DNA of 64,000 bases from assembly GCA_965277805.1 (NCBI GenBank), contig OZ255842.1:5216001-5280000 (forward strand). Reading direction: 5' to 3'. Within the stretch, counting starts at the first letter, position 1; each line of letters starts with the position of its first letter. The notes below the pieces were generated by a model that searched no databases, was not told the origin of the DNA, and saw nothing but the letters and a program-made list of their open reading frames with translations. A program made the position numbers and the translations under genes. Origin of the DNA: Candidatus Lustribacter sp. GTDB lineage: Bacteria; Vulcanimicrobiota; Vulcanimicrobiia; Vulcanimicrobiales; Vulcanimicrobiaceae. Shown here piece after piece: positions 1 through 64,000 of this stretch.

Positions 1-465
1 ATCCATGTCGCAGAACAGCACACCGTCTTTTTCGAGTTCCTCGATGACGGAGTGGTAGACGACTTCCGATTCGTACTGGGCCGAGACCCCGGACAAGAAC
101 TTGCGCTCGGCTTCGGGGATCCCGAGGCGGTCGAACGTCTTCTTGATGTCGTCGGGGACGTCGTCCCACGACTGCTCGGTCCGGTCGGACGACCGCACGA
201 AGTAGTGGATGTTGTCGAAATCGATGTCGTTGAGGGCTTCGGTATCGCCCCACGTCGGCATCGGCTTGTCGCGGAAGACCTGAAGCGCGTTCAGCCGGAA
301 CTCGCGCATCCACGCGGGCTCGTCCTTCATCTCGGAAATGCGCTCGACGATCTCCCGGGTCAGCCCCTTGGCTGACTTGAAGACGTACTTGTCTTCCGAG
401 TCATGAAACCCGTGCCGGTACTCCTCGATGAGGTCTTCGGGCTGGGTCTTCAGTTCAACGGCCAT
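1..465 (-). CDS. sufB: Fe-S cluster assembly protein SufB (5' part; runs off the window start)
   Basis: Not in the ORF track. Manual translation from ATG at 465: MAVELKTQPEDLIEEYRHGFHD...GLTREIVERISEMKDEPAWMREFRL...SWDDVPDDIKKTFDRLGIPEAERKFLSGVSAQYESEVVYH, a typical SufB N-terminus. Confidence 0.95.
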   Translation of the reverse strand, partial: MAVELKTQPEDLIEEYRHGFHDSEDKYVFKSAKGLTREIVERISEMKDEPAWMREFRLNALQVFRDKPMPTWGDTEALNDIDFDNIHYFVRSSDRTEQSWDDVPDDIKKTFDRLGIPEAERKFLSGVSAQYESEVVYHSVIEELEKDGVLFCDMD

Positions 466-474
466 ATCAGGTTA

Positions 475-503
475 AGGGTACCCCTCGGGACAACGTTCGT
501 CAA
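475..503 (-). promoter_or_regulatory. sigma70-type promoter of sufB
   Basis: Minus strand TTGACG (503-498), 17-nt spacer, TACCCT (480-475); ATG lies 9 nt downstream. Confidence 0.6.
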
Positions 504-522
504 GATAGTCCAGGCCTATCTT
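502..522. promoter_or_regulatory. 10-1-10 palindrome overlapping the sufB -35 box (candidate operator)
   Basis: AAGATAGTCC-A-GGCCTATCTT; arms are 9/10 complementary. Confidence 0.55.
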
Positions 523-539
523 AATTATCTGGGCCGGAT

Positions 540-563
540 TGTCTCCCGAGCTTGTCCGGAGGG
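540..563 (+). repeat. degenerate copy of the 25-bp REP-like repeat
   Basis: TGTC-TCCCGAGCTTGTCCGGAGGG versus consensus TGTCATCCCGAGCTTGTCGAGGGAC. Confidence 0.5.
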
Positions 564-603
564 CGTCCGAAACCCCTGCTTGCCTTGGACGTGCGCCGGG
601 CCC

Positions 604-632
604 TTTACATAGGGGGGGTGGGGGGGTATGAT
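604..632 (+). promoter_or_regulatory. near-consensus sigma70 promoter upstream of speD with a G7-T-G7 spacer
   Basis: TTTACA (604-609), 17-nt spacer TAGGGGGGGTGGGGGGG, TATGAT (627-632). Confidence 0.7.
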
Positions 633-650
633 GTGCGTCGGTGTTACCGG

Positions 651-678
651 ACCCCGGTTGAGTTAGCCGGGGTTTTTT
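651..678 (+). terminator. intrinsic-terminator-like hairpin just downstream of the promoter
   Basis: ACCCCGGTT-GAGTT-AGCCGGGGT running into a T6 tract (673-678). Confidence 0.65.
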
Positions 679-868
679 AGTCGAAATCGTGGGGGACGGC
701 GCGCCCAACGCGCCTGCGCAGTGGAACGTTCGCTTGCCAAAAAGGGGCAATGCCGACAAGAGTTCGCTGAAAGGTCGCAAGCGAGACGGTGTACCGCACG
801 CGCTTGACGACGCGCCTGGAGGTGGGATTTCCCAACCGATAGATCTGTTCTAAGGAGCAAACCAAGAA

Positions 869-1285
869 TTGAAAGCACTCGGTACGCACATCGTTTGCGA
901 GCTGTCCGGCTGTAATGCCGCAATGCTCACCGACGTCGACGCGGTCGCTGAAATGATGGAGCAGGCGGCTCTGGAAGCCAACGCCACTCCGATCACCAAG
1001 GCGTTTCACCGGTTCCAGCCGCAAGGCGTCTCCGGCGTCGTCGTCATCCAAGAATCGCACCTGTCGATTCACACCTGGCCTGAGACCGGTTATGCCGCGA
1101 TGGATTTTTACACATGCGGCGATCACACGGACCCCTGGGCGGCCTGCGAATATGCAGCCAAGATTCTCCGCGCAACGAACATGCGCACGACCGAAGTGAA
1201 ACGCGGGATCGAAGCCTCCCGCGGCCAGTTCACCCACGTGGTCACGACCGACGGCGAGGAACGCTCCCTCGAGCGTACCGCCTAG
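869..1285 (+). CDS. speD: S-adenosylmethionine decarboxylase proenzyme (class 1b)
   Basis: HRFQPQGVSGVVVIQESHLSIHTWPE (pyruvoyl ES cleavage site) and DFYTCG; TTG start; adjacent to an aminopropyltransferase. Confidence 0.93.
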   Translation: MKALGTHIVCELSGCNAAMLTDVDAVAEMMEQAALEANATPITKAFHRFQPQGVSGVVVIQESHLSIHTWPETGYAAMDFYTCGDHTDPWAACEYAAKILRATNMRTTEVKRGIEASRGQFTHVVTTDGEERSLERTA

Positions 1286-1310
1286 CCCCGACCCTTCCGC
1301 GCCGGAACCG

Positions 1311-1340
1311 AAGCGCTGCTGCAAAGCGGCGCTTTTTTTT
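1311..1340 (+). terminator. intrinsic terminator between speD and speE
   Basis: AAGCGCTGCT-GCAA-AGCGGCGCTT running into a T8 tract. Confidence 0.8.
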
Positions 1341-1384
1341 GCGACCAATGGTCCGGCGGGCTCTTTCACTAATACGAACCGCCC

Positions 1385-2272
1385 ATGCCGAAAACCGAAC
1401 ATTATCAGTGGTACGTCGAGCAGTTCGCCGACACCGAACTGCATCATCACGCGATCGACGAACTGTACTATGCCGGGAAGACGCCGTTCCAGTCGGTGGC
1501 CGTGCTGCGCACGGCGGTGTTCGGCAAGATGCTGGTACTCGACGGGGATACGCAGAGCTCGCAGGCCGACGAGAAGATCTACCATGAGTCGCTCGTGCAT
1601 CCGGCACTCGCGGCGAGTGCGGGCCGGCGCGAGGTGCTGATCCTGGGCGGCGGCGAGGGCGCGACGCTGCGCGAGGTGTTGCGGCATCCCGAGGTCGTGC
1701 GCTGCACGATGGTCGACATCGACGGCGAAGTCGTCGAGTTATCCAAAAAATACTTGCCCGAATGGTCGGCCGGCGCATTCGAGGATCCGCGTGCGAACGT
1801 CATCATCGGCGACGCGCTGGCGTTCATTAAGCAGCCCGGTACCTTCGATGCGATCATCTCCGATCTCACCGAGCCGCTGCCCGATTCGCCGTCGTTTCCG
1901 CTCTTCAACGGCGAGGTGTTTCGCGACATCAAGGCGCGCCTCGCGCCGGGCGGCGTGTACGTGCTGCAAGCGAGTACGGCCGGCTTTCACAACATGGCGC
2001 TGCACGCCAAAATGGCGCGCTCGCTGCGCGCGCACTTCAAACACGTCGCGAGTTTCTTCACCCACGTGCCGGCCTTCGACAACGACTGGGCCTTCATCGC
2101 GTGCAGCGACGCGCACGACGTCGCGGCGCTCGAGCCGTCGAAGATCGATGCCTACACGGGCCAACTGTGCGGCGAGAATTTCTTCTACGACGGTCAAACG
2201 CACCGGCGCCTGTTCAGCCTGCCGCTGTACCTGCGCCGCGAGCTCGCGAAGCCGGGCGACGTTTTTTCGTAG
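1385..2272 (+). CDS. speE: polyamine aminopropyltransferase (spermidine synthase family)
   Basis: LVLDGDTQ, YHESLVHP, LILGGGEG, VDIDGEVV, IISDLTEP motifs. Confidence 0.92.
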   Translation: MPKTEHYQWYVEQFADTELHHHAIDELYYAGKTPFQSVAVLRTAVFGKMLVLDGDTQSSQADEKIYHESLVHPALAASAGRREVLILGGGEGATLREVLRHPEVVRCTMVDIDGEVVELSKKYLPEWSAGAFEDPRANVIIGDALAFIKQPGTFDAIISDLTEPLPDSPSFPLFNGEVFRDIKARLAPGGVYVLQASTAGFHNMALHAKMARSLRAHFKHVASFFTHVPAFDNDWAFIACSDAHDVAALEPSKIDAYTGQLCGENFFYDGQTHRRLFSLPLYLRRELAKPGDVFS

Positions 2273-2279
2273 TGCCCGC

Positions 2280-3377
2280 ATGATGGATGAAGAGCCGCTG
2301 CGGCGGACGGCGCTGTTCGAGGTGCACCGCGCGCTCGGCGCGCGTATCGTGCCGTTCGGCGGCTTCGAGATGCCGGTGCAGTATGCCGGCATCTTGGCCG
2401 AACACGAAGCCGTGCGCAAACGCGCGGGGCTGTTCGATCTCTCGCACATGGCGCAGTTCGAACTGCGCGGCGGCGACGCCGGCGCGTGGGCCGACGAGCT
2501 CACCGTGAATCACGTCGGCACGATGAAACCGTTTCAGGCGCGCTACAACATCTTCACCAACGCCGCCGGCGGCGCGCTCGACGACGTGATCTTCTACCGC
2601 TTGCCCGACCGCTGGCTCCTGATCGTCAATGCCGGCAACGCGCACAAGATGTGGGCGTACTTGGAAGCGCAGCGCCGCGGTGACGTGCAGCTCGCCGATC
2701 TGCGCGGCGAAACCGCGTTGCTCGCGGTACAGGGCCCGCGCAGCGTCGAGGTGCTCGCGCCGCTGGTTGCGGGCGACATCGCGGCGCTCAAATACTATAC
2801 GTGCATCGAAACGGCGGCCGGCGGCGTGCCGGCGATCGTGGCGCGTACGGGCTATACGGGTGAGGATGGTTTCGAGGTGTTCTTGGCGGCCGATGCGGCC
2901 GTGAGTTTGTGGGATGCGTTGCTGACCGAACATCGCGGCGTGTTGGCACCGTGCGGGCTCGGAGCGCGCGACGTTTTGCGGCTGGAAGCCGGTATGCCGC
3001 TCTACGGCCACGAGCTGACCGAAGAGATCACGCCGCTGCAAGCCGGTCTCGGCTGGGCGGTGAAGTTCGCGAAACCATCTTTCACCGGCAAAGCGGCGCT
3101 GGAAGCGCAGGCGGCCGCGGACGCGTATCCGCGCATCGCCGGCGTCGTACTGGACGGGCGCGTTCCGGTGCGCGCCGGCTATCGCGTGCTGCGCGACGGT
3201 GCCGACGTGGGCGAAATTCGCAGCGGTTCGATCGCACCGTCCGTCGGGAACCAGAGCATCGGCACCGCGCTCATCGATGCGGTGAGTGCAACCGTGGGAA
3301 CCCGTCTGGGAGTCGAAGTGCGCGGCACCGAACATCCGGCGACGACGGTCGCATTACCGTTCTACAAGCGAGGCTAA
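2280..3377 (+). CDS. gcvT: glycine cleavage system aminomethyltransferase T
   Basis: FGGFEMPVQY, GLFDLSHM, ARTGYTGEDGFE, GLGARDVLRLEAG; start trimmed to ATG 2280. Confidence 0.95.
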   Translation: MMDEEPLRRTALFEVHRALGARIVPFGGFEMPVQYAGILAEHEAVRKRAGLFDLSHMAQFELRGGDAGAWADELTVNHVGTMKPFQARYNIFTNAAGGALDDVIFYRLPDRWLLIVNAGNAHKMWAYLEAQRRGDVQLADLRGETALLAVQGPRSVEVLAPLVAGDIAALKYYTCIETAAGGVPAIVARTGYTGEDGFEVFLAADAAVSLWDALLTEHRGVLAPCGLGARDVLRLEAGMPLYGHELTEEITPLQAGLGWAVKFAKPSFTGKAALEAQAAADAYPRIAGVVLDGRVPVRAGYRVLRDGADVGEIRSGSIAPSVGNQSIGTALIDAVSATVGTRLGVEVRGTEHPATTVALPFYKRG

Positions 3378-3763
3378 TGGTGGCACAACCGGCGGGACTG
3401 CTCTTCAGCAAAGACCACGAATGGGTGAAGCTGGACGGCGACATCGCAACGATCGGCATTTCCGACTACGCTCAACATTCGCTCGGCGATATCGTTTACG
3501 TGGAGCTGCCGCGCGTCGGCGCGACGCTGAAGCAATTTGCCGGCATCGGCGTCGTCGAGTCGGTGAAGGCCGTCTCGGATATCTTCACGCCGCTCGGCGG
3601 TGAAGTGCTCGAGATCAACCCCGCGGTCGAAGCCGATGCGTCGCTGGTCAACCGCGAACCCTACGACGGCGGCTGGTTCTACAAACTCAAGCTCAGCGAT
3701 GATTCGGAAAAGCAAAACCTGATGTCGGGCGACGAGTACGATAAGTTGATCGCCGAGGCCTAA
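3377..3763 (+). CDS. gcvH: glycine cleavage system H protein
   Basis: KDHEWV, IGISDYAQ, lipoyl site VESVKAVSD, PYDGGW; ATG overlaps the gcvT stop. Confidence 0.95.
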   Translation: MVAQPAGLLFSKDHEWVKLDGDIATIGISDYAQHSLGDIVYVELPRVGATLKQFAGIGVVESVKAVSDIFTPLGGEVLEINPAVEADASLVNREPYDGGWFYKLKLSDDSEKQNLMSGDEYDKLIAEA

Positions 3764-3767
3764 GCCC

Positions 3768-4691
3768 TTAGACCTCGGCTTCCGCCTGCGCTTCTCGCAG
3801 ATAGGAATCGCGCCAGGCGGTGGTGCTGTAAAGCCGGGACCCGAGATTTACGTGCCTCAGCCTTCCGCGCTGCGTTGCCTTGTGCAGCGCTTCGAGTGAG
3901 AGCGGTCCCACGAGTGCCGAGAGCGGGAGCAGGTCGGGCGGAGCCGCCATGCGTTCGAGGTTCCGCTGCACGCTGCGCGCCACGTAGAACGCGAGCGGAT
4001 AGTAGTTACCGGCGTCCGCCTGTGTAAGTGCGATGCGATATTGCCGGATCGACCGCGGCGGGATCGTTGCGAAGGGCAAGCCCAGGCGCGTGAGCAGAAG
4101 GTTGAGGGCCAGGCGCGCGACGCGTCCGTTGCCGGACGAGAACGGACGAATGCGCTCCAGACGCTCTTGGAACATCGCGAGCCAGAGAAATTGCGGCGCC
4201 GACTCAGCCGGTCCGTGCCCCAAGTGATCGACCAGCGCGGCGACCTCCGAAACGATCAGGGACGGCGGCGTTGGGATGACGCCGCTGCGCACCGGACGGG
4301 CGTTGTGGGTGCGCCACGCGCCGGGCATCGCCGAGCTGTCGACGAGCGTGGTGCCGCCGGTGACGCGAGCGTGCAATTGCCGGATCTCGGCGACCGTGAT
4401 GAGCGCGCCCGAAGCCCGCGGCCGTTGGCTTTGCACCCAGGCCGAGGCTCGTCCGTACCCCCACGCCAGCAGATAATCGCGGAAGGCGCGATCGCCGGCC
4501 ACCACCCCGCGCTGTAAGAGCGCGCGGATTTGAGCGAGCGTCATGGCGGAGCCGGCCAGGATGCACGAGCCCCACACCTCCTCGAGGCGTAGAGTGAACT
4601 TGATCTGTTCTGCAACATCAGCGGGACGAGCGCTCTCCGCCTGCGCCGCCATCGCGGCTTCGAGCGATCGTAACTTCGCTTCGGCGTTCAC
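3768..4691 (-). CDS. Fic-domain protein with degenerate active site and putative C-terminal DNA-binding domain
   Basis: IRQLHARV...PGAWR...IRPFSSGNGRVARL (Fic motif with H replaced by R); C-terminal LEALHKATQRGRLRHVNLGSRLYST resembles an excisionase/MerR-like wHTH. Confidence 0.8.
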   Translation of the reverse strand: MNAEAKLRSLEAAMAAQAESARPADVAEQIKFTLRLEEVWGSCILAGSAMTLAQIRALLQRGVVAGDRAFRDYLLAWGYGRASAWVQSQRPRASGALITVAEIRQLHARVTGGTTLVDSSAMPGAWRTHNARPVRSGVIPTPPSLIVSEVAALVDHLGHGPAESAPQFLWLAMFQERLERIRPFSSGNGRVARLALNLLLTRLGLPFATIPPRSIRQYRIALTQADAGNYYPLAFYVARSVQRNLERMAAPPDLLPLSALVGPLSLEALHKATQRGRLRHVNLGSRLYSTTAWRDSYLREAQAEAEV

Positions 4692-4727
4692 CTGTCCATA
4701 TTATATAAATTCGGCTAATTTGGACAG
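4692..4727. promoter_or_regulatory. inverted repeat overlapping the fic -10 box
   Basis: CTGTCCATATTA-N12-TAATTTGGACAG (11/12 complementary); minus-strand TATAAT at 4705-4700, 8 nt before GTG 4691. Confidence 0.6.
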
Positions 4728-4769
4728 CTTTTCCGGTTCTTGCGCTAGGCATGCCCCGATGCTTGAACC

Positions 4770-7700
4770 ATGCACCCCTACCTCGCCGAACTCGCGCAAC
4801 GGATCCTCGTCTTTGATGGTGCTATGGGCACCCAGATCATGGCGCGCGAGCTTCTTCCCGAGGATTACGGTGGGCCGGCGCTTCACGGCTGCAACGAGGC
4901 GATCGTTCTCAGCCGGCCCGATATCGTCGAACACGTCCATCAATCGTACCTCGAAGCGGGGGCAGACGTCCTCGAAACGGATACCTTCACCGCATCGCGG
5001 CTCAAACTCGACGAGTATCAGCTGGGCGACCGCGTCGGCGAGATCAACCGGACTGCGGTTGCGATCGCGCGCAAGTGCGTCGACCGGGGGCATTGGACCC
5101 GGCCGCGCTTCGTCGCGGGCGCGATGGGTCCGACGGGGATGCTCATCTCGTCGTCGGATCCGGCGCTCTCGAAGATCACCTTCGAAGAGCTCGCGACGCT
5201 CTATGGTGAGCAGGCTCGTCATCTCGTTGAGGGCGGCGTCGACTTGCTGCTGCTCGAGACGAGTCAGGATCTGCTCGAAATGAAGGCCGCCGTGGCCGGC
5301 ATCATGCGCCAGTTTGAAAGTGGTTTACGGCGCGTTCCGATCCAGGCGCAGGCGACGCTGGACGTGACCGGGCGGATGCTGCTCGGTACCGACATCCGCG
5401 CGGTATGTGCGACGCTCGATGCGCTTCCGATCGACGTGATCGGACTGAATTGCTCGACCGGGCCGTCGCACATGCGCGACGCCGTACGGTTTTTGTGCGA
5501 AAACTCGCGCTGCTACGTCGCCGTGATCCCCAATGCCGGACTGCCGATCATGGGGCCTAAGGGCGAGACGATCTATCCCGAAACGCCGGACGAGATGGCG
5601 ACCGAGCTGCGCGCGTTCGTCACGGATTTCGGCGTGAACGCCATCGGCGGCTGCTGCGGCACGACCGAGGCGCACATCGCCGCGTTTTCGGCGGCGGTCG
5701 ACGGGCTTCATGGCCGCAAACCTGCCGAGAAGCCTCAGCAGCTCGTCGCCAGCGCAATGACCGCAACGTTCCTCGAGCAAGAGCCCAAACCGCTTCTCGT
5801 CGGCGAACGGATCAATGCGCAGGGGTCGCGGCGGATGAAACGGCTGTTGCTTGCCGACGCTTACGATGACATCGTGCTCGTCGCGCGCGAGCAGATCGAA
5901 ATGGGCGCGCACGTGCTCGATATCTGCACGGCCATGACCGAGCGGGTCGATGAGGCCGGTCAGATGGAAACCATCGTCAAGAAGCTCGCGCAATCCGTCG
6001 AGGTCCCGGTGATGATCGACTCGACCGAGCCCGCCGTGATCGCGGCAGCGCTTCGCGCCTACCCCGGCCGGGCGATCGTCAACTCGATCAATCTTGAAAA
6101 CGGCCGCAAGCGGATCGACGACGTCATGCCGCTGGTGCGCGAGGCGGGCGCCGCAGTCGTCGCCTTGACGATCGACGAAACCGGGATGGCGAAAACGGCC
6201 GAACGCAAGGTCGAAATCGCCAAGCGCATCTACGGGATCGTTACCTCCGAGTTCGACCTGCCGCCGGGCGCGCTTATCTTCGACGCGCTGACATTCACCC
6301 TCGCGACCGGGGATGCGGAGTTTCTCGATTCAGCCGTCGCCACGATCGAAGGCATCAAGCGCATCAAGCGCGAGCTTCCCGGTGTCCTCACCTCGCTCGG
6401 CGTCAGCAACGTCAGTTTCGGGCTCAAGCCCGCCGCCCGCGCCGCACTGAACTCCGTGATGCTGCATCATTGCGTGGATGCCGGTCTCGACATCGCGCTC
6501 GTGCATCCGCAAGAGATCACGCCGTATGCCGAAATCGACGCGCTCGAGCGGGTTCTGTGCGACGATCTCGTGTTCAACCGGCGCCCCGATGCCTTGCAGC
6601 GCGTGATCGAGCACTTCGAGGTCAAAGGGCCCGCCGCAGCGGCTGAATCGACGGACGATGACGCCGATCTCCCGATCGAGGTTCGCATTCATCAAGCGAT
6701 CCTCAGGCGCCGCAAGGACGGTATCGAGGACAAGCTCGATGAGGCGTTGCGTACGCGCGATGCGGTCGACGTCATCAACAACGTTTTACTGCCGGCGATG
6801 AAAGAAGTCGGCGACAAATTCGGTTCGGGCGAACTGATCCTGCCGTTCGTGCTTCAGTCGGCTGAGGTCATGAAGAAGGCCGTTGCGCATCTCGAGCAGT
6901 TTCTCGAGAAGAAGGATGGCGCGAGTAAAGGCAAGATCGTGCTTGCGACCGTTTTCGGCGACGTGCACGACATCGGGAAAAACCTCGTGCACACGATCCT
7001 TGCCAACAACGGCTATACGGTTTTCGATCTCGGCAAACAAGTGCCGATGAACGTCATTCTGGAAAAGGCCATCGAAGTCAACGCCGACGCCATCGGCCTT
7101 TCCGCGCTCCTCGTGTCGACCTCAAAGCAGATGCCGATCTGCGTTCAAGAACAAGACTCCCGCGGCCTCACGTTTCCGGTCCTGATCGGAGGCGCGGCAA
7201 TCAACCGTGATTTTGGAAGGCGCACGGCGCTCATCGACGGCGACCGCGTCTTCGCTCCGGGGCTCTTCTACGCGAAAGACGCGTTCGAAGGTCTCGACAT
7301 CATGGAGCAACTCGTGGTGCCGGCGAAGCGCGAGCTCTTGGTCGATCAGATGCGCGGCGAAGCGCTCGCGTCGCGTGCCCGCCCGGCCGCGGAGCCGGTG
7401 GCGATATCCGGCCGCACCGCACGCGAATGGCTGACACAGGCGGATGTTCCCGAAGCTCCGTTTTTCGGCGCGCGCACGATCGCCGGTCTCGATGCGAGCG
7501 AACTTTGGGCGCACTTCGATCTCAAGAGCCTCTACCGTTTGTCGTGGGGCGGATCGAACGTAAAAGGCGCCCAATGGGAGGCCCTCGTACGGGACGAATT
7601 CGACCCGCGGCTGCAGCGCTTTCGCACGCTGGCTGAGCGCTCGGCGCTCTTAGACCCCCGGGTGGTGTATGGGTATTTCCCGGCCAGCGGCGACGGCGAA

Positions 7701-8228
7701 GATGTGGTGATCTACGATCCGGCGGACATGCGCGTGGAAATCGCGCGGTTGCGTTTCACGCGCCAAGCCGGCGGCCAGCACTTGTGCTTGGCGGACTACC
7801 TCCGCCCCGCGGGTCCGAGTCATCAGCTCGACGTCATCGCACTCCAAGTCGTAACGGTCGGATCGGCGATTTCAGGGCGCATCGATGCGATGCAGCAGAG
7901 CGGCGATTATAGCGAATCGTACTTTCTGCACGGTTTTTCCGTGCAAGCCGCTGAAGCGCTGGCCGAACACACCCATCGCCGCATTCGCAGCGAACTCGGA
8001 CTTCCCGTGGACCAGGGGAAACGGTACTCGTGGGGTTACGGCGCGTGCCCCGACCTCTCGCAGCATGAGACCGTCTGGCGTTTACTCGACGCCGAGCGAG
8101 CGATCGGGACGGAGCTGACCAGCGCCTTTCAGATCGTTCCCGAACAGTCGACCGCTGCGATCATCGTCCATCATCCAGAGGCAACGTACTTCAATGCTGC
8201 GGCCAGCCGCGAACTGGTACCGGCCTAG
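4770..8228 (+). CDS. metH: cobalamin-dependent methionine synthase
   Basis: FDGAMGT, GLNCSTGP, GGCCGT (Zn/Hcy), VGERIN (pterin), DVHDIGKNLV (B12), GKRYSWGYGACPD (reactivation domain). Confidence 0.96.
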   Translation: MHPYLAELAQRILVFDGAMGTQIMARELLPEDYGGPALHGCNEAIVLSRPDIVEHVHQSYLEAGADVLETDTFTASRLKLDEYQLGDRVGEINRTAVAIARKCVDRGHWTRPRFVAGAMGPTGMLISSSDPALSKITFEELATLYGEQARHLVEGGVDLLLLETSQDLLEMKAAVAGIMRQFESGLRRVPIQAQATLDVTGRMLLGTDIRAVCATLDALPIDVIGLNCSTGPSHMRDAVRFLCENSRCYVAVIPNAGLPIMGPKGETIYPETPDEMATELRAFVTDFGVNAIGGCCGTTEAHIAAFSAAVDGLHGRKPAEKPQQLVASAMTATFLEQEPKPLLVGERINAQGSRRMKRLLLADAYDDIVLVAREQIEMGAHVLDICTAMTERVDEAGQMETIVKKLAQSVEVPVMIDSTEPAVIAAALRAYPGRAIVNSINLENGRKRIDDVMPLVREAGAAVVALTIDETGMAKTAERKVEIAKRIYGIVTSEFDLPPGALIFDALTFTLATGDAEFLDSAVATIEGIKRIKRELPGVLTSLGVSNVSFGLKPAARAALNSVMLHHCVDAGLDIALVHPQEITPYAEIDALERVLCDDLVFNRRPDALQRVIEHFEVKGPAAAAESTDDDADLPIEVRIHQAILRRRKDGIEDKLDEALRTRDAVDVINNVLLPAMKEVGDKFGSGELILPFVLQSAEVMKKAVAHLEQFLEKKDGASKGKIVLATVFGDVHDIGKNLVHTILANNGYTVFDLGKQVPMNVILEKAIEVNADAIGLSALLVSTSKQMPICVQEQDSRGLTFPVLIGGAAINRDFGRRTALIDGDRVFAPGLFYAKDAFEGLDIMEQLVVPAKRELLVDQMRGEALASRARPAAEPVAISGRTAREWLTQADVPEAPFFGARTIAGLDASELWAHFDLKSLYRLSWGGSNVKGAQWEALVRDEFDPRLQRFRTLAERSALLDPRVVYGYFPASGDGEDVVIYDPADMRVEIARLRFTRQAGGQHLCLADYLRPAGPSHQLDVIALQVVTVGSAISGRIDAMQQSGDYSESYFLHGFSVQAAEALAEHTHRRIRSELGLPVDQGKRYSWGYGACPDLSQHETVWRLLDAERAIGTELTSAFQIVPEQSTAAIIVHHPEATYFNAAASRELVPA

Positions 8229-8229
8229 C

Positions 8230-9114
8230 ATGCGCATCGCCGAAGCACTCCGGTCCGAGACGCCGCTGATCTCGTTCGAGTTCTTCCCGCCGAAGAGCGA
8301 CGCCGCGGCGGATGAATTGCTGGCGACGATCGCCGCGATGCGTTCGCTTCACCCCGGCTTCGTCTCGATTACTTACGGCGCGGGCGGGTCGTCACGGGAT
8401 CGCTCGCTCGATCTCACCGAACGGATCCGCGGCGAACTCGGACTTGAGGTCATGGCGCATCTCACCTGCCTCGGCAGTGGTGCCGGAGAACTGCGCACGT
8501 ATGCCGATCGGCTGGCAGCGGCGGGCGTGACGAACGTTCTGGCGTTGCGCGGCGATCCGCCTCGCGAGGCACCGCGTGCCGTTGCGGAGCCCGGCGGACT
8601 CGCGCACGCATCGGAGCTCACGGCTCTGCTCGCGAACGATTACAACTTCTGCATCGGCGGCGCGTGCTATCCCGAAACGCACCCGGAAGCGGTCGATCCG
8701 CAAACGGATCTCGAGCATCTCCGCACCAAGGTCACGGCCGGAGCGTCGTTTCTGATCACGCAACTCTTCTTCGAAAATGAGCGGTATTTCCGGTTCGTCA
8801 AGCAGGCACGTGCGGCCGGAATCAGCGTCCCGATCATCCCCGGCATCATGCCGATCACCAATTACGATCAGTTACGGCGGTTTACGACGCTGTGCGGCGC
8901 GACGATCCCGTCGCGCCTGCGCGCCGAACTCGATCGCTGCGCTTCCGACGCCGACGCCGTCGTCGACCTGGGGGTCGCGTATGCGGCACTCCAATGCGCC
9001 GATTTGCTGGCCCGCGGCGCGCCGGGGCTGCACTTCTATACGCTCAACAGATCGCCGGCGGTGCGGGCGATCGTTTCGGCCTTGCGTGCAGAAGCCGTGG
9101 TGGCCGCGGCCTAG
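8230..9114 (+). CDS. metF: 5,10-methylenetetrahydrofolate reductase
   Basis: SFEFFPPK, SITYGAGG, MAHLTC, LALRGDP, ITQLFF, HFYTLNR. Confidence 0.95.
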   Translation: MRIAEALRSETPLISFEFFPPKSDAAADELLATIAAMRSLHPGFVSITYGAGGSSRDRSLDLTERIRGELGLEVMAHLTCLGSGAGELRTYADRLAAAGVTNVLALRGDPPREAPRAVAEPGGLAHASELTALLANDYNFCIGGACYPETHPEAVDPQTDLEHLRTKVTAGASFLITQLFFENERYFRFVKQARAAGISVPIIPGIMPITNYDQLRRFTTLCGATIPSRLRAELDRCASDADAVVDLGVAYAALQCADLLARGAPGLHFYTLNRSPAVRAIVSALRAEAVVAAA

Positions 9115-9159
9115 GGTTTGCCCTCCCCCGCGATCAAAGACGCAGTAAGGAGCTTTTTC

Positions 9160-10524
9160 ATGTATACCCCGCATACTTCGCGCGACATCGATGCGATGCT
9201 GCGCGTCGTGGGCGTTGCTTCGCTCGACGAACTCGTCCGCGTGCCGGACGCCGTCGCCGTCAAAGCTCCGATCGATCTCGTGCCGGCCCTCTCCGAGATC
9301 GAGCTTGCCGAGCGGTTCGCGGGTTTCGCCGAGCGAACGACCGCGGGGAACTACCTCTCGTTTTTGGGCGCCGGTGCCTACCGGCACTACGTTCCGCCGG
9401 TGATCGCCGCGCTCGCGATGCGCGGCGAATTTCTGACGTCGTATACGCCCTACCAAGCCGAATCCTCGCAGGGCTATCTGCAAGCGATCTATGAGTGGCA
9501 AACGTACGTCACGCTGCTCACCGGCCTCGATGTAGCGAACGCGTCGGTGTACGACGGTGCGACGGCGCTGGCCGAAGGCGTCGTGATGGCGATCAACGCC
9601 ACCGGCCGCCGGGCAGTGCTCGTCTCGAACGCCGTGCACCCGAACTATCGCGCGGTGCTGCGCACCTACGCGCGCGGGTTGGAGATCACGATCGACGAGT
9701 TGCCCTACGATGCAGCCGGGACGACCGATTTCGCGCAGCTGCAGCACCTGCTGAGCGATCAGCGCTACGCTGCGGTCGTCGTGCAGTCGCCGAATTTCTT
9801 CGGCGCGATCGACGCGCCGCCGCCGGCTGCCGTCGCTTCCGTCAAAGCGACGAAGACGTTGCTGATCGGCGTCACCGCGGAGGCGCTCGCGCTCACGGTG
9901 CTGGCGACACCGGCGTCGTGGGGTGCCGACATCGCGGTTGGCGAGGCGCAGTCGTTCGGCAACGCCGTTGCGTACGGCGGCCCGCACGTTGGTTTCATCG
10001 CTGCGACGAGCGAACAGATGCGGCGTATTCCGGGCCGCCTCGTGGGGCGCACGGTCGACAAGGATGGGCGCACGGCATACGTGTTGACGTTGCAGGCGCG
10101 CGAACAGCACATCCGGCGCGAAAAAGCGACCTCGAATATTTGTACCAACCAGGCGCACTGCGCGCTGATCGCCACGATCTATCTGGCGGCGCTAGGCAAG
10201 AGCGGCTTGCGCGACGTCGCGTCGCACAACGTCGCGCGTACGGCGGAATTGCGCGCGGCGGTCGCCGCCGTTCCGGGCTGCGACGTCGCCTTCAATGCGC
10301 CCGCGTTCAACGAGTTCGTGCTGCGCGTGCCGGGCCCGGCGAGCGGTGTGCTGGAGTCGTTGCGCGAGCACCGCATCATCGGCGGCCTCGATCTCGGCCG
10401 GTTCTATCCGGAGCTGGCCGATTGCATTCTGATGAACGCAACCGAGCTGACGACGGCGGCGCAGATCGCGCACCTTACGACGGCGCTGCGGGAAGTGGTG
10501 GGACATGCCCTCGCCCGCATTTGA
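9160..10524 (+). CDS. gcvPA: glycine dehydrogenase (decarboxylating) subunit 1
   Basis: YTPYQAESSQG, NASVYDG, TLQAREQHIRREKATSNICTNQA; SD AAGGAG 7 nt before ATG 9160. Confidence 0.95.
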   Translation: MYTPHTSRDIDAMLRVVGVASLDELVRVPDAVAVKAPIDLVPALSEIELAERFAGFAERTTAGNYLSFLGAGAYRHYVPPVIAALAMRGEFLTSYTPYQAESSQGYLQAIYEWQTYVTLLTGLDVANASVYDGATALAEGVVMAINATGRRAVLVSNAVHPNYRAVLRTYARGLEITIDELPYDAAGTTDFAQLQHLLSDQRYAAVVVQSPNFFGAIDAPPPAAVASVKATKTLLIGVTAEALALTVLATPASWGADIAVGEAQSFGNAVAYGGPHVGFIAATSEQMRRIPGRLVGRTVDKDGRTAYVLTLQAREQHIRREKATSNICTNQAHCALIATIYLAALGKSGLRDVASHNVARTAELRAAVAAVPGCDVAFNAPAFNEFVLRVPGPASGVLESLREHRIIGGLDLGRFYPELADCILMNATELTTAAQIAHLTTALREVVGHALARI

Positions 10525-11998
10525 CACGCCGCTGATCTTCGACGGCGGTCAGGACGGCCGGGCGAACCGTTACGTGCCGCCGGCGCCGCCGATCGCGGAT
10601 TTGCTGCCTGCGGCGTTGCTGCGCGACGATCTGCCGCTGCCCGACAACACCGAACTCGACGTCGTGCGGCACTTCACGCGCCTCTCGCAAAAAACGTTCG
10701 GGATCGATACGGTCTTCTATCCGCTCGGCTCGTGCACGATGAAATACAACCCGCGCATCAACGACGCGCTGGCGAATCTCCCGGCGCTCCGCGATCTGCA
10801 CCCGTTCGCCCCCGACGAGCTCGCGCAGGGCGCGCTCGCGATTATGTGGGAACTCGAGCGCAGCTTGGCCGCGCTGTTCGGCATGGCAGCGTTCTCACTC
10901 AACCCGGCCGCCGGCGCACACGCGGAACTCACCGCGCTGCTGATCGCAAAAGCCTACTATAAGAAGAAGGGCGACGCGCGGCGCACGACCGTGATCGTTC
11001 CGGATACGGCGCACGGCACGAACCCGGCGTCGGCCGCAATGGTCGGATACGATGTCGTCTCGCTCAAGTCCGACGAACGCGGGCGCGTCTCGGTCGACGC
11101 GATTCGCGCGGCCGCCGGACCCGATACGGCCGTCTGCATGATGACGAATCCGAACACGCTCGGCCTCTTCGAAGACCACATCCATGAGATTGCGGCGGCC
11201 GTGCACGCGGCCGGCGGGCTGATGTATTACGACGGCGCGAACGCGAACGCGCTGATGGGCAACAGCCGGCCCGGCGACATGGGCTTCGACTTGATGCACT
11301 TGAACCTGCACAAGACGTTTTCGATTCCGCACGGCGGCGGCGGCGCAGGCGCGGGGCCGATCGGCGTCGCGGCGCACCTCGTTCCGTTTCTCCCGGTGCC
11401 GATCGTACGGGCGGACAGTAGCGATGAAACGCACGGGCGGTGGCCGTCGGACGAGCTGACGTTTGCGCTCGACTTCGACCGGCCGGATGCGATCGGCACG
11501 ATGCGTTCGTTCTGGTCGAACTTCGCGCACATGGTCCGCGCGCTCGCCTACTGCTACGCGAACGGCGCGGCCGGACTCGCGCGCGTCTCGCAACTCGCGG
11601 TGTTGAATGCCAACTACATCCGGGCGTCGATTGGCGACGTGATCGACATCCCGTACGACGAGATCAACCGCCACGAGTTCGTTGCCTCCGCTCAGTCGAT
11701 CAAGCGCGAGACCGGCGTGCGCGCACTCGACATAGGTAAGGCGTTACTCGATCGCGGCTATCACGCGCCGACGGTGTACTTCCCGCTGCTCGTGCCGGAG
11801 TGCATCATGATCGAGCCGACGGAAACGGAATCAAAGGAAACGCTCGACGGCTTCATCGCTGCGTTGCGCGAAATTCTGATCGCCGCGCGCGAAACGCCGC
11901 AGGCAGTGCTCGATGCGCCGGTTACGATGCCGGTGAGCCGCGTCGATGAGACCCGCGCGGCCCGTCAGCCCGACCTGCGGTGGCATAAAAAAGGGTAG
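10505..11998 (+). CDS. gcvPB: glycine dehydrogenase (decarboxylating) subunit 2
   Basis: YPLGSCTMKYNP, AHGTNPASA, HLNLHKTF (PLP lysine), MIEPTETE. Confidence 0.95.
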   Translation: MPSPAFDTPLIFDGGQDGRANRYVPPAPPIADLLPAALLRDDLPLPDNTELDVVRHFTRLSQKTFGIDTVFYPLGSCTMKYNPRINDALANLPALRDLHPFAPDELAQGALAIMWELERSLAALFGMAAFSLNPAAGAHAELTALLIAKAYYKKKGDARRTTVIVPDTAHGTNPASAAMVGYDVVSLKSDERGRVSVDAIRAAAGPDTAVCMMTNPNTLGLFEDHIHEIAAAVHAAGGLMYYDGANANALMGNSRPGDMGFDLMHLNLHKTFSIPHGGGGAGAGPIGVAAHLVPFLPVPIVRADSSDETHGRWPSDELTFALDFDRPDAIGTMRSFWSNFAHMVRALAYCYANGAAGLARVSQLAVLNANYIRASIGDVIDIPYDEINRHEFVASAQSIKRETGVRALDIGKALLDRGYHAPTVYFPLLVPECIMIEPTETESKETLDGFIAALREILIAARETPQAVLDAPVTMPVSRVDETRAARQPDLRWHKKG

Positions 11999-12090
11999 TC
12001 CTGCTGACTTTCCGAGATCGATAAAGTCCTTCTTGGGAGAGGGGCGTATACTTGGAGAAGACCCCTCCGGAACGGAGCGGATTTTCGACG

Positions 12091-12585
12091 ATGCGGATCA
12101 AGTACGAAGTTTCTGCGGGCGGGCTCGTCTTGCGGCGGAATGGTGCGACCCTCGAAGCGCTCTTGATTGGGCGCGGGATGCCGCGCGTCTGGTCGCTGCC
12201 CAAGGGCCATGTCGAGGCCCGCGAGACCCACGAGCAGGCGGCCCTGCGCGAGGTCCGCGAGGAGACCGGCTGTTGGGCTGAGATCCTGATCAAGCTCTCG
12301 GACATCTCGTACTGGTTCTACCTGAACCGGACCAAGCACAAGAAATCGGTCCATTTCTATCTGATGCGCTACCTCTCGGGCGATACGGCCAACCACGACC
12401 ACGAGGTCGACGAAGCCCGGTTCTTCGAGATCAAGGCGGCGAAAAAAGTCCTCAAGTACGTCAACGAGAAGCGCCTGGTAGACCTCGGCCTGGAGTATCT
12501 GGAGCGTGAGGGCGACTCGGTCTTCGAACCGGAGGCCCAGCCTGAACTCGAACTCGAGGCGATGAGGGACTCTAGCGCATCTTGA
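12091..12585 (+). CDS. NUDIX hydrolase
   Basis: SAGG and Nudix box LPKGHVEARETHEQAALREVREETG; ATG 12091 preferred over TTG 12052. Confidence 0.88.
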   Translation: MRIKYEVSAGGLVLRRNGATLEALLIGRGMPRVWSLPKGHVEARETHEQAALREVREETGCWAEILIKLSDISYWFYLNRTKHKKSVHFYLMRYLSGDTANHDHEVDEARFFEIKAAKKVLKYVNEKRLVDLGLEYLEREGDSVFEPEAQPELELEAMRDSSAS

Positions 12586-13334
12586 CCGCCCCTGAGGTTG
12601 ACGAGCGCGCCTGCCGCGTCTCGCTCGACGTTTTCGACGGTCCGCTGGACCTGCTGCTGAACTTGGTCAAAGAGCAGCAGCTCGACATCGCGACCGTGCC
12701 GCTGGCGCTCGTGGCCGACCAGTACTTCGCATACATTTCGGCGATGGAAGTGCTCGACGTCGAGGTCGCTGCCGACTACCTGGTCATCGCGTCGACGCTG
12801 GTCTTCCTCAAGTCGAAGGCCATGCTGCCGCCGATTCCCCAAGAGTTCGAAACGAGCGAGGAATCGGCCGAGTCGGTCGAAGCCCGCCTCCGTGAGCGGC
12901 TCCTCGCCTACTCGCGCTATCGCGACGCGAGCCAAGATCTGTGGGCGCGCGCGCAAGAAGCGGCCGCCTTCTACGTGCGGCCCGAGGGCGGCGACACGTC
13001 CGCCGAACTCACCCAGCGATATAAGATCGACGCCGCCAAGCTGGCGCGCGCACTGGAAGCAGCGCTCCGTTCGGCGAAGCCTGAGGTCCGCACGATCGTC
13101 CGCGAACGGGTCTCGCTCAACGAGCAGATGGACCTGGTCATCAAGACGATGCGCCGTGAAGGCCGCGCCAGCTTCTTCGCACTCTGCGCCAATGGGGATC
13201 GCTTTACCATCATCGTCACGTTCTTAGCCGTTCTGGAACTCGTCCGCCGCGGACGACTCGTGGTCGTGCAAAACGACGCGCTCAGCGACATCGACTTGCT
13301 GCCCGCGCCGGCGGCGGAGGTCGCGCGTGGCTGA
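12582..13334 (+). CDS. scpA: segregation and condensation protein A
   Basis: FDGPLDLLLNL, ADYLVIAS, FLAVLEL; followed by scpB. Confidence 0.93.
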   Translation: MTAPEVDERACRVSLDVFDGPLDLLLNLVKEQQLDIATVPLALVADQYFAYISAMEVLDVEVAADYLVIASTLVFLKSKAMLPPIPQEFETSEESAESVEARLRERLLAYSRYRDASQDLWARAQEAAAFYVRPEGGDTSAELTQRYKIDAAKLARALEAALRSAKPEVRTIVRERVSLNEQMDLVIKTMRREGRASFFALCANGDRFTIIVTFLAVLELVRRGRLVVVQNDALSDIDLLPAPAAEVARG

Positions 13335-13998
13335 TCCCGTCCAAGAAGAGCTGATCGAAACCGGCAGCCTGCAGCGCAACATCGAAGCCGTGCTGTTCGT
13401 GGCAAGCGAACCGATCTCGATCAAGGCGCTGGCCAAGCTGACCGGCGCCGAAGAAGCCGACGTCACCGTCGCGCTGCAGCACATCGACGAAGAGTTTGCC
13501 GAGCGCGGTGTCGTGCTGCGCGAAGTCGCCGGCGGCTACCGGTTCGCGAGCGCGCCCGCGGCGCGCGCCGCGGTCGAAGCGTACTTGCTGCCGCCGAAAA
13601 CGAACCTCTCGCCCGCCGCGCTCGAGTCGCTGGCGATCGTCGCTTACAACGAACCGGTGACCAAAGCGCAGATCGAAGAGATCCGCGGCGTCAGCGCCGA
13701 CTCCGTGATCGCGACCTTGCTCGACCGGCGCTTCATCGTCGAGTCCGGCCGGCGTGAATCACCCGGACGGCCGCTGCTCTATAAAACGACCCCCGATTTT
13801 CTCGAAGCGTTCGGGCTCAATTCGCTCGACGATCTTCCGGCCGTAGACCTCGACGCGCTGCAACCGCGCGATGTGGAACTGCCGATGACCCTCACGGAGC
13901 CCCTATCAGAAACACCATCAGCAGAAACCGAAACGACACCGGAATTGCCACCGGAAACGCCACCGGACCAGGAAGCAGGAGCACTATCGCTCGCATAG
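13327..13998 (+). CDS. scpB: segregation and condensation protein B
   Basis: IEAVLF, LSPAALESLAIVAY, IEEIRGV, PGRPLLYKTT, FGLNSLDDLP; acidic Pro/Glu/Thr tail. Confidence 0.93.
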   Translation: MADPVQEELIETGSLQRNIEAVLFVASEPISIKALAKLTGAEEADVTVALQHIDEEFAERGVVLREVAGGYRFASAPAARAAVEAYLLPPKTNLSPAALESLAIVAYNEPVTKAQIEEIRGVSADSVIATLLDRRFIVESGRRESPGRPLLYKTTPDFLEAFGLNSLDDLPAVDLDALQPRDVELPMTLTEPLSETPSAETETTPELPPETPPDQEAGALSLA

Positions 13999-14096
13999 CC
14001 CTTCCGGCCGACGCCGACGTTTGGGCGCAAATCAACGCCAACTGTCAGGCTGTCGCCGCCGCCCACGAACTGATCCAGCCGGGTGAACGCTTCGCG

Positions 14097-15233
14097 TTGA
14101 CCGACGATCAGCGTGCGGCCATCACCGAAATCAACAGCGCGCTCGACGAAGGCAAACACGAGTTCTTGCTGCAGGCGCCGACCGGGTCCGGCAAGACCGA
14201 AGTCATGCTGCGCGTCGCCGTCGACACGATTCTCGCCGGCGACAACTACGTCGTCATCCTCGCGCCGACGCGCGACCTGATCCGTCAGCACGTCACATAC
14301 TTCACCGATCGTTTGGCCGGTACGGGCATCGGCGTCGGGCAGATCCACGGCGGCGCCGCGCCGGCCGACCGCCGCGAAGCGGAAGAAGGCCTGAAGGACG
14401 GCAGCGTCCGCGTCGTGGTCGGATCGGCGATGCTGCTGACGATCGACCGCTACTGGGACATGATCGACGCCTCCGACCTCGTCTTCATCGACGACGTCAA
14501 CGCGTTCGACGAACGCGAACATCTGCGCTTGCTCGAGGGCATCGACGCACCGATGCTCTATGCGACGGCAACGCCGAACGAGTTGAAGAGCTTCCTGATG
14601 CGCGTCGGCGCGTTCAATCGCGTCGTGCGCATGCGCAAGATGCCGTTCAACGTGCTGCCGACGAAGGTTCACAAGATCGAGGGCGTGTGGGGCGAACCGC
14701 CGCCCGAACAGCTTTCCCGCGCCGACGAACTCATTCGCGATCATCTCGGCCGCGGTTCGCGCATCTTCGTGATCGGCCGGACGCGCGGCGACGTGCCGCG
14801 CCTCGCGCAGCGGCTCGAGGAAACCTACGACCTCGACGTGCAGCAGCTGCGCGGCGATATGGCCGATACGAGCGAACAGTCCAAGCGCAATCGCCGCAGC
14901 GGTGTCAAGGTCAGCGACATCGGCACGCGCGTGGAAATGATGAACGCGTTCCGCGGGCGCGCGCCGTCGATTCTCGCCGCCACCAACCTGATCGGCAGCG
15001 GCATCGATATTCCGGCCGCCGACCTGATCGTCATCACCGACTCCGATGCGTTCGGCGAATCGGAAACCGAGCAGCTCATCGGCCGCGTCGGCCGGCGCGA
15101 ACGTCCTTCGGATGCAGTGCTGGTCACCGGCACGACGTTCGAACGCAATCCTTCGCGCGCTGCCAGCGGCCGGGCGATGACGTTCATGCCGCGCGGGATG
15201 CGCGCGAGCCGCTTCAACTACGGACGCCGGTGA
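14097..15233 (+). CDS. stand-alone RecG-like SF2 helicase core with atypical motif II; frame probably begins upstream at about 13986-13995
   Basis: LLQAPTGSGKT, LAPTRDLIRQH, FIDDVNAF, YATATP, GIDIPAA, QLIGRVGR. Confidence 0.8.
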   Translation: MTDDQRAAITEINSALDEGKHEFLLQAPTGSGKTEVMLRVAVDTILAGDNYVVILAPTRDLIRQHVTYFTDRLAGTGIGVGQIHGGAAPADRREAEEGLKDGSVRVVVGSAMLLTIDRYWDMIDASDLVFIDDVNAFDEREHLRLLEGIDAPMLYATATPNELKSFLMRVGAFNRVVRMRKMPFNVLPTKVHKIEGVWGEPPPEQLSRADELIRDHLGRGSRIFVIGRTRGDVPRLAQRLEETYDLDVQQLRGDMADTSEQSKRNRRSGVKVSDIGTRVEMMNAFRGRAPSILAATNLIGSGIDIPAADLIVITDSDAFGESETEQLIGRVGRRERPSDAVLVTGTTFERNPSRAASGRAMTFMPRGMRASRFNYGRR

Positions 15234-16063
15234 ATTTCGGACTTCACGTACGCGTCGGCGCCGGTTACGACGAGACGATCGCCTACGCGCAGCGGCTCGG
15301 GTGCACGTCGCTGCAGTTCTTCAGCGGCAATCCCAAGACGTATCGCGTCGGCGCGATCGACACGCCGGCCCTCGAGCGCTTCTCCAGCGGCCGCAAGGCA
15401 GCGGGCATCGCGACATCCGCGATCCACACCTCGTATCTGATCAACCTCGCGAGCGAAGATCCGAAGATCGCCACCGGCTCGTTGCGCTTATTGACCAACG
15501 ATCTGCGCGTCGCGGCCGCGGGCTCGGTACCGTTCGTCAACACCCACTTGGGCTCGTACGGCAGACGCGACCGCAGCGAAGGCTTCGCGCAGGTCGTCGC
15601 CGCGCTCGAAACGGCGCTGGCCGATATCGCGCCCGGCGTGTACCTCGTGATGGAGAACTCCGCCGGCGCCGGTCAGCTCTGCGGCGGCACGATGGAAGAA
15701 CTCGGCGCGCTGATCCGCACGATCGGCCATCCGCAGCTCGCGGTGTGCCTCGATACCGCTCATTCGTGGGCGGCCGGCTACGACATCGACTCGCCCGCCG
15801 GCGTCGACCGGTTCTTCGACCTGGTCGAGCGTGAGATCTGTCTCGACCGCGTCGTGATGTTCCACTTCAACGATACCGAAATTCCGCTTGGCGGACACAA
15901 GGACCGCCACTGGCATATCGGCGAGGGACTCATCGGCCTGGCCGGATTCCGCGCCATCGCCGGACACGCCGGAGTGAAGGGCAAAACCGCAATCCTCGAA
16001 ACCCCCGGCGAAGAACCCGACGACGTCCGCAACATGGAACGCATCCGCTCGCTCTTTAACTAG
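15230..16063 (+). CDS. nfo: endonuclease IV (AP endonuclease family 2)
   Basis: GLHV, IHTSYLINLAS, MENSAG, CLDTAH, HFND, DRH, ILETP; GTGA overlap with the helicase stop. Confidence 0.92.
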   Translation: MNFGLHVRVGAGYDETIAYAQRLGCTSLQFFSGNPKTYRVGAIDTPALERFSSGRKAAGIATSAIHTSYLINLASEDPKIATGSLRLLTNDLRVAAAGSVPFVNTHLGSYGRRDRSEGFAQVVAALETALADIAPGVYLVMENSAGAGQLCGGTMEELGALIRTIGHPQLAVCLDTAHSWAAGYDIDSPAGVDRFFDLVEREICLDRVVMFHFNDTEIPLGGHKDRHWHIGEGLIGLAGFRAIAGHAGVKGKTAILETPGEEPDDVRNMERIRSLFN

Positions 16064-16078
16064 CGTTTAGGGGTTGCG

Positions 16079-17119
16079 GTGATTTTGCACTTCGACCTCG
16101 ATGCGTTCTATGCGTCGGTCGCCCAGCGTGACGATCCGAGTCTGCGCGGCATTCCGCTCGCGATCTCGGGGTCGAGCCGCCGCGCGGTGGTGCTCACCGC
16201 GTCGTACGAAGCGCGGCCGTTCGGCGTGCGTTCCGCGATGCCGCTCTACCGTGCGCTCGAACTGTGCCCGCAGCTCACGGTGGTGCGCCCCGAGTTCCCC
16301 CGTTACCGGGAAGCCTCCGACCGCGTCTTCGCGATCTTCGAAGACGGCTCGACGGCGGTCGAGGGTCTCTCGCTCGACGAGGCGTTCGTCGCGCTCGCGG
16401 ATTCCTCGCTCGAAGCCGCGGTCGCGTTTGCCGAACGCGTGCGCGAGCGCGTGCGCAACGAGGTCGGCCTCACGTGCAGCGCCGGCGTCGCGACGGTGAA
16501 GATGGTTGCGAAGATCGCTTCCGATGCGAACAAGCCCGACGGCCTCACGGTCGTTCCCCCGGGCACCGAGCGGGAGTTTCTCGCGCCGCTGCGCGTCGGC
16601 GCGCTGTGGGGCATCGGCCCGAAGACCTTGCCGCGCGTCGAAGCGGCGGGCGTGCGCACGATCGGCGACGTGGCCGCACTCGACGATGCGGCGTGTTACC
16701 GCATCTTCGGACGCGGCGGCACGTTCTATCGCGATCTTGCCAACGGGATCGACGACCGGGTCGTCGATCCCGTCCGCGAACGCAAGTCGATCTCGAGCGA
16801 AGAAACCTTCGAGTACGACGTGCGCGACGAAGCACGCATCCTCGCGCTCCTGCGCGAGCAGTCCGAAGAACTGAGCGAGGGCCTGAAGAAACGCGACATG
16901 CGCGCGCAGACCGTCGGCATCAAGATCAAACGCAGCGACTTCACCGTTACCGGCAAGCAGACGACGCTCACCGTGCCGACCAACGACGCCGACACGATCC
17001 GCGCCGCCGCCGAATGGTGCTGGAACCGGTCCGGCCTCAAAGGCGTCCCGATCCGACTCCTTGGCACGCGCGTCGCATCGCTCACGATCGGCGAAGAACG
17101 CGAGATGCGGCTGTTCTGA
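16079..17119 (+). CDS. dinB: DNA polymerase IV (Y family)
   Basis: ILHFDLDAFYASV, SYEARPFGVRSAMP, SLDEAF, AKIASDANKPDG, C-terminal IRLLG. Confidence 0.93.
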   Translation: MILHFDLDAFYASVAQRDDPSLRGIPLAISGSSRRAVVLTASYEARPFGVRSAMPLYRALELCPQLTVVRPEFPRYREASDRVFAIFEDGSTAVEGLSLDEAFVALADSSLEAAVAFAERVRERVRNEVGLTCSAGVATVKMVAKIASDANKPDGLTVVPPGTEREFLAPLRVGALWGIGPKTLPRVEAAGVRTIGDVAALDDAACYRIFGRGGTFYRDLANGIDDRVVDPVRERKSISSEETFEYDVRDEARILALLREQSEELSEGLKKRDMRAQTVGIKIKRSDFTVTGKQTTLTVPTNDADTIRAAAEWCWNRSGLKGVPIRLLGTRVASLTIGEEREMRLF

Positions 17120-19784
17120 TAGCGGGGCCATGTTCGCGCAGGCGTTGCTGCAGTGTTTCCAATGAGCCGGGCCTTGCCAATAAGTAGCCTTGACCCAGCC
17201 GGCAACCATGGTCTAAAAGCCAGCGCAACTGCTCTTCGGTTTCGATGCCTTCCGCGAGCGTCGTGAGGCCGAAACGGTTCGTTAGCTGCAGCAACAGTTC
17301 CGTAATGGCGCCGTCGTGTTCGTCGTGAGGTAGCCCGATCACGAACGAGCGGTCGATCTTTATGACGTCTACGATGAGCTGCTTCAGATACGATAGTGAT
17401 GAATGCCCGGTGCCGAAATCGTCAATCGCGACGGATAAGCCCCACTTCCGAAGCAGGCTAATCGTGTGCATTGCTCCGTCAATGTTCTGCATCGCGGTCG
17501 TTTCCGTCATTTCGACACCCAAATGTGCTGCGAGTCCCGGTGCCGCACGCAGTGCCTCGTTCAAGTCCGCGATAAACGTGAAATCGTCGAGCGTCTGCGC
17601 CGCGACGTTGAAATATACACGAAAACCACTCGGGAGTACGACACCCCCGGTGAAATCACGTATGAGCCGCTGGAGTACCCACCGAGTCAAAGGATTGATC
17701 AATCCGTTACGCTCGGCGGTTGGAATGAATTCTGCCGGCAAGAGCCGGCCCCGCTCCGGATGATCCCAGCGAACCAAGGCTTCGGCGCCGGTAACCGTCC
17801 GCGTTGCTAAGTCGAACGTCGGCTGATACACGAGCGCGAGCTGATCACCAGCGATGGCGTCGGCGAGCTCCACAAGGCGCACGCGCGATTCTTCCAAGAT
17901 CGTTTCCATCGAATGGTCGAAGGAGACGGTCGTCGAGCCATTGCGGGCCTTCGCGACACTGAGTGCCACGTCGGCCCGGCGCATCAGTTCCTCGGGAGTC
18001 GTCCCGTCTTCGGGAAAGCTCGCAGAGCCGATCGATGCTCCGACTTTGAGCATGCGCGTCCCTTCGCGATCGCCCGTGTGAAACGGCGTATGAAACTGTT
18101 CGGCATATTTTTCAAGCGCGCTTGCGGTCGAAGCCGGGGTTTCTACACCGGATAGGAGGACTCCGAATTCGTCGCCATTCATGCGCGCGACGAGATCGTT
18201 TGCATTGACGGCTGCAAGAGTCATGGCGATCTCCACCAGGACTTCGTCGCCGAGCATGTGTCCATGACGTTCATTGATTTGGCGAAATGCGTCGAGGTTG
18301 ATGAATGCCAGCGTGAACCGGTTCTTGCGATTTAGCTCGTTGCGGATAGCATTTCTAAATTGTGCCCGATTGTGAAGTCCCGTAAGCGCATCGTGCTCGA
18401 TCTGAAACTGAATGCGTTCGAACTGCAGTGCCTCGGAAAATCGCGTCGCAAAGAATGAGGCGACGACGTCGATGTATGCTTTGTCGTCTTCGGCGAACGG
18501 CCGATCCGTCATCGGCTCAGGGGAACCGAAACTGAGGAAATACGTCTTGCGGCCGATCGTTACCGTCGTTCCGATATAGCTCTGCCAGCCGGCTTCACTC
18601 CAGGCCTTTCCGTCGCCGTTCATGACCGTCAGATCGTCCCAGGCGGTCGTACGGGTTTCGGTTAGTAGAAGGGCGCTCATCGTGTTTTTCAGTGCGAACG
18701 TCGCGCCTGGAAAGATCGAGTCCATGAAACGCTGCGTATGCGGTTCGGATGCACTCCACGACGTTGCGTCAACGATGACTTGTTGATCGTCAAGGTGTGA
18801 AAGGCAGCCGAACATCGCTTTGCCCGGTCGAATTGCAATCGTTGCGGTCTGTAAGATCGCATCGAACGCGAGTGCTGAGGGCCCCCCCTTCGACGCAATA
18901 GCCCAAATCGCCCGAATCCGGTCTGCACGCAACGATGCCTCGTGGGCAAGCTGCTTGGAGGCCAATTCTGCGCCGTGGAGCTCGATACGTGCGTCTATGA
19001 GCGCGCGCATAGCGGACCACAAGACGAACGAGGCTCCAAACAAGAGCAAGACTCGCCCGACGTAGTATGACCCGCTATAGCGATGCCCCCCCGCCAGAAA
19101 CAACGTGAACTCAAACGTGATGGCGAGCAGCGAAAATGCCAGCGAGCGTTCGATCGTCGTCGGGCCCGCGATTCCGACGGCAAGCCATGTGGCGAGGCCG
19201 AGCAGGAGCACGGTGGCCGGTCCCACTCCGGTCGACATGAGGCGGGCGACCGATGCGTGCGAGGCTAGCGCCGGTAGACGGTCGACCCAGACAAAGGCGG
19301 TGGCAACTGCCAAGGCAACCACCGCAGTCGCGATGCTGGTCGCAGCCACGGTAAAACGCTTCGAAGGATGCCCGGCATCATCGCGCCGGCGAAATACGAC
19401 ATAGGAGAGGGCCCCGGCGCTCGCGACCACGTGCCAAAAAACGTAAAGCCAGATTCCCGTTTGCTCTGAAACGTCCAGCATTGGTGCATTTTCCGGCATC
19501 AACGGCAGTGTTGCCATCGCCAGAAGTAAGATTATCGCGCACGCACCGAACGAGAGGCCGAGCACGAACGTCGAACGCTTGCCGGACGCATAGCGCCAAG
19601 TCGAAAGCAGGACGAAAGCCGTTGCAGCGTCGCCGACTACCGCCATTGCGTAAGCGATGGGCGCCAGACCGGCTAAACGAAGGATCGGAGTGTTCGGAGA
19701 AACCGCGCCGGCGACGGCGAACGCGACGATGCACGCCGCCAATAGAAGGCTGTGGCGGCTGTTTACCGCCAGCTTAAAAAACAC
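17082..19784 (-). CDS. membrane sensor (MASE4-like multi-TM domain, GAF-like) GGDEF-EAL protein; probable c-di-GMP phosphodiesterase
   Basis: Several hydrophobic N-terminal helices; HDALTGLHNR; degenerate ARMNGDEF; intact YQP, AEALVRW, DDFGTGHSSL, KIDRSF, AEGIE. Confidence 0.88.
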   Translation of the reverse strand: MFFKLAVNSRHSLLLAACIVAFAVAGAVSPNTPILRLAGLAPIAYAMAVVGDAATAFVLLSTWRYASGKRSTFVLGLSFGACAIILLLAMATLPLMPENAPMLDVSEQTGIWLYVFWHVVASAGALSYVVFRRRDDAGHPSKRFTVAATSIATAVVALAVATAFVWVDRLPALASHASVARLMSTGVGPATVLLLGLATWLAVGIAGPTTIERSLAFSLLAITFEFTLFLAGGHRYSGSYYVGRVLLLFGASFVLWSAMRALIDARIELHGAELASKQLAHEASLRADRIRAIWAIASKGGPSALAFDAILQTATIAIRPGKAMFGCLSHLDDQQVIVDATSWSASEPHTQRFMDSIFPGATFALKNTMSALLLTETRTTAWDDLTVMNGDGKAWSEAGWQSYIGTTVTIGRKTYFLSFGSPEPMTDRPFAEDDKAYIDVVASFFATRFSEALQFERIQFQIEHDALTGLHNRAQFRNAIRNELNRKNRFTLAFINLDAFRQINERHGHMLGDEVLVEIAMTLAAVNANDLVARMNGDEFGVLLSGVETPASTASALEKYAEQFHTPFHTGDREGTRMLKVGASIGSASFPEDGTTPEELMRRADVALSVAKARNGSTTVSFDHSMETILEESRVRLVELADAIAGDQLALVYQPTFDLATRTVTGAEALVRWDHPERGRLLPAEFIPTAERNGLINPLTRWVLQRLIRDFTGGVVLPSGFRVYFNVAAQTLDDFTFIADLNEALRAAPGLAAHLGVEMTETTAMQNIDGAMHTISLLRKWGLSVAIDDFGTGHSSLSYLKQLIVDVIKIDRSFVIGLPHDEHDGAITELLLQLTNRFGLTTLAEGIETEEQLRWLLDHGCRLGQGYLLARPGSLETLQQRLREHGPAIRTAASRVLRRS

Positions 19785-19925
19785 GGTCCCCCGTCTCGCG
19801 CGAAACTCAGTGCGTCAAAAGAGAACCGACGAACCGATCTATCGAGCGTCCACCCATTTCAGGCTACCATACAATTTACTGATCCTTGGAGCGTTAGCGT
19901 ACGCAAGCAGCGTTTCACAGGCTCC

Positions 19926-21044
19926 CTACAGGCCCCAGGGCCACGGGAAGCCGATCGTCAGCGCGCCTTCGAGGGTGGTGGCGCCGTTGAACGTGTGCTT
20001 GTTCTCGATCAGCAGCCGCGCGTGACGGCCGAGTTGCGTGGCGGCGTAGATTACGACATCGCGCGTCGCCGTCGGCGTCGCCGCGGAGTCATACCGCGTG
20101 CCGAGATAGGCATGATTGCCGAGGGCATAGCGGATGCGCGCGAAGCCGCCGCTCGAACCGAACGCCGTTCCGAAACCGTCGGCATCCGCATCGTGGCCCC
20201 ACCACTGCTCGGTGAGCATGCTCCAATGCGCGCGATGGAGATCGAGTCCCACCGCATCGCGCCGGTAGCCGTCGAGAAACGCGCCGGTGCCGCTCGGGAA
20301 GATCTCGCGCGAGCCCTCCATGGCATCGCCGCTAAGGGTCGCCCAATCGGTGACCGGCGTGCGCACGAACAAGCCGATTTCGGGCCGGCCGGCGCGCGTG
20401 TTGATCCCGGTGTTGATCGGTGCGCCGCCGTATGCTGCGCCTTTGAATTCGCCGACCGCGAAGGTACCGTCGATCACGGTGCTGCCTGCGTGTTGCTCGA
20501 CCTCGACACCTAGGCGCGGTTGCGCGAGCGTGAGATCGTTGAGCCCGACGTGTGAGCCTTCGTAGCCGTAAGTGGCCAAGTCGTCGAGTCGTTGACCCGG
20601 TGAGTGAATCAGCGGTAATTCGTAGAGGCCGGTGCGGATCAACGTTTTGGAATGCTGCAGATACGTTGCCGCGTAGGCGAGATAGGCACCCGACGGTCCG
20701 CCCTGCGCGCCGAGGTTGTAGTGCAGAAAGAGGCTGATGCGGCCGACGTCGGCGTTGGAAAGGAGCACGCCGCCCGGCACCAACGGGCGCGCACCCGGAG
20801 CCGGATCGCGATCGTCTTCGAGCTGGTAGCGGAACGCAATCCCCGTCGTGCCGTGTTTACGAATCGGCAGTTGATAGCCGTGGTCGCGAAACGCGTTGCC
20901 GAACGCGTTGAGTTCGGGCAGCACGCTGTGGCAGGCTTCGCACTTCATCTGATAGCGTTGCGCGAAGAGTGGAATCGCCGCTGCGGGCTGCGGTGCGCAT
21001 ACCGCGAACAACACGAGCGCTGCGAGCAGAAGTCTACTGAACAA
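19926..21044 (-). CDS. Cyc2-like fused monoheme cytochrome c / outer-membrane beta-barrel protein
   Basis: Signal peptide ending AAA, then IPLFAQRYQMKCEACHSVLPELNAFGNAFRDHGY, then amphipathic beta-strand-like segments. Confidence 0.75.
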   Translation of the reverse strand: MFSRLLLAALVLFAVCAPQPAAAIPLFAQRYQMKCEACHSVLPELNAFGNAFRDHGYQLPIRKHGTTGIAFRYQLEDDRDPAPGARPLVPGGVLLSNADVGRISLFLHYNLGAQGGPSGAYLAYAATYLQHSKTLIRTGLYELPLIHSPGQRLDDLATYGYEGSHVGLNDLTLAQPRLGVEVEQHAGSTVIDGTFAVGEFKGAAYGGAPINTGINTRAGRPEIGLFVRTPVTDWATLSGDAMEGSREIFPSGTGAFLDGYRRDAVGLDLHRAHWSMLTEQWWGHDADADGFGTAFGSSGGFARIRYALGNHAYLGTRYDSAATPTATRDVVIYAATQLGRHARLLIENKHTFNGATTLEGALTIGFPWPWGL

Positions 21045-21468
21045 CGATTTCGCCCCGCATCGGATGGCCGTAGTGAAAGAAACAACCGAACAAATACGTA
21101 CCGGGCTGGTCGGCCGTAAACACCGGCGACGCCGCGCCGGCTTGCAGCGTGCCGCTGCTCCAGCCGGCAGAGAGCGCCGAACCCGACGCGGTCAGCGCCG
21201 AGCCGTCGAACGGTGATGCGGCTGGAAACGTCGAGCCGGCGATCGACGTCGCGGTGTGCGCGAACGAATCGGTGTTGACGAACTGTACGTGCGTTCCGAC
21301 AGCGACCGTCAGCACGTCGGGAGAATAGCCGTTCATGAACGACGTCAGGTTAACGGAAATTGTCTGCGCGTTTGCAGCGCCGGCGCCGCTGCCGGCTGAC
21401 GGCGCACCGAAGGTGCAACCGCTCAATGCAACGACGAGGACGAGTGCCGAAAGCCGGTGCGCGTTCAC
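21034..21468 (-). CDS. cupredoxin (plastocyanin-type) lipoprotein
   Basis: Lipobox LSGC; NTDSFAHTAT; GTYLFGCFFHYGHPMRGEIVVQ (C-x2-H-x4-M). GTG 21468 follows a TATCAT box. Confidence 0.85.
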   Translation of the reverse strand: MNAHRLSALVLVVALSGCTFGAPSAGSGAGAANAQTISVNLTSFMNGYSPDVLTVAVGTHVQFVNTDSFAHTATSIAGSTFPAASPFDGSALTASGSALSAGWSSGTLQAGAASPVFTADQPGTYLFGCFFHYGHPMRGEIVVQ

Positions 21469-21563
21469 GCCGCCATGATAAAGTCGTTCGCTTGAAAAAG
21501 GACTGAACGCGAGCACGCGCTGCGTTCAGGCATCGTTCAACCAAGCATTGTAGGCTCGGTTGC

Positions 21564-22178
21564 ATGAAACGTTTAGGACTTCTCGCAGCATGTGCGGGGC
21601 TTTCAGTCGTGGTTGCGGCATGCGGCGGCGGCAGCGGCGGTAGCGGCGCCTCCACTGCGCTCACGACCCCGATCCCAACCGCGACGCCTGCATCGCAAAC
21701 GACGGCGACCCCGCAACAAATCGAGATGGCGCTGCCGGGCGGTACCGGCATCGGTACGGAAACCGATCCGACATTCGGCGCGATCGCCGGCTACACGCAG
21801 CAAACGTACTCGCAAGTTCTGGCGTTCGTGCCGGGTGCGCAAATCATGATCGTCAACGGTCAAGCCGCATCGAGCGCGACGCCGCACACGCTCAACGTTC
21901 TTTCGCAAACTTCGTTTCCGGCGAATCCGACGTTGACGACGACCGCCGCCGGTGGATCGACGATCGCCGCCGGGTTCCAAACCGGCGTCGTTGCCGCGGG
22001 AACCACGGTCGGGCCGTTCACATTGACGGCCGGCCTCTACTATATCGGGTGCGGCTTCCACTATCTCTCGAACGGCATGCGAACGGTGCTTGACGTTGCG
22101 GTGGCGGCGACGCCCGGCCCGCAAGCGACGCCGGTGCCGACGCAAGCGGTCCTGCCGAACAACCCCTACGGCTACTGA
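21564..22178 (+). CDS. cupredoxin-domain lipoprotein with Pro/Thr/Ala linkers
   Basis: Lipobox VAAC-GGG; PHTLN; GLYYIGCGFHYLSNGMRTVL (C-x2-H-x5-M). Confidence 0.78.
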   Translation: MKRLGLLAACAGLSVVVAACGGGSGGSGASTALTTPIPTATPASQTTATPQQIEMALPGGTGIGTETDPTFGAIAGYTQQTYSQVLAFVPGAQIMIVNGQAASSATPHTLNVLSQTSFPANPTLTTTAAGGSTIAAGFQTGVVAAGTTVGPFTLTAGLYYIGCGFHYLSNGMRTVLDVAVAATPGPQATPVPTQAVLPNNPYGY

Positions 22179-22726
22179 TGCGCCGGCTCGCAAAGTTCGC
22201 GCTGCTCGTCGCGTTCCTCGGCACGCTCGCTGCGCCCGCAGCGAGCGCTGCGGCGGGACGCGCGGTCGGTGACATTCCCCTGGTCGATCAGTCCGGCGTG
22301 CCGTTTCACTTGAGCGAACTCGTCGGGCGTCCGGCGGCGATCACGTTCTTTGCTACGCGCTGCCAAGATACATGCCCGATCGTCAACGCGGTGTTTGCGC
22401 GCCTGTCGCGCGCGTCGCTGCACGCGCGGCTGGTGACGATCTCGCTCGATCCCGGCTACGACACGCCGTTCGTCATCGCGAATTACGCCCGTGCGCTGCA
22501 AGCACGCACGCCCGCGTGGCACTTCGTCACCGGCAAACCGGCCGACGTCGCGAGCGTGCTCGCGGCCTTCGGCGTCGTGCTCGAGAAGGGTTCCGACGGC
22601 ATTCCGGATGCGCACAGCGACATGATCTACATTCTCGACCATCGGGGCCAGCTCGCGAACACGGTTCCGCTCTCGACGCATTCGTTCGCCGATCTCCGGA
22701 GCGCGTTGACGAAGCCTTCGCTCTAG
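22178..22726 (+). CDS. SCO/SenC family copper chaperone
   Basis: LVDQSG, FFATRCQDTCP (CxxxC), ISLDPGYDTP, AHSDMIYILD; signal peptide. Confidence 0.88.
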   Translation: MRRLAKFALLVAFLGTLAAPAASAAAGRAVGDIPLVDQSGVPFHLSELVGRPAAITFFATRCQDTCPIVNAVFARLSRASLHARLVTISLDPGYDTPFVIANYARALQARTPAWHFVTGKPADVASVLAAFGVVLEKGSDGIPDAHSDMIYILDHRGQLANTVPLSTHSFADLRSALTKPSL

Positions 22727-22758
22727 GAGTCTTCCGGCGACATCGGAAAGCGCCGGAA

Positions 22759-23751
22759 ATGAAGATGCGTAAGCTTGGCTCGGCCGGCCCTGAAGTGTCG
22801 GCCATTGCGCTCGGATGCATGGCGATGTCGGGTGTCGGAGGTCCCACCGACCGCGGCGAGAGCATCGCTACGATTCATGCAGCGCTCGATGCGGGCATCA
22901 ACCTGCTCGATACCGGCGACTTCTACGGCAGCGGGCACAATGAATTGCTCATCGCCGAGGCGCTGCGCGGCCGCAAGCGCGACGACGTTCTGCTGAGCGT
23001 GAAGTTCGGTGCGATGCGTGCGCCGGCCGGGCAGTGGGGCGGTGGCTACGATGCGAGCCCGGGAGCCGTGAAGAACTGGCTCGCGTATTCGCTCGTGCGC
23101 CTGGGCGTCGACTGCATCGATATCTACCGGCCGGCGCGACTCGATCCGCAGGTCCCAATCGAAGAAACCGTCGGCACGATCGCCGAGATGGTCAAAGCGG
23201 GCTACGTGCGCTACATCGGGCTCTCCGAAGTTTCGGCGGCGACGATCCGGCGCGCAAACGCGGTCCATCCGATCGTCGATGTGCAGCTCGAATACTCGCT
23301 GTTCACGCGCGGCATCGAAGACACGATTCTGCCGGCGTGCCGGGGGCTTGGAATCGATATCACCGCGTACGGCGTGCTCGCGCGTGGATTGTTTGGCGGA
23401 TCGATGGCCCAAACGCGAACGTCGACGCGCGCGAGCTTACCGCGCTATACGGGCGAGAACCTCGAGAAGAATCTGGCGCTGGCCGACGCATTGCGAGCCG
23501 TCGCGAATGCGAAGGACATCTCTCACGGCCAAATCGCCATCGCCTGGGCGTTACATCAGGCTGCGGAGATCGTGCCGGTGATCGGCGCGCGCACGCGCAC
23601 GCAGCTGGCCGATGCGCTCGGCGCGTTGGACGTCACGCTGACCGCGGGCGACCTCGCCGCAATCGAAGCCGCCGTTCCGAAAGGCGCGGCCGCCGGCGAG
23701 CGCTACAACCCCCACCAAATGCGCGAACTCGATTCCGAAGTGCGCGTCTAG
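22759..23751 (+). CDS. aldo/keto reductase
   Basis: ALGCMAM, DTGDFYG, SVKFG, IDIYRPAR, YIGLSE; ATG 22759. Confidence 0.9.
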   Translation: MKMRKLGSAGPEVSAIALGCMAMSGVGGPTDRGESIATIHAALDAGINLLDTGDFYGSGHNELLIAEALRGRKRDDVLLSVKFGAMRAPAGQWGGGYDASPGAVKNWLAYSLVRLGVDCIDIYRPARLDPQVPIEETVGTIAEMVKAGYVRYIGLSEVSAATIRRANAVHPIVDVQLEYSLFTRGIEDTILPACRGLGIDITAYGVLARGLFGGSMAQTRTSTRASLPRYTGENLEKNLALADALRAVANAKDISHGQIAIAWALHQAAEIVPVIGARTRTQLADALGALDVTLTAGDLAAIEAAVPKGAAAGERYNPHQMRELDSEVRV

Positions 23752-26700
23752 TTACGAAACGGCGCGGAGCGGGCGTGGCGGGGCGCCGGGCATGAGGCCG
23801 CTGGTTACTGCCAGGGGATCGTAGGCGGCTACTTCCGGCGCGTCGGCGTCGCCGGTGTTGCCGCTGCGGCGGGCGGCGCGGAGCGCTTCGATCGCGTCGG
23901 GCAGCGCGTACTGCTCGCCGACGTAGCCGGCGACGAAGCGGCCGCCGCGGATCTCACCGCGCGCTTCCATCTTGCGCAGCGCGGCGAGGATCTCGCGCCA
24001 CGGCGGCGCCAGCGTTTCGCGCTTGACGATATCGCGGAACACGACGCCCCAGCGTGCGAGCAGGCGTCGCGCAAACGCGTCGGCGTCGAGGTGATCCAGT
24101 TCCGATTCGAGCAAGGACCAGCGGCCGCCGGACGAGCGCGGGCGCGCGCGCATGCCGCTCTCGCCCAAGCGCCGTTTGCGATCGGCCAGCGCACGTAGCG
24201 CATCGAAGCCATCGGCAGTGACGAGTCCGGCCGCGACCAGCTGCCAGAGTGCCTCTTCCACTTCGGCCGGCAGACGTTTGGTGCCGCGCACGATGTCGGC
24301 AAAGAACGGCGCACCACGTTGCGCGATCTCGGCGAGCACTTCACGTGCGGCATGCGAGAGCGCGGGCGACTCATCGCCCTTGCGCAAGATCAATTCCCCG
24401 GCGTGTTCGCGCGCGAACAGCGCGATCGGCGCGAGTTTCGTCGGGCGGATGCGGCGCTGGCGGCCGTCGGCCGACGGCGTGAACGCCGGATGCGCCGAGA
24501 GACGGCCCCACATCACGTCGCCGGAGTAGCAGAGTTTGTCGAGATAGTCGCGCTTGTAGTCTGCGACGCGCGCCGGCAGCACGGTCGTCTCCCACGCCGC
24601 CGCCGGGATCTCGTAGCCCTCGAGTTGGCGGATGACGGCCAGGGTGCCGTCGACGCCGTGCAGACGCGACGTGGGCGCGACGTGCTGCCAGCGGAAGAGA
24701 AAGCGCACGTAGTCGGCCGTCGCGACCGGCTCGATCTCGCGGCGCAGCGCGCCGAGCGTCATGCGGTGAATGCGCGCCAGCACGCGGCGATTGCACCATT
24801 CCTCGACGTTATCGCGGAAGCGTCCGCGCAAGACCGCGCCTTCCGTCTCGATGCGGATCAGCGCCATCTCGACCATGCTAGCATCGAGGGAGAGGCGCGC
24901 GGCGAGTCCGTCGACCGTCACGGGTCCGCTCGATTCGAGCCACCCGCGTAGCATCTCCGCAACGGCTTCATCCGGCTGTTCGGGCAACGGGATCGTCGTG
25001 GCGAGTGCGGGCGTTTCCGTTTCGGCAATCGCTTCGGGGTAAATCATCCGCGTCAGCTCGCGACGTTCGGCGCACGTCCACAGCGTAGCATTGCCGACGG
25101 TGAGTGCGGTTGCGCGATGCGCGGAAACGAGTTCGTCGAACCATGGCTGCCACGCCTCGATGGGCGGCACGGCCACCAGCGTCAGCAGCGCGTCGTGCAG
25201 TTCGTCGGCGTCGCGCACCAGCGGCCACGACGATTCCGCCACCTCGGCGATCGCCGCCGGATCGAGCAAGCTCGATGCGTCGGCCGTGTTACGCGCCGTG
25301 TTGCGCAATGTGACCGCGCGCGTGCGCCGCTCTTCGAGCGGTGCGTCGTCGAGGTAGGCATACGGGTTGGCGTTGAGGATCTCGTGGCAGAAGGCCGAGG
25401 GCTCGGGCGTGTCGACCGCGAGCGTGCGGATCGCGCCGTTCTCGATGTCGCGCAGCACCGTGAGGAGACCGTCGATGTCCATCGCCTCGCGCAGGCAGTT
25501 GTCGATCGTCTCGTTGACCAGCACGTGATCTGGCACGCGGATTGGACCGGTTAGGTTCTCGCCGCACGCGGCCGCATCGGGAAAGCACGCCGCGAGCAGA
25601 TCTTCGGCGCGCATGCGCAGGAAGTTCGGCGGCACCTTGCGGCCGCCGGTGAAGCGCAGGATCGCGAGCGCGCGCAGTGCGTTCCAGCGCCAGCGCGCAC
25701 CGAATATCGGCGCGGCCAGCAGTGCTTGCGTCAGCGTGTCGACGGCGCTCGCCGACTTCACGTACTCGAACACCGCTTCGAGCGGAAAGGCGTGCTGCTC
25801 GGTCAGCGAGATCACGATGCCGTTGTCGTTGGCGGCGGCCTGCAGTTCGACGTTGAACGAGCGGCAGAACTTCTTGCGCAGCGCGAGGCCCCACGCGCGG
25901 TTGATGCGCGCGCCGAAAGGCGTGTGCAGAATCAACTGCATGCCGCCCGCTTCATCGAAGAAGCGCTCCGCAATCAGCGTGGTGTCGGTCGGCACGGCGC
26001 CGAGGATCGCCCGGCCCGCGCGGATGTAGGCCACGGCCTGCTCCGCGCCGGCAGCGTCGAGCGCGCACCGCGACTGCAGCCACGCCTTCGCGTCGTCGTC
26101 GTCGCGCTCGTCGATGGCAGTGCGGATGGCGGCGACTTCGCGCGAGAGCTCGATCGTGCGGCCCAGGCCCTCGCCGTTCCAGAACGGGATCGACGGCGGC
26201 GCACCGTGCGCGTCCTGCACGCGAACGACGCCGGTCTCGACGCGGCGGATCATCCACGAGGTGGTGCCGAGCAAGAAGATGTCGCCGGCCATGCTCTCGA
26301 CGGCGAAGTCTTCATCGAGCGTGCCGATCACGATGCCCTCGGGTTCGGCCACCACGTTGTAATTTGCGGTCTCGGGGATCGCGCCGCCGGAGGTGATGGC
26401 GGCGATGCGCGCGCCTTTGCGCCCGCGCAGGCGTCCGTTCACCCGGTCGTGATGGAGATACGCCCCGCTGCGGCCGCGTGAGGTGGCAATGCCGTCGGCC
26501 AGCATCGCCACGACGTCGTCGAAATCTTTGCGCTCGAGATCGCGATAGGGATAGGTCGTGCGCACCGCCGCATAGAGCTCGTCGACGTCCCAGTCATCGC
26601 CCGCGCACGTCGCCACGAGCTGTTGCGCCAGGATGTCGAGCGGCGCGTCGGGGATGCACAGCGCGTCCATCGTGCCGCTGCGAATTGCGTTGACCAGCGC

Positions 26701-27849
26701 GGCGCATTCGATCAGCTCGTCGCGCGTGGTAGCGAACAGCCGGCCTTCGGGCTTCGCGCCGACCCAATGGCCCGACCGGCCGACGCGCTGCAGTGTGACC
26801 GCGATCGAACGCGGTGATCCGAGCTGCACGACGAGATCGACCGAACCGATGTCGATTCCCAATTCTAGCGACGCGGTTGCGACGACCGCGCGCAGGTCGC
26901 CGTTCTTGAGCCGGTTTTCGGTGTCGAAGCGGATGTCTTTGGAGAGGCTGCCGTGGTGCGGCAGCACGATGCCCTCGCCCAAGCGCGTCGAGAGCGCGAA
27001 GGCCACCTTCTCGCTCATCCGGCGCGTGCCGACGAACACGAGCGTGGTCTTGTGCGCGAGCACGAGCGCGGCCACACGGTCGTAGATCTCACCCCACATC
27101 TCGCCGCTGGCGACCGAACTCAGCTCGTCGCTCGGCACCTCGACCGCGAGCGTCATCTCGCGCCGGTGTCCCACGTCGACGATGTGCGCGGTGCGGCTGA
27201 GGAAGTGCGCGACTTCCTGGATCGGCCGGACGGTGGCCGAGAGGCCGATGCGCTGCGGTTTCGCGCCGCCGTTGCGCATGACCAGATCGTCGAGCCGCGC
27301 GAGCGTCAGGGCGAGATGCGAGCCGCGCTTATCGCGCGCGAGCGCGTGGATTTCATCGACGATGATCGCTTCGACGTGGGTGAACAGCGCGCGCGATTTG
27401 GCGGCGGTGAGCAAGATGTAGAGCGATTCAGGAGTGGTGACCAGCACGTGCGGCGGTTTGCGCAACATGCGCGCACGCTCCGACTGCGTCGTATCGCCGG
27501 TGCGCGTCGCGGTGCGAATTTCGGCGAGAGAAATGTTCGCTTCGGCGGCCCGTTCGAGCAGCTCGCCGAGCGGCGTTTCGAGATTCTTGCGAACGTCGTT
27601 GGTCAGCGCTTTGAGCGGCGACACGTAGACGACGAGGACCTCGTCGGGCAGCGGTCCCTCGGCAGCGCGGCGGATCAAGCCGTCGAGCGCGGTCGTGAAC
27701 GCGGCCAGCGTTTTGCCCGAACCGGTAGGCGCCGCGATCAGCACATCGCGACCGGCGCGAATCAGCGGCCAGCCGTGGACTTGGGGTTCGGTGGGCTCGC
27801 CATAGCGTGCGGAAAACCAGCCGGCGACAAGGGGGGACAGCTCGTTCAC
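23752..27849 (-). CDS. lhr: Lhr-family ATP-dependent helicase (long form with C-terminal wHTH region)
   Basis: APTGSGKT, VSPLKAL, TTPESL, DEIH, GLSAT, SLELGIDIG, QRVGRSGH; C-terminal RGGRFV. Confidence 0.9.
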   Translation of the reverse strand: MNELSPLVAGWFSARYGEPTEPQVHGWPLIRAGRDVLIAAPTGSGKTLAAFTTALDGLIRRAAEGPLPDEVLVVYVSPLKALTNDVRKNLETPLGELLERAAEANISLAEIRTATRTGDTTQSERARMLRKPPHVLVTTPESLYILLTAAKSRALFTHVEAIIVDEIHALARDKRGSHLALTLARLDDLVMRNGGAKPQRIGLSATVRPIQEVAHFLSRTAHIVDVGHRREMTLAVEVPSDELSSVASGEMWGEIYDRVAALVLAHKTTLVFVGTRRMSEKVAFALSTRLGEGIVLPHHGSLSKDIRFDTENRLKNGDLRAVVATASLELGIDIGSVDLVVQLGSPRSIAVTLQRVGRSGHWVGAKPEGRLFATTRDELIECAALVNAIRSGTMDALCIPDAPLDILAQQLVATCAGDDWDVDELYAAVRTTYPYRDLERKDFDDVVAMLADGIATSRGRSGAYLHHDRVNGRLRGRKGARIAAITSGGAIPETANYNVVAEPEGIVIGTLDEDFAVESMAGDIFLLGTTSWMIRRVETGVVRVQDAHGAPPSIPFWNGEGLGRTIELSREVAAIRTAIDERDDDDAKAWLQSRCALDAAGAEQAVAYIRAGRAILGAVPTDTTLIAERFFDEAGGMQLILHTPFGARINRAWGLALRKKFCRSFNVELQAAANDNGIVISLTEQHAFPLEAVFEYVKSASAVDTLTQALLAAPIFGARWRWNALRALAILRFTGGRKVPPNFLRMRAEDLLAACFPDAAACGENLTGPIRVPDHVLVNETIDNCLREAMDIDGLLTVLRDIENGAIRTLAVDTPEPSAFCHEILNANPYAYLDDAPLEERRTRAVTLRNTARNTADASSLLDPAAIAEVAESSWPLVRDADELHDALLTLVAVPPIEAWQPWFDELVSAHRATALTVGNATLWTCAERRELTRMIYPEAIAETETPALATTIPLPEQPDEAVAEMLRGWLESSGPVTVDGLAARLSLDASMVEMALIRIETEGAVLRGRFRDNVEEWCNRRVLARIHRMTLGALRREIEPVATADYVRFLFRWQHVAPTSRLHGVDGTLAVIRQLEGYEIPAAAWETTVLPARVADYKRDYLDKLCYSGDVMWGRLSAHPAFTPSADGRQRRIRPTKLAPIALFAREHAGELILRKGDESPALSHAAREVLAEIAQRGAPFFADIVRGTKRLPAEVEEALWQLVAAGLVTADGFDALRALADRKRRLGESGMRARPRSSGGRWSLLESELDHLDADAFARRLLARWGVVFRDIVKRETLAPPWREILAALRKMEARGEIRGGRFVAGYVGEQYALPDAIEALRAARRSGNTGDADAPEVAAYDPLAVTSGLMPGAPPRPLRAVS

Positions 27850-27868
27850 TTGGACTCGCTATAACACG

Positions 27869-28855
27869 TCAAACGTGGTCGGCGTTCCAGCACGGATCCG
27901 CCGCCGCAGAGGTTACTTCGCCGGCCGACCGCTGCCAGGCGGCGGCTGCTGCTGCCGAGAGCGGTAGCACCATCGTAACGCCGGTGCGGCGCGGCCGGAC
28001 GGCGCCTCGCGGGACGGCCCCGCGCGCCGGCGCGGGCGGCAGCCAGCCCGTCACCTTGCGCAGGTCGCCCGCGCCGTTGCGAATTAGCGCCGGGACGAGC
28101 GCCGCTGCTTCATCATCAACGTAGGCGAACTCATCGAGCGCAAACGAGTCGACGCCGGCGAAGCGCCGGCCGAGCACGTAGGCCACCAGCCGCCTTCCGC
28201 GCATGATGCCGAGCCGCACGAGCACGCCGCTCGCATCGCGCGCCCGCGCGCGCAGGCGGAGATATTCCCAAATCAGCGGCGGCCGCGTCAACGTGAACGT
28301 GCGCGTCGCATCGAGGGCGGTGAAGCACCGTTCGATTGCGGGCCAGTCGGCGTCGACGAGCGTGCGCGCGGAGATGCGGGCGTGCGGCAAGGTGTCGGCG
28401 CGGAGCATGATCGCACGCGACGGCAAACACACGAATCCCAAACGCTCGTAGAACGCCGGATGAATGTCGGAGAACAGGTAGACGAAATCGGTGCCGGCCG
28501 CGCGTTCGCTGTCGAGAAATGCGCCGAGCAACGCCGTCGCGTAGCCGCGCCCGCGCGCGTTTTGCGGCGTGAACACTGCACCGATGCCGGCCGCGCGAAA
28601 GGTGCGCTCGCCGCAGCGCAATTCGCGCTGATAACGCTTGCACGACGAGACGAGTTCACCGTCGAGCGAGAGCCCCAACGTACGAAAGCGCCGCCGTCCG
28701 AAGCCCGATGCGCTCACCGCGCCGAACTCGGCGGCGTAGTCGGCAAAGCTCAGACCGCCCGACCAAATCTCCGCCGAATGCGGGAGCACGTCACGCACGT
28801 ACTCCTCGGTCGAGAGCTGGACAATTCGCAGCACCCCCGCCCATTGTGGATTCAC
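27869..28855 (-). CDS. GNAT-family N-acetyltransferase (two-domain, Eis-like)
   Basis: IGAVFTPQNARGRGYA (acetyl-CoA motif A), LFSDIHPAFYERLGF. Confidence 0.8.
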   Translation of the reverse strand: MNPQWAGVLRIVQLSTEEYVRDVLPHSAEIWSGGLSFADYAAEFGAVSASGFGRRRFRTLGLSLDGELVSSCKRYQRELRCGERTFRAAGIGAVFTPQNARGRGYATALLGAFLDSERAAGTDFVYLFSDIHPAFYERLGFVCLPSRAIMLRADTLPHARISARTLVDADWPAIERCFTALDATRTFTLTRPPLIWEYLRLRARARDASGVLVRLGIMRGRRLVAYVLGRRFAGVDSFALDEFAYVDDEAAALVPALIRNGAGDLRKVTGWLPPAPARGAVPRGAVRPRRTGVTMVLPLSAAAAAAWQRSAGEVTSAAADPCWNADHV

Positions 28856-28897
28856 GTTCCGTGAATCCTTCGCGTTTGGGCTGCGCCCAAGCCGCCG

Positions 28898-30130
28898 TTA
28901 AATGAAGGCGAGAGGCGCGAACTGCCCGTCGAGGATCGGGGTGGAATCGGTGCCGAGCCAGCGCTGGATTACCGTTGCGTAGACCGCGCGGAAGTCGGTG
29001 CCGAATTTCAGGTTGCCGTTGCGGTCGAGATCGGTCAGCGAGGGATGATCGCCGTACACGCCGCCGCGTACGCTACCGCCGGTGATGAAGACCGGCATCG
29101 CCGTGCCGTGGTCGGTGCCGTTGCTCGAGTTCTGTTCGACGCGGCGGCCGAATTCCGAGAACGTCATCGTCAACACGCGCTTGTCGTTGCCGTGCGCTTT
29201 GAGGTCGTTGTAGAACGCGAGCAGTCCGTTCCCGAGGTAGCCCAGCAGACGGTCTTGCTGCGCGCGTTGTCCCGCGTGCGTGTCGAACGAACCGATCGAG
29301 ACGAACACGAGCTTGGTGCCGGTATTCGTGCCGATCAGCTGCGCGGCGAGCTTGAGCTGCTGCGAGAAGCCGTCGGTGGGATACGTCACCGCGGCCGTAT
29401 AGCCCGCGATCTTCGAGCGCAGAACGTCGCCGCCGTGATACGCCTGACGCGCGGTGTCGGCGATCATCGCGAGATACGGTGACGTGCCGCCCTTGGTGCC
29501 GTCGTACAGCGTGCCCGCGCTCTGCTTCGACGCGGTATCCTTGCCGGTGTTGTACGCGAACGCGCCGAGCGCACCGATCGCCGGAACGTCGACGTGCGCC
29601 GACACGAGCGCCGCCGGCAGCGTATCGCCGAGCGCGACGGTTTCGAACGGCGTCGGCTGTTTCGTGCCTTGCGGATAGCGGCGATCGAGGTAGCGTCCGA
29701 GCCAGCCGTACTGTTGCGGACGCACCGGCGACGCGGTTTCCCAGATCTGCGTCGCTTCGAAGTGCGAGAGGTTGGCATCGGGGTAGCTCACGGCTTGCAA
29801 CAGCGCGAGGTGCCCTTCTTTGAAGAGTTCGTCGAAGCCGGCCAGCGCGGGGTTCCACGCGATGCGGTCGTTGATGCGCAAGACCGTTTTCGGATCGACG
29901 CCGATCGTCGGGCGCACGCGATGGTACGCATCGTCGGTGTACGGAATGACGGTGTTGAGTCCGTCGTTGCCGCCGCTCATCTGCACGATCACGAGCACGT
30001 TGCCGGGATCGGCAGCGCTGCCGGTTACCGGCGCCGATTGCGCCGACGCCGCGCGCATGAATGCGAGCGGCATGCCGCCGCCGAGTGCGGCGGCTCCGAG
30101 GGAGCGGGTGAGGAATGACGTGCGCTTCAT
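28898..30130 (-). CDS. DUF1501 family protein (Tat-like leader)
   Basis: MKRTSFL leader; QMSGGNDGLNT, SHF, GWLGRY, FDTH, FSEFGRR, GTDHG. Confidence 0.88.
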   Translation of the reverse strand: MKRTSFLTRSLGAAALGGGMPLAFMRAASAQSAPVTGSAADPGNVLVIVQMSGGNDGLNTVIPYTDDAYHRVRPTIGVDPKTVLRINDRIAWNPALAGFDELFKEGHLALLQAVSYPDANLSHFEATQIWETASPVRPQQYGWLGRYLDRRYPQGTKQPTPFETVALGDTLPAALVSAHVDVPAIGALGAFAYNTGKDTASKQSAGTLYDGTKGGTSPYLAMIADTARQAYHGGDVLRSKIAGYTAAVTYPTDGFSQQLKLAAQLIGTNTGTKLVFVSIGSFDTHAGQRAQQDRLLGYLGNGLLAFYNDLKAHGNDKRVLTMTFSEFGRRVEQNSSNGTDHGTAMPVFITGGSVRGGVYGDHPSLTDLDRNGNLKFGTDFRAVYATVIQRWLGTDSTPILDGQFAPLAFI

Positions 30131-30141
30131 GGTGCTCGCGA

Positions 30142-31602
30142 TCAGTTCAGCTGGTTGACGGGAAGGTTGAGGGTCAGGGCGACGACGCCGCGGATCTTCT
30201 CTTGGTAGTTTTCGGGCCCGAACGGCAGCGGGTCGGTGATGCTGCCCTGCGCTTGCGCGCCGGTCCCGGCGAGGTAGTCGACGAGCGTCCCGCGCACGTC
30301 GGCGGTCACGTCGTCTTGCAGTGCCGAGGCGGTCAGTTCGTCGACGATGCGGGGCGCGTTGAAGCCGCCGGCCGCTTTCAGGAGGGCATCGGGCTGCACG
30401 TTGGGCGCGTTCGTCGCGACGGCCGGCGGTTTGGCCGGCGCGGTCGTGGCGATCAGCGAGTTGACGAAGTTGAAGCGCGCCAGCATGGTCGAGGTGTTGA
30501 TCCACGACGGCCCGCCGTCCCAGCCTTTGACGCTCGGCGGGTTGAGCGGCTCCTGGCCCATGCGCGCCAAGGTGCCCGGCAGATTGGCCGGGATTTCCGA
30601 AGCGCCGATGTAGCGCAGCGTTCCGATCGCGAACTCGATCGGGCTCTTCGGTTCCGAACGGTAGGCGCGCTGCGAGTAGAACACGTTGGAGCGGAGCATC
30701 GCGCCGAGCGTCTGCGAGATGTCGTAGCCCGAGAGTGCGTACACGCGCGCAACGGCTTCGATCAATTCCGGCTCGGGATCGGAATAGACGAACGCCTCGA
30801 GCAGCTTGCGCGAGATGAAGCGCTGGTGGATCGGCTGCGAGACGATGATGCTGATCGCATCGTCGGCATCGAACGAACCGGTGTGGCCGAGAAACGTCTT
30901 GAGTCCCGGATCGTGCTGGACGGCATTGAAGAAGGCCTGGCCGTTCTTGAGCGTCCAGCCGGTGAACGCGCGCGCGCCTTCCTTGACGTCGTCCTCGGTA
31001 TAGTTGCCGAGACCGAGCGTGAACAGTTCCATCACCTCGCGCGCGTAGTTTTCGTTCGGATGCGCCTTCGTGTTGAAGCGGTTATCGAGCCACACCAGCA
31101 TAGCCGGGTCCTTCGTCACCGAGGAGAGCAGCGTGCGGAAATTGCCCGTGCCCTGCGCGCGGAAAAGCGCGTTCTGCTGCGCCATCATTTCGGGCGGCGA
31201 CTTGCTGAACGCGGTAGCGAAGTGATTGTGCCAAAACAGCGTCATCTTCTCGGCGAGTTGATGCCGCGAGCGCAGCATCCGATCGAGCCACCACAGCTGC
31301 ACGGCTTTGGCGCGCTGGCCGTACATGTTGCTCGGCAGCGTGGCGAGTTCGGGCGGATAGTCGGGAAACGCGATGTCGGCGGGTGGATGAAAGAGCGCAT
31401 CGACGGCGCGCTGCGCATCGAGCTGCGCGCACGCCGCGATATCGGCCGTCGTTCCGCCGAAGCCGGCGCGGCGCAATAGGTGAGCGGCGTGCCGTTGGTT
31501 GAACGGTCCGCGGTAGGGCGCAAGTGCCGATGCAACGTCGAGCTGCCCGGCGGGGCGGAAGCCGACTTGCGGATCGGTGGACGTATCGAGCTTTTCGTTC
31601 AC
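30142..31602 (-). CDS. DUF1800 family protein
   Basis: HLLRRAGFG, EKMTLFWHNHF, PAMLVWLDN, PNENYAREVMELFTLG, PPSVKGW; the usual partner of DUF1501. Confidence 0.9.
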   Translation of the reverse strand: MNEKLDTSTDPQVGFRPAGQLDVASALAPYRGPFNQRHAAHLLRRAGFGGTTADIAACAQLDAQRAVDALFHPPADIAFPDYPPELATLPSNMYGQRAKAVQLWWLDRMLRSRHQLAEKMTLFWHNHFATAFSKSPPEMMAQQNALFRAQGTGNFRTLLSSVTKDPAMLVWLDNRFNTKAHPNENYAREVMELFTLGLGNYTEDDVKEGARAFTGWTLKNGQAFFNAVQHDPGLKTFLGHTGSFDADDAISIIVSQPIHQRFISRKLLEAFVYSDPEPELIEAVARVYALSGYDISQTLGAMLRSNVFYSQRAYRSEPKSPIEFAIGTLRYIGASEIPANLPGTLARMGQEPLNPPSVKGWDGGPSWINTSTMLARFNFVNSLIATTAPAKPPAVATNAPNVQPDALLKAAGGFNAPRIVDELTASALQDDVTADVRGTLVDYLAGTGAQAQGSITDPLPFGPENYQEKIRGVVALTLNLPVNQLN

Positions 31603-31683
31603 GGTGGTTTGCCAACGCCTAGCATAGCGCGAACCGTCTCGTGCCGCGCGCACACTACATGACTTCTAATGTCGGGATGACGG

Positions 31684-33933
31684 TTAAGAAACGATTGCTT
31701 GGAGCTCTTCGGCGAGTTCGGGGGCAGAGATGCCGCGCGTGGGGCGGCCGCTTGCGCTCACGGTGACGCTAACGTCGGCGCGTAACATAGCGAGCGCCAG
31801 CAAGCGGCGGTGTTCGCGCCCGTAGGCGAGGTTGAGCTTCGTCTGGTGAGAGTACCAGGTGAATTTCGCGGTGCGGCCGGCCGGTGCGTCGCCGGCCGCG
31901 TCCTTCGGCACCATTCCGTAGGACGGGCTGAACAGAAACGCGTCGGGCACGTAGTAGGGCGGAAACGATCCGGCGCGCGCATCGACCGCGAAGACGTGAT
32001 CGAAGCGCCGCGGTCCGATGCGGTCGATCGAGCCGGCGAACACGCCGGCCGATGCGAGGTCGTGCACGAGCGGGCCGCGTTCGTTCGCCGCGATCCGGGC
32101 GAGCATTTGCAGCGCGGCTTCGAGCGAACCGCCCGGGTGACGGCGTTCGTAACGGCCGATCAGCGCCAGCACGGCTTCGGCGATGAACGCGCGCCGCGCC
32201 GTGCGCGCCGGCGTTTCGCCCGGGCGCGGCGCGAAGATGCCGGCGTCTTCGACGATCGCGCGCGCCGCGGCGGTGCCGGCGTCGCGGGCGTGCAGCGCCC
32301 ACGCGTTGCGCCGTTCGCGAAACGCGGCGATGCGTTCGCGCGCGAGGGGCGAGAGATCGTTGTCGCGTTCGCCACGCAGCACGTTCATCGCCAAACGCAC
32401 GTCGCGGCGCCGGTCCCAGCGCCGGTCGCCTTCGGGTTCGGCAACCGGCAGCGGGAAGAGCAGCGCTTGCGGATTGGCCGGCTCGCCGCATAGCACGCCG
32501 AGTGTCGCATCGCCGAGCGCGAGCATCGGCAAGTCGAGCGCGCGCAAGAGCCACGCATGCTGATACGGATCGACCGCGGCCCAGAGCGCGGCGAGCGCAT
32601 CGGCGGCGTCGTGACGCGCGAGCAGGTCGATGTCGCCGTGCAGCGCGACCGGAATGTCCGCATCGACGAGCGCGTCTTCGTAGGCGCCGAGACAACGTGC
32701 CGTGCGATGGACGACAGCGATGCGCGCGGGCGGCGTTCCGGTTGCGATCAGTTCGGCGACGCTCGCGGCGACGAACGCGATCTCCGCTTCGCGGGTGGCC
32801 GCGCGATGTACGCGCACGGCATCAGCGCTGCCCGGTTGCGGCGCGACCGCGCCCGTCGCGATCGCCCGCGCACACGCCGCGATCGCCGGCGGCACGGCCG
32901 GTCCCGGCGGCAATTCGATCGTCGTGGCGGCGAGTTTGAACGTGGCCTCGGGCCGCGCGCCGGCGAACGTGTGAATCGCCGACTGCAACGTTCCGGCGAA
33001 GGTGACGCCGCGCAGCTTCGGTCCGAACAGCGCCTGCAGCAAACGCACCTCGCCGTTGCGCAAGTCGTGGGCGTCGTCGACGAGCGCGATCGTCAGGCGC
33101 TCGCGATACGACGTCGCCAGCGGCGGCTGTTCCTCGAGTAGGCGCGCGGCTTCGGCCAGCGCGTCGATGCCGGTCAGGCAGCCGTGACGCACGAGTTCGT
33201 CGACGTAGGAGCGATAGAGTTTCGCCACGATCTTAGCCAGATCGATTTCGCGCCGGCGTTGACGTTCCAATTCGGCCGGCGCGATGAGCAGCGAACTGCG
33301 GTAGTCGTCCTTCGTGGCCGAAAGCAGGCTCGGGTCGGCGAAGTTCGGCGGCTTGCCGTAGAAGTTGGCCGCACCGCGCAGCGACAGCGCGAGCATCGTC
33401 TCGGGCGAGATGCCGGCGTCGCGCAGCTTGACGATCAGGCGCAGCACGGCGGCAGCGAACCGGTCCGGTGCGCGCAGGCCGCTGATCTCGGGGTCGATGT
33501 CGGCGCCCAGATATTCGGCCCAGTCGGCGGAGAACAGCGGCGCGGCGGCGCGCTCGAAGATCTCCTCGACCTCGTCGGGTTCGAGCAACTCGATGTCGGG
33601 GGCCAGACCGCCCGCGAGCGCGCCGTCGGTGACGATGGCGAACGCCAGCGCGTCGAGCGTGATCCCGGTGAACGGCGCGGCTTCGAACGCCGCGCGAGTC
33701 GCGCCGTCGAGCCGGCTCGCGATGCGCGCGGCGAGATCGCGCCCGCCGGCGGGATGCGAGCTCGCGACGACCGTCGCCTCGGGCGCGATGTTGCTGCCGG
33801 CCAGCAGCGCGGCGTACCGTTGCGCCAGCGCGTCGCTCTTGCCGCTCGCGACGGGCCCCGTGACGAGGATGAGATCGGCGTCGGCCGGCGCCTCGGCGAT
33901 GCGCGGATCGATGCCCTCGAGCGCGCGCATCAT
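31684..33933 (-). CDS. UvrD/AdnAB-like SF1 helicase-fold protein with degenerate motifs and no nuclease domain
   Basis: VTGPVASGKS, LVDDAHD, AGTLQSAIHTFAGA, IAVVHRT, EHRRLLALAMLRA; ATG at 33933 or 33930. Confidence 0.75.
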   Translation of the reverse strand: MMRALEGIDPRIAEAPADADLILVTGPVASGKSDALAQRYAALLAGSNIAPEATVVASSHPAGGRDLAARIASRLDGATRAAFEAAPFTGITLDALAFAIVTDGALAGGLAPDIELLEPDEVEEIFERAAAPLFSADWAEYLGADIDPEISGLRAPDRFAAAVLRLIVKLRDAGISPETMLALSLRGAANFYGKPPNFADPSLLSATKDDYRSSLLIAPAELERQRRREIDLAKIVAKLYRSYVDELVRHGCLTGIDALAEAARLLEEQPPLATSYRERLTIALVDDAHDLRNGEVRLLQALFGPKLRGVTFAGTLQSAIHTFAGARPEATFKLAATTIELPPGPAVPPAIAACARAIATGAVAPQPGSADAVRVHRAATREAEIAFVAASVAELIATGTPPARIAVVHRTARCLGAYEDALVDADIPVALHGDIDLLARHDAADALAALWAAVDPYQHAWLLRALDLPMLALGDATLGVLCGEPANPQALLFPLPVAEPEGDRRWDRRRDVRLAMNVLRGERDNDLSPLARERIAAFRERRNAWALHARDAGTAAARAIVEDAGIFAPRPGETPARTARRAFIAEAVLALIGRYERRHPGGSLEAALQMLARIAANERGPLVHDLASAGVFAGSIDRIGPRRFDHVFAVDARAGSFPPYYVPDAFLFSPSYGMVPKDAAGDAPAGRTAKFTWYSHQTKLNLAYGREHRRLLALAMLRADVSVTVSASGRPTRGISAPELAEELQAIVS

Positions 33934-35819
33934 CGGCCGAACCGTTCTTCGGCCACGGCCGGCCGTTCGCGGCACGAATTCTTGTACGAGCAGTACCGGC
34001 ACGCATCGGGATCGTCGGTCACCGCGTAGTGCGCGATCGTCGGCACGGCCAGCGTTTTCGCGATCTCGATCATGCGCTCGCGCGCGCGCTCGAGATCGGG
34101 AACGCCGATCGACGCGGTGGTGGCGTTGCGGGCGCGGCCGTTCTGAGGCGGGCGCTGCGCGACGACCGTGAGTTCGATCGGTTCGACGTCGAGCAGCGCA
34201 TCCTTGAGCGGGACCAGCGAGAGGCGCGTCACCGTATCGCCCGCCGCCGTGCGCGCCCAATAGTAGAACGGCAGCTGGAATTCGGTGAACGCCAGCACGT
34301 CGGCGAGGTAGTCGCCGGCGCTCTTCGCGATCGCGCCGGTCTTGTAGTCGACGACGGTCACGTTTCCGGTTGCATCGTCGCGGTCGAGGCGGTCGATGTA
34401 GCCGATGAACTGATACTCGCCGAGCTTGACGTCGGTCGCCGTTTCGCAGCCCACCACCTCGAAGGGCGCTTTGCGCGCGCGTTCGATCAGCCAGCTCAAA
34501 TAGCGTTTGGCCGTGCGGCGCGCGCGGCGCTTCTGCAATTCGAACTCGACCGGCGCGTCGAAGCGCGTGCGGTGGCGGTCGAACGCCGACACCATGCAGT
34601 AGTCGAGGAACGAACCGAGCGCCGCCGCGTCGACGTGATCGAACCGCGCGTGCACGCCGTGGAACTCTTCGAGCGCCGCGTGGAACGCGATGCCGTAGAA
34701 CGATGCCGACGATCCGCGATCTTCGACCGCTCCGCAGACGTAGCGGTAGAACCACTTGCGCTCGCACTCGGCGAACGCGTTGAGCGAGGATGCGGAGAAG
34801 ACGGCGCGGCGCGACGTGACCGGCACTTGCGGTTCGCGCGGAACCGCGGGTGCGGGAAACGCCGGAAAATCGGCCGCGCGCTGCGTGCAGCCGCCGAGTT
34901 CCGCTTCGAACTCATCGATCGCATCGGCGGCTTCCCACGCCGGCGCGACGATGCGAGCCGCGTCGAAATCGTGCGCGATACGCTCGAGCGCGGCGAAGGT
35001 GGACGCGTCGAGGCCCAGCACGGCGTTCGCTGCGGCCAGCACGTCGCTCGCGCCCGCGTCGGGCACGCGGTACGCGCGCGCGACCGTGCGCAGCGCGTGC
35101 GCGAACTCGCGGCCGCCGCCTTCCGCGCCGGCGTCGGTGACGTCGAGGACGTTCGCGCCCTCGCCCGCGACGGCGAGCAGCGTGCGCGCGTCGTCGGGTT
35201 CGATCGGCGCGAGTTTGGAACGCAGCGCAGCGCGCGCATCGGCATCGCTCTCCGACGCCGAGAAACGGAGAAACGCGAACAGCCCGGCGGCGCCGACGAG
35301 ATCGAGCGCCGGTGGAACGACCGGTCCCAAATCGAGCGGCTCGAGATGGAACCCGCCCAGCGCCGCGAGCCGGCGCCAGCCGAACGCGCCGTCGTCGGCC
35401 AGCAGCAGCGCGTCGATCGCCAGCGTGTCTTCCGCGTCGTCATCCAAGGCAAAGCTTTCGCCGCCGAGCACGCGGCGCAGTGCCGTGCCGGCATCGACCG
35501 CGTTGATGGATGCGAGCAGCGTGCGATACGCGCCGATCAAGCCCGCGAAGGCGCCGTCCTCGTCGCGATCGATCGCGGCGATAACGCGCGCGGCAAACGA
35601 GGGACTGCGTCGCACGTGGGCCGGAATGGCGAGATCCGCGCGCGTCGCGGCGATGCGGCGTATCAGCGCGCGCCGTTCGCCGTCGTGCAGCACGCGCATC
35701 GCCGTGCCGCGCGTCAAGAGCGCCGCCGGAGAGAGAACGGCATCCGGATCGCCGCCGCCGGAACGAACGAGCACCGGATCGATGCCGTACGCGAGCCGCC
35801 GCTCGTCGACGAGGATCAT
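33930..35819 (-). CDS. RecB-family PD-(D/E)XK nuclease with Fe-S staple cysteines and a divergent N-terminal region (AddB/AdnA-like)
   Basis: FSASSLNAFAECERKWFY, GIAFHAALE, GYIDRLD, VVDYKTG, FQLPFY, CRYCSYKNSC. Confidence 0.8.
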   Translation of the reverse strand: MILVDERRLAYGIDPVLVRSGGGDPDAVLSPAALLTRGTAMRVLHDGERRALIRRIAATRADLAIPAHVRRSPSFAARVIAAIDRDEDGAFAGLIGAYRTLLASINAVDAGTALRRVLGGESFALDDDAEDTLAIDALLLADDGAFGWRRLAALGGFHLEPLDLGPVVPPALDLVGAAGLFAFLRFSASESDADARAALRSKLAPIEPDDARTLLAVAGEGANVLDVTDAGAEGGGREFAHALRTVARAYRVPDAGASDVLAAANAVLGLDASTFAALERIAHDFDAARIVAPAWEAADAIDEFEAELGGCTQRAADFPAFPAPAVPREPQVPVTSRRAVFSASSLNAFAECERKWFYRYVCGAVEDRGSSASFYGIAFHAALEEFHGVHARFDHVDAAALGSFLDYCMVSAFDRHRTRFDAPVEFELQKRRARRTAKRYLSWLIERARKAPFEVVGCETATDVKLGEYQFIGYIDRLDRDDATGNVTVVDYKTGAIAKSAGDYLADVLAFTEFQLPFYYWARTAAGDTVTRLSLVPLKDALLDVEPIELTVVAQRPPQNGRARNATTASIGVPDLERARERMIEIAKTLAVPTIAHYAVTDDPDACRYCSYKNSCRERPAVAEERFGR

Positions 35820-36583
35820 TCCCGTATCTTCGGCGCCGCCTCGATCAAGCCGTTTGCCAGGGCCACATCCGAAGCGCGGTCCACGTTGACGGCCAGTTCC
35901 GGATAGGGGCTCGCGATCGCACCGGCCGGCGCATTCAAGATGGCGCTCGCGCGGCGTTCGGCGGCCGCGATGGTTAGCGACCCCAGCGCGAAGCGCGGCA
36001 TGATGTCCCACCCCAGGAGCGATGCCAGCCGCAGCGGCGATTTGCGGGCGGCGCCGAGATCGTCGAGAATGCCGCGCAGGGCCGGCAAGACGCGCGGTTT
36101 GAGCGCCACCAGCCCGCCGCCGCAGAACCGACCTTCGGCCATTCTCGCCCACGTGTGCGGCACGCTCGGATACGCATCGAGATGATCGCGCTGGCTGACG
36201 ATCGAGTAGGCGAGGTCCAAGTCGCGCGCTTGCGCCGCGGCGAGAAATTCGCTGACCGCGGCGACCGAGAGCACGGGGAGATCCGACGCCGCGATCAAGA
36301 CGAGCTCGTCCGGCGGCAATCCCGCGAGCCCTGCGGTCAAGCTGTCGACCATGCGCGCGCCGTCGGGGCGCCGTTCGTCCGCGGCCGCCAACACCTGCGA
36401 TGCGTGCGTCGCTTGCGGTGCGACCACGATGATGCGCGCGATCTCGGGCGTGCTGCGCAGCACGCCGATCACGCGCTGCACGAGCGCGACGCCGCCGATC
36501 TCCACAAAGGCTTTGTTGGGTACGGCGGTCGCCGTCGCCGAAACGGCATCGGGCGGTCCGCCGGCGAGAACGACCGCGTTCAC
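35816..36583 (-). CDS. MobA-like nucleotidyltransferase (NTP_transf_3 type)
   Basis: AVVLAGG, NKAFVEIGG, AASDLP, NVDRASD; GTG 36583. Confidence 0.78.
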   Translation of the reverse strand: MNAVVLAGGPPDAVSATATAVPNKAFVEIGGVALVQRVIGVLRSTPEIARIIVVAPQATHASQVLAAADERRPDGARMVDSLTAGLAGLPPDELVLIAASDLPVLSVAAVSEFLAAAQARDLDLAYSIVSQRDHLDAYPSVPHTWARMAEGRFCGGGLVALKPRVLPALRGILDDLGAARKSPLRLASLLGWDIMPRFALGSLTIAAAERRASAILNAPAGAIASPYPELAVNVDRASDVALANGLIEAAPKIRE

Positions 36584-37470
36584 GCCGCGCCCGGCCGGCG
36601 CCACTCGTTCGCGGTCGCCAGCGGCACGACATAGAGCCTTGCGCCGGCGGGCAATGCGATTGCCTCGGCGAGAGCGCGCGCGGCGGCTTCGCCGGGCAAC
36701 AGCGCGAAGGTTGCGCCGCCCGAACCCGAGAGCATCGCATGCGCGGCGCCGGCGTCGCGCAATGCGCGCAATGCGGCCGCCACCGGCGGATATGCGTCCG
36801 CGATCAGTGGTTCGAAGTCATTGGTCGCGGCGCTGATGGCCGCGGCGTAATCCGCGCGCTGCACTGCTTCGAGCGCCCGGATGCTGGCCGATTCCGCGCG
36901 CGCACGCGTCTGCGCGGGAACGCCGGCGCGCTCGGCGGCCAAACGCCGATAGGCATCGCCGGTGTCGACGTGCACGTCGGGCGCGACGATGACGACCCAC
37001 CACGGCGGCAGCGCGCCGAGGGCCGTCACGCGTTCGCCGGTGCCTTCGACGAGCGCGCCGGTGCCGGTGAGAAAGAACGGGATGTCGGAGCCGAGCGCGC
37101 GCGCTGCGGCTATCCAGTCCTGCGGCGCAACCGCGCCCAGCGTGCCGTCGATCGCCGCGCGCAGGATCGCGGCGGCGTCGGAGGAGCCGCCGCCGAGTCC
37201 GGCGCCGACCGGAATGCGTTTGCGCAACGCGACCGCCAGCGGCGCGTGCGAGATGCCGGCGGCGGCAAACGCGCGCACGACGAGATTGTCGCCGTTATCG
37301 CCGGCGAGCGCGGGTTCGCACGAAAACGCGAAGCGCTCGGCCGGTTCGATCGCGATCTCATCTTCGAGCGCGACCGGCAGCATGATGCTGCGCAGACGAT
37401 GATAGCCGTCGTCTTGACGGTTGAGGATTTCCAGCGTGAGATTGACTTTGGCGGGCGCCCGGGCGATCAC
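36580..37470 (-). CDS. ispE: 4-diphosphocytidyl-2-C-methyl-D-erythritol kinase
   Basis: APAKVNLTL, DGYH, KRIPVGAGLGGGSSDAAA, LGSDIPFF, NDFE, MLSGSGGATF. Confidence 0.93.
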   Translation of the reverse strand: MIARAPAKVNLTLEILNRQDDGYHRLRSIMLPVALEDEIAIEPAERFAFSCEPALAGDNGDNLVVRAFAAAGISHAPLAVALRKRIPVGAGLGGGSSDAAAILRAAIDGTLGAVAPQDWIAAARALGSDIPFFLTGTGALVEGTGERVTALGALPPWWVVIVAPDVHVDTGDAYRRLAAERAGVPAQTRARAESASIRALEAVQRADYAAAISAATNDFEPLIADAYPPVAAALRALRDAGAAHAMLSGSGGATFALLPGEAAARALAEAIALPAGARLYVVPLATANEWRRPGAA

Positions 37471-37496
37471 TAGCGGAGCTTTCGCTACGCGCCCCG

Positions 37497-39959
37497 GTGT
37501 CCCTGATGGGAGGCCGCGTCGGAGAAGTGGGCGTAGCGAACGGCGTGGACGCAAGGTATGATGCGCAGCGTGGAGAGTTCTGCGCGTACGTGCTGTCCGA
37601 ATCGGAAACGCCGTTCGGCCTCACGCTCGGGAACTTTAAGACCTTCGCGACCTCAACGCCCAAGGGCGGCATCCGCGGATTGTGGGATGCGGACACCGAC
37701 CAGATCATCTTCGGCGCGCACCAGGTCGCCTATCGCGTCGGCGATCATCCGACGCTCTTTCCGCAGCAGATCACGCGGGAGCTCACGTTCTTACCGTACG
37801 CGCAGATCGCGGAGTTCGAGGTCGCGGCCGGGCTGCGCGTGACCGAGGCGTTCTACGTTCCGCACGGGCCCAAGCACGATCGCGTCGTCAGCTTCGTCGT
37901 CGACATCACGATCCACAATCCGGGCGCCGAAGCGGCCACGGTCAAGGTGTTCCCGTGGGCGCTCCTGGTCGGCCAGCGTTTCTACGGCGAACCGGAAAAG
38001 GAAGTGCGCGCGAGTCGTGAGGGCGACTTCATCCGGAGCTTCGGTGAAGATTCGGGCTATGCGCGCTGGTGGGGCGGCTCGCGCAAGCCGGCGGCCGTCG
38101 TTGTGGCACTGCGCGAGCAGTCGCTGCTCGGCGCGATGCGCGACGGCGATCTGGCACCGGCCGTGCACCTCGATGAAGTAACCCCGCAACTCGCCGAGTT
38201 CGTGAACCGCCGCATCTTCGGCGCGCTCGAGTACGTGATCGACGTCGAAGCCGGCGCGCGCGAAAGCCTGCGGGTCGCGGTCGTGTTTCATAAGGACGGC
38301 GATGCGGCGTCGAAGCCGGTGCTCGAGCAGCTGCTGGGCGATGACACCGCGCTGCACGAGACGCAGCGCTACTACGCGCGTCACCTCGCCGACGCACGCT
38401 TGATGACGCCCTCGCCGCTCGTGAACCGCGGCGTCGTGTGGGCGAAAGTCAACATGCTGCGCGTGATCAAGGAATATCCGCAGGGCTGGGGCTCGACGAA
38501 TTCCCCGCCGTCGGACATCCTGGTCTCGCGCGACACGTCGTGGTTCGTGCACGGCTACGACTACCTCTTGCCCGAGTTCAGCCGCAACGCGATCGAGCTC
38601 TTCAACCGCTTTCTCGAACCGAGCGGGCAGGTGGTCGAATACGTGCGCGGCGTCAACGGCTTCAAGACGTCCTACGAGCTCAACATCAACGACGACACCC
38701 CGTTGCACATCATCGCGATCCTGCACCACTATAACGCGACGCTCGACGATGCGTGGCTGCACGGCGTGTACCCGCTCGTGCGCAAGATCACCGACTACAT
38801 GCTCTCGCAGCGCGACGCCAACGGCTTGATCTACTGCAAGGCCGCCGGGGTCGACATGTTCGGCATCACGTCGTGGCGCAACATCATCCCGTACTACACG
38901 CTCGACGGCGCGGTCACCGAGATCAACGCCGAAGCGTACTACGCGGTCGAGGCGGCGGCGAAGCTTGCGGCGATTTGCGAAGCGAACGACGACTGGAGCC
39001 GCTGGGCCGGCGAAGCGAACGCGCTGCGCGCGGCGATCCTGGCGAAACTCTACAACGCCGACACGTCCGCCTTCGTCCTCAACTACGATCAAGACGGGAA
39101 CTATCAGGACAACTTTACGGCCGACGAAATCTTCCCCGTGCTTTTCGACGTGGCCGACGAGCCGGCGCGCAAGGTGATCCTCAAGCGATTGCTCGAGCCC
39201 GACTTCGTTACGCCGGTCGGTTTGCGCACGATCTCGACGGCCGATAGCTGGTACTTTCCCTCGCACGGCTTCGGGCTGCTCGGCGGCGTGTGGCCGGATC
39301 TCACCCTGTGGTTCGCGGTGGCGCTGGCACGAAACGGGTCGCACCGCCAGGCGGTGAATTTTCTCGAGGTGATCTACGCATCGATGGAAGCGGGAACCGC
39401 GCGCAATACGGTCCCCGGTCAGTTCGGGGAATGGTTCGACGGCGGCTCGCTGACCAATCGCGGCATGTATCTCTCGCCCTGGACGGGCGCAAAGTATCTG
39501 TGGGCCGTGGCGGAGACCGTCTGCGGGATCGACGGCTACCGCACGAGCGGGCGCCTGCACTTCGTGCCCCGGGTGCCGCCGGAGTGGCGGTGGACGGCGG
39601 CCGCACGCGTGCATTGGGGCGGCAAACGCCACACCTACGTGATGGACCATGTCGGCAAGCGCATCATCGGCGACGTTCAGGCGGCCTCGGCCGACGAGCC
39701 GTACACGGTGTTTTATGCCGGCCGCGATGTCAGCGACGAGGCGACCGTCTCGCCGGTCGACGTCGCTGCGATCGTGTTCGAGGACGACGCCAACGCCCTG
39801 CGGCTGTTCGTCTGCAACCCCGCCGACCAGGCCCGGCACGTCGCGATCGAGTTCCGGGGCCGGATGATCCGCAAGAGCATCGAAGCGGGCGCCATGCTGG
39901 AACTGGTGCTGAGCGGCCACCCGCGGCTCGTCGACGCGATGCCGGTGGCCCTTGCGTAG
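37497..39959 (+). CDS. (alpha/alpha)6 glycoside hydrolase, amylo-alpha-1,6-glucosidase/GDE-like; exact start uncertain
   Basis: SRDTSW, DDTPL, SWRN, VTEINAE, TPVGLRTIS, GGVWP, FGEWFDG. Confidence 0.72.
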   Translation: MSLMGGRVGEVGVANGVDARYDAQRGEFCAYVLSESETPFGLTLGNFKTFATSTPKGGIRGLWDADTDQIIFGAHQVAYRVGDHPTLFPQQITRELTFLPYAQIAEFEVAAGLRVTEAFYVPHGPKHDRVVSFVVDITIHNPGAEAATVKVFPWALLVGQRFYGEPEKEVRASREGDFIRSFGEDSGYARWWGGSRKPAAVVVALREQSLLGAMRDGDLAPAVHLDEVTPQLAEFVNRRIFGALEYVIDVEAGARESLRVAVVFHKDGDAASKPVLEQLLGDDTALHETQRYYARHLADARLMTPSPLVNRGVVWAKVNMLRVIKEYPQGWGSTNSPPSDILVSRDTSWFVHGYDYLLPEFSRNAIELFNRFLEPSGQVVEYVRGVNGFKTSYELNINDDTPLHIIAILHHYNATLDDAWLHGVYPLVRKITDYMLSQRDANGLIYCKAAGVDMFGITSWRNIIPYYTLDGAVTEINAEAYYAVEAAAKLAAICEANDDWSRWAGEANALRAAILAKLYNADTSAFVLNYDQDGNYQDNFTADEIFPVLFDVADEPARKVILKRLLEPDFVTPVGLRTISTADSWYFPSHGFGLLGGVWPDLTLWFAVALARNGSHRQAVNFLEVIYASMEAGTARNTVPGQFGEWFDGGSLTNRGMYLSPWTGAKYLWAVAETVCGIDGYRTSGRLHFVPRVPPEWRWTAAARVHWGGKRHTYVMDHVGKRIIGDVQAASADEPYTVFYAGRDVSDEATVSPVDVAAIVFEDDANALRLFVCNPADQARHVAIEFRGRMIRKSIEAGAMLELVLSGHPRLVDAMPVALA

Positions 39960-40347
39960 CCGGCGCCCCCGCACGGCAATGGCGCTGGTCGGGATGGGCA
40001 TCGTTCTGCTGGCAGCCGTGGCGGTCGGTCAGCAAATCGGCGAGCACACGATCTTCGGCGCCACCGGGCACCGGGTCGAGATTCCGGAGCCCACGATCAC
40101 GCCGGTCGCGGCCGAGACGGGCCCGGCCGAGGAGATCTCGCGCAATTGGAAGCGCTTGCAAGTGGTCTCGGTGGCCACCGACCCGGCCTTTCCGGACCCG
40201 CGCGTGACCCCGCGGCCGACGCCTTCGCCGCGCCCAACGCCATCGCCCAAGCCGTCTCCGACCATCAACCCGGCCGAGCTCTACACGGCGCCGCCGCTGT
40301 TCCAGCCGACGCCCTCGGCGGCCCCGATTGCGACCCCCAGCCCCTGA
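39952..40347 (+). CDS. membrane-anchored Pro/Thr-rich hypothetical protein
   Basis: N-terminal hydrophobic helix and [15 protein letters not shown] tail; fills the gap between the GH gene and pdxS. Confidence 0.6.
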
Positions 40348-40385
40348 CATTGCACGAAATCGCAAATCCTGGGACAATAGACGGT

Positions 40386-41285
40386 ATGGATTCGCAAAAG
40401 CACACCGGAACCGATACCGTCAAGCGTGGTTTAGCCCAGATGCTCAAGGGCGGCGTCATCATGGACGTCGTCACGCCGGAGCAAGCCGTCGTGGCCCAGG
40501 AGGCCGGCGCGGTTGCCGTCATGGCGCTCGAACGCATCCCGGCCGACATCCGCCGCGACGGCGGCGTGGCGCGCATGAGCGACCTCGAGCTGATCGCGCG
40601 CATCATGGATGCCGTCACGATTCCGGTCATGGCGAAAGTCCGCATCGGCCATCTGGCGGAAGCGCAAACGCTGCAGGCGCTCGGCGTCGACTTCATCGAC
40701 GAGTCCGAAGTGCTCACGCCGGCCGATGACAAGTATCACGTGAACAAACACAAGTACGACGTGCCGTTCGTGTGCGGAGCGCGCGATCTGGGCGAAGCGC
40801 TGCGGCGAATTGCCGAAGGCGCCGCGATGATTCGCAGCAAGGGCGAAGCGGGCAGCGGCAACATCGTCGAGGCCGTGCGCCACATCCGCGCGATCACCGA
40901 TGAGATCAACATCCTCTCGGCGATTCCGGAAGAAGAACTCGTCGCGCGCGCGCGCGATCTGGGCGCGCCGCTCGATCTCGTGCAGTACGTCGCGCGTGAG
41001 AAGAAGCTGCCGGTCGTGCTGTTCTGCGCCGGCGGCGTCTCGACGCCGGCCGATGCCGCGCTGATGATGCAGCTCGGCGCCGAGGGCATTTTCGTCGGCA
41101 GCGGCATCTTCAAGTCCAAACAGCCGGCGAAGTTTGCCAAAGCGATCGTCGATGCGACCACGCACTACAACGACCCGGCTGTAATCGTTGCCGCTCACCG
41201 CGAACTCGCGGGCGCGGCCGCGATGCCCGGCATCGACCTGCGCGGCTTAGCCGAAAACGAACTCCTCGCGTCGCGCGGGAATTAA
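40386..41285 (+). CDS. pdxS: pyridoxal 5'-phosphate synthase lyase subunit
   Basis: [55 protein letters not shown]. Confidence 0.96.
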
Positions 41286-41300
41286 CGCCAGAGCAAAATC

Positions 41301-41873
41301 TTGAAACGGATTGGGGTTCTCGCACTGCAGGGCGATGTGGTGGAACATCTGCACGCCTTGCGGCGTTCGGGCGTTGAAGCGTTCGAGGTGAAGAACGAGC
41401 GCGATTTGGCGAGCGCCGATGCGCTCATCGTGCCGGGCGGCGAATCGACGACCGTGATCCGCTTGCTCGAGCGGTTCGGTTTGGTCGAGCCTATCAAGGC
41501 TCGCGTGCGCGACGGCATGCCGTTTTGGGGCACGTGCATGGGGATGATCGTTGCCGCGAGCGACGTCGCCGATTTGGAACAGGACACGTTGGGTTTGCTC
41601 GACATCACGGTGCGCCGCAACGCGTTCGGACGCCAGATCGCGTCAGCCGAAGTCGATTTGGACGTGCCGGTGCTCGGCCCCGAGCCGTTTCCGGCGATCT
41701 TCATCCGCGCACCGTGGGTCGAGCGCGCCGGCGCCGGCGTGGACGTGCTCGCATCGCAAGATGGGCACGGCGTGTTCGTGCGTCAGGGCAACGTGATCGG
41801 TACGTCGTTTCATCCCGAACTGACGGGCGACGACCGGCTGCACGAATATTTTATTGCGCTGCTGAAAGCGTAA
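41301..41873 (+). CDS. pdxT: PLP synthase glutaminase subunit
   Basis: GVLALQGD, PGGESTT, GTCMG, RNAFGRQ, FIRAP, FHPEL. Confidence 0.95.
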   Translation: MKRIGVLALQGDVVEHLHALRRSGVEAFEVKNERDLASADALIVPGGESTTVIRLLERFGLVEPIKARVRDGMPFWGTCMGMIVAASDVADLEQDTLGLLDITVRRNAFGRQIASAEVDLDVPVLGPEPFPAIFIRAPWVERAGAGVDVLASQDGHGVFVRQGNVIGTSFHPELTGDDRLHEYFIALLKA

Positions 41874-42252
41874 AGATCATTCGCACGTGCGTGCCGTCGC
41901 CGACGTCGACGGTGACGTTTTGCGCGATCGCTTTCACGATCTTCATACCGAAGCCGCGGTTGGGGCGCGGCGCCCGCTCGATGAACGTTCCGCGATCGAA
42001 CACGTCGACGGCGAGGGTATCGTCGCCATCGAGCCGTGCCAGCAGCTCGATCTCGTTTTCGTCCCGGCCTTCGTAGGCGTGTTCGACGACGTTTGCGAGC
42101 GCCTCACCAACGGCCGTAAGAATGTCGTCGCGCTGCGAATCGGCGACGCGGCCCGATGCGGTAAGAAAAGCCTCCACGGCATGACGAATCGGTCGCGCGG
42201 CTTCGGGGCGTGCAATGCGATTGATCCGCAGCTCCGAATAGCCGCCCATCAT
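41851..42252 (-). CDS. RsbW-like anti-sigma factor / HATPase_c Ser kinase
   Basis: AVGEALANVVEHAY, VFDRG, RGFGMKIV, GTHVRM. Confidence 0.85.
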   Translation of the reverse strand: MMGGYSELRINRIARPEAARPIRHAVEAFLTASGRVADSQRDDILTAVGEALANVVEHAYEGRDENEIELLARLDGDDTLAVDVFDRGTFIERAPRPNRGFGMKIVKAIAQNVTVDVGDGTHVRMIFTLSAAQ

Positions 42253-42575
42253 TCGCGTACGGCCCCGGAAAGATCGGTCAGGGCTTCGGCGCGGCTTTCG
42301 AAAATGCGAAACGCGTGTCCGAGCCCTGCGTATTGGATCAGGCGCGCGAACTGTTTGCTGCCGATCACGATCGCGACCGGTACGTTGCGTTCGGCGGCGG
42401 CTTCGCGAAAGCGCAGCATCTCGGCGAGCGAACTCGAATCGGCGTAGGTAACCTCGGAGAAATCGAGCAGCACGGCGGCTTCGTCGCCGCTGACGACGAG
42501 CGCTTGTGCGATCTCGGCGCGGCGGCCGATCTCGAGTTCGCCGCTCAAGCGGATGACGGCAATCGACTTGCTCAT
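42249..42575 (-). CDS. STAS anti-sigma-factor antagonist (RsbV-like)
   Basis: LSGELE, LDFSEVTYADSSSL (phosphoacceptor Ser region). Confidence 0.88.
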   Translation of the reverse strand: MSKSIAVIRLSGELEIGRRAEIAQALVVSGDEAAVLLDFSEVTYADSSSLAEMLRFREAAAERNVPVAIVIGSKQFARLIQYAGLGHAFRIFESRAEALTDLSGAVRE

Positions 42576-44080
42576 CAGGCTACCTTCCTGGCGAGCCGTT
42601 CTTGCGGATCGCCGTGCCGCACCGCCAGCCGTCCGGAGAATGCGGTCTGCGCGTTGTCGGCGGAGACGCGAACGCCGAGTGCCGGATCCGCGGCGAAGCC
42701 GATCGTGAGAATGGCGACGTCGTCGCCGACCGCGCGGCCGTCGAAGACGGTGTCGCGGATGAACGTTGCGGGATCGGGCGGGGCGGAGCGCGCAGCGTCG
42801 GCCGCCGCGGCCAGCAGGATCGCTTCGCCTTCGATCACGTCGCGCGAATGCTCGATAGCGCCGTCGGTGTAGAGCACGAGCATGGCGCCGGGAACGCTCT
42901 GGACCCGGTGCGTGACGTAGTCGTTGTCGTGCATCGCACCGAGCGGCAGCGAACCGAACTCGAGCATGCGCGGGGGCCGGCCGGGCTCGATCAGGACCGG
43001 CGGCGGATGACCCGCCGACGCGTAAACGAATTCGTAAGTGTTGGCATCGGCGTAACCGGCGACAGCGGTGACGAGCGGCGCCTTGCCGGCGTAGACTTCG
43101 CGGGCGACGCGCGCCAAGAGCGGCGCCGGCGTCGGATCGAGCAGCGCCGATGAGATCAGCGCTTGGCGGACGCGATTCATCGTCACGGCCGCGTCGATGC
43201 CGTGACCGGTGACATCGCCGATCGCGAAGAGCACGCGGTTCCCGGGTAATTCGAGCGCATCGTACCAGTCGCCGCCGACGCGAGTTTCTTCGGTCGCCGG
43301 AACGTAGGTGGCACTGAAGCGGAACGTCGGATGCGTCGGCAGCGGGCGTTGCGCGAACGCGTCCTGCAGCGTATCGGCGATGCGCTTCTCGGTGACGTAG
43401 GCCGCGCGCAGCACCTCCGCTTCGCGCTCGCGCGCTTCGGCCGCGGCGCGCTCGCGTTCGACGCGTTCGGCCAGTGCGGCTTGCTGGACGGCGTACAGCA
43501 GGGAGATGAGCAGCACGAGTGCGACCGCGCCGCCGGTCAGTAAGCTGATATGATCGATCGCTTGCGCGGCTTCTGCGGTGACGCTCGCTTCACGCTGGGT
43601 GAGCATGCCGTCGATCGTTGCGACATCGCCGCGAAACCGGTCCACCAGCTGCTTGCCGTGCTGCTCGATCGCGTCGGTGTTGCCCCGAGCGGCTATCAGC
43701 GGCTGGGCGACCGTACGCAAGTAGGCGGCATTTAAGGAAATCATGTCGTCAACGGCGGCGGTGACCTTCAGGTCGTAGAATTCGGCGGCTTCGGCGCGTA
43801 ATTGCGCCACGGTGGCCGGGAATGGTTTCAACGCTTCGTAGTACGGCTGCAAGAACACCCGGTTGTGGGTGGCAGCGTAGCCGCGCACCCCCGTTTCTTC
43901 GTCGAGCATATACCGTAGGCTGCCGTAAGCCAAGCCGCGTGTCGTCGCGAGATCGGCTGCCGTCTTGAACGACTGGCTGATGACGGTGCGGACGTAGAAT
44001 CCGCCGCCCACCAGTAGAATGATGACGACCGCAGCGTACACGGCGGCAAGGATCAGCTCTCGACGGCGATTGTTCCCCAC
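42575..44080 (-). CDS. CHASE3 sensor / SpoIIE-type PP2C phosphatase (RsbU-like)
   Basis: TM-DEETGVRGY...FLQPY-TM, then VGGDWYD, IGDVTGHG, AGHPPP, LYTDG, DDVAIL; GTG 44080. Confidence 0.88.
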   Translation of the reverse strand: MGNNRRRELILAAVYAAVVIILLVGGGFYVRTVISQSFKTAADLATTRGLAYGSLRYMLDEETGVRGYAATHNRVFLQPYYEALKPFPATVAQLRAEAAEFYDLKVTAAVDDMISLNAAYLRTVAQPLIAARGNTDAIEQHGKQLVDRFRGDVATIDGMLTQREASVTAEAAQAIDHISLLTGGAVALVLLISLLYAVQQAALAERVERERAAAEAREREAEVLRAAYVTEKRIADTLQDAFAQRPLPTHPTFRFSATYVPATEETRVGGDWYDALELPGNRVLFAIGDVTGHGIDAAVTMNRVRQALISSALLDPTPAPLLARVAREVYAGKAPLVTAVAGYADANTYEFVYASAGHPPPVLIEPGRPPRMLEFGSLPLGAMHDNDYVTHRVQSVPGAMLVLYTDGAIEHSRDVIEGEAILLAAAADAARSAPPDPATFIRDTVFDGRAVGDDVAILTIGFAADPALGVRVSADNAQTAFSGRLAVRHGDPQERLARKVA

Positions 44081-44137
44081 GGCGCCGCTTCTTTCGGGGC
44101 CGAAGTATTTCGGCCTGGAAGTGCCGAACCGGCCTTC

Positions 44138-44398
44138 ATGTCGACCGCGCCCGACGCGCTCGCCACGCCGAGCATCGACGCCCTTGTGGGCGAGATGATC
44201 GCGACGTTGGCGCTCGCTGCGAACGCTTACCTCGATCCGAAGGACGGCCCGTCCGATATCGACGCGGCAGCCCTGGCCTGCGATGTCGCGGGCCTCGCGT
44301 TCGAGCGAATAGCGCCCAGGTTGAGGGCCGAGGAGCGAGCCGGCTTGGCCGGGTTGCTCACGCAAATTCGTCTGACCATTGTCAAGAAGCGAGGCTAG
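44138..44398 (+). CDS. small helical protein, DUF1844-like
   Basis: DIDAAALACDVAG...LRAEERAGLAGLLTQIRLTIV pattern; coding-like codon usage. Confidence 0.6.
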   Translation: MSTAPDALATPSIDALVGEMIATLALAANAYLDPKDGPSDIDAAALACDVAGLAFERIAPRLRAEERAGLAGLLTQIRLTIVKKRG

Positions 44399-44444
44399 CC
44401 ATGCCTCGCTTCTTCGTCTCTCCCGGCCTCATCCGAGGGAAATC

Positions 44445-44978
44445 GTGAACGACGTCCTGGTCCTGAACTTTACCTACGAAGCCCTGAACATCACCACGTT
44501 CCAGCGAGCGGTGAAGCTGATCTTTTCGGGCAAGGCCGAGGTCGTCCATGGCCGCGACCACCGCCTGGCCTCACCGACGTTCGAGATGCGGATGCCCTCG
44601 ATCATCCGCATGCTCTACTACATCCGCCGCCCGATGCAGAAGGTCGCGCTGACCAAGAAGAACATCTTGCTGCGAGACAACTACGAGTGCCAGTACTGCG
44701 GCCTCAAGGGCGAGCGGATGATGACGGTCGACCACGTGCACCCGCGAAGTAAGGGCGGCCCGTCGACCTGGGAAAATCTGGTCTGCGCCTGCATGCGCTG
44801 CAATAACCGCAAGAACAACCGCACGCCCGAGCACGCCAACATGCTCCTCAAGCGCAAGCCAAAAGCGCCGAAGTATATACCGTGGATACGCGTGAAGCGC
44901 AACACCCTGCCGGGGGAGTGGCACAAGTTCTTGTTCCTCTACAACGTCTCGATCGACGAGCACGTGGAGAGTTCGTGA
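44445..44978 (+). CDS. HNH endonuclease (McrA-like)
   Basis: VLVLNFTYE, PSIIRM, LRDNYECQYCG, TVDHVHPRSKGG, WENLVCACMRCNNRK. Confidence 0.9.
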   Translation: MNDVLVLNFTYEALNITTFQRAVKLIFSGKAEVVHGRDHRLASPTFEMRMPSIIRMLYYIRRPMQKVALTKKNILLRDNYECQYCGLKGERMMTVDHVHPRSKGGPSTWENLVCACMRCNNRKNNRTPEHANMLLKRKPKAPKYIPWIRVKRNTLPGEWHKFLFLYNVSIDEHVESS

Positions 44979-45000
44979 CGGCCCTCCCGGAGGGACGCTA

Positions 45001-45378
45001 ATCGAAGAGCCGGCGGCCTTCGGCGACCTCGATTTCGGCGAGGAGCCGCTCGCGTTCGAGACCCTGGAAGACAGCCCGGTCGCTCCCGTCGCTCCCGCTC
45101 GTCCCGGCGCTCGCAGCAGTGCGGGCGCTCACACCGAGTCCGAGGTACCCCCGCCGGTCGCGCCGGAAACGGCCGCCGCGACGTCGAGCGGAATCGCTTA
45201 TATTACGGTGACGGACGCGGCCGGACGGGTGCTTTTCCGCCGCGCCGCGACCCCCAACGAGGTCGCCGACGCGCTCCGCTCGGCCGACTCGGCCCAAGCC
45301 GAGGGGGAGGCGGCGATGGATCGCATCTCGTACGAGAGGTTGTACTCCGAACTCAACGCAGCCCCCAAGAATCTGTAG
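45001..45378 (+). CDS. hypothetical protein (125 aa) with probable non-canonical ATC start
   Basis: Not in the ORF track. Stop-free frame IEEPAAFGDLDFGEEPLAFETLEDSP...GIAYITVTDAAGRVLFRR...ISYERLYSELNAAPKNL; SD GGAGG 7 nt before ATC 45001. Confidence 0.6.
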   Translation: MEEPAAFGDLDFGEEPLAFETLEDSPVAPVAPARPGARSSAGAHTESEVPPPVAPETAAATSSGIAYITVTDAAGRVLFRRAATPNEVADALRSADSAQAEGEAAMDRISYERLYSELNAAPKNL

Positions 45379-45390
45379 GGAGATCCCCGC

Positions 45391-45741
45391 GTGATCCGTC
45401 GCGTAGACCGACCGTCGCTTCCGGCCCGCAAACTCGGGCTACGGAAGCGTGCTGCGAGTCTCACGTCGTTCGAAGAGTCGAAGAATCCCGAGCTCGCCTT
45501 GGCCTACTCGAACGGTTTCGTGACCGTCGAGATCTCGCACGACGCGCTCGACCGGTACGTCGAGGAGTACGGCGACGTTCCGTTGCCGCTGCGGACCGAC
45601 CAGGAAAACGGCGACAAGCGCGTGTTCGACGCCAAGCACAACGTGCGGGTGATCTACGACCGGGACGCCCACCTGCGCGAGGTCAACACGCGCAGCCGCG
45701 AAGGCCTCCACGTTCGCATCAACTTCCCCCGCGCCAGCTAG
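45391..45741 (+). CDS. hypothetical protein
   Basis: Strong G/C third-position bias, SD AGGGAG before GTG; no family recognised. Confidence 0.7.
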   Translation: MIRRVDRPSLPARKLGLRKRAASLTSFEESKNPELALAYSNGFVTVEISHDALDRYVEEYGDVPLPLRTDQENGDKRVFDAKHNVRVIYDRDAHLREVNTRSREGLHVRINFPRAS

Positions 45742-45747
45742 TCTTTA

Positions 45748-45756
45748 TGCTATAAT
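45748..45756 (+). promoter_or_regulatory. extended -10 promoter of the decarboxylase gene
   Basis: TG-C-TATAAT, 10 nt before GTG 45767. Confidence 0.65.
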
Positions 45757-45766
45757 CGCCCGCGTT

Positions 45767-47290
45767 GTGATCACGCGGGCCGCCGAGGCGGCAACTCGCT
45801 CCGGACTCGATCATACGCGCGCACCGTACTTCCAAGTCCTCTTGGACTACGTGGATGCGGGCGTCATTCCGTTCCACACCCCGGGCCACAAGCAGGGCAT
45901 CGGGATGGAGCGCGCCTTCCGGGACTTCGTCGGCGACAACGTGCTCGCGATCGATCTCACGCAGATCCGCGGCCTCGACGATCTCTTGCAGCCCGAGGGT
46001 CCGCTCGTCGAGGCCCAAGAGCTCGCGGCCGACGCGTTCGGCGCCGAGCACACGTTCTTCTTGATCAACGGCTCGACCAGCGGCAACCAGTGCATGATGA
46101 TGTCCGCGCTCAACCCGGGCGAGAAGATCGCGATCCCGCGCAACTCGCACAAGAGCGCGATGGGCGGCTTGATCATGAGCGGCGGCTATCCGGTGTGGAT
46201 GAAGCCGGAGGTCGATGAAGAGCTGCACATGGACCACACCGTCACGCCGCAGACGGTGCGCGAAACGCTGCAGGCCCACCCGGACATCAAGGCCGTGTAC
46301 GTCGTCAGCCCGACATACTACGGCGTGGCGGCCGACCTTGCCGGCATCGCCGCGGTCGCGCACGAGTACGACGTTCCGCTGCTCGTCGACGAGGCGTGGG
46401 GACCGCACTTCCACTTTCATCCGGCGCTGCCGGTGTCCGCGATGGAAGCGGGCGCCGACATGTGCATCAACTCGACGCACAAGATGCTCGGCTCGCTTTC
46501 GCAGACGGCGATGCTGCACGTGCAGGGCACGCGCATCAAGCTCGACCGGCTGAAAGCGGTGTACAAACTCTTCCTCTCCACGTCGCCCAACCTCGTGCTG
46601 GTGGCCTCGCTCGACGTCGCGCGGCGCCAGATGGCGCTGGACGGTCCGGCCTTGCTCTCGCGCACGATCGAGATCGCGAACGACGCCCGCCGCCGGCTCA
46701 ACGACATCCCCAACGTCTATTGCTTCGGCGAGGAACTCGAAGGCCGGCCCGGCGTATTCGACCTCGATCCGACGAAGGTGACGATTACCGTCAAACGGCT
46801 CGGCTACACCGGCTACGAAGCCGAAGAAATTTTGCGCCGGCGTTACAATGTGCAGTGCGAACTCGCCGACCTGTTCAACACGCTCGCGCTGTTCACGATC
46901 GGCACCACACCCGATGCCGCCGACGAACTGGTATACGGCGTGCGCGAGCTCTCGCGCGAAGATCGCCCGCTCGACATCTTCTCGCCCTCGGGCGTGCTCG
47001 ACGCGCGCATCAAGCGCGGCACCTACAAACTGCCGCGCATTCCGCCCTTGCGCATTTTACCGCGCGAAGCGTTTCTAGCGCGCACCGAATTCGTGCCGTT
47101 CAAGAAGAGCGCGGGCCGGATCTGCGCCGAGGTGATCACGCCGTATCCGCCCGGGATTCCGGTCATCTCACCGGGCGAAGAAATCACGCGCGAGATCATC
47201 TCGTATTTGGAGCTCGAGAAGAAGGCCGGCGTCCGGATGCAAGGCCCCTACGACGGCGACCTAAAGCAAATCCGCGTCGTCGTCGAGTAG
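45767..47290 (+). CDS. Orn/Lys/Arg decarboxylase (AAT-fold, Bacillus SpeA-like; probably arginine decarboxylase)
   Basis: FHTPGHKQG, LINGSTSG, RNSHKS, LVDEAWG, STHKML (PLP lysine), STSP, PYPPGIP. Confidence 0.9.
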   Translation: MITRAAEAATRSGLDHTRAPYFQVLLDYVDAGVIPFHTPGHKQGIGMERAFRDFVGDNVLAIDLTQIRGLDDLLQPEGPLVEAQELAADAFGAEHTFFLINGSTSGNQCMMMSALNPGEKIAIPRNSHKSAMGGLIMSGGYPVWMKPEVDEELHMDHTVTPQTVRETLQAHPDIKAVYVVSPTYYGVAADLAGIAAVAHEYDVPLLVDEAWGPHFHFHPALPVSAMEAGADMCINSTHKMLGSLSQTAMLHVQGTRIKLDRLKAVYKLFLSTSPNLVLVASLDVARRQMALDGPALLSRTIEIANDARRRLNDIPNVYCFGEELEGRPGVFDLDPTKVTITVKRLGYTGYEAEEILRRRYNVQCELADLFNTLALFTIGTTPDAADELVYGVRELSREDRPLDIFSPSGVLDARIKRGTYKLPRIPPLRILPREAFLARTEFVPFKKSAGRICAEVITPYPPGIPVISPGEEITREIISYLELEKKAGVRMQGPYDGDLKQIRVVVE

Positions 47291-47301
47291 CCCCGCCCCC
47301 G

Positions 47302-47326
47302 TGTCATCCCGAGCTTGTCGAGGGAC
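47302..47326 (+). repeat. 25-bp REP-like repeat, copy 1
   Basis: TGTCATCCCGAGCTTGTCGAGGGAC; overlaps the zwf 3' end. Confidence 0.85.
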
Positions 47327-48767
47327 CACCACCCAACGGTAACCACTGCCGCCCGGTGCTCGCGAGCAACGCGGTCGCCGCATCCGGGCCCGCGCCACCC
47401 GGCGCGTACTGCGGTAGCGCATCGTGCGAATTGCCCCACGCTTCCAGCACCGGCGCAACAGCCGACCAGCTCGCGTCGACCATGTCTTCGCGCTGGAACA
47501 GCAGCTGGTTGCCGTTCATCAAGTGATACAGCAGCGTTTCGTAACCGACGGCCGGCGGTTCTTCGAAGAAGTCTTTGTAGTTGAAGGACGTCCGTGCCTC
47601 ACCGGTTTCCAAGACCGGGCCTGGTTTTTTCGCTTGGAACGTGGCGCTGAAACCCTGATCGGGCGCGATGCCCAGCGTGAACACGTTGCCGGCTTTGAAC
47701 AGGATCGCGATCGTGGTGACATGACGCGCGAGCCGTTTGCCCGTGCGCACGTAGAACGGCACGCCGTTCCAGCGATGATTGTCGATTTGTACGGCGAGCG
47801 CAGCGAACGTTTCGGTGTGCGAATCGCGCGCGACGTTTTCCTCATCGCGATACGCGCGCACCGCTTTGCCGTCCATCGTCCCGGCCGCGTACTGACCGCG
47901 CGCGGCGTCCTCCGGCGCGATCGGGCGGATCGCTTTTAGAAGTTCGACCTTTGCATCGCGCACGTCTTCCGCATCGAACGAACGCGGCGCTTCCATCGCG
48001 GTCATCGTGAGCAAGCTGAAGAGATGGTTGGGGACCATGTCGCGCAGCGCGCCGGTCGCTTCGTAGAACTTGCCGCGGTCTTCGACGCCGAGCGTTTCGG
48101 CGGCCGTGATCTGAACCGAGTCGATGTGCTCGCGCGACCACATCGGCTCGAAGATGCCGTTCTTGAAGCGCAGCGGCATGATGCCTTGCACGGGCTCTTT
48201 GCCGAGGAAGTGATCGACGCGGTAGATCTGCGGTTCCGACGCAACCTTCAACAAGCGGCCGTTGAGCGCGCGCGCCGACGGCAAGTCGGAGCCGAACGGT
48301 TTTTCGACCGCCAACCGGCGGAACGCCCCGTCCGTTTCTTTGAGCAACCCGGCTCGGCCCAGGCCCTCCGCGATCGTCGCGAAGAAGCGCGGTGAAACGG
48401 CGAGATAGAAGATCGCGTTGCCGCTGATGCGATCCTTAAGCTTGTCGTAACCATCGCTCTGCTCGAAGTCGAACACGGTGTATTCGAGCCGTTGCGTTAC
48501 CCAGCCCCAGGTGGCCTCATCGATGTGGTCGGGGTGGAACTCGGCGCCCGCGGCCTTGGTGAAGCTTTGCAGCGCATCGTTGAGTTCGCCGCTCCAGCTC
48601 GCGACCGTGCGATCGTTGTGGTCGAGCCCGATGATCTTCGTGCCGTCGTCGAGCATTTTGCTGCCGGCGAGGTTGTAGATCGCCGGCATCAACAGGCGTT
48701 TGGTCAGATCGCCGACCGCGCCGAAAATACAGATCGTGCACGGCGGCGCGGGCTTGGGAGTACTCAC
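47304..48767 (-). CDS. zwf: glucose-6-phosphate 1-dehydrogenase
   Basis: IFGAVGDLTKR, EKPFG, YRVDHFLGKE, GALRDMVPNHL, RWNGVPFYVRTGKRL; GTG 48767 preferred. Confidence 0.93.
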   Translation of the reverse strand: MSTPKPAPPCTICIFGAVGDLTKRLLMPAIYNLAGSKMLDDGTKIIGLDHNDRTVASWSGELNDALQSFTKAAGAEFHPDHIDEATWGWVTQRLEYTVFDFEQSDGYDKLKDRISGNAIFYLAVSPRFFATIAEGLGRAGLLKETDGAFRRLAVEKPFGSDLPSARALNGRLLKVASEPQIYRVDHFLGKEPVQGIMPLRFKNGIFEPMWSREHIDSVQITAAETLGVEDRGKFYEATGALRDMVPNHLFSLLTMTAMEAPRSFDAEDVRDAKVELLKAIRPIAPEDAARGQYAAGTMDGKAVRAYRDEENVARDSHTETFAALAVQIDNHRWNGVPFYVRTGKRLARHVTTIAILFKAGNVFTLGIAPDQGFSATFQAKKPGPVLETGEARTSFNYKDFFEEPPAVGYETLLYHLMNGNQLLFQREDMVDASWSAVAPVLEAWGNSHDALPQYAPGGAGPDAATALLASTGRQWLPLGGGPSTSSG

Positions 48768-48835
48768 TCCCCGTTCTTTCACCCAAACCCCCGGGGCCAA
48801 ACGGAAAACGCCGTGCAGCCGTTCAAGCAATCGGG

Positions 48836-49621
48836 ATGGCTACTCAGACGTTGATTTTCGAGCGGCACGGCGCCGAGGCACTGCACGCCGATGTCTATCT
48901 GCCGGAGCAGGCTGCGCCGGCACCGGTCGTGATCGCGATTCACGGCGGCGGCTGGAAAGGGGGCGTCCGCAAGGCCTACCAGTATCTGGGGCCGTTGCTC
49001 GCGGGCCGCGGATACGCGCTGCTGGCGATCGATTATCGCCTCGTGCACCGCGAGCAGAACCGCTATCCGGCGGCGCTCGATGACGTGCGCAGCGCGATGC
49101 GTTACGTGCGCGAACACGCGGGCGAACTCAACGTCGATCCGGCCCGCATGGTGCTGCTCGGCGATTCCGCCGGCGGCCATCTCGCGGCGCTGGCCGGCCT
49201 CACGGAACGGCCGCAGCCTAAGGCCGTCGTCGGCGTTTTCGGCGTGTACGATCTCGTCGCGCAGTGGCAGCACGACCTGGTTTCGCGCCCGCACGACAAC
49301 ATCAGCAGCGCGTTTCTCGGCGTCTCGCCGGCCGATAACCGCCAACTGTATTTCGACGCCTCACCGATCAGTCACGTCATCACGGCGAACAACGGTCCGG
49401 CGTTCTTGCTCGCGTGGGGCACGCACGACGACATCGTCGATCCCACGCAGTCCGAAGCGTTTCTGCTGGCCCTCAAACAGGCCGGCTATTACGCGCGCAC
49501 GGTCGTACAACACGCCGGCCACTACTGGATCGGCGACCCGCTCGACGAGCCCGGCAGTCACGCCGGCCATTTCGCGGCGCGTCTGCTGCGCTTTTTGGAC
49601 GACCGTCTCGGTGTGGCTTAG
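48836..49621 (+). CDS. alpha/beta hydrolase (HSL-type esterase)
   Basis: HGGGW oxyanion motif, GDSAGG nucleophile, GTHDDIV, HAGH. Confidence 0.88.
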   Translation: MATQTLIFERHGAEALHADVYLPEQAAPAPVVIAIHGGGWKGGVRKAYQYLGPLLAGRGYALLAIDYRLVHREQNRYPAALDDVRSAMRYVREHAGELNVDPARMVLLGDSAGGHLAALAGLTERPQPKAVVGVFGVYDLVAQWQHDLVSRPHDNISSAFLGVSPADNRQLYFDASPISHVITANNGPAFLLAWGTHDDIVDPTQSEAFLLALKQAGYYARTVVQHAGHYWIGDPLDEPGSHAGHFAARLLRFLDDRLGVA

Positions 49622-50526
49622 CGCCCTTTGAGCGCGAGCAGTTCGCGCGTCTGATCCGGCGTCGCGACCTCGAGCGACAGCAGCTCGAGGATGCCGCGGA
49701 TGCGCCGCACCTGCGCCGCGTTCGTTTCGGCCAACGTGCCCTTGCCGTCCCAGAGCGAATCCTCGAGACCGACGCGTACGTTGCCGCCCATCGCGGCGGC
49801 GCGCGTGGCGACGGGAATCTGGTGGCGGCCCGCGCCTAACACCGACCACACGTAATCGCCGCCGAACAGACGGTCGGCCGTGCGCCGCATGTGCGCGACG
49901 TCTTCGGGATGCGCACCGATGCCGCCGCGGATGCCGAACACCGACTGGATGAACAACGGCGGTTTGATCAGGCCGCGTTCGAGAAAGTGCGCGGCCGTGT
50001 AGAGGTGACCGATGTCGTAGCACTCCATCTCGAAGCGCGTGCCGTTGGCGCCGCACGATTCGAGAATGTAGCGAATGTCGCGAAACGTGTTGCGGAAAAC
50101 CGCGTCCTCGCTGCCTGCCAGATACGCCCGCTCCCATTCGTGCGCAAACGTTTTGTAGCGATCGAGCATTTCGTAGAGGCCGAAGTTCATCGAGCCCATG
50201 TTGAGCGACGCGATCTCGGGCTTGAACAGCAGCGCCGGCTGCAAGCGTTCCTCGACCGTCATCGTCATCGCGCCGCCGGTGGTGATGTTGATGACGACGT
50301 TGGAACGGGCCGCGATCTCGGGTAAGAATTGTTCGAAGAGTGCGGGGTCTTGCGATGGCCGGCCGTCGGCCGGCGAGCGGGCGTGCAGGTGAACGATCGA
50401 TGCGCCGGCCTCGGCCGCGCCGACGGCAGCTTCGGCAATCTGCGCCGGCGTGATCGGCAAGTAGGGCGACATCGACGGCGTGTGGATCGAACCCGTCACG
50501 GCGCAAGTGACGATAACGTTGCTCAC
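49618..50526 (-). CDS. beta-keto acid cleavage enzyme (BKACE / DUF849, Kce-like)
   Basis: IVTCAVTG, LPITP, GASIVHLHAR, SLNMGSMNF, VRVGLED. Confidence 0.9.
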   Translation of the reverse strand: MSNVIVTCAVTGSIHTPSMSPYLPITPAQIAEAAVGAAEAGASIVHLHARSPADGRPSQDPALFEQFLPEIAARSNVVINITTGGAMTMTVEERLQPALLFKPEIASLNMGSMNFGLYEMLDRYKTFAHEWERAYLAGSEDAVFRNTFRDIRYILESCGANGTRFEMECYDIGHLYTAAHFLERGLIKPPLFIQSVFGIRGGIGAHPEDVAHMRRTADRLFGGDYVWSVLGAGRHQIPVATRAAAMGGNVRVGLEDSLWDGKGTLAETNAAQVRRIRGILELLSLEVATPDQTRELLALKGR

Positions 50527-50580
50527 CGGGCGGGCTTCTCTGCCGAGGTAGGTCCGGCCCGGCGGCGGAAATCGGTGCGC

Positions 50581-51579
50581 ATGAAAACGGTAGCGCTCGG
50601 CAAGCAAGGGTTGAAGGTCTCGGCGATGGGCCTGGGCTGCATGATGATCGCGGGCCACTACGGCCCCTCGGATGCCGACGAATCGCAGCGCGTCATCGAC
50701 GCGGCCCTCGACGGCGGGATCACGCTCTTCGATACCGCCGACGTCTACGGCGGTTCGCAGAACGAAGTGTTCGTCGGCAAGGCACTGGCCAAGGTGCGCG
50801 AGCGCGTCCAGATCGCGACCAAATTCGGGTTCACCCGGCCCGGCGGCGGCGGCAAAGGCCCCGGCGGCGGCGCGAGCGGCGCCATGGGCGTCGACGGCTC
50901 ACCCAAGCACGTCCACGAAGCGTGCGATGCATCGCTCGGACGCCTAGGCATCGAGACAATCGACCTGTACTACCTGCACCGGGTCGATCCGAAAGTGCCG
51001 ATCGAAGAGACGGTCGGCGCCATGGCAGACCTCGTGAAGGCCGGCAAAGTGCGCTACCTCGGACTCTCCGAAGTCGCCGAAGCGACGCTGCGCCGCGCGC
51101 ACAAGATCCATCCGATCACGGCCGTACAGAACGAATATTCACCGTGGTCGCGCGAGCCGGAAAAATTGTTCGGCACGCTGGACGAACTCGGTGTCGGTTT
51201 GGTCGCATACAGCCCACTGGGCCGCGGCTTCTTCACCGGCACGATCAATTCGTATGAAGAGATCGCCGATAACGATAATCGTAAGGGCTATCCGCGCTAC
51301 AAAGCTTTCGAAGAGAATCGTCCGATCATCGACGGCTTCAAGGCGATCGCCGAACGGCGCGGCTGCTCGCCGGCGCAGCTCGCGCTGGCTTTCGTCATGA
51401 CGAAACGGCCGGGAACGGTGCCGATTCCGGGCACGAAACACGTGAAGCACATGCTCGATAATCTGGCTGCGGCCGATATCGTACTCTCGCCGGCCGAGGT
51501 TGCCGAGATCGACAACATCGTTGCGAGCGTACCGGTGGTCGGCGAGCGATATGCGGATACGACGCTGCTCCAGGCTTAA
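50581..51579 (+). CDS. aldo/keto reductase
   Basis: MGLGCM, DTADVYG, ATKFG, IDLYYLHR, YLGLSE, YSPLGRG, PIPGTK. Confidence 0.9.
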   Translation: MKTVALGKQGLKVSAMGLGCMMIAGHYGPSDADESQRVIDAALDGGITLFDTADVYGGSQNEVFVGKALAKVRERVQIATKFGFTRPGGGGKGPGGGASGAMGVDGSPKHVHEACDASLGRLGIETIDLYYLHRVDPKVPIEETVGAMADLVKAGKVRYLGLSEVAEATLRRAHKIHPITAVQNEYSPWSREPEKLFGTLDELGVGLVAYSPLGRGFFTGTINSYEEIADNDNRKGYPRYKAFEENRPIIDGFKAIAERRGCSPAQLALAFVMTKRPGTVPIPGTKHVKHMLDNLAAADIVLSPAEVAEIDNIVASVPVVGERYADTTLLQA

Positions 51580-51665
51580 AGGTGCGTGACACGGAGCCAC
51601 GGAAGGCAGTCACGTCGCATGCCTATGCGCGGCTTGCGAACTCTGTAGACAATTGAGGATGGAAG

Positions 51666-53246
51666 TTGGCTGTTAACGCCGAGTCCTTCGAGCCCAATTG
51701 GGAGCTCACACAGCTCCTCGATATCTTCCCCCTCCCCATCCGCCAAGCGCTGATACGCCTCCCCAACGTCGACCGCGTCATCGAAGTCGTACTCGACTTA
51801 GGTCGCAGGCCGGAAGCGCGCTTTGAAGACGATTTTGTCTTCCTCACCGATAATCCGGTGACGCACGAAGACATGGCGGCGGTCGTCTCGCATCTCTCGC
51901 CGTTCGGCGGCGACAATCGTGCGGGCATCGAACAAACGTTGCATCGCATCAGCGCGATTCGCAATCGTTCGGGAAAGATCGTCGGCCTCACGTGCCGCGT
52001 CGGACGCGCCGTGTACGGCACCATCGACATCATCCTCGATGTGATACGCAGCGGAAAATCGATTTGTTTGCTCGGACGTCCGGGCGTCGGTAAGACGACG
52101 ATGCTGCGCGAATGCGCGCGCGTGTTGAGCGAAGATCGCAAACGCGTCGTGATCGTCGATACGTCGAACGAAATCGCCGGTGACGGCGACGTTCCGCATC
52201 CGGGTATCGGACACGCGCGGCGCATGCCGGTAACGATTCCCTCGCAACAGCACAACGTAATGATCGAAGCGGTCGAGAACCACATGCCGCAAGTGATCGT
52301 CATCGACGAGATCGGTACCGAAGCCGAAGCGATGGCGGCGCGCACGATCGCCGAGCGCGGCGTGCAACTGATCGGCACGGCGCACGGGCAAACGCTCGAG
52401 AACCTATTGATGAACCCGACGCTGGCCGATCTCATGGGCGGCATCAGCGCGGTCACGCTCTCCGATGAAGAAGCGCGCCGCCGCGGCACGCGCAAGACCG
52501 TTCTCGAACGCAAGGCGCCGCCGACGTTCGACGTGTTGATCGAAATCCAAGACCGCGATCGTCTCGCCATCCACCAGAACGTCGGCGAAGTCGTCGACGC
52601 GCTGTTGCGCGGTTACACGCCGCAGCCCGAAGTGCGTCAGCGCACGGCGAGCGGCGGAATCGACATCGTGCAGGAAGCCGATCCCGCGGCCATCGCCGTC
52701 GTCGACCTGCAATCGCAGCCGCGCACGCAGCAGCGCGAAGACGAGATGCTTTTCGGCGTCAACGGCGAGGCCGTTGCCGATACCGACAAGCCGCTGATGA
52801 TCTTTCCCTACGGTGTTTCGCGCAACAAGATCGAGCGCGCGATTGCGAACCTGCGCGTCAATGCATCGATCGCCCGCAAATGGGACGATGCCGACGTGGT
52901 CGTCACGCTGAAGACGCTCGAGCGCAAAGAGTCCGAACGGCTCAAAGCGATCGCCGCCGAGAACGTGCCGATCTACTCGATTAAAACGAACACCACGACG
53001 CAGATTCAGTCGGCTCTGAAAGACGTCTTCAACCTGCCCGCGCTCGATGTCGAAGAGATCGCGATGCGCGAGGCCGAGGAAGCCATCTTCCAAGTGCTGC
53101 TGGACAGCCGTGCCGTCGAGCTATCGCCGCAGACGTCGTACGTACGCCGTCAGCAGCACCAGCTCGCCGAACGCCATCGCTTGCAGTCGCGCAGCACCGG
53201 CCTCGAACCCAACCGGCGCGTGCGCATCTACAAATCCGAGGGCTAA
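51666..53246 (+). CDS. SpoIIIAA/Ycf45-like AAA ATPase with C-terminal R3H domain
   Basis: LDLGRRPEARF, GLTCRVGRA, GRPGVGKT, DTSNEIAGDG, IDEIG, GTAHG; R3H motif RRQQH. Confidence 0.88.
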   Translation: MAVNAESFEPNWELTQLLDIFPLPIRQALIRLPNVDRVIEVVLDLGRRPEARFEDDFVFLTDNPVTHEDMAAVVSHLSPFGGDNRAGIEQTLHRISAIRNRSGKIVGLTCRVGRAVYGTIDIILDVIRSGKSICLLGRPGVGKTTMLRECARVLSEDRKRVVIVDTSNEIAGDGDVPHPGIGHARRMPVTIPSQQHNVMIEAVENHMPQVIVIDEIGTEAEAMAARTIAERGVQLIGTAHGQTLENLLMNPTLADLMGGISAVTLSDEEARRRGTRKTVLERKAPPTFDVLIEIQDRDRLAIHQNVGEVVDALLRGYTPQPEVRQRTASGGIDIVQEADPAAIAVVDLQSQPRTQQREDEMLFGVNGEAVADTDKPLMIFPYGVSRNKIERAIANLRVNASIARKWDDADVVVTLKTLERKESERLKAIAAENVPIYSIKTNTTTQIQSALKDVFNLPALDVEEIAMREAEEAIFQVLLDSRAVELSPQTSYVRRQQHQLAERHRLQSRSTGLEPNRRVRIYKSEG

Positions 53247-53256
53247 AGTTGTAGCT

Positions 53257-53281
53257 GTCCCTCGACAAGCTCGGGATGACA
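53257..53281 (-). repeat. 25-bp REP-like repeat, copy 2 (exact reverse complement of copy 1)
   Basis: GTCCCTCGACAAGCTCGGGATGACA, between convergent stop codons. Confidence 0.85.
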
Positions 53282-53282
53282 G

Positions 53283-55115
53283 TTACGGCCCGACGGTCAT
53301 CCCTAACGGGCCGACGGCACCCTGCGCGGTGTTCGTGATCGTTCGCACCGGAGCGGCGTTGCTCGCCGACGACCCGCTGACACTTGCTCGGCTAAAGATG
53401 CTGATGAGGTTCGTGTAGTTGTTGACGACGTAGGCCTCGCCTTCGGGGTCGAGCGTGATGTCGGAAACGGCGTGGTTGATGAACGGCGTGCCCGTCAACG
53501 TCGCGCCCGGCGCGCAGTTGATGCACGGCAGCGACGATCCCGGCCAGATCGCGAGCTCCGCCACGGTATCGGGCGCGCCGGGCCCCGAGCTGAGATAGAA
53601 GAACGGCGCATACAGCGCCCCGGTATCGTCAACGAACATGCTGATCGCGTTCAAGGTCGTCGGCCACGCGCCGCTGCTCGCCGTTATCGAATGACTGCCG
53701 CCGACGTAGTGAAAAGCGCCCGTCGTTGCGAGCGGCGCCGTCACGATGTCGATGGTGTTGAGGCTATCGTCTCCGATGTATAAATCGCCGCTCGCATCGA
53801 ACGCCAGCGCGGTTTGGGTCGAGAGGTCGTCGTCTTGGAACGCGGTCGAAAATTGGCTCGATGCGATGCCGTTCGCCGAAATCGGGAATACGTTGATTTG
53901 CGTCGCGCAGGAGACGAACAGATAGTTCCCGGTGGGATCGAATACCATATCGGTGCAGCCGTAGACGGCTCCGAGCGATGTTCCGAGGTGCGTGATCTGG
54001 CGTAGCGGCGGCGGGCTGATCGAGCCGGTTGCGGTCGTCGGTCCGTACACCAAGATCGTTGGATCGAAACTCGATGGCCCGCCTGGAATGCCGTTGTCGA
54101 GCACGTAGAGGTTGCCGAGGGCATCGACGAGCGGCTTCGCGGGGGTTTCGAGCAATGACGCGCCGCCGATATAGGTGCGCAACGGCGCGCCGGCGCCGCT
54201 ATAGCCGTAGGGGTAGACGCTCACGTTTCCGCCGCCGGTGGGCAGGGAACCGGTTCCGATCACGTCGTTGCTATTGGCGACGTACAAGTATGAGCGCCGG
54301 ATCGGGAACGTCACTTGCGACATTTGGCCGCCGGCCGTTGCGGTAATGATCGCCTGATTCGTAATGGACGCGGCGAACGGGGCTCCGTTGTAGCTGACCG
54401 TTTCGGTTTGTCCGGGCGCGGTGATCTGCGGCGGTGATGCGGTAATTGATGGATCGTTCGTGGTGAAATTTATCGGTACGGCGTATGGAGCGCTGCCGGT
54501 AATCGGCGCACCCGACGGGTCCTCGACGGCGATTGTCACCGAGCCGCCCCCGGAACAGCCTTCAACGATGATGTTCTGGTTCCCATAAAGCGGCTGGGCC
54601 GGACAGTTCATGTTGCCGCTGCTCCCAACGAGGCTGATGAGCAACGTGCCGATCGACGCGTTCAGCGCGACCGTGAAGTTGAACGGTGCGCCTGCAGCGA
54701 TCGTCTGCGTCGAAAACGCGGAGGCGAGTTGCGAACCCGTGCCGTTGGGGCCCGAGAAAATCAGAAAGGCAAACGTATCGCTGCCCGCGGGCGCGGCAAA
54801 TGAGAGCGTGCAGTTGCGCAAACCGGAGCTCGTCGTGCAGAGACTCGAGGACGTGCTCACGTCGAAGTCCGTGTCGATGCCGCCGTTGATGCTGAGTTCT
54901 ACCGACGATGCGCCCGGCGAAACGAACTGCGGATAACGCACGGTGCGGGAAAGCGACTGCGTCGTCGTCGCGACCGGAATCGAGATTACGACGCTGGCCG
55001 TGACTTTGGACTGCGACTTCGTTTGCGAGCCGGGAACGGCGCTCGTTCCGCCGCCGCCACCTCCGCAGCCGGCGAGTAAGACCAGGGCCAGCGCGAGCGC
55101 TGCTGACTTGTTCAA
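53283..55115 (-). CDS. secreted Ser/Thr/Gly-rich lipoprotein with NHL/beta-propeller-like repeats
   Basis: Lipobox LAGC-GGGGG; repeats VDALGNLYV, FDPTGNYLF, FDASGDLYI, VDDTGALYA, LDPEGEAYV. Confidence 0.75.
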   Translation of the reverse strand: MNKSAALALALVLLAGCGGGGGGTSAVPGSQTKSQSKVTASVVISIPVATTTQSLSRTVRYPQFVSPGASSVELSINGGIDTDFDVSTSSSLCTTSSGLRNCTLSFAAPAGSDTFAFLIFSGPNGTGSQLASAFSTQTIAAGAPFNFTVALNASIGTLLISLVGSSGNMNCPAQPLYGNQNIIVEGCSGGGSVTIAVEDPSGAPITGSAPYAVPINFTTNDPSITASPPQITAPGQTETVSYNGAPFAASITNQAIITATAGGQMSQVTFPIRRSYLYVANSNDVIGTGSLPTGGGNVSVYPYGYSGAGAPLRTYIGGASLLETPAKPLVDALGNLYVLDNGIPGGPSSFDPTILVYGPTTATGSISPPPLRQITHLGTSLGAVYGCTDMVFDPTGNYLFVSCATQINVFPISANGIASSQFSTAFQDDDLSTQTALAFDASGDLYIGDDSLNTIDIVTAPLATTGAFHYVGGSHSITASSGAWPTTLNAISMFVDDTGALYAPFFYLSSGPGAPDTVAELAIWPGSSLPCINCAPGATLTGTPFINHAVSDITLDPEGEAYVVNNYTNLISIFSRASVSGSSASNAAPVRTITNTAQGAVGPLGMTVGP

Positions 55116-56107
55116 CGTACGAACCTCCCGGGCACGTTGGATGGGCCCGATGCTCCGGGCGCGTTCGGCACCGGCATCGGCGCAGCGACCGGTGCGTGGG
55201 CCGTGGCGGCGGGCGCCGGACCGCGCGTTGAGCCGGTGAGGTTTACGGTGCCCGTCGGCAGGCCGTTCGGCGTCGGAGTGCCGGTCGGGGTAGCCGTCGG
55301 CGTGCTGGTCGGCTGCGGCGTCGGCGAGCTGTGGTTCGTCACGGCGATCCCGACCGCGGCTGCGGCGGCCGCGCCTGCAGCCACCGGCACCACGGCTCCC
55401 GCGGCCGCGCCGGCAGCGGCGCCACCGGCTGCCGCGCCGACCGACGGCGTTACCGCAACGCCGGCGCCCGCGAACGCACCGGTCACCGCGCCGAGTGCGC
55501 CGGTCGTTACGGCGCCGAGCGCCGAAACCGTGAGAAACTGTCCGGCCGCGAGCGCAAACGTTTGCGTGCCGACCTGCACGACGACGCTGTCGGCCGCACA
55601 GACGACACAGCCGACGGTCGTGACGCCGTTGACGAACGCGAGCAGGCCGACGGTTCCGCGCACGGCGACCTGCGAGGTCGGCGTAACGAAATGGTAGTTG
55701 GCCGCGCCGCCTTCAGGACGTTTAATCTCGAAACGTAAACGCGATCCGTCGTTCACCGTGATCGTCGCGCCCGGCGACGCGGTCGTGTTGTCGAAGGCGC
55801 CGACGAGCACCGAGGTGTTTTCGCCGAGTTCGATCAGCGACGAATCGGGCATTGCGATCTGCGCCGCCGACTTGGCGCGCGTTACCGCGTAATCTTGATC
55901 CGGCAAATCGAACTTGCCGAAGACTTGCTTGTAATCGCCGGCGTCCTTTTGGGTCGCGTACCCGATGTCGCCGCGCAAGCGTTGCAGCTGTTTGGTCGCG
56001 TCGGCCGCCTGGGACGCACGCGGCAAGATGCCTGCGATCAGGCCGCAGGCGAGCAGAACTGCGAAACCGATCCGTAGATCGGGTGAACCGGCAAAGCGAC
56101 GCGGCAT
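55112..56107 (-). CDS. FecR-domain exported protein with Ala/Gly and Pro/Thr tail
   Basis: Signal peptide; SAAQIAMPDSSLIELGENT...FVTPTSQVAVRGT. Confidence 0.75.
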   Translation of the reverse strand: MPRRFAGSPDLRIGFAVLLACGLIAGILPRASQAADATKQLQRLRGDIGYATQKDAGDYKQVFGKFDLPDQDYAVTRAKSAAQIAMPDSSLIELGENTSVLVGAFDNTTASPGATITVNDGSRLRFEIKRPEGGAANYHFVTPTSQVAVRGTVGLLAFVNGVTTVGCVVCAADSVVVQVGTQTFALAAGQFLTVSALGAVTTGALGAVTGAFAGAGVAVTPSVGAAAGGAAAGAAAGAVVPVAAGAAAAAAVGIAVTNHSSPTPQPTSTPTATPTGTPTPNGLPTGTVNLTGSTRGPAPAATAHAPVAAPMPVPNAPGASGPSNVPGRFVR

Positions 56108-56198
56108 CGGAGACTCCCAGCGGGTGAGAGGCCGTTTTTCGACGCCGGGCGGCTGCTTACTCGTCTCTCACGTCAAGTGTGAGATGACGGCGGGCCGG

Positions 56199-56855
56199 TT
56201 AGGACTCGACCTTAACCGCCCCGGACTCGTCGATCACGATAACCGAGTCGAATTGCTGCGGGTCGCTCCCATGGCCGCCCGAGATCCGGCTATGGACGGC
56301 CAGGCGGTGCTTCCCGCCCTGGTCGCCGAGCGAAGACATGCGCAGCAGCGGCTGCTGGTTGGGCTGCGGCATGTCGAGCCGGCCGAGGCGAATCAGCGCG
56401 TCGAGGACGCGTTGCTGCACCTTCATCGGCAGCATGCGATAGGCGTCGTCGTTCTTGTCCATCGCGGCAAGCTCGGCCGCGGCCTTATTGCCGACTTCGT
56501 GCATGTCTTTGCAGAAGCGAACCAGCGCGTCGTAGTCGTCGGCCGCGATGCCGCTGAAGGTGCAGCCGAGCAGCGTCCACTGCATGTTTTCGCGCAAAAT
56601 CGTCCCGCTGCGGGCGGTGTGCAGGCGCGTGCGGATCTTGCGATTGCCGATTTCCATGATGATGTCGAAGTCGGGCACGCCGGGCGGCGTCTTGGTCGCG
56701 AGGAGGCAGCCGTTGAGCGAAATCTCCATACCGACGCCCGGAATCAGCTCGTTGCCGTTCTTGACCCAGGATATGTTGAAACGGGCCTTCTTGCGAGGCG
56801 AGTGGCGACGTTCTTTTTGCTTTCCACTGAATAACTTGGTCAGCTCGTTGAACAA
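56199..56855 (-). CDS. PilZ-domain protein with additional C-terminal domain
   Basis: ERRHSPR (RxxxR) and EISLNG (variant of D/NxSxxG). Confidence 0.7.
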   Translation of the reverse strand: MFNELTKLFSGKQKERRHSPRKKARFNISWVKNGNELIPGVGMEISLNGCLLATKTPPGVPDFDIIMEIGNRKIRTRLHTARSGTILRENMQWTLLGCTFSGIAADDYDALVRFCKDMHEVGNKAAAELAAMDKNDDAYRMLPMKVQQRVLDALIRLGRLDMPQPNQQPLLRMSSLGDQGGKHRLAVHSRISGGHGSDPQQFDSVIVIDESGAVKVES

Positions 56856-56882
56856 TACGCTCTCCCGGAGCCGGGCATCCCG

Positions 56883-57518
56883 ATGGCGAACTCTACGGTG
56901 GTGTTTATCACGTTCGAGGGCATTGAAGCCGCTGGAAAGTCGACGCTCATCTCCGCATTGAACGACGACCTACGGGCTAGCGGCGCTAACGTCCTCGTTA
57001 CCCGGGAGCCCGGCGGTACACCGTTGGGTGACCGTATTCGCCAAATCTGGCGCGATCCCGCGAGCGCGATCGACCCGTTGGCTGAGGCGCTGCTGATGAG
57101 CGCCGATCGGGCCCAGCACGTCGCTGCGGTGATCACCCCCGCCTTACGGGCCGGGGCCACCATTCTGTGCGACCGCTATTTCGACGCCACGATCGCCTAC
57201 CAAGGCTTCGGGCGCGGCTTGGACATCGAGACGCTGCTCGAGCTCTCCCTGCTCGCCACGAGCCGCGTGACGCCCGATCTGACGTTGTTGATCGACATCC
57301 CGCCCGAGCTCTCGCTCGCCCGCGTGCAGGCGCGCGGTGAGGCCGACCGGATGGAGCTCGAAGACCTCGCGTTCCACACCCGCGTCCGCGCCGGCTACAT
57401 GGAACTCGTCAAGCGGTTCACCCACCGCTTCACGGTCATTGACGGAACGCTGCCGCCGGCGGGGGTGCTGGCCGCCGCGCATGCCGCGATCGGCGCGCGG
57501 CGGACGGCGATCCGGTGA
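56883..57518 (+). CDS. tmk: thymidylate kinase
   Basis: FITFEGIEAAGKST, TREPGGT, ADRAQH, CDRY, AYQG. Confidence 0.95.
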   Translation: MANSTVVFITFEGIEAAGKSTLISALNDDLRASGANVLVTREPGGTPLGDRIRQIWRDPASAIDPLAEALLMSADRAQHVAAVITPALRAGATILCDRYFDATIAYQGFGRGLDIETLLELSLLATSRVTPDLTLLIDIPPELSLARVQARGEADRMELEDLAFHTRVRAGYMELVKRFTHRFTVIDGTLPPAGVLAAAHAAIGARRTAIR

Positions 57519-58519
57519 TCGACGGTCAGTTTGACGTCGTCGGCGCGAGCGGTCCCAAGCAATTCTTCGAAGGGCTGACGGCCGAGACGCTCTCGCACGG
57601 CTATCTGTTCGCCGGGCCGGCCGGCGTCGGCAAGAAGACGTTCGCGCTGCGTCTCGCCCAGTCGCTCTTGTGCGTGACGCCGAAGACGACGCTGCTGGGC
57701 TACTGCGGGACGTGCAGCGGCTGCACGCGCGTCATGAGCGGCGTGCATCCCGACCTGTACTTTTCCGAAGGTCAGGTGAAGATCGGGGAGCGTGAAAACA
57801 GCGGATTTCACAATGCGGAAGACGCGACTGCGCGCGATTTGGTGCGGCAGCTCTCGATGCATTCCTACGCCGGCGGCTGGCGCGTGTTCGTCCTCGGCGA
57901 CGTTGACTTCACCCGCGAAGCCGCCAACGCGCTGCTGAAATTTTTTGAAGAACCGCCGCCCGGCGTGGTGCTGATCTTGACGACGACCGCGCTCGAACGC
58001 CTGTTGCCCACGGTGCGCTCGCGCTTGCTCGAAGTTACGTTCGCGCCGCTCACCGCGCGCGAGGTTGCCGTCATTCTCGAACGTGAGGGTGTCGAGCCGG
58101 ACGTCGCCGCACACGCGGCGAGCATTGCGGGCGGCAGCATGACGCGCGCGCGCGCACTGCTCGACGGCGAGGGCACGATGCGCGATGCGGCCGTCACCTG
58201 GTTCTTCGATACGCTCGAAGGCGGCGCGCCGGATGCAACCGGCTGGGCGACGCGGCCGACGCTCGAGGAAGGCCTCGAGGTCGTCAAGACGCTGACGCGC
58301 GACTGGCTTGCGCTGAGCGTCGGCGGCGCGGACGTGCCGCTCTTAGCGCGCGATCAAGCCGAACGCATCAGCCGGTTGCCGCGCCGCGATCCGGCCGCGA
58401 TCGCGCGCGCGCTCGGCGCGCTCGGCGATGCCGAACGCGTCGCCCGCACCAACGTGTCGCCCGCACTCGTTGCCGACTTAGCGAAAATGGCGCTCGCGAC
58501 TACCAACGCGGCGGGGTGA
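57515..58519 (+). CDS. holB: DNA polymerase III subunit delta'
   Basis: HGYLFAGPAGVGK, LC...CGTCSGC, HPD, AANALLKFFEEPP, LPTVRSR; follows tmk. Confidence 0.92.
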   Translation: MIDGQFDVVGASGPKQFFEGLTAETLSHGYLFAGPAGVGKKTFALRLAQSLLCVTPKTTLLGYCGTCSGCTRVMSGVHPDLYFSEGQVKIGERENSGFHNAEDATARDLVRQLSMHSYAGGWRVFVLGDVDFTREAANALLKFFEEPPPGVVLILTTTALERLLPTVRSRLLEVTFAPLTAREVAVILEREGVEPDVAAHAASIAGGSMTRARALLDGEGTMRDAAVTWFFDTLEGGAPDATGWATRPTLEEGLEVVKTLTRDWLALSVGGADVPLLARDQAERISRLPRRDPAAIARALGALGDAERVARTNVSPALVADLAKMALATTNAAG

Positions 58520-59213
58520 ACGAAACGTCCGTATAGACTTTCGCCATCACGATCGCGACGTAACCGGTGAGAATCGCCTGCACGACCGCGTCGAGTAAGA
58601 GGCCGATCATTTGCGAGGTGACGCCGAGCGCGCCGAAGATCCAGCTGTCGATGTAATTGCCGGCATAGAACATCAGCACGAGCGCGACCGCGGTGAGCAG
58701 TGCCGCGCCCAGCGGTGCGCTCTTCACGCGCTCGATCGACACGCTGATCGCGGCGCTGCCCGGAATGCCGCCGATCGCCGCCGCCGCGATCGTGAAGATC
58801 AACGCATAGACGGCGATCGCGAGCAGAATGATGCCGACGACGCCCGGCAAGATCGTGCCCGCGTACTGCGCAATGCTCAGCACGAAGGTGAAGCCGAACG
58901 CCGCGAAGAGGATGTCGCGGCCTTTGTTGCGCGCGTCCTGCCACGCATCGTCGAACGATGCGGCGCCGCGGCGCCAGCCCATGTCGCCGATGATGATCGC
59001 GACGCCGAGCGCGAAGAGCTGAATCAACAGCAGCAAAAACGTCGTGAGGCTCGCGATGATACCGCCGCCGGTGACGTCGGAAAGCTGGCTCACCAGAACG
59101 CCGATGACGCCGGCGAGCAACGGCAACACGATCACCGTCGGGTTGCGCGCGAACACGCCGAAGGCGCGAAGGTAGACGGAGAAGTCGATGCGCTCGCGCG
59201 AGGGCCGGTTCAC
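58500..59213 (-). CDS. multi-pass membrane protein of unknown function
   Basis: About six hydrophobic segments; starts immediately after the MTAP stop. Confidence 0.7.
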   Translation of the reverse strand: MNRPSRERIDFSVYLRAFGVFARNPTVIVLPLLAGVIGVLVSQLSDVTGGGIIASLTTFLLLLIQLFALGVAIIIGDMGWRRGAASFDDAWQDARNKGRDILFAAFGFTFVLSIAQYAGTILPGVVGIILLAIAVYALIFTIAAAAIGGIPGSAAISVSIERVKSAPLGAALLTAVALVLMFYAGNYIDSWIFGALGVTSQMIGLLLDAVVQAILTGYVAIVMAKVYTDVSFTPPRW

Positions 59214-59217
59214 GCGT

Positions 59218-60033
59218 TCAGCCGCGCGCGCCCGCAAGTGCGGAACCGCACGTGCAGGTGCGTTCCTTGGGCAGCGTCTCGATGATCTTGAAGATCCCTT
59301 GCTTCACCCGTTCGTTGTTGGTCGCGAAGACCTGCATCACGTCGTGGTGCGAAACCGGCTTGATGTCGCCCTGACCTTCGAGACCGACGTCGTAGTCGGT
59401 GATCAGCGAGATGTTGACGTAGCACATCTCGAGTTCACGCGCGAGATAGGACTCCGGGTAGTTGGTCATGTTGATCACTTCCCAGCCCAGGCCGGAAAAC
59501 CACTTGGATTCCGCGCGCGTCGAGAAACGCGGGCCCTGAATCACGACGATCGTGCCGGTTTCGTGCGTTTCGATATTGAGATCGCGCAGCGCCTTGACCG
59601 CGACCGGGCGCATCTGCGCGCAGTACGGATCGGCGAAGCTGACGTGCGTCGTGATCGGGCCGTCGTAGAACGTGTCCTTGCGGCCGCTCGTACGATCGAC
59701 GATCTGATCGGCGACGACCATCGAGCCCGGCTTCACGTGTTCTTGCAGCGAGCCGCAGGCGGTCGGACCGATGATGCGCGTGATGCCGAGTTCTTTGAAC
59801 GCCCAGGCGTTGGCGCGATAGTTGATCGCTTGCGGCGGAAAGCGGTGATCCTTGCCGTGCCTCGGCAGAAACGCAACCTTACGCCCAGCAATTTCCCCAA
59901 GCGCAATCTTATCTGACGGGGCGCCGTACGGAGTTTCTACCCATACCTCACGCGGATTGTCGATCAGGCTATAAAAGCCGGACCCGCCAAAAACCCCAAT
60001 CTCCGCCGAATCAGTCGCCAACGTGTCCCCCAA
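59218..60033 (-). CDS. mtnP: S-methyl-5'-thioadenosine phosphorylase
   Basis: IGVFGGSGFY, TPYGAPS, FLPRHG, NYRAN, GPRFSTRAES, INMT, ITDYD. Confidence 0.9.
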   Translation of the reverse strand: MGDTLATDSAEIGVFGGSGFYSLIDNPREVWVETPYGAPSDKIALGEIAGRKVAFLPRHGKDHRFPPQAINYRANAWAFKELGITRIIGPTACGSLQEHVKPGSMVVADQIVDRTSGRKDTFYDGPITTHVSFADPYCAQMRPVAVKALRDLNIETHETGTIVVIQGPRFSTRAESKWFSGLGWEVINMTNYPESYLARELEMCYVNISLITDYDVGLEGQGDIKPVSHHDVMQVFATNNERVKQGIFKIIETLPKERTCTCGSALAGARG

Positions 60034-60075
60034 TTAGCAAAGCGCAACGCCCCGCCTTCGAGCCCCCGCACCCCC

Positions 60076-60100
60076 TGTCATCCCGAGCTTCTCGAGGGAC
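60076..60100 (+). repeat. 25-bp REP-like repeat, copy 3 (24/25 identical)
   Basis: TGTCATCCCGAGCTTCTCGAGGGAC, preceded by a C-rich run as in copy 1. Confidence 0.85.
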
Positions 60101-60116
60101 CGCCCCAGCGGCCGCG

Positions 60117-60590
60117 TTATTCGATGAAGTCTGAGGGCTTCAGTTCGTCGATGAACTTCTTGAACTTGTGCGTGTCGGCAACTTCGGCTTTTTTGTCGGG
60201 CACCGATTCTTCGAGAGCGATCTTGTCGGTGACGAAGATCGGGGCTTGCATGCGCAGCGCGAGCGCGATGCCGTCGGATGGGCGCGCGTCGATTTCCTGG
60301 ACTTCGCCGTTCGTGCGCACGATGAGCTTGGCGAAGAACGTCGAGTCCTTGATGTCGTGGATGACGATCTGCTCGAGCTTCGAGTGCTGCGATTCGAGCA
60401 ATGCGCGCATGAGGTCATGCGAAAGCGGCCGCGGTACCGCGGTCCCCTCAAGTGCCAGCGCAATCGCGGTCGCCTCGAACGGGCCGATCAGGATCGGCAG
60501 GTAGCGCTTGCCTTCGAGGTCCTTCAGGATGACGACCGGATCGTGCGTCAGCAAATCGATTCCCAGCTTGTCGACCTTCATCTGCCGCAT
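60117..60590 (-). CDS. bifunctional nuclease family protein (DUF151)
   Basis: LPILIGPFEATAI, PRPLSHDL, IDARPSDGIALALR; ATG 60590. Confidence 0.9.
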   Translation of the reverse strand: MRQMKVDKLGIDLLTHDPVVILKDLEGKRYLPILIGPFEATAIALALEGTAVPRPLSHDLMRALLESQHSKLEQIVIHDIKDSTFFAKLIVRTNGEVQEIDARPSDGIALALRMQAPIFVTDKIALEESVPDKKAEVADTHKFKKFIDELKPSDFIE

Positions 60591-60692
60591 TCTGGTAAGT
60601 CCGACGGGCCAAGGACGAATCCTTCGGTAAGGGTGAACCCCACACCGATGCTTTTCTTTTGTGCTACTCGCCAAATGTCGCAGGTCTCATAG

Positions 60693-61787
60693 ATGGCTCT
60701 GGCGTGCGGCATCGTCGGCCTCCCCAATGTCGGTAAATCGACGATCTTTAACGCGCTGACCCGCTCGGCGCAAGCGCTCGCGGCAAACTATCCGTTTGCG
60801 ACGATCGAGCCAAACGTGGGCGAGGTGCCGGTTCCCGACCCGCGGCTCGAAACGCTGGCTGAGATAAGCGCCTCGAAAAAGATCGTTCACGCGACCGTCC
60901 GATTTGTCGATATCGCGGGTCTCGTGCGCGGCGCCGCCAGCGGCGAGGGATTGGGCAACGCGTTCCTCTCCCACATTCGGGAGACCGACGCGATCGCCAT
61001 GGTGGTGCGCTGCTTCGACGATCCCAACATCACGCACGTCGAAGGCGCGCCCGACCCGCTGCGCGACATCGAAATCGTGGCCATCGAAATGGCGCTCGCT
61101 GACTTGGCGACGCTCGGGAAGCGGCGCGAACGGCTCGCGCGCGAGGTGCGTGCCAATCCCAAGCAAGCGCCGCAGCTGACCGCGCTCGACAACCTCGTGC
61201 AGGCGCTGGAGAACAACCGTCCGGCGCGCTCGTTCCCGGCCGATTCGGCCGAGGCGGCGCTGGCGCGCGAGCTCTTTTTGTTGAGCAACAAGCCGATGCT
61301 CTACGTGGCCAACATCGACGAAGCGCAGATTACGGCGCCCGGCCCGATGGTGCAAGCCGTCATCGCGCACGCCAAGGCCGAGAACAGCCGCACGATCGCA
61401 TTCTCGGGCAAGATCGAGTCGGAGTTCGCCGGCCTGACCGATGAGGAGGCGCAGGCCTTCCGCGAGGACTACGGGATCGCGTCGGGCGGGCTCGACCGGC
61501 TTATCGTTGAGGTCTACGACCTGCTCGGCCTGATGACGTTCCTCACCACCGGCGAGCAAGAGAGCCGCGCTTGGACGATCGAAAAGGGCACCAAGGCGCC
61601 GGCGGCCGCCGGGAAGATCCATAGCGACATCGAGCGCGGCTTCATCCGGGCCGAGATCATCGACTACGCCGACTACGTGCAGTACCGCACACCTGAGGCT
61701 CTACGGGCGCTCGGCAAGATCCGCAGCGAGGGCAAGGAGTACGTGATGCGGGAAGGCGACGTGGTCGAGTTCCGCTTCAACGTGTAA
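60693..61787 (+). CDS. ychF: OBG-family ATPase YchF
   Basis: GIVGLPNVGKST, NYPFATIEPN, DIAGLV, GEGLGN, IHSDIERGFIRAE, EGKEYVM. Confidence 0.96.
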   Translation: MALACGIVGLPNVGKSTIFNALTRSAQALAANYPFATIEPNVGEVPVPDPRLETLAEISASKKIVHATVRFVDIAGLVRGAASGEGLGNAFLSHIRETDAIAMVVRCFDDPNITHVEGAPDPLRDIEIVAIEMALADLATLGKRRERLAREVRANPKQAPQLTALDNLVQALENNRPARSFPADSAEAALARELFLLSNKPMLYVANIDEAQITAPGPMVQAVIAHAKAENSRTIAFSGKIESEFAGLTDEEAQAFREDYGIASGGLDRLIVEVYDLLGLMTFLTTGEQESRAWTIEKGTKAPAAAGKIHSDIERGFIRAEIIDYADYVQYRTPEALRALGKIRSEGKEYVMREGDVVEFRFNV

Positions 61788-61867
61788 CGTTTGACCGGAA
61801 AATTGCGTCTTATTGAGTAGATCGGTTCGCCAAATGGCCAATTGGGGTCGCGAGGCGAGGAGGGGTT

Positions 61868-63130
61868 ATGACGACCACGACAGTTCGGGACGTCTCGGTT
61901 TTCGGGGACGCGATGGCCTATTTCGAGGAGGCGGCCTCGCTGCTGAACCTCGAGCCCGGGATCCGGGCGCTCCTGACCCACCCCTCCCGCCAGATCATCT
62001 TCTCGATCCCGTTCCAGCGTGACAACGGCAGTCTCGAGGTCTACACCGGCTATCGGGTCCAGTACAACTTCGCCCGCGGGCCGGCCAAGGGCGGCATCCG
62101 CTATCATCCGGGGGTGACCCTCGATGAGGTCACGGCCCTGGCGTTTTGGATGACCTGGAAGTGCGCCGTCGTCGATCTGCCGTTCGGCGGCGGAAAGGGC
62201 GGCGTCACCTGCGATCCAAGCGAGCTCTCGCCCGGCGAACTCGAGCGCATCACGCGCCGCTACGCGGCCGAGCTCGTCGAGGTCGTCGGCCCCGACAAGG
62301 ACGTGCCCGCGCCCGATGTCGGCACCACGCCCCAGATCATGGCCTGGTTCATGGACACCTACTCGATGCACATGCGCACGAGCGTGCCCGGAGTCGTCAC
62401 CGGAAAGCCGGTGGAGATCGGCGGTTCGGCGGGGCGGGTGGAAGCGACCGGCCGCGGCGTGTCGCTCGTCGCGTTCGAAGAGCTGAATCATCTCGGCATC
62501 GCGCCCGGCGAGGCGCGCGTCGTCGTGCAAGGCTTCGGCAACGTCGGATCGGTTGCGGCCAAGATGTTCGCGGCGCGCGGCTGCAAGGTGATCGGCATCT
62601 CCGATATCAGCGGCGGCTACGTCAACCGTAACGGGATCGACATTCCCGGCGCGATCGCGTACGCGCAGGAGCATCACTCGCTGGAGGGTTATCGCGGGGG
62701 CGAGCACGTTTCGAATGAAGATCTGCTCGAAGCCGAGTGCGACGTGCTCGTGCCGGCCGCGCTCGAGAAAGTACTGACCGCCGAAAATGCCGAGCGCATC
62801 CGCGCGAAACTGATCGTCGAAGGCGCTAACGGACCGACCACGCCCGAAGCCGATCACATCTTACAGCGCAAGGGCACGGTGATCGTTCCCGACATCCTCG
62901 GCAACGCCGGCGGCGTGATCGTTTCGTATTTCGAATGGGTGCAGGACCGTCAGGGCTACTTCTGGCGCGAATCGGAAGTCAACGAGCGGCTCGAAGAATT
63001 GTTGCTTACGAACTTCCGCCGCGTGCGCGAAGTCGCGATCTCGCGCAAGATCCCGTATCGCACGGCCGCCTACGTGGTCGCGATCGAGCGCGTCGTGCGC
63101 TCGATGAAAATGCGGGGCGTCTACGCCTGA
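61868..63130 (+). CDS. Glu/Leu/Phe/Val dehydrogenase, probably glutamate dehydrogenase
   Basis: GPAKGGIRYHP, MTWK, GGGKGG, DVPAPDVGT, QGFGNVG, EGANGP, NAGGVIVSYFEWVQ. Confidence 0.93.
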   Translation: MTTTTVRDVSVFGDAMAYFEEAASLLNLEPGIRALLTHPSRQIIFSIPFQRDNGSLEVYTGYRVQYNFARGPAKGGIRYHPGVTLDEVTALAFWMTWKCAVVDLPFGGGKGGVTCDPSELSPGELERITRRYAAELVEVVGPDKDVPAPDVGTTPQIMAWFMDTYSMHMRTSVPGVVTGKPVEIGGSAGRVEATGRGVSLVAFEELNHLGIAPGEARVVVQGFGNVGSVAAKMFAARGCKVIGISDISGGYVNRNGIDIPGAIAYAQEHHSLEGYRGGEHVSNEDLLEAECDVLVPAALEKVLTAENAERIRAKLIVEGANGPTTPEADHILQRKGTVIVPDILGNAGGVIVSYFEWVQDRQGYFWRESEVNERLEELLLTNFRRVREVAISRKIPYRTAAYVVAIERVVRSMKMRGVYA

Positions 63131-63468
63131 TGTGACGGCGGGATGATCTGCTGCATCGAAGGTTCCTGCGTTTCACCGCCGGCCTCTTCGTATGCCGCCA
63201 ACGTTCCATCGTAGACGCGCACGTCGGCGAAGCCATCGGCGCGCATCCGCTCGGCAATGCGTTCGAGCGTTTCATCGTGCCCGTGTTCCGAGTAGAGGAC
63301 CACGCGGTCTTCGTGTGAGATCGGCAGCGCGAGGTGCTCGGCTTCGAGTAATTCGCTCGGGCTATAACGGATCGCGCCGCGGATTTCACGCCGGCCCGGT
63401 TGCTTGCCCGCATTGATGATCGTCGTGTGCGGATCGTGGGACAGGAGCTCGCTTTCCGATATCGTCAT
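63121..63468 (-). CDS. rhodanese-like single-domain protein lacking the catalytic Cys
   Basis: IRGA, VVLYSEHG (Ser at the Cys position), GFADVRVYDGTLAAY; ATG 63468. Confidence 0.72.
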   Translation of the reverse strand: MTISESELLSHDPHTTIINAGKQPGRREIRGAIRYSPSELLEAEHLALPISHEDRVVLYSEHGHDETLERIAERMRADGFADVRVYDGTLAAYEEAGGETQEPSMQQIIPPSHQA

Positions 63469-63485
63469 TTGCCCGGTATTCCCAC

Positions 63486-64000
63486 CTAGGGGGCAAACGC
63501 AACTTGCGCGCGCAGGCGGATACTGCTGAGGACGGCTGCGATCACGATGCAGGTGCAGGCGACGACCAGCGCCGTCGTCGGCGTGCCGCCCATTTCGAAC
63601 ACGATGGCCACGAACACCGCGCCGAGCGTTTGACCCGTCACGCGCGCGGTCGTCATGACGGCGGCCGCGCGGCCGGTCTTTTCGTGCGGCGCGGAGATGA
63701 GGATCGCGCGGTTGTTCGGCGTTTGGAACGTCGCGAAGCCGGCTCCGGCGATACCCGCGAACGTGACGATCGTCCAGACCCCGGGCGCCGCGGGCAATAA
63801 CGCAAAGCCCGCCAGCCCGGCGCCCATGACGAGGATCCCGAGCGTGCAAAGGATCGAGGCCGGATGGCGGTCGGAGAGACGTCCCATCTGCAGCGCCACG
63901 ATCAGCGAGGCGAACGGCCATGCCGAGAGCAGCAACCCCGACTCCCACGGCGACTTACCGAGCACGTTTTGAAAGTAGAACGGCAGCGAAACGTAGGCGA
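63486..64000 (-). CDS. MFS transporter, DHA2-like (3' part; runs off the window end)
   Basis: GRLSDR loop, GAGFATFQTPNNRAI, TARVTGQTLGA. Confidence 0.85.
   Translation of the reverse strand, partial: AYVSLPFYFQNVLGKSPWESGLLLSAWPFASLIVALQMGRLSDRHPASILCTLGILVMGAGLAGFALLPAAPGVWTIVTFAGIAGAGFATFQTPNNRAILISAPHEKTGRAAAVMTTARVTGQTLGAVFVAIVFEMGGTPTTALVVACTCIVIAAVLSSIRLRAQVAFAP

Follow-up and report, generated by a model that had tools for sequence, protein, structure and literature searches.

Genome-based inference of microbial iron oxidation relies mainly on one genetic marker, Cyc2. In Acidithiobacillus ferrooxidans it is encoded in the rus operon (cyc2-cyc1-acoP-coxBACD-rus) alongside two cupredoxins, of which one is bound to the membrane, and electrons from Fe(II) travel along this route via a copper protein to the oxidase. 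In that organism the electron acceptor of Cyc2 is rusticyanin, a precedent for the conduit considered below. Other type-1 copper proteins, such as auracyanin A of Chloroflexus and Laz of Neisseria, are tethered to the membrane via a lipidated Cys and a flexible linker; these carriers serve photosynthetic or respiratory chains, and their genes are not known to lie beside a porin-cytochrome.

According to Keffer et al. 2021 (PMC8406198), Cyc2 is defined by a signal peptide, a single CXXCH, a PXL 4 residues after it, and a 16-stranded porin, and the signature AxPxFAR[Q/K][T/Y]-x3-CxxCH-x3-PxL is unique to Cyc2. In Sideroxydans lithotrophicus ES-1, the cluster Slit_1812-1818 encodes a predicted cytochrome, SCO1/SenC, and cupredoxin-domain proteins, with higher expression on solid Fe(II) magnetite (PMC12016527). 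Cyc2 homologues in Eremiobacterota have already been reported from FeGenie annotation in two papers (PMC8357290, PMC13594681).

We analyzed a 64,000-nucleotide stretch of DNA (the window) from Candidatus Lustribacter sp., a soil member of the phylum Eremiobacterota, in which a gene for a Cyc2-like protein, here cyc2-like, lies with two cupredoxin genes and an SCO gene (Table 1). Our literature search found no paper describing an operon of the TPR-cupB-sco-cupA-cyc2 type. The initial annotation's remark that the arrangement is not a described system therefore stands for the operon as such, but not for its ingredients, as Cyc2 in Eremiobacterota is in print and Cyc2 accompanied by two cupredoxins is familiar from the A. 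ferrooxidans rus operon. The cassette is most likely a short wire leading electrons from extracellular iron into respiration, a familiar concept in a compact new guise.

Similar to the rus operon, the window operon encodes an outer-membrane Cyc2-type protein together with two cupredoxins. In contrast, its cupredoxins are plastocyanin-like lipoproteins and not rusticyanin or AcoP, it includes an SCO gene, to which most relatives add a two-component system and a TPR protein, and it lacks cyc1 and cox genes. The latter were sought within +/-7 kb in the window and among the recurrent neighbours of 80 related loci and were absent from both, the oxidases being encoded elsewhere in the genome. The locus is accordingly not a rus-type iron-oxidation operon, which would hold cyc1, a dihaem c4 gene, and coxBACD with cyc2 and a cupredoxin.

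Table 1. Features of the cassette and its surroundings, in window positions.
Feature	Position	Strand	Remarks
cyc2-like fused monoheme cytochrome-porin	19926..21044	-	372 aa, ORF from TTG start
cupA, plastocyanin-like type-1 copper lipoprotein	21034..21516	-	longest ORF 160 aa
Divergent intergenic region cupA/cupB	21469..21563	.	presumed site of two promoters
cupB, second type-1 copper lipoprotein	21564..22178	+	204 aa
SCO1/SenC-family copper chaperone or thiol-disulfide protein	22178..22726	+	182 aa
Segment between dinB and lhr, 6.6 kb	17120..23751	.	MASE4-GGDEF-EAL, four-gene cassette, aldo/keto reductase (Pfam of flanking genes)

All four open reading frames of the initial annotation were recovered at the same coordinates. 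The TTG start of cyc2-like overlaps the cupA stop by 11 nt, which bears out the overlap reported earlier, and the cupB TGA and sco ATG overlap by 1 nt. The divergence of cupB and sco (+) from cyc2-like and cupA (-), also reported earlier, is present in the window but is a minority form, most relatives having all genes on one strand with the two-component system downstream. The gap between cupA and cupB measures ~95 bp with a cupA start at V17 (see below) and 47 bp with one at 21516. A sigma-70 consensus scan of positions 19600-22900 returned 0 promoter-like sites, and a scan around the cassette returned 1 terminator-like site vs 2.9 expected. Among six listed sequencing runs there is no RNA run that contains the locus; four, from two studies, contain the DNA or part of it.

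A divergent relative of Cyc2

The N-terminus of the cyc2-like product reads MFSR...PAAA followed by IPLFAQRYQMKCEACHSVLPELNAFGNAFRDHGY, matching the sequence quoted in the initial annotation. A signal peptide can be recognized by eye (MFSRLLLAALVLFAVCAPQPAAA, then IP), with a hydrophobic core followed by A-x-A and cleavage after AAA. This N-terminus aligns across 22 homologues. In the window protein it presents AIPLFAQRY-x3-CEACH-x3-PEL, after which a beta-barrel of ~16 strands is predicted. The single CEACH occupies residues 35-39, and every one of the aligned homologues (22/22) keeps C35, C38, and H39, as well as P43 and L45 of the PxL that follows it (CEACH-SVL-PEL). Upstream, the motif is AxPxFAQRY, in which Q29, R30, and Y31 are invariant in the protein's clade. 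AIPLFAQRY fits AXPXFAR[Q/K][T/Y] at 7 of 9 positions and thus falls short of the published motif. The Cyc2 N-terminal signature that had been read into this protein is therefore borne out for the CxxCH and PxL and not for FAR[Q/K][T/Y], in place of which stands FAQRY. The tree screen of Keffer et al. 2021, PXFAR[Q/K][T/Y] (PMC8406198), would drop the protein.

The AF2 model (pLDDT 68.7, pTM 0.72) has 17 strand segments, two of which are probably one kinked strand. Used as a Foldseek query, it retrieved 261 PDB chains at E<=1e-3 (best E about 1e-9, TM about 0.5), the best matches being general porins of the OmpF/OmpK36/OmpU/OmpM1 type, which are mostly 16-stranded. The model is thus consistent with a 16-stranded barrel, the strand count being a predicted one. 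A beta-barrel and a CxxCH conserved in homologues were two points on which the initial annotation had made its reading depend; the former is predicted by AF2 with porin matches in Foldseek, and the latter proved invariant.

A profile search with the cyc2-like product retrieved 2509 representatives at E<=1e-3. These include proteins with the canonical AxPxFAR[K/Q][Y/T]-x3-CxxCH-x3-PxL, in which the spacing from motif to CxxCH is the same as in the window protein, and a quick IQ-TREE tree places the latter in a separate clade (98 SH-aLRT). No Pfam or NCBIfam model matches the 372-aa protein, a PDB sequence search with its profile gave 0 hits at E<=1, and the ESM Atlas returned unnamed clusters only, one of which showed a Porin_O_P lead in 20% of its members. 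A cluster look-up for 10 canonical-motif representatives yielded only MAG 'hypothetical protein' names, and a profile search with 14 of the canonical-motif representatives gave no named iron oxidiser among the 120 proteins listed.

The start of the gene bears on its recognition, as FeGenie filters Cyc2 at a length of at least 365 aa. From the TTG start the protein passes, whereas the database gene call in this genome is 340 aa long and would fail. We rejected the start used by that call (M33), as the 32 residues upstream of it align in homologues and carry the invariant motif.

Like A. ferrooxidans Cyc2, Mariprofundus Cyc2PV-1, and Leptospirillum Cyt572, the window protein has a signal peptide, one CxxCH, a PxL, and a porin of ~16 strands, and lacks a Pfam model. 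It departs from Cyc2 as published in its FAQRY motif, forms its own clade in the quick tree, and is shorter than Cyc2PV-1 (439 aa) and Cyc2 (485 aa; PMC13741234). Among relatives of the Cyc2 fused cytochrome-porins, the 372-aa protein is thus a small and divergent one, and by its motif it lies outside the operational Cyc2 definition. Its clade is common in Eremiobacterota, and surveys may overlook it or handle it inconsistently because it departs from the published motif and because the gene call in this genome is below the FeGenie length filter.

Two tethered cupredoxins and an SCO protein

The cupA gene likely starts at an internal GTG (V17, near 21468) rather than at 21516, which gives a 144 aa product with a normal lipoprotein signal peptide. 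A Gly/Ser/Ala linker of ~17 residues comes after its lipobox (LSGC, Cys34), and its ligands are H87...C145-x2-H148-x4-M153. Conservation is close to complete at C34 (77/80), H87 (80/80), C145 (79/80), H148 (79/80), and M153 (80/80). Pfam assigns Copper-bind (3.6e-7) and Cupredoxin_1 (3.9e-7), both over cut-off, and the PDB matches are plastocyanins, down to 9e-7.

CupB has the lipobox VAAC (Cys20), a disordered Gly/Thr/Pro linker of ~40 residues, a Pro-rich C-terminal tail, and the ligands H108...C163-x2-H166-x5-M172, conserved in 32-33 of 33 sequences. In its AF2 model, residues 10-50 and 188-204 have pLDDT <50, and the core lies at 70-89. Pfam has no match for CupB; that it might not be a cupredoxin was ruled out by its alignment to CupA (hhalign, 99.4%, E 4e-21) and by Foldseek, where all top matches were pseudoazurin, plastocyanin, auracyanin, or amicyanin (E about 1e-3). 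CupA and CupB are thus both type-1 copper cupredoxins by fold and by His...Cys-x2-His-x4/5-Met, with conserved lipobox Cys and His-Cys-His-Met sites, and the motifs and lipoboxes can be read in the sequence just as they were initially. Similar to auracyanin A and Laz, both have an N-terminal lipidated Cys and a linker, and auracyanins are among the PDB matches of both; unlike those carriers, their genes adjoin a porin-cytochrome. The sequences of CupA and CupB contain plain type-1 sites and no His/Met-rich copper-binding stretches. Type-1 His-Cys-His-Met copper sites are those of electron carriers and not of chaperones.

The sco product matches PF02630 SCO1/SenC (1e-17, 64.8 bits vs a cut-off of 22.8), as expected of the SCO chaperone proposed at the outset. 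It has an N-terminal signal or anchor and retains C62-x3-C66 and the distal H146 of the thioredoxin-like domain, the cysteines in 68/68 and the histidine in 67/68 sequences.

Gene neighbourhood, movement, and paralogues

Co-occurrence of the four genes in other genomes, on which the initial annotation had also relied, is widespread in our survey of 80 related loci, in which denominators differ per gene. In 76/77 loci cupA is a same-strand neighbour of cyc2, a response regulator lies next to cyc2 in 68/76, SCO is encoded <=6 kb upstream in 65/74, and cupB is near cyc2 in 31/68; the commonest order is TPR-cupB-sco-cupA-cyc2-RR-HK. The cupA stop lies <=106 nt from the codon of the motif Pro in 77/79 loci (outliers 263 and 313), and at 61-91 nt in 70/79. 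The motif Pro codon is ~25 codons into cyc2, and therefore cupA and cyc2 abut or overlap. The cupA gene is a near-obligate partner and, to judge from this spacing, translationally coupled to cyc2, in which the window again differs from the rus operon. Such a cupredoxin is a concrete candidate for the periplasmic step after Cyc2-type proteins that is still missing for organisms other than acidophiles. The four-gene set with its conserved ligands is more than chance, because C35, C38, and H39 are invariant in 22/22 homologues and the gene neighbourhood recurs across the 80 loci.

Orthologues of the cyc2-like gene were found in 228/401 sampled Eremiobacterota genomes (149/247 of the high-quality ones) and in 0/3 congeners. 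This distribution bears on a reading that we regard as improbable, namely a copper supply route in which copper enters through the pore, is reduced or gated by the heme, and is handed on by SCO and the two tethered proteins of cupredoxin fold to the CuA of oxidases. The established role of SCO proteins is in CuA assembly, the genome has two CuA-type oxidases, and sco lies between cupB and cupA in 58/74 loci, all in keeping with such a route. However, the fully conserved His-Cys-His-Met sites are of the electron-carrier kind, and the orthologue is patchily distributed for a housekeeping maturation function.

In this genome the four genes are found in the interval from dinB to lhr. In a congener (G401:C41) those two genes are direct neighbours, with the end of dinB at 20654 and the start of lhr at 20687, 33 bp apart. 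A DNA search of four congeners gave no match to the cassette at E<=1e-20. The usual TPR-RR-HK site in this genome is empty of the four genes, and the cassette lies 4 Mb from that two-component system. The four genes have moved together, without their usual flanks, and this position away from the usual flanking genes fits the earlier description of the set as self-contained. Flanking repeats and mobile-element signatures were sought around the cassette, and only short, GC-rich, chance-like repeats were found. A tblastn search of plasmids with the window cyc2-like product and with that of its paralogue 2 gave no match.

Three paralogous Cyc2-like modules occur in the genome, one with cupredoxin, one with a multicopper oxidase, and one with YceI. 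After paralogue 2 come genes for a multicopper oxidase lipoprotein and a CusF-SCO fusion, and the oxidase gene adjoins the orthologue of this paralogue in 7/7 loci; CopC-CopD lies ~2.6 kb from paralogue 3. Because the three modules have different partners, the pore-heme unit may be a general-purpose adaptor wired to each of them, and this diversity warns against taking all Cyc2 homologues for iron oxidases. Slit_1812-1818, in which 2/3 copper proteins carry multicopper-oxidase motifs and have a predicted extracellular location, differs in this from the window cluster and is closer to paralogue 2.

The surroundings of paralogue 2 point to a copper theme and count against an electron conduit. 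We therefore weighed a copper-homeostasis redox module in which copper is the substrate, e.g., for Cu(I) oxidation, buffering, or relay, under a copper-sensing two-component system, and consider it unlikely, though worth keeping in mind. The CopI cupredoxin and the CopJ cytochrome of proteobacterial cop clusters are precedents for it, and the SCO gene in the operon, the oxidase and CusF-SCO fusion beside paralogue 2, and CopC-CopD near paralogue 3 argue in its favor. So does the two-component system usually found 3' of cyc2, whose response regulator scores 4.1e-56 against the heavy-metal subfamily TIGR01387 and whose kinase scores 9.5e-31 against TIGR01386. These scores are nevertheless below the family cut-offs: the best scores of the regulator are to RppA and the heavy-metal (CopR/CzcR-type) subfamily, RppA being slightly higher, so that they would fit copper sensing as well as redox sensing. 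The outer loop of the kinase is only ~30 residues long, unlike that of CopS/CusS. The plain type-1 sites of CupA and CupB, a heme in an outer-membrane pore without an obvious role in copper buffering, and the 4 Mb between cassette and two-component system also weigh against a homeostasis module.

A candidate electron conduit

Building on the observed domain make-up, heme and copper ligand conservation, gene order, and joint movement of the cassette, we infer a direction of electron flow, an Fe(II) donor, a contact between the Cyc2-like protein and CupA, an order from CupA to CupB, and a role for SCO. One c-type heme would sit on the N-terminal segment of the outer-membrane barrel, where a soluble reductant, most likely Fe2+, would reach it and yield an electron. 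This electron would pass to CupA on its short tether and then enter the aerobic respiratory chain, perhaps with CupB on its long tether as an intermediate, while SCO would supply copper to the copper sites or keep their cysteines reduced. We judge the chances about even that the four genes form such a compact outer-membrane-to-periplasm conduit from Fe(II) to copper proteins. The FAQRY motif and an operon devoid of cyc1 and cox genes count against it. A complex prediction for the cyc2-like product (24-372) with heme and CupA (35-160) scored 0.30 vs a mark of 0.32, which speaks neither for nor against their contact.

The same parts could in principle be run outward, exporting respiratory electrons to Fe(III), Mn(IV), or humics, an option listed in the initial annotation that we hold to be very improbable. 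Porin-cytochromes can work in either direction, as established for Mtr/Mto systems. However, the potentials of type-1 copper proteins are usually so high (about +200 to +700 mV) that, near neutral pH, they donate poorly to most acceptors outside the cell, and no finding of this analysis favors the outward direction.

With regard to the inward conduit, homology alone does not give function for Cyc2 homologues, and Fe(II) oxidation in this clade, as in all Eremiobacterota, is a prediction from sequence. Baltobacteraceae MAGs, whose community share was as high as 89% in some samples of Cu/Ni tailings, are likewise predicted iron oxidisers by FeGenie (PMC13594681). We advance as a tentative and rather doubtful extension that the cassette is a portable, heme-poor 'copper wire', in which a minimal Cyc2-type pore would take Fe(II) electrons at the cell surface and two lipoprotein cupredoxins, on tethers of ~17 and ~40 residues, would cross the periplasm without a soluble cytochrome. 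If so, Eremiobacterota, an abundant peat and soil phylum in which more than half of the sampled genomes carry the module, would be an unrecognised iron oxidiser, partly missed by marker screens through the motif regex, the length filter, and cut-short gene calls.

In keeping with the conduit, the genome encodes BamA. The search for heme-c maturation genes and terminal oxidases proposed in the initial annotation was also productive, returning a cytochrome c maturation gene of the CcsA type, along with two heme-copper oxidases that have CuA subunits, one of them fused to cytochrome c. The only RuBisCO-family match is weak (69 bits), and therefore lithoautotrophy on iron is not indicated.

The cassette and its Cyc2-like protein

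The four ORFs reported in the initial annotation, a cyc2-like gene, cupA and cupB (both encoding type-1 copper, or cupredoxin, lipoproteins) and sco, were found as described when the window (G000:C1:5216001-5280000, on a single contig of 5.53 Mb) was read for ORFs. That annotation had taken them together as a self-contained electron conduit; the observation is confirmed, whereas the interpretation is supported in part only. From its TTG start, the cyc2-like gene shares an 11-nt overlap with the cupA stop, and the TGA of cupB overlaps the ATG of sco by 1 nt; both gene pairs are therefore translationally coupled. No model matching cupB or the 372-aa protein was found in Pfam or in NCBIfam. Per Pfam, the flanks are unrelated housekeeping genes encoding an AP-endonuclease-fold protein, DinB, a MASE4-GGDEF-EAL protein, an aldo/keto reductase and an Lhr helicase.

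Coordinates of the cassette genes (window positions) and of the paralogue regions elsewhere in the source genome (G000, contig C1)
Feature	Position	Strand	Description
cyc2-like	19926-21044	-	372-aa ORF
cupA	21034-21516	-	ORF; Pfam Copper-bind/Cupredoxin_1
cupB	21564-22178	+	ORF; no Pfam match
sco	22178-22726	+	ORF; Pfam SCO1/SenC
Paralogue 2 region	L008:2930-6479 = G000:C1:363930-367479	-	Cyc2-like + multicopper oxidase + CusF-SCO
Paralogue 3 region	L009:5623-7298 = G000:C1:2392623-2394298	+	Cyc2-like + YceI

As defined by Keffer et al. 2021 (PMC8406198), Cyc2 has a signal peptide, one CXXCH, the motif AXPXFAR[Q/K][T/Y], PXL four residues past the heme site, a 16-strand porin and a length of at least 365 aa. 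Judged against this published description, the window protein shows, or is predicted to show, every feature except the motif, which reads AIPLFAQRY, and it would therefore be dropped by the PXFAR[Q/K][T/Y] screen of that work. Of the Cyc2 signature first assigned to the protein, CXXCH and PXL thus stand and FAR does not. The database gene call of this protein (P0001, 340 aa) begins at M33 and leaves out window positions 20949-21044. Signal peptide and FAQRY motif are lost as a result, and the length drops under the 365-aa FeGenie filter.

A word-index search retrieved 512 homologues; identity is 54% or higher throughout the best 120, which are similar in length and nearly all without a name. 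Where close homologues do have names, these point to Eremiobacterota (Vulcanimicrobiota), and some relatives bear the labels Baltobacteraceae and Velthaea. Conservation of CxxCH in homologues, a check proposed at the outset, was borne out, as C35, C38 and H39 are kept in 22/22 aligned sequences. P25, F27, A28, Q29, R30 and Y31 before CxxCH, P43 and L45 after it, and a long internal stretch, E142-R177, are likewise invariant in this alignment. With the same alignment as input, AlphaFold2 returned a model (pLDDT 68.7, pTM 0.72) in which helices at the N-terminus precede 17 strand segments. At E<=1e-3, Foldseek matched this model to 261 PDB chains, headed by general porins such as OmpF, OmpK36, OmpU and OmpM1 (TM ~0.5), a mostly 16-stranded type. 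The strand segments and porin matches thus agree with the expected beta-barrel in predicting a barrel-like fold.

When 1.84 billion representatives were scanned in full with a HMMER profile, 2509 matched at E<=1e-3; of these, 182 reached E<=1e-10 and 34 reached E<=1e-30. Distant full-length relatives (400-520 aa) carry AxPAFAR[K/Q][Y/T]-x3-CxxCH-x3-PxLN, with spacing identical to that of the window protein. In a quick, midpoint-rooted tree of 71 sequences, sampled from the 150 representatives listed, 15 FAQRY proteins form a clade with 98% SH-aLRT, a 17-sequence clade with the motifs FAH[R/Q][Y/F] includes the source genome's other two paralogues, and a further group comprises 37 canonical-motif proteins.

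The predicted copper ligands of both cupredoxins are conserved across related loci: in CupA the lipobox Cys is kept in 77/80, H87 in 80/80, C145 in 79/80, H148 in 79/80 and M153 in 80/80, and in CupB the lipobox Cys and H108 each in 32/33 and C163, H166 and M172 each in 33/33. SCO retains C62 and C66 in 68/68 and H146 in 67/68. The CupA profile matched PDB plastocyanins down to 9e-7, and hhalign matched CupB to CupA (99.4%, E 4e-21). The AF2 model of CupB has a confident core, with residues 10-50 and 188-204 disordered, and matches cupredoxins only (pseudoazurin, plastocyanin, auracyanin and amicyanin; E ~1e-3). The linker after the lipid-anchor Cys is ~17 residues in CupA and ~40 in CupB.

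Gene neighbourhood and movement of the cassette

A neighbourhood scan with one genome per species yielded 243 pattern stretches, 215 of which encode a relative; the best 80 of these 215 loci, nearly all from Eremiobacterota MAGs, were kept. By tblastn, cupA is the immediate upstream neighbour, in the same orientation, in 76/77 loci with at least 600 bp of upstream DNA (the exception being L051); SCO is within 6 kb upstream in 65/74 (adjacent and co-oriented in 58, on the opposite strand in 7) and cupB within 6 kb in 31/68 (29 same strand, 2 opposite), so that the four genes do co-occur in other genomes. The distance from the cupA stop to the Pro codon of the motif is 61-91 nt in 70/79 loci, so that cupA and cyc2 usually adjoin or overlap each other. 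ORF clustering and Pfam revealed further recurrent neighbours which are not in the window: an OmpR-type response regulator (RR) in 68/76 loci whose downstream DNA is long enough, a short histidine kinase (HK) in 64/70, an upstream TPR protein in 64/67 and a divergent CarboxypepD_reg-domain protein of 600 aa in 59/81. The genes are thus usually arranged, all on one strand, as TPR-cupB-sco-cupA-cyc2-RR-HK. The divergent sco-cupB / cupA-cyc2 arrangement of the window is common to its nearest relatives, L010, L011 and L025.

Where cupB is missing, its slot beside sco is often occupied by a PF03640 (Lipoprotein_15, SCO0930-like) lipoprotein, e.g., L010:5760-6395 (minus strand). This lipoprotein was found in 21 loci and cupB in 33, never both together, and it may take the place of CupB as a partner of SCO. 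In 8/80 loci (L011, L018, L020, L024, L036, L060, L061 and L062), a second Cyc2-like gene, 24-30% identical, lies no more than 7 kb from cupA-cyc2.

Orthologues (E<=1e-40) occur in 228/401 sampled genomes of the phylum, a tally including ten genomes flagged unpublished, and in 149/247 high-quality ones. They are confined to three families (200/296, 4/5 and 23/30), with none at this threshold in the other 18 families sampled or in three congeners. Orthologues 51-54% identical are also found on contigs L047, L055, L051 and L065, which bear Acidobacteriota (Acidiferrales, Acidoferrum), Verrucomicrobiia and Limnocylindria labels; cupA is adjacent in three of the four, and either misbinned contigs or genes transferred across phyla account for them.

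In the source genome, the usual flanks (CarboxypepD_reg on the minus strand, TPR, RR and HK) lie at C1:1180721-1185069 (L122), 4 Mb from the cassette, as an empty site with 44 bp from the TPR end to RR and no cassette between. The congener G401 shares this empty site (one 78%-identical match across the junction), while G376, which has the closest genomic orthologue among the sampled genomes (68%), has ~2.9 kb with cyc2 between TPR and RR. The cassette sits between dinB and lhr in the window, and these genes are 33 bp apart in G401; cassette DNA had no match at E<=1e-20 in four congeners, G401 included. Given the empty usual site and the abutting dinB and lhr of G401, the four genes therefore travelled together in the source lineage, either relocated or lost and regained, without the two-component system, which supports the idea that the set is self-contained. 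No repeats or mobile-element genes that account for the move were found. The orphan two-component system at L122 may have another target.

The MASE4-GGDEF-EAL protein directly downstream of cyc2 (900 aa, window 17082-19784, minus strand) is encoded beside the operon in 0/80 related loci, and its gene is part of a 6.6-kb segment missing between dinB and lhr of G401.

Paralogues, proposed function and host capacity

Besides the window gene, the source genome holds two Cyc2-like genes whose products share 29-32% identity with the window protein. Paralogue 2 encodes 393 aa with the motif AIPVFAHRF; after it come a gene for a multicopper-oxidase lipoprotein (536 aa) and then one for a CusF-SCO fusion (249 aa), a region resembling the Sideroxydans Slit_1812-1818 cluster. 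The oxidase adjoins the Cyc2-like gene in 7/7 loci in which that gene is at least 60% identical to this paralogue. Paralogue 3 (373 aa) overlaps the start of a gene of the YceI family, whose members are lipid- or quinone-binding, and YceI adjoins the Cyc2-like gene in 12/12 loci in which that gene shares at least 60% identity with paralogue 3. A CopC-CopD fusion lies ~2.6 kb from paralogue 3 (L009:9897-11105), with an MFS transporter also nearby. Judging by these partners, two of the three pore-heme genes of the genome are therefore wired to copper redox proteins and SCO.

We give about an even chance to the cassette being an inward electron conduit. The data establish its architecture, the conserved ligands, the coupled genes and their joint movement; which donor is used, which way electrons flow, which proteins make contact and what SCO does we infer. 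The heme of the pore would oxidise Fe2+ or a different soluble reductant, and the electron would pass to CupA and onward, possibly via CupB, to an oxidase, with SCO serving the copper sites. The main rival, a copper-handling module instead of an electron conduit, seems to us rather improbable: the copper sites are of the plain electron-carrier kind and the cassette lives apart from the regulator in the source genome, although that regulator resembles heavy-metal regulators (below the cut-off), SCO is in the cassette and the paralogues have a copper context.

Cyc2 together with cupredoxins is also a feature of the A. ferrooxidans rus operon. No published account of the present operon was found in the literature on Cyc2 covering Eremiobacterota, fused cytochrome-porins and cupredoxins in iron oxidation. 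Cyc2 homologues in Eremiobacterota have already been reported: FeGenie annotation places one in Eremiobacterota MAG 15 (PMC8357290) and predicts Baltobacteraceae MAGs to be iron oxidisers (PMC13594681). A cytochrome-SCO-cupredoxin cluster of Sideroxydans ES-1 is described as upregulated on magnetite (PMC12016527).

The genome has one BamA, and an outer membrane is therefore present. The search for heme-c maturation genes and terminal oxidases suggested in the initial annotation returned one CcsA-type cytochrome c assembly gene and two heme-copper oxidases with CuA subunits, one of which carries a fused cytochrome c domain. Class-I cytochrome c domains scoring over the cut-off number at least 13. 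RuBisCO_large gave a single, weak match across the genome (69 bits, E 7.9e-19), at G000:C1:1226515-1227198 within a 622-aa open frame; the protein is probably RuBisCO-like and not an enzyme of carbon fixation.
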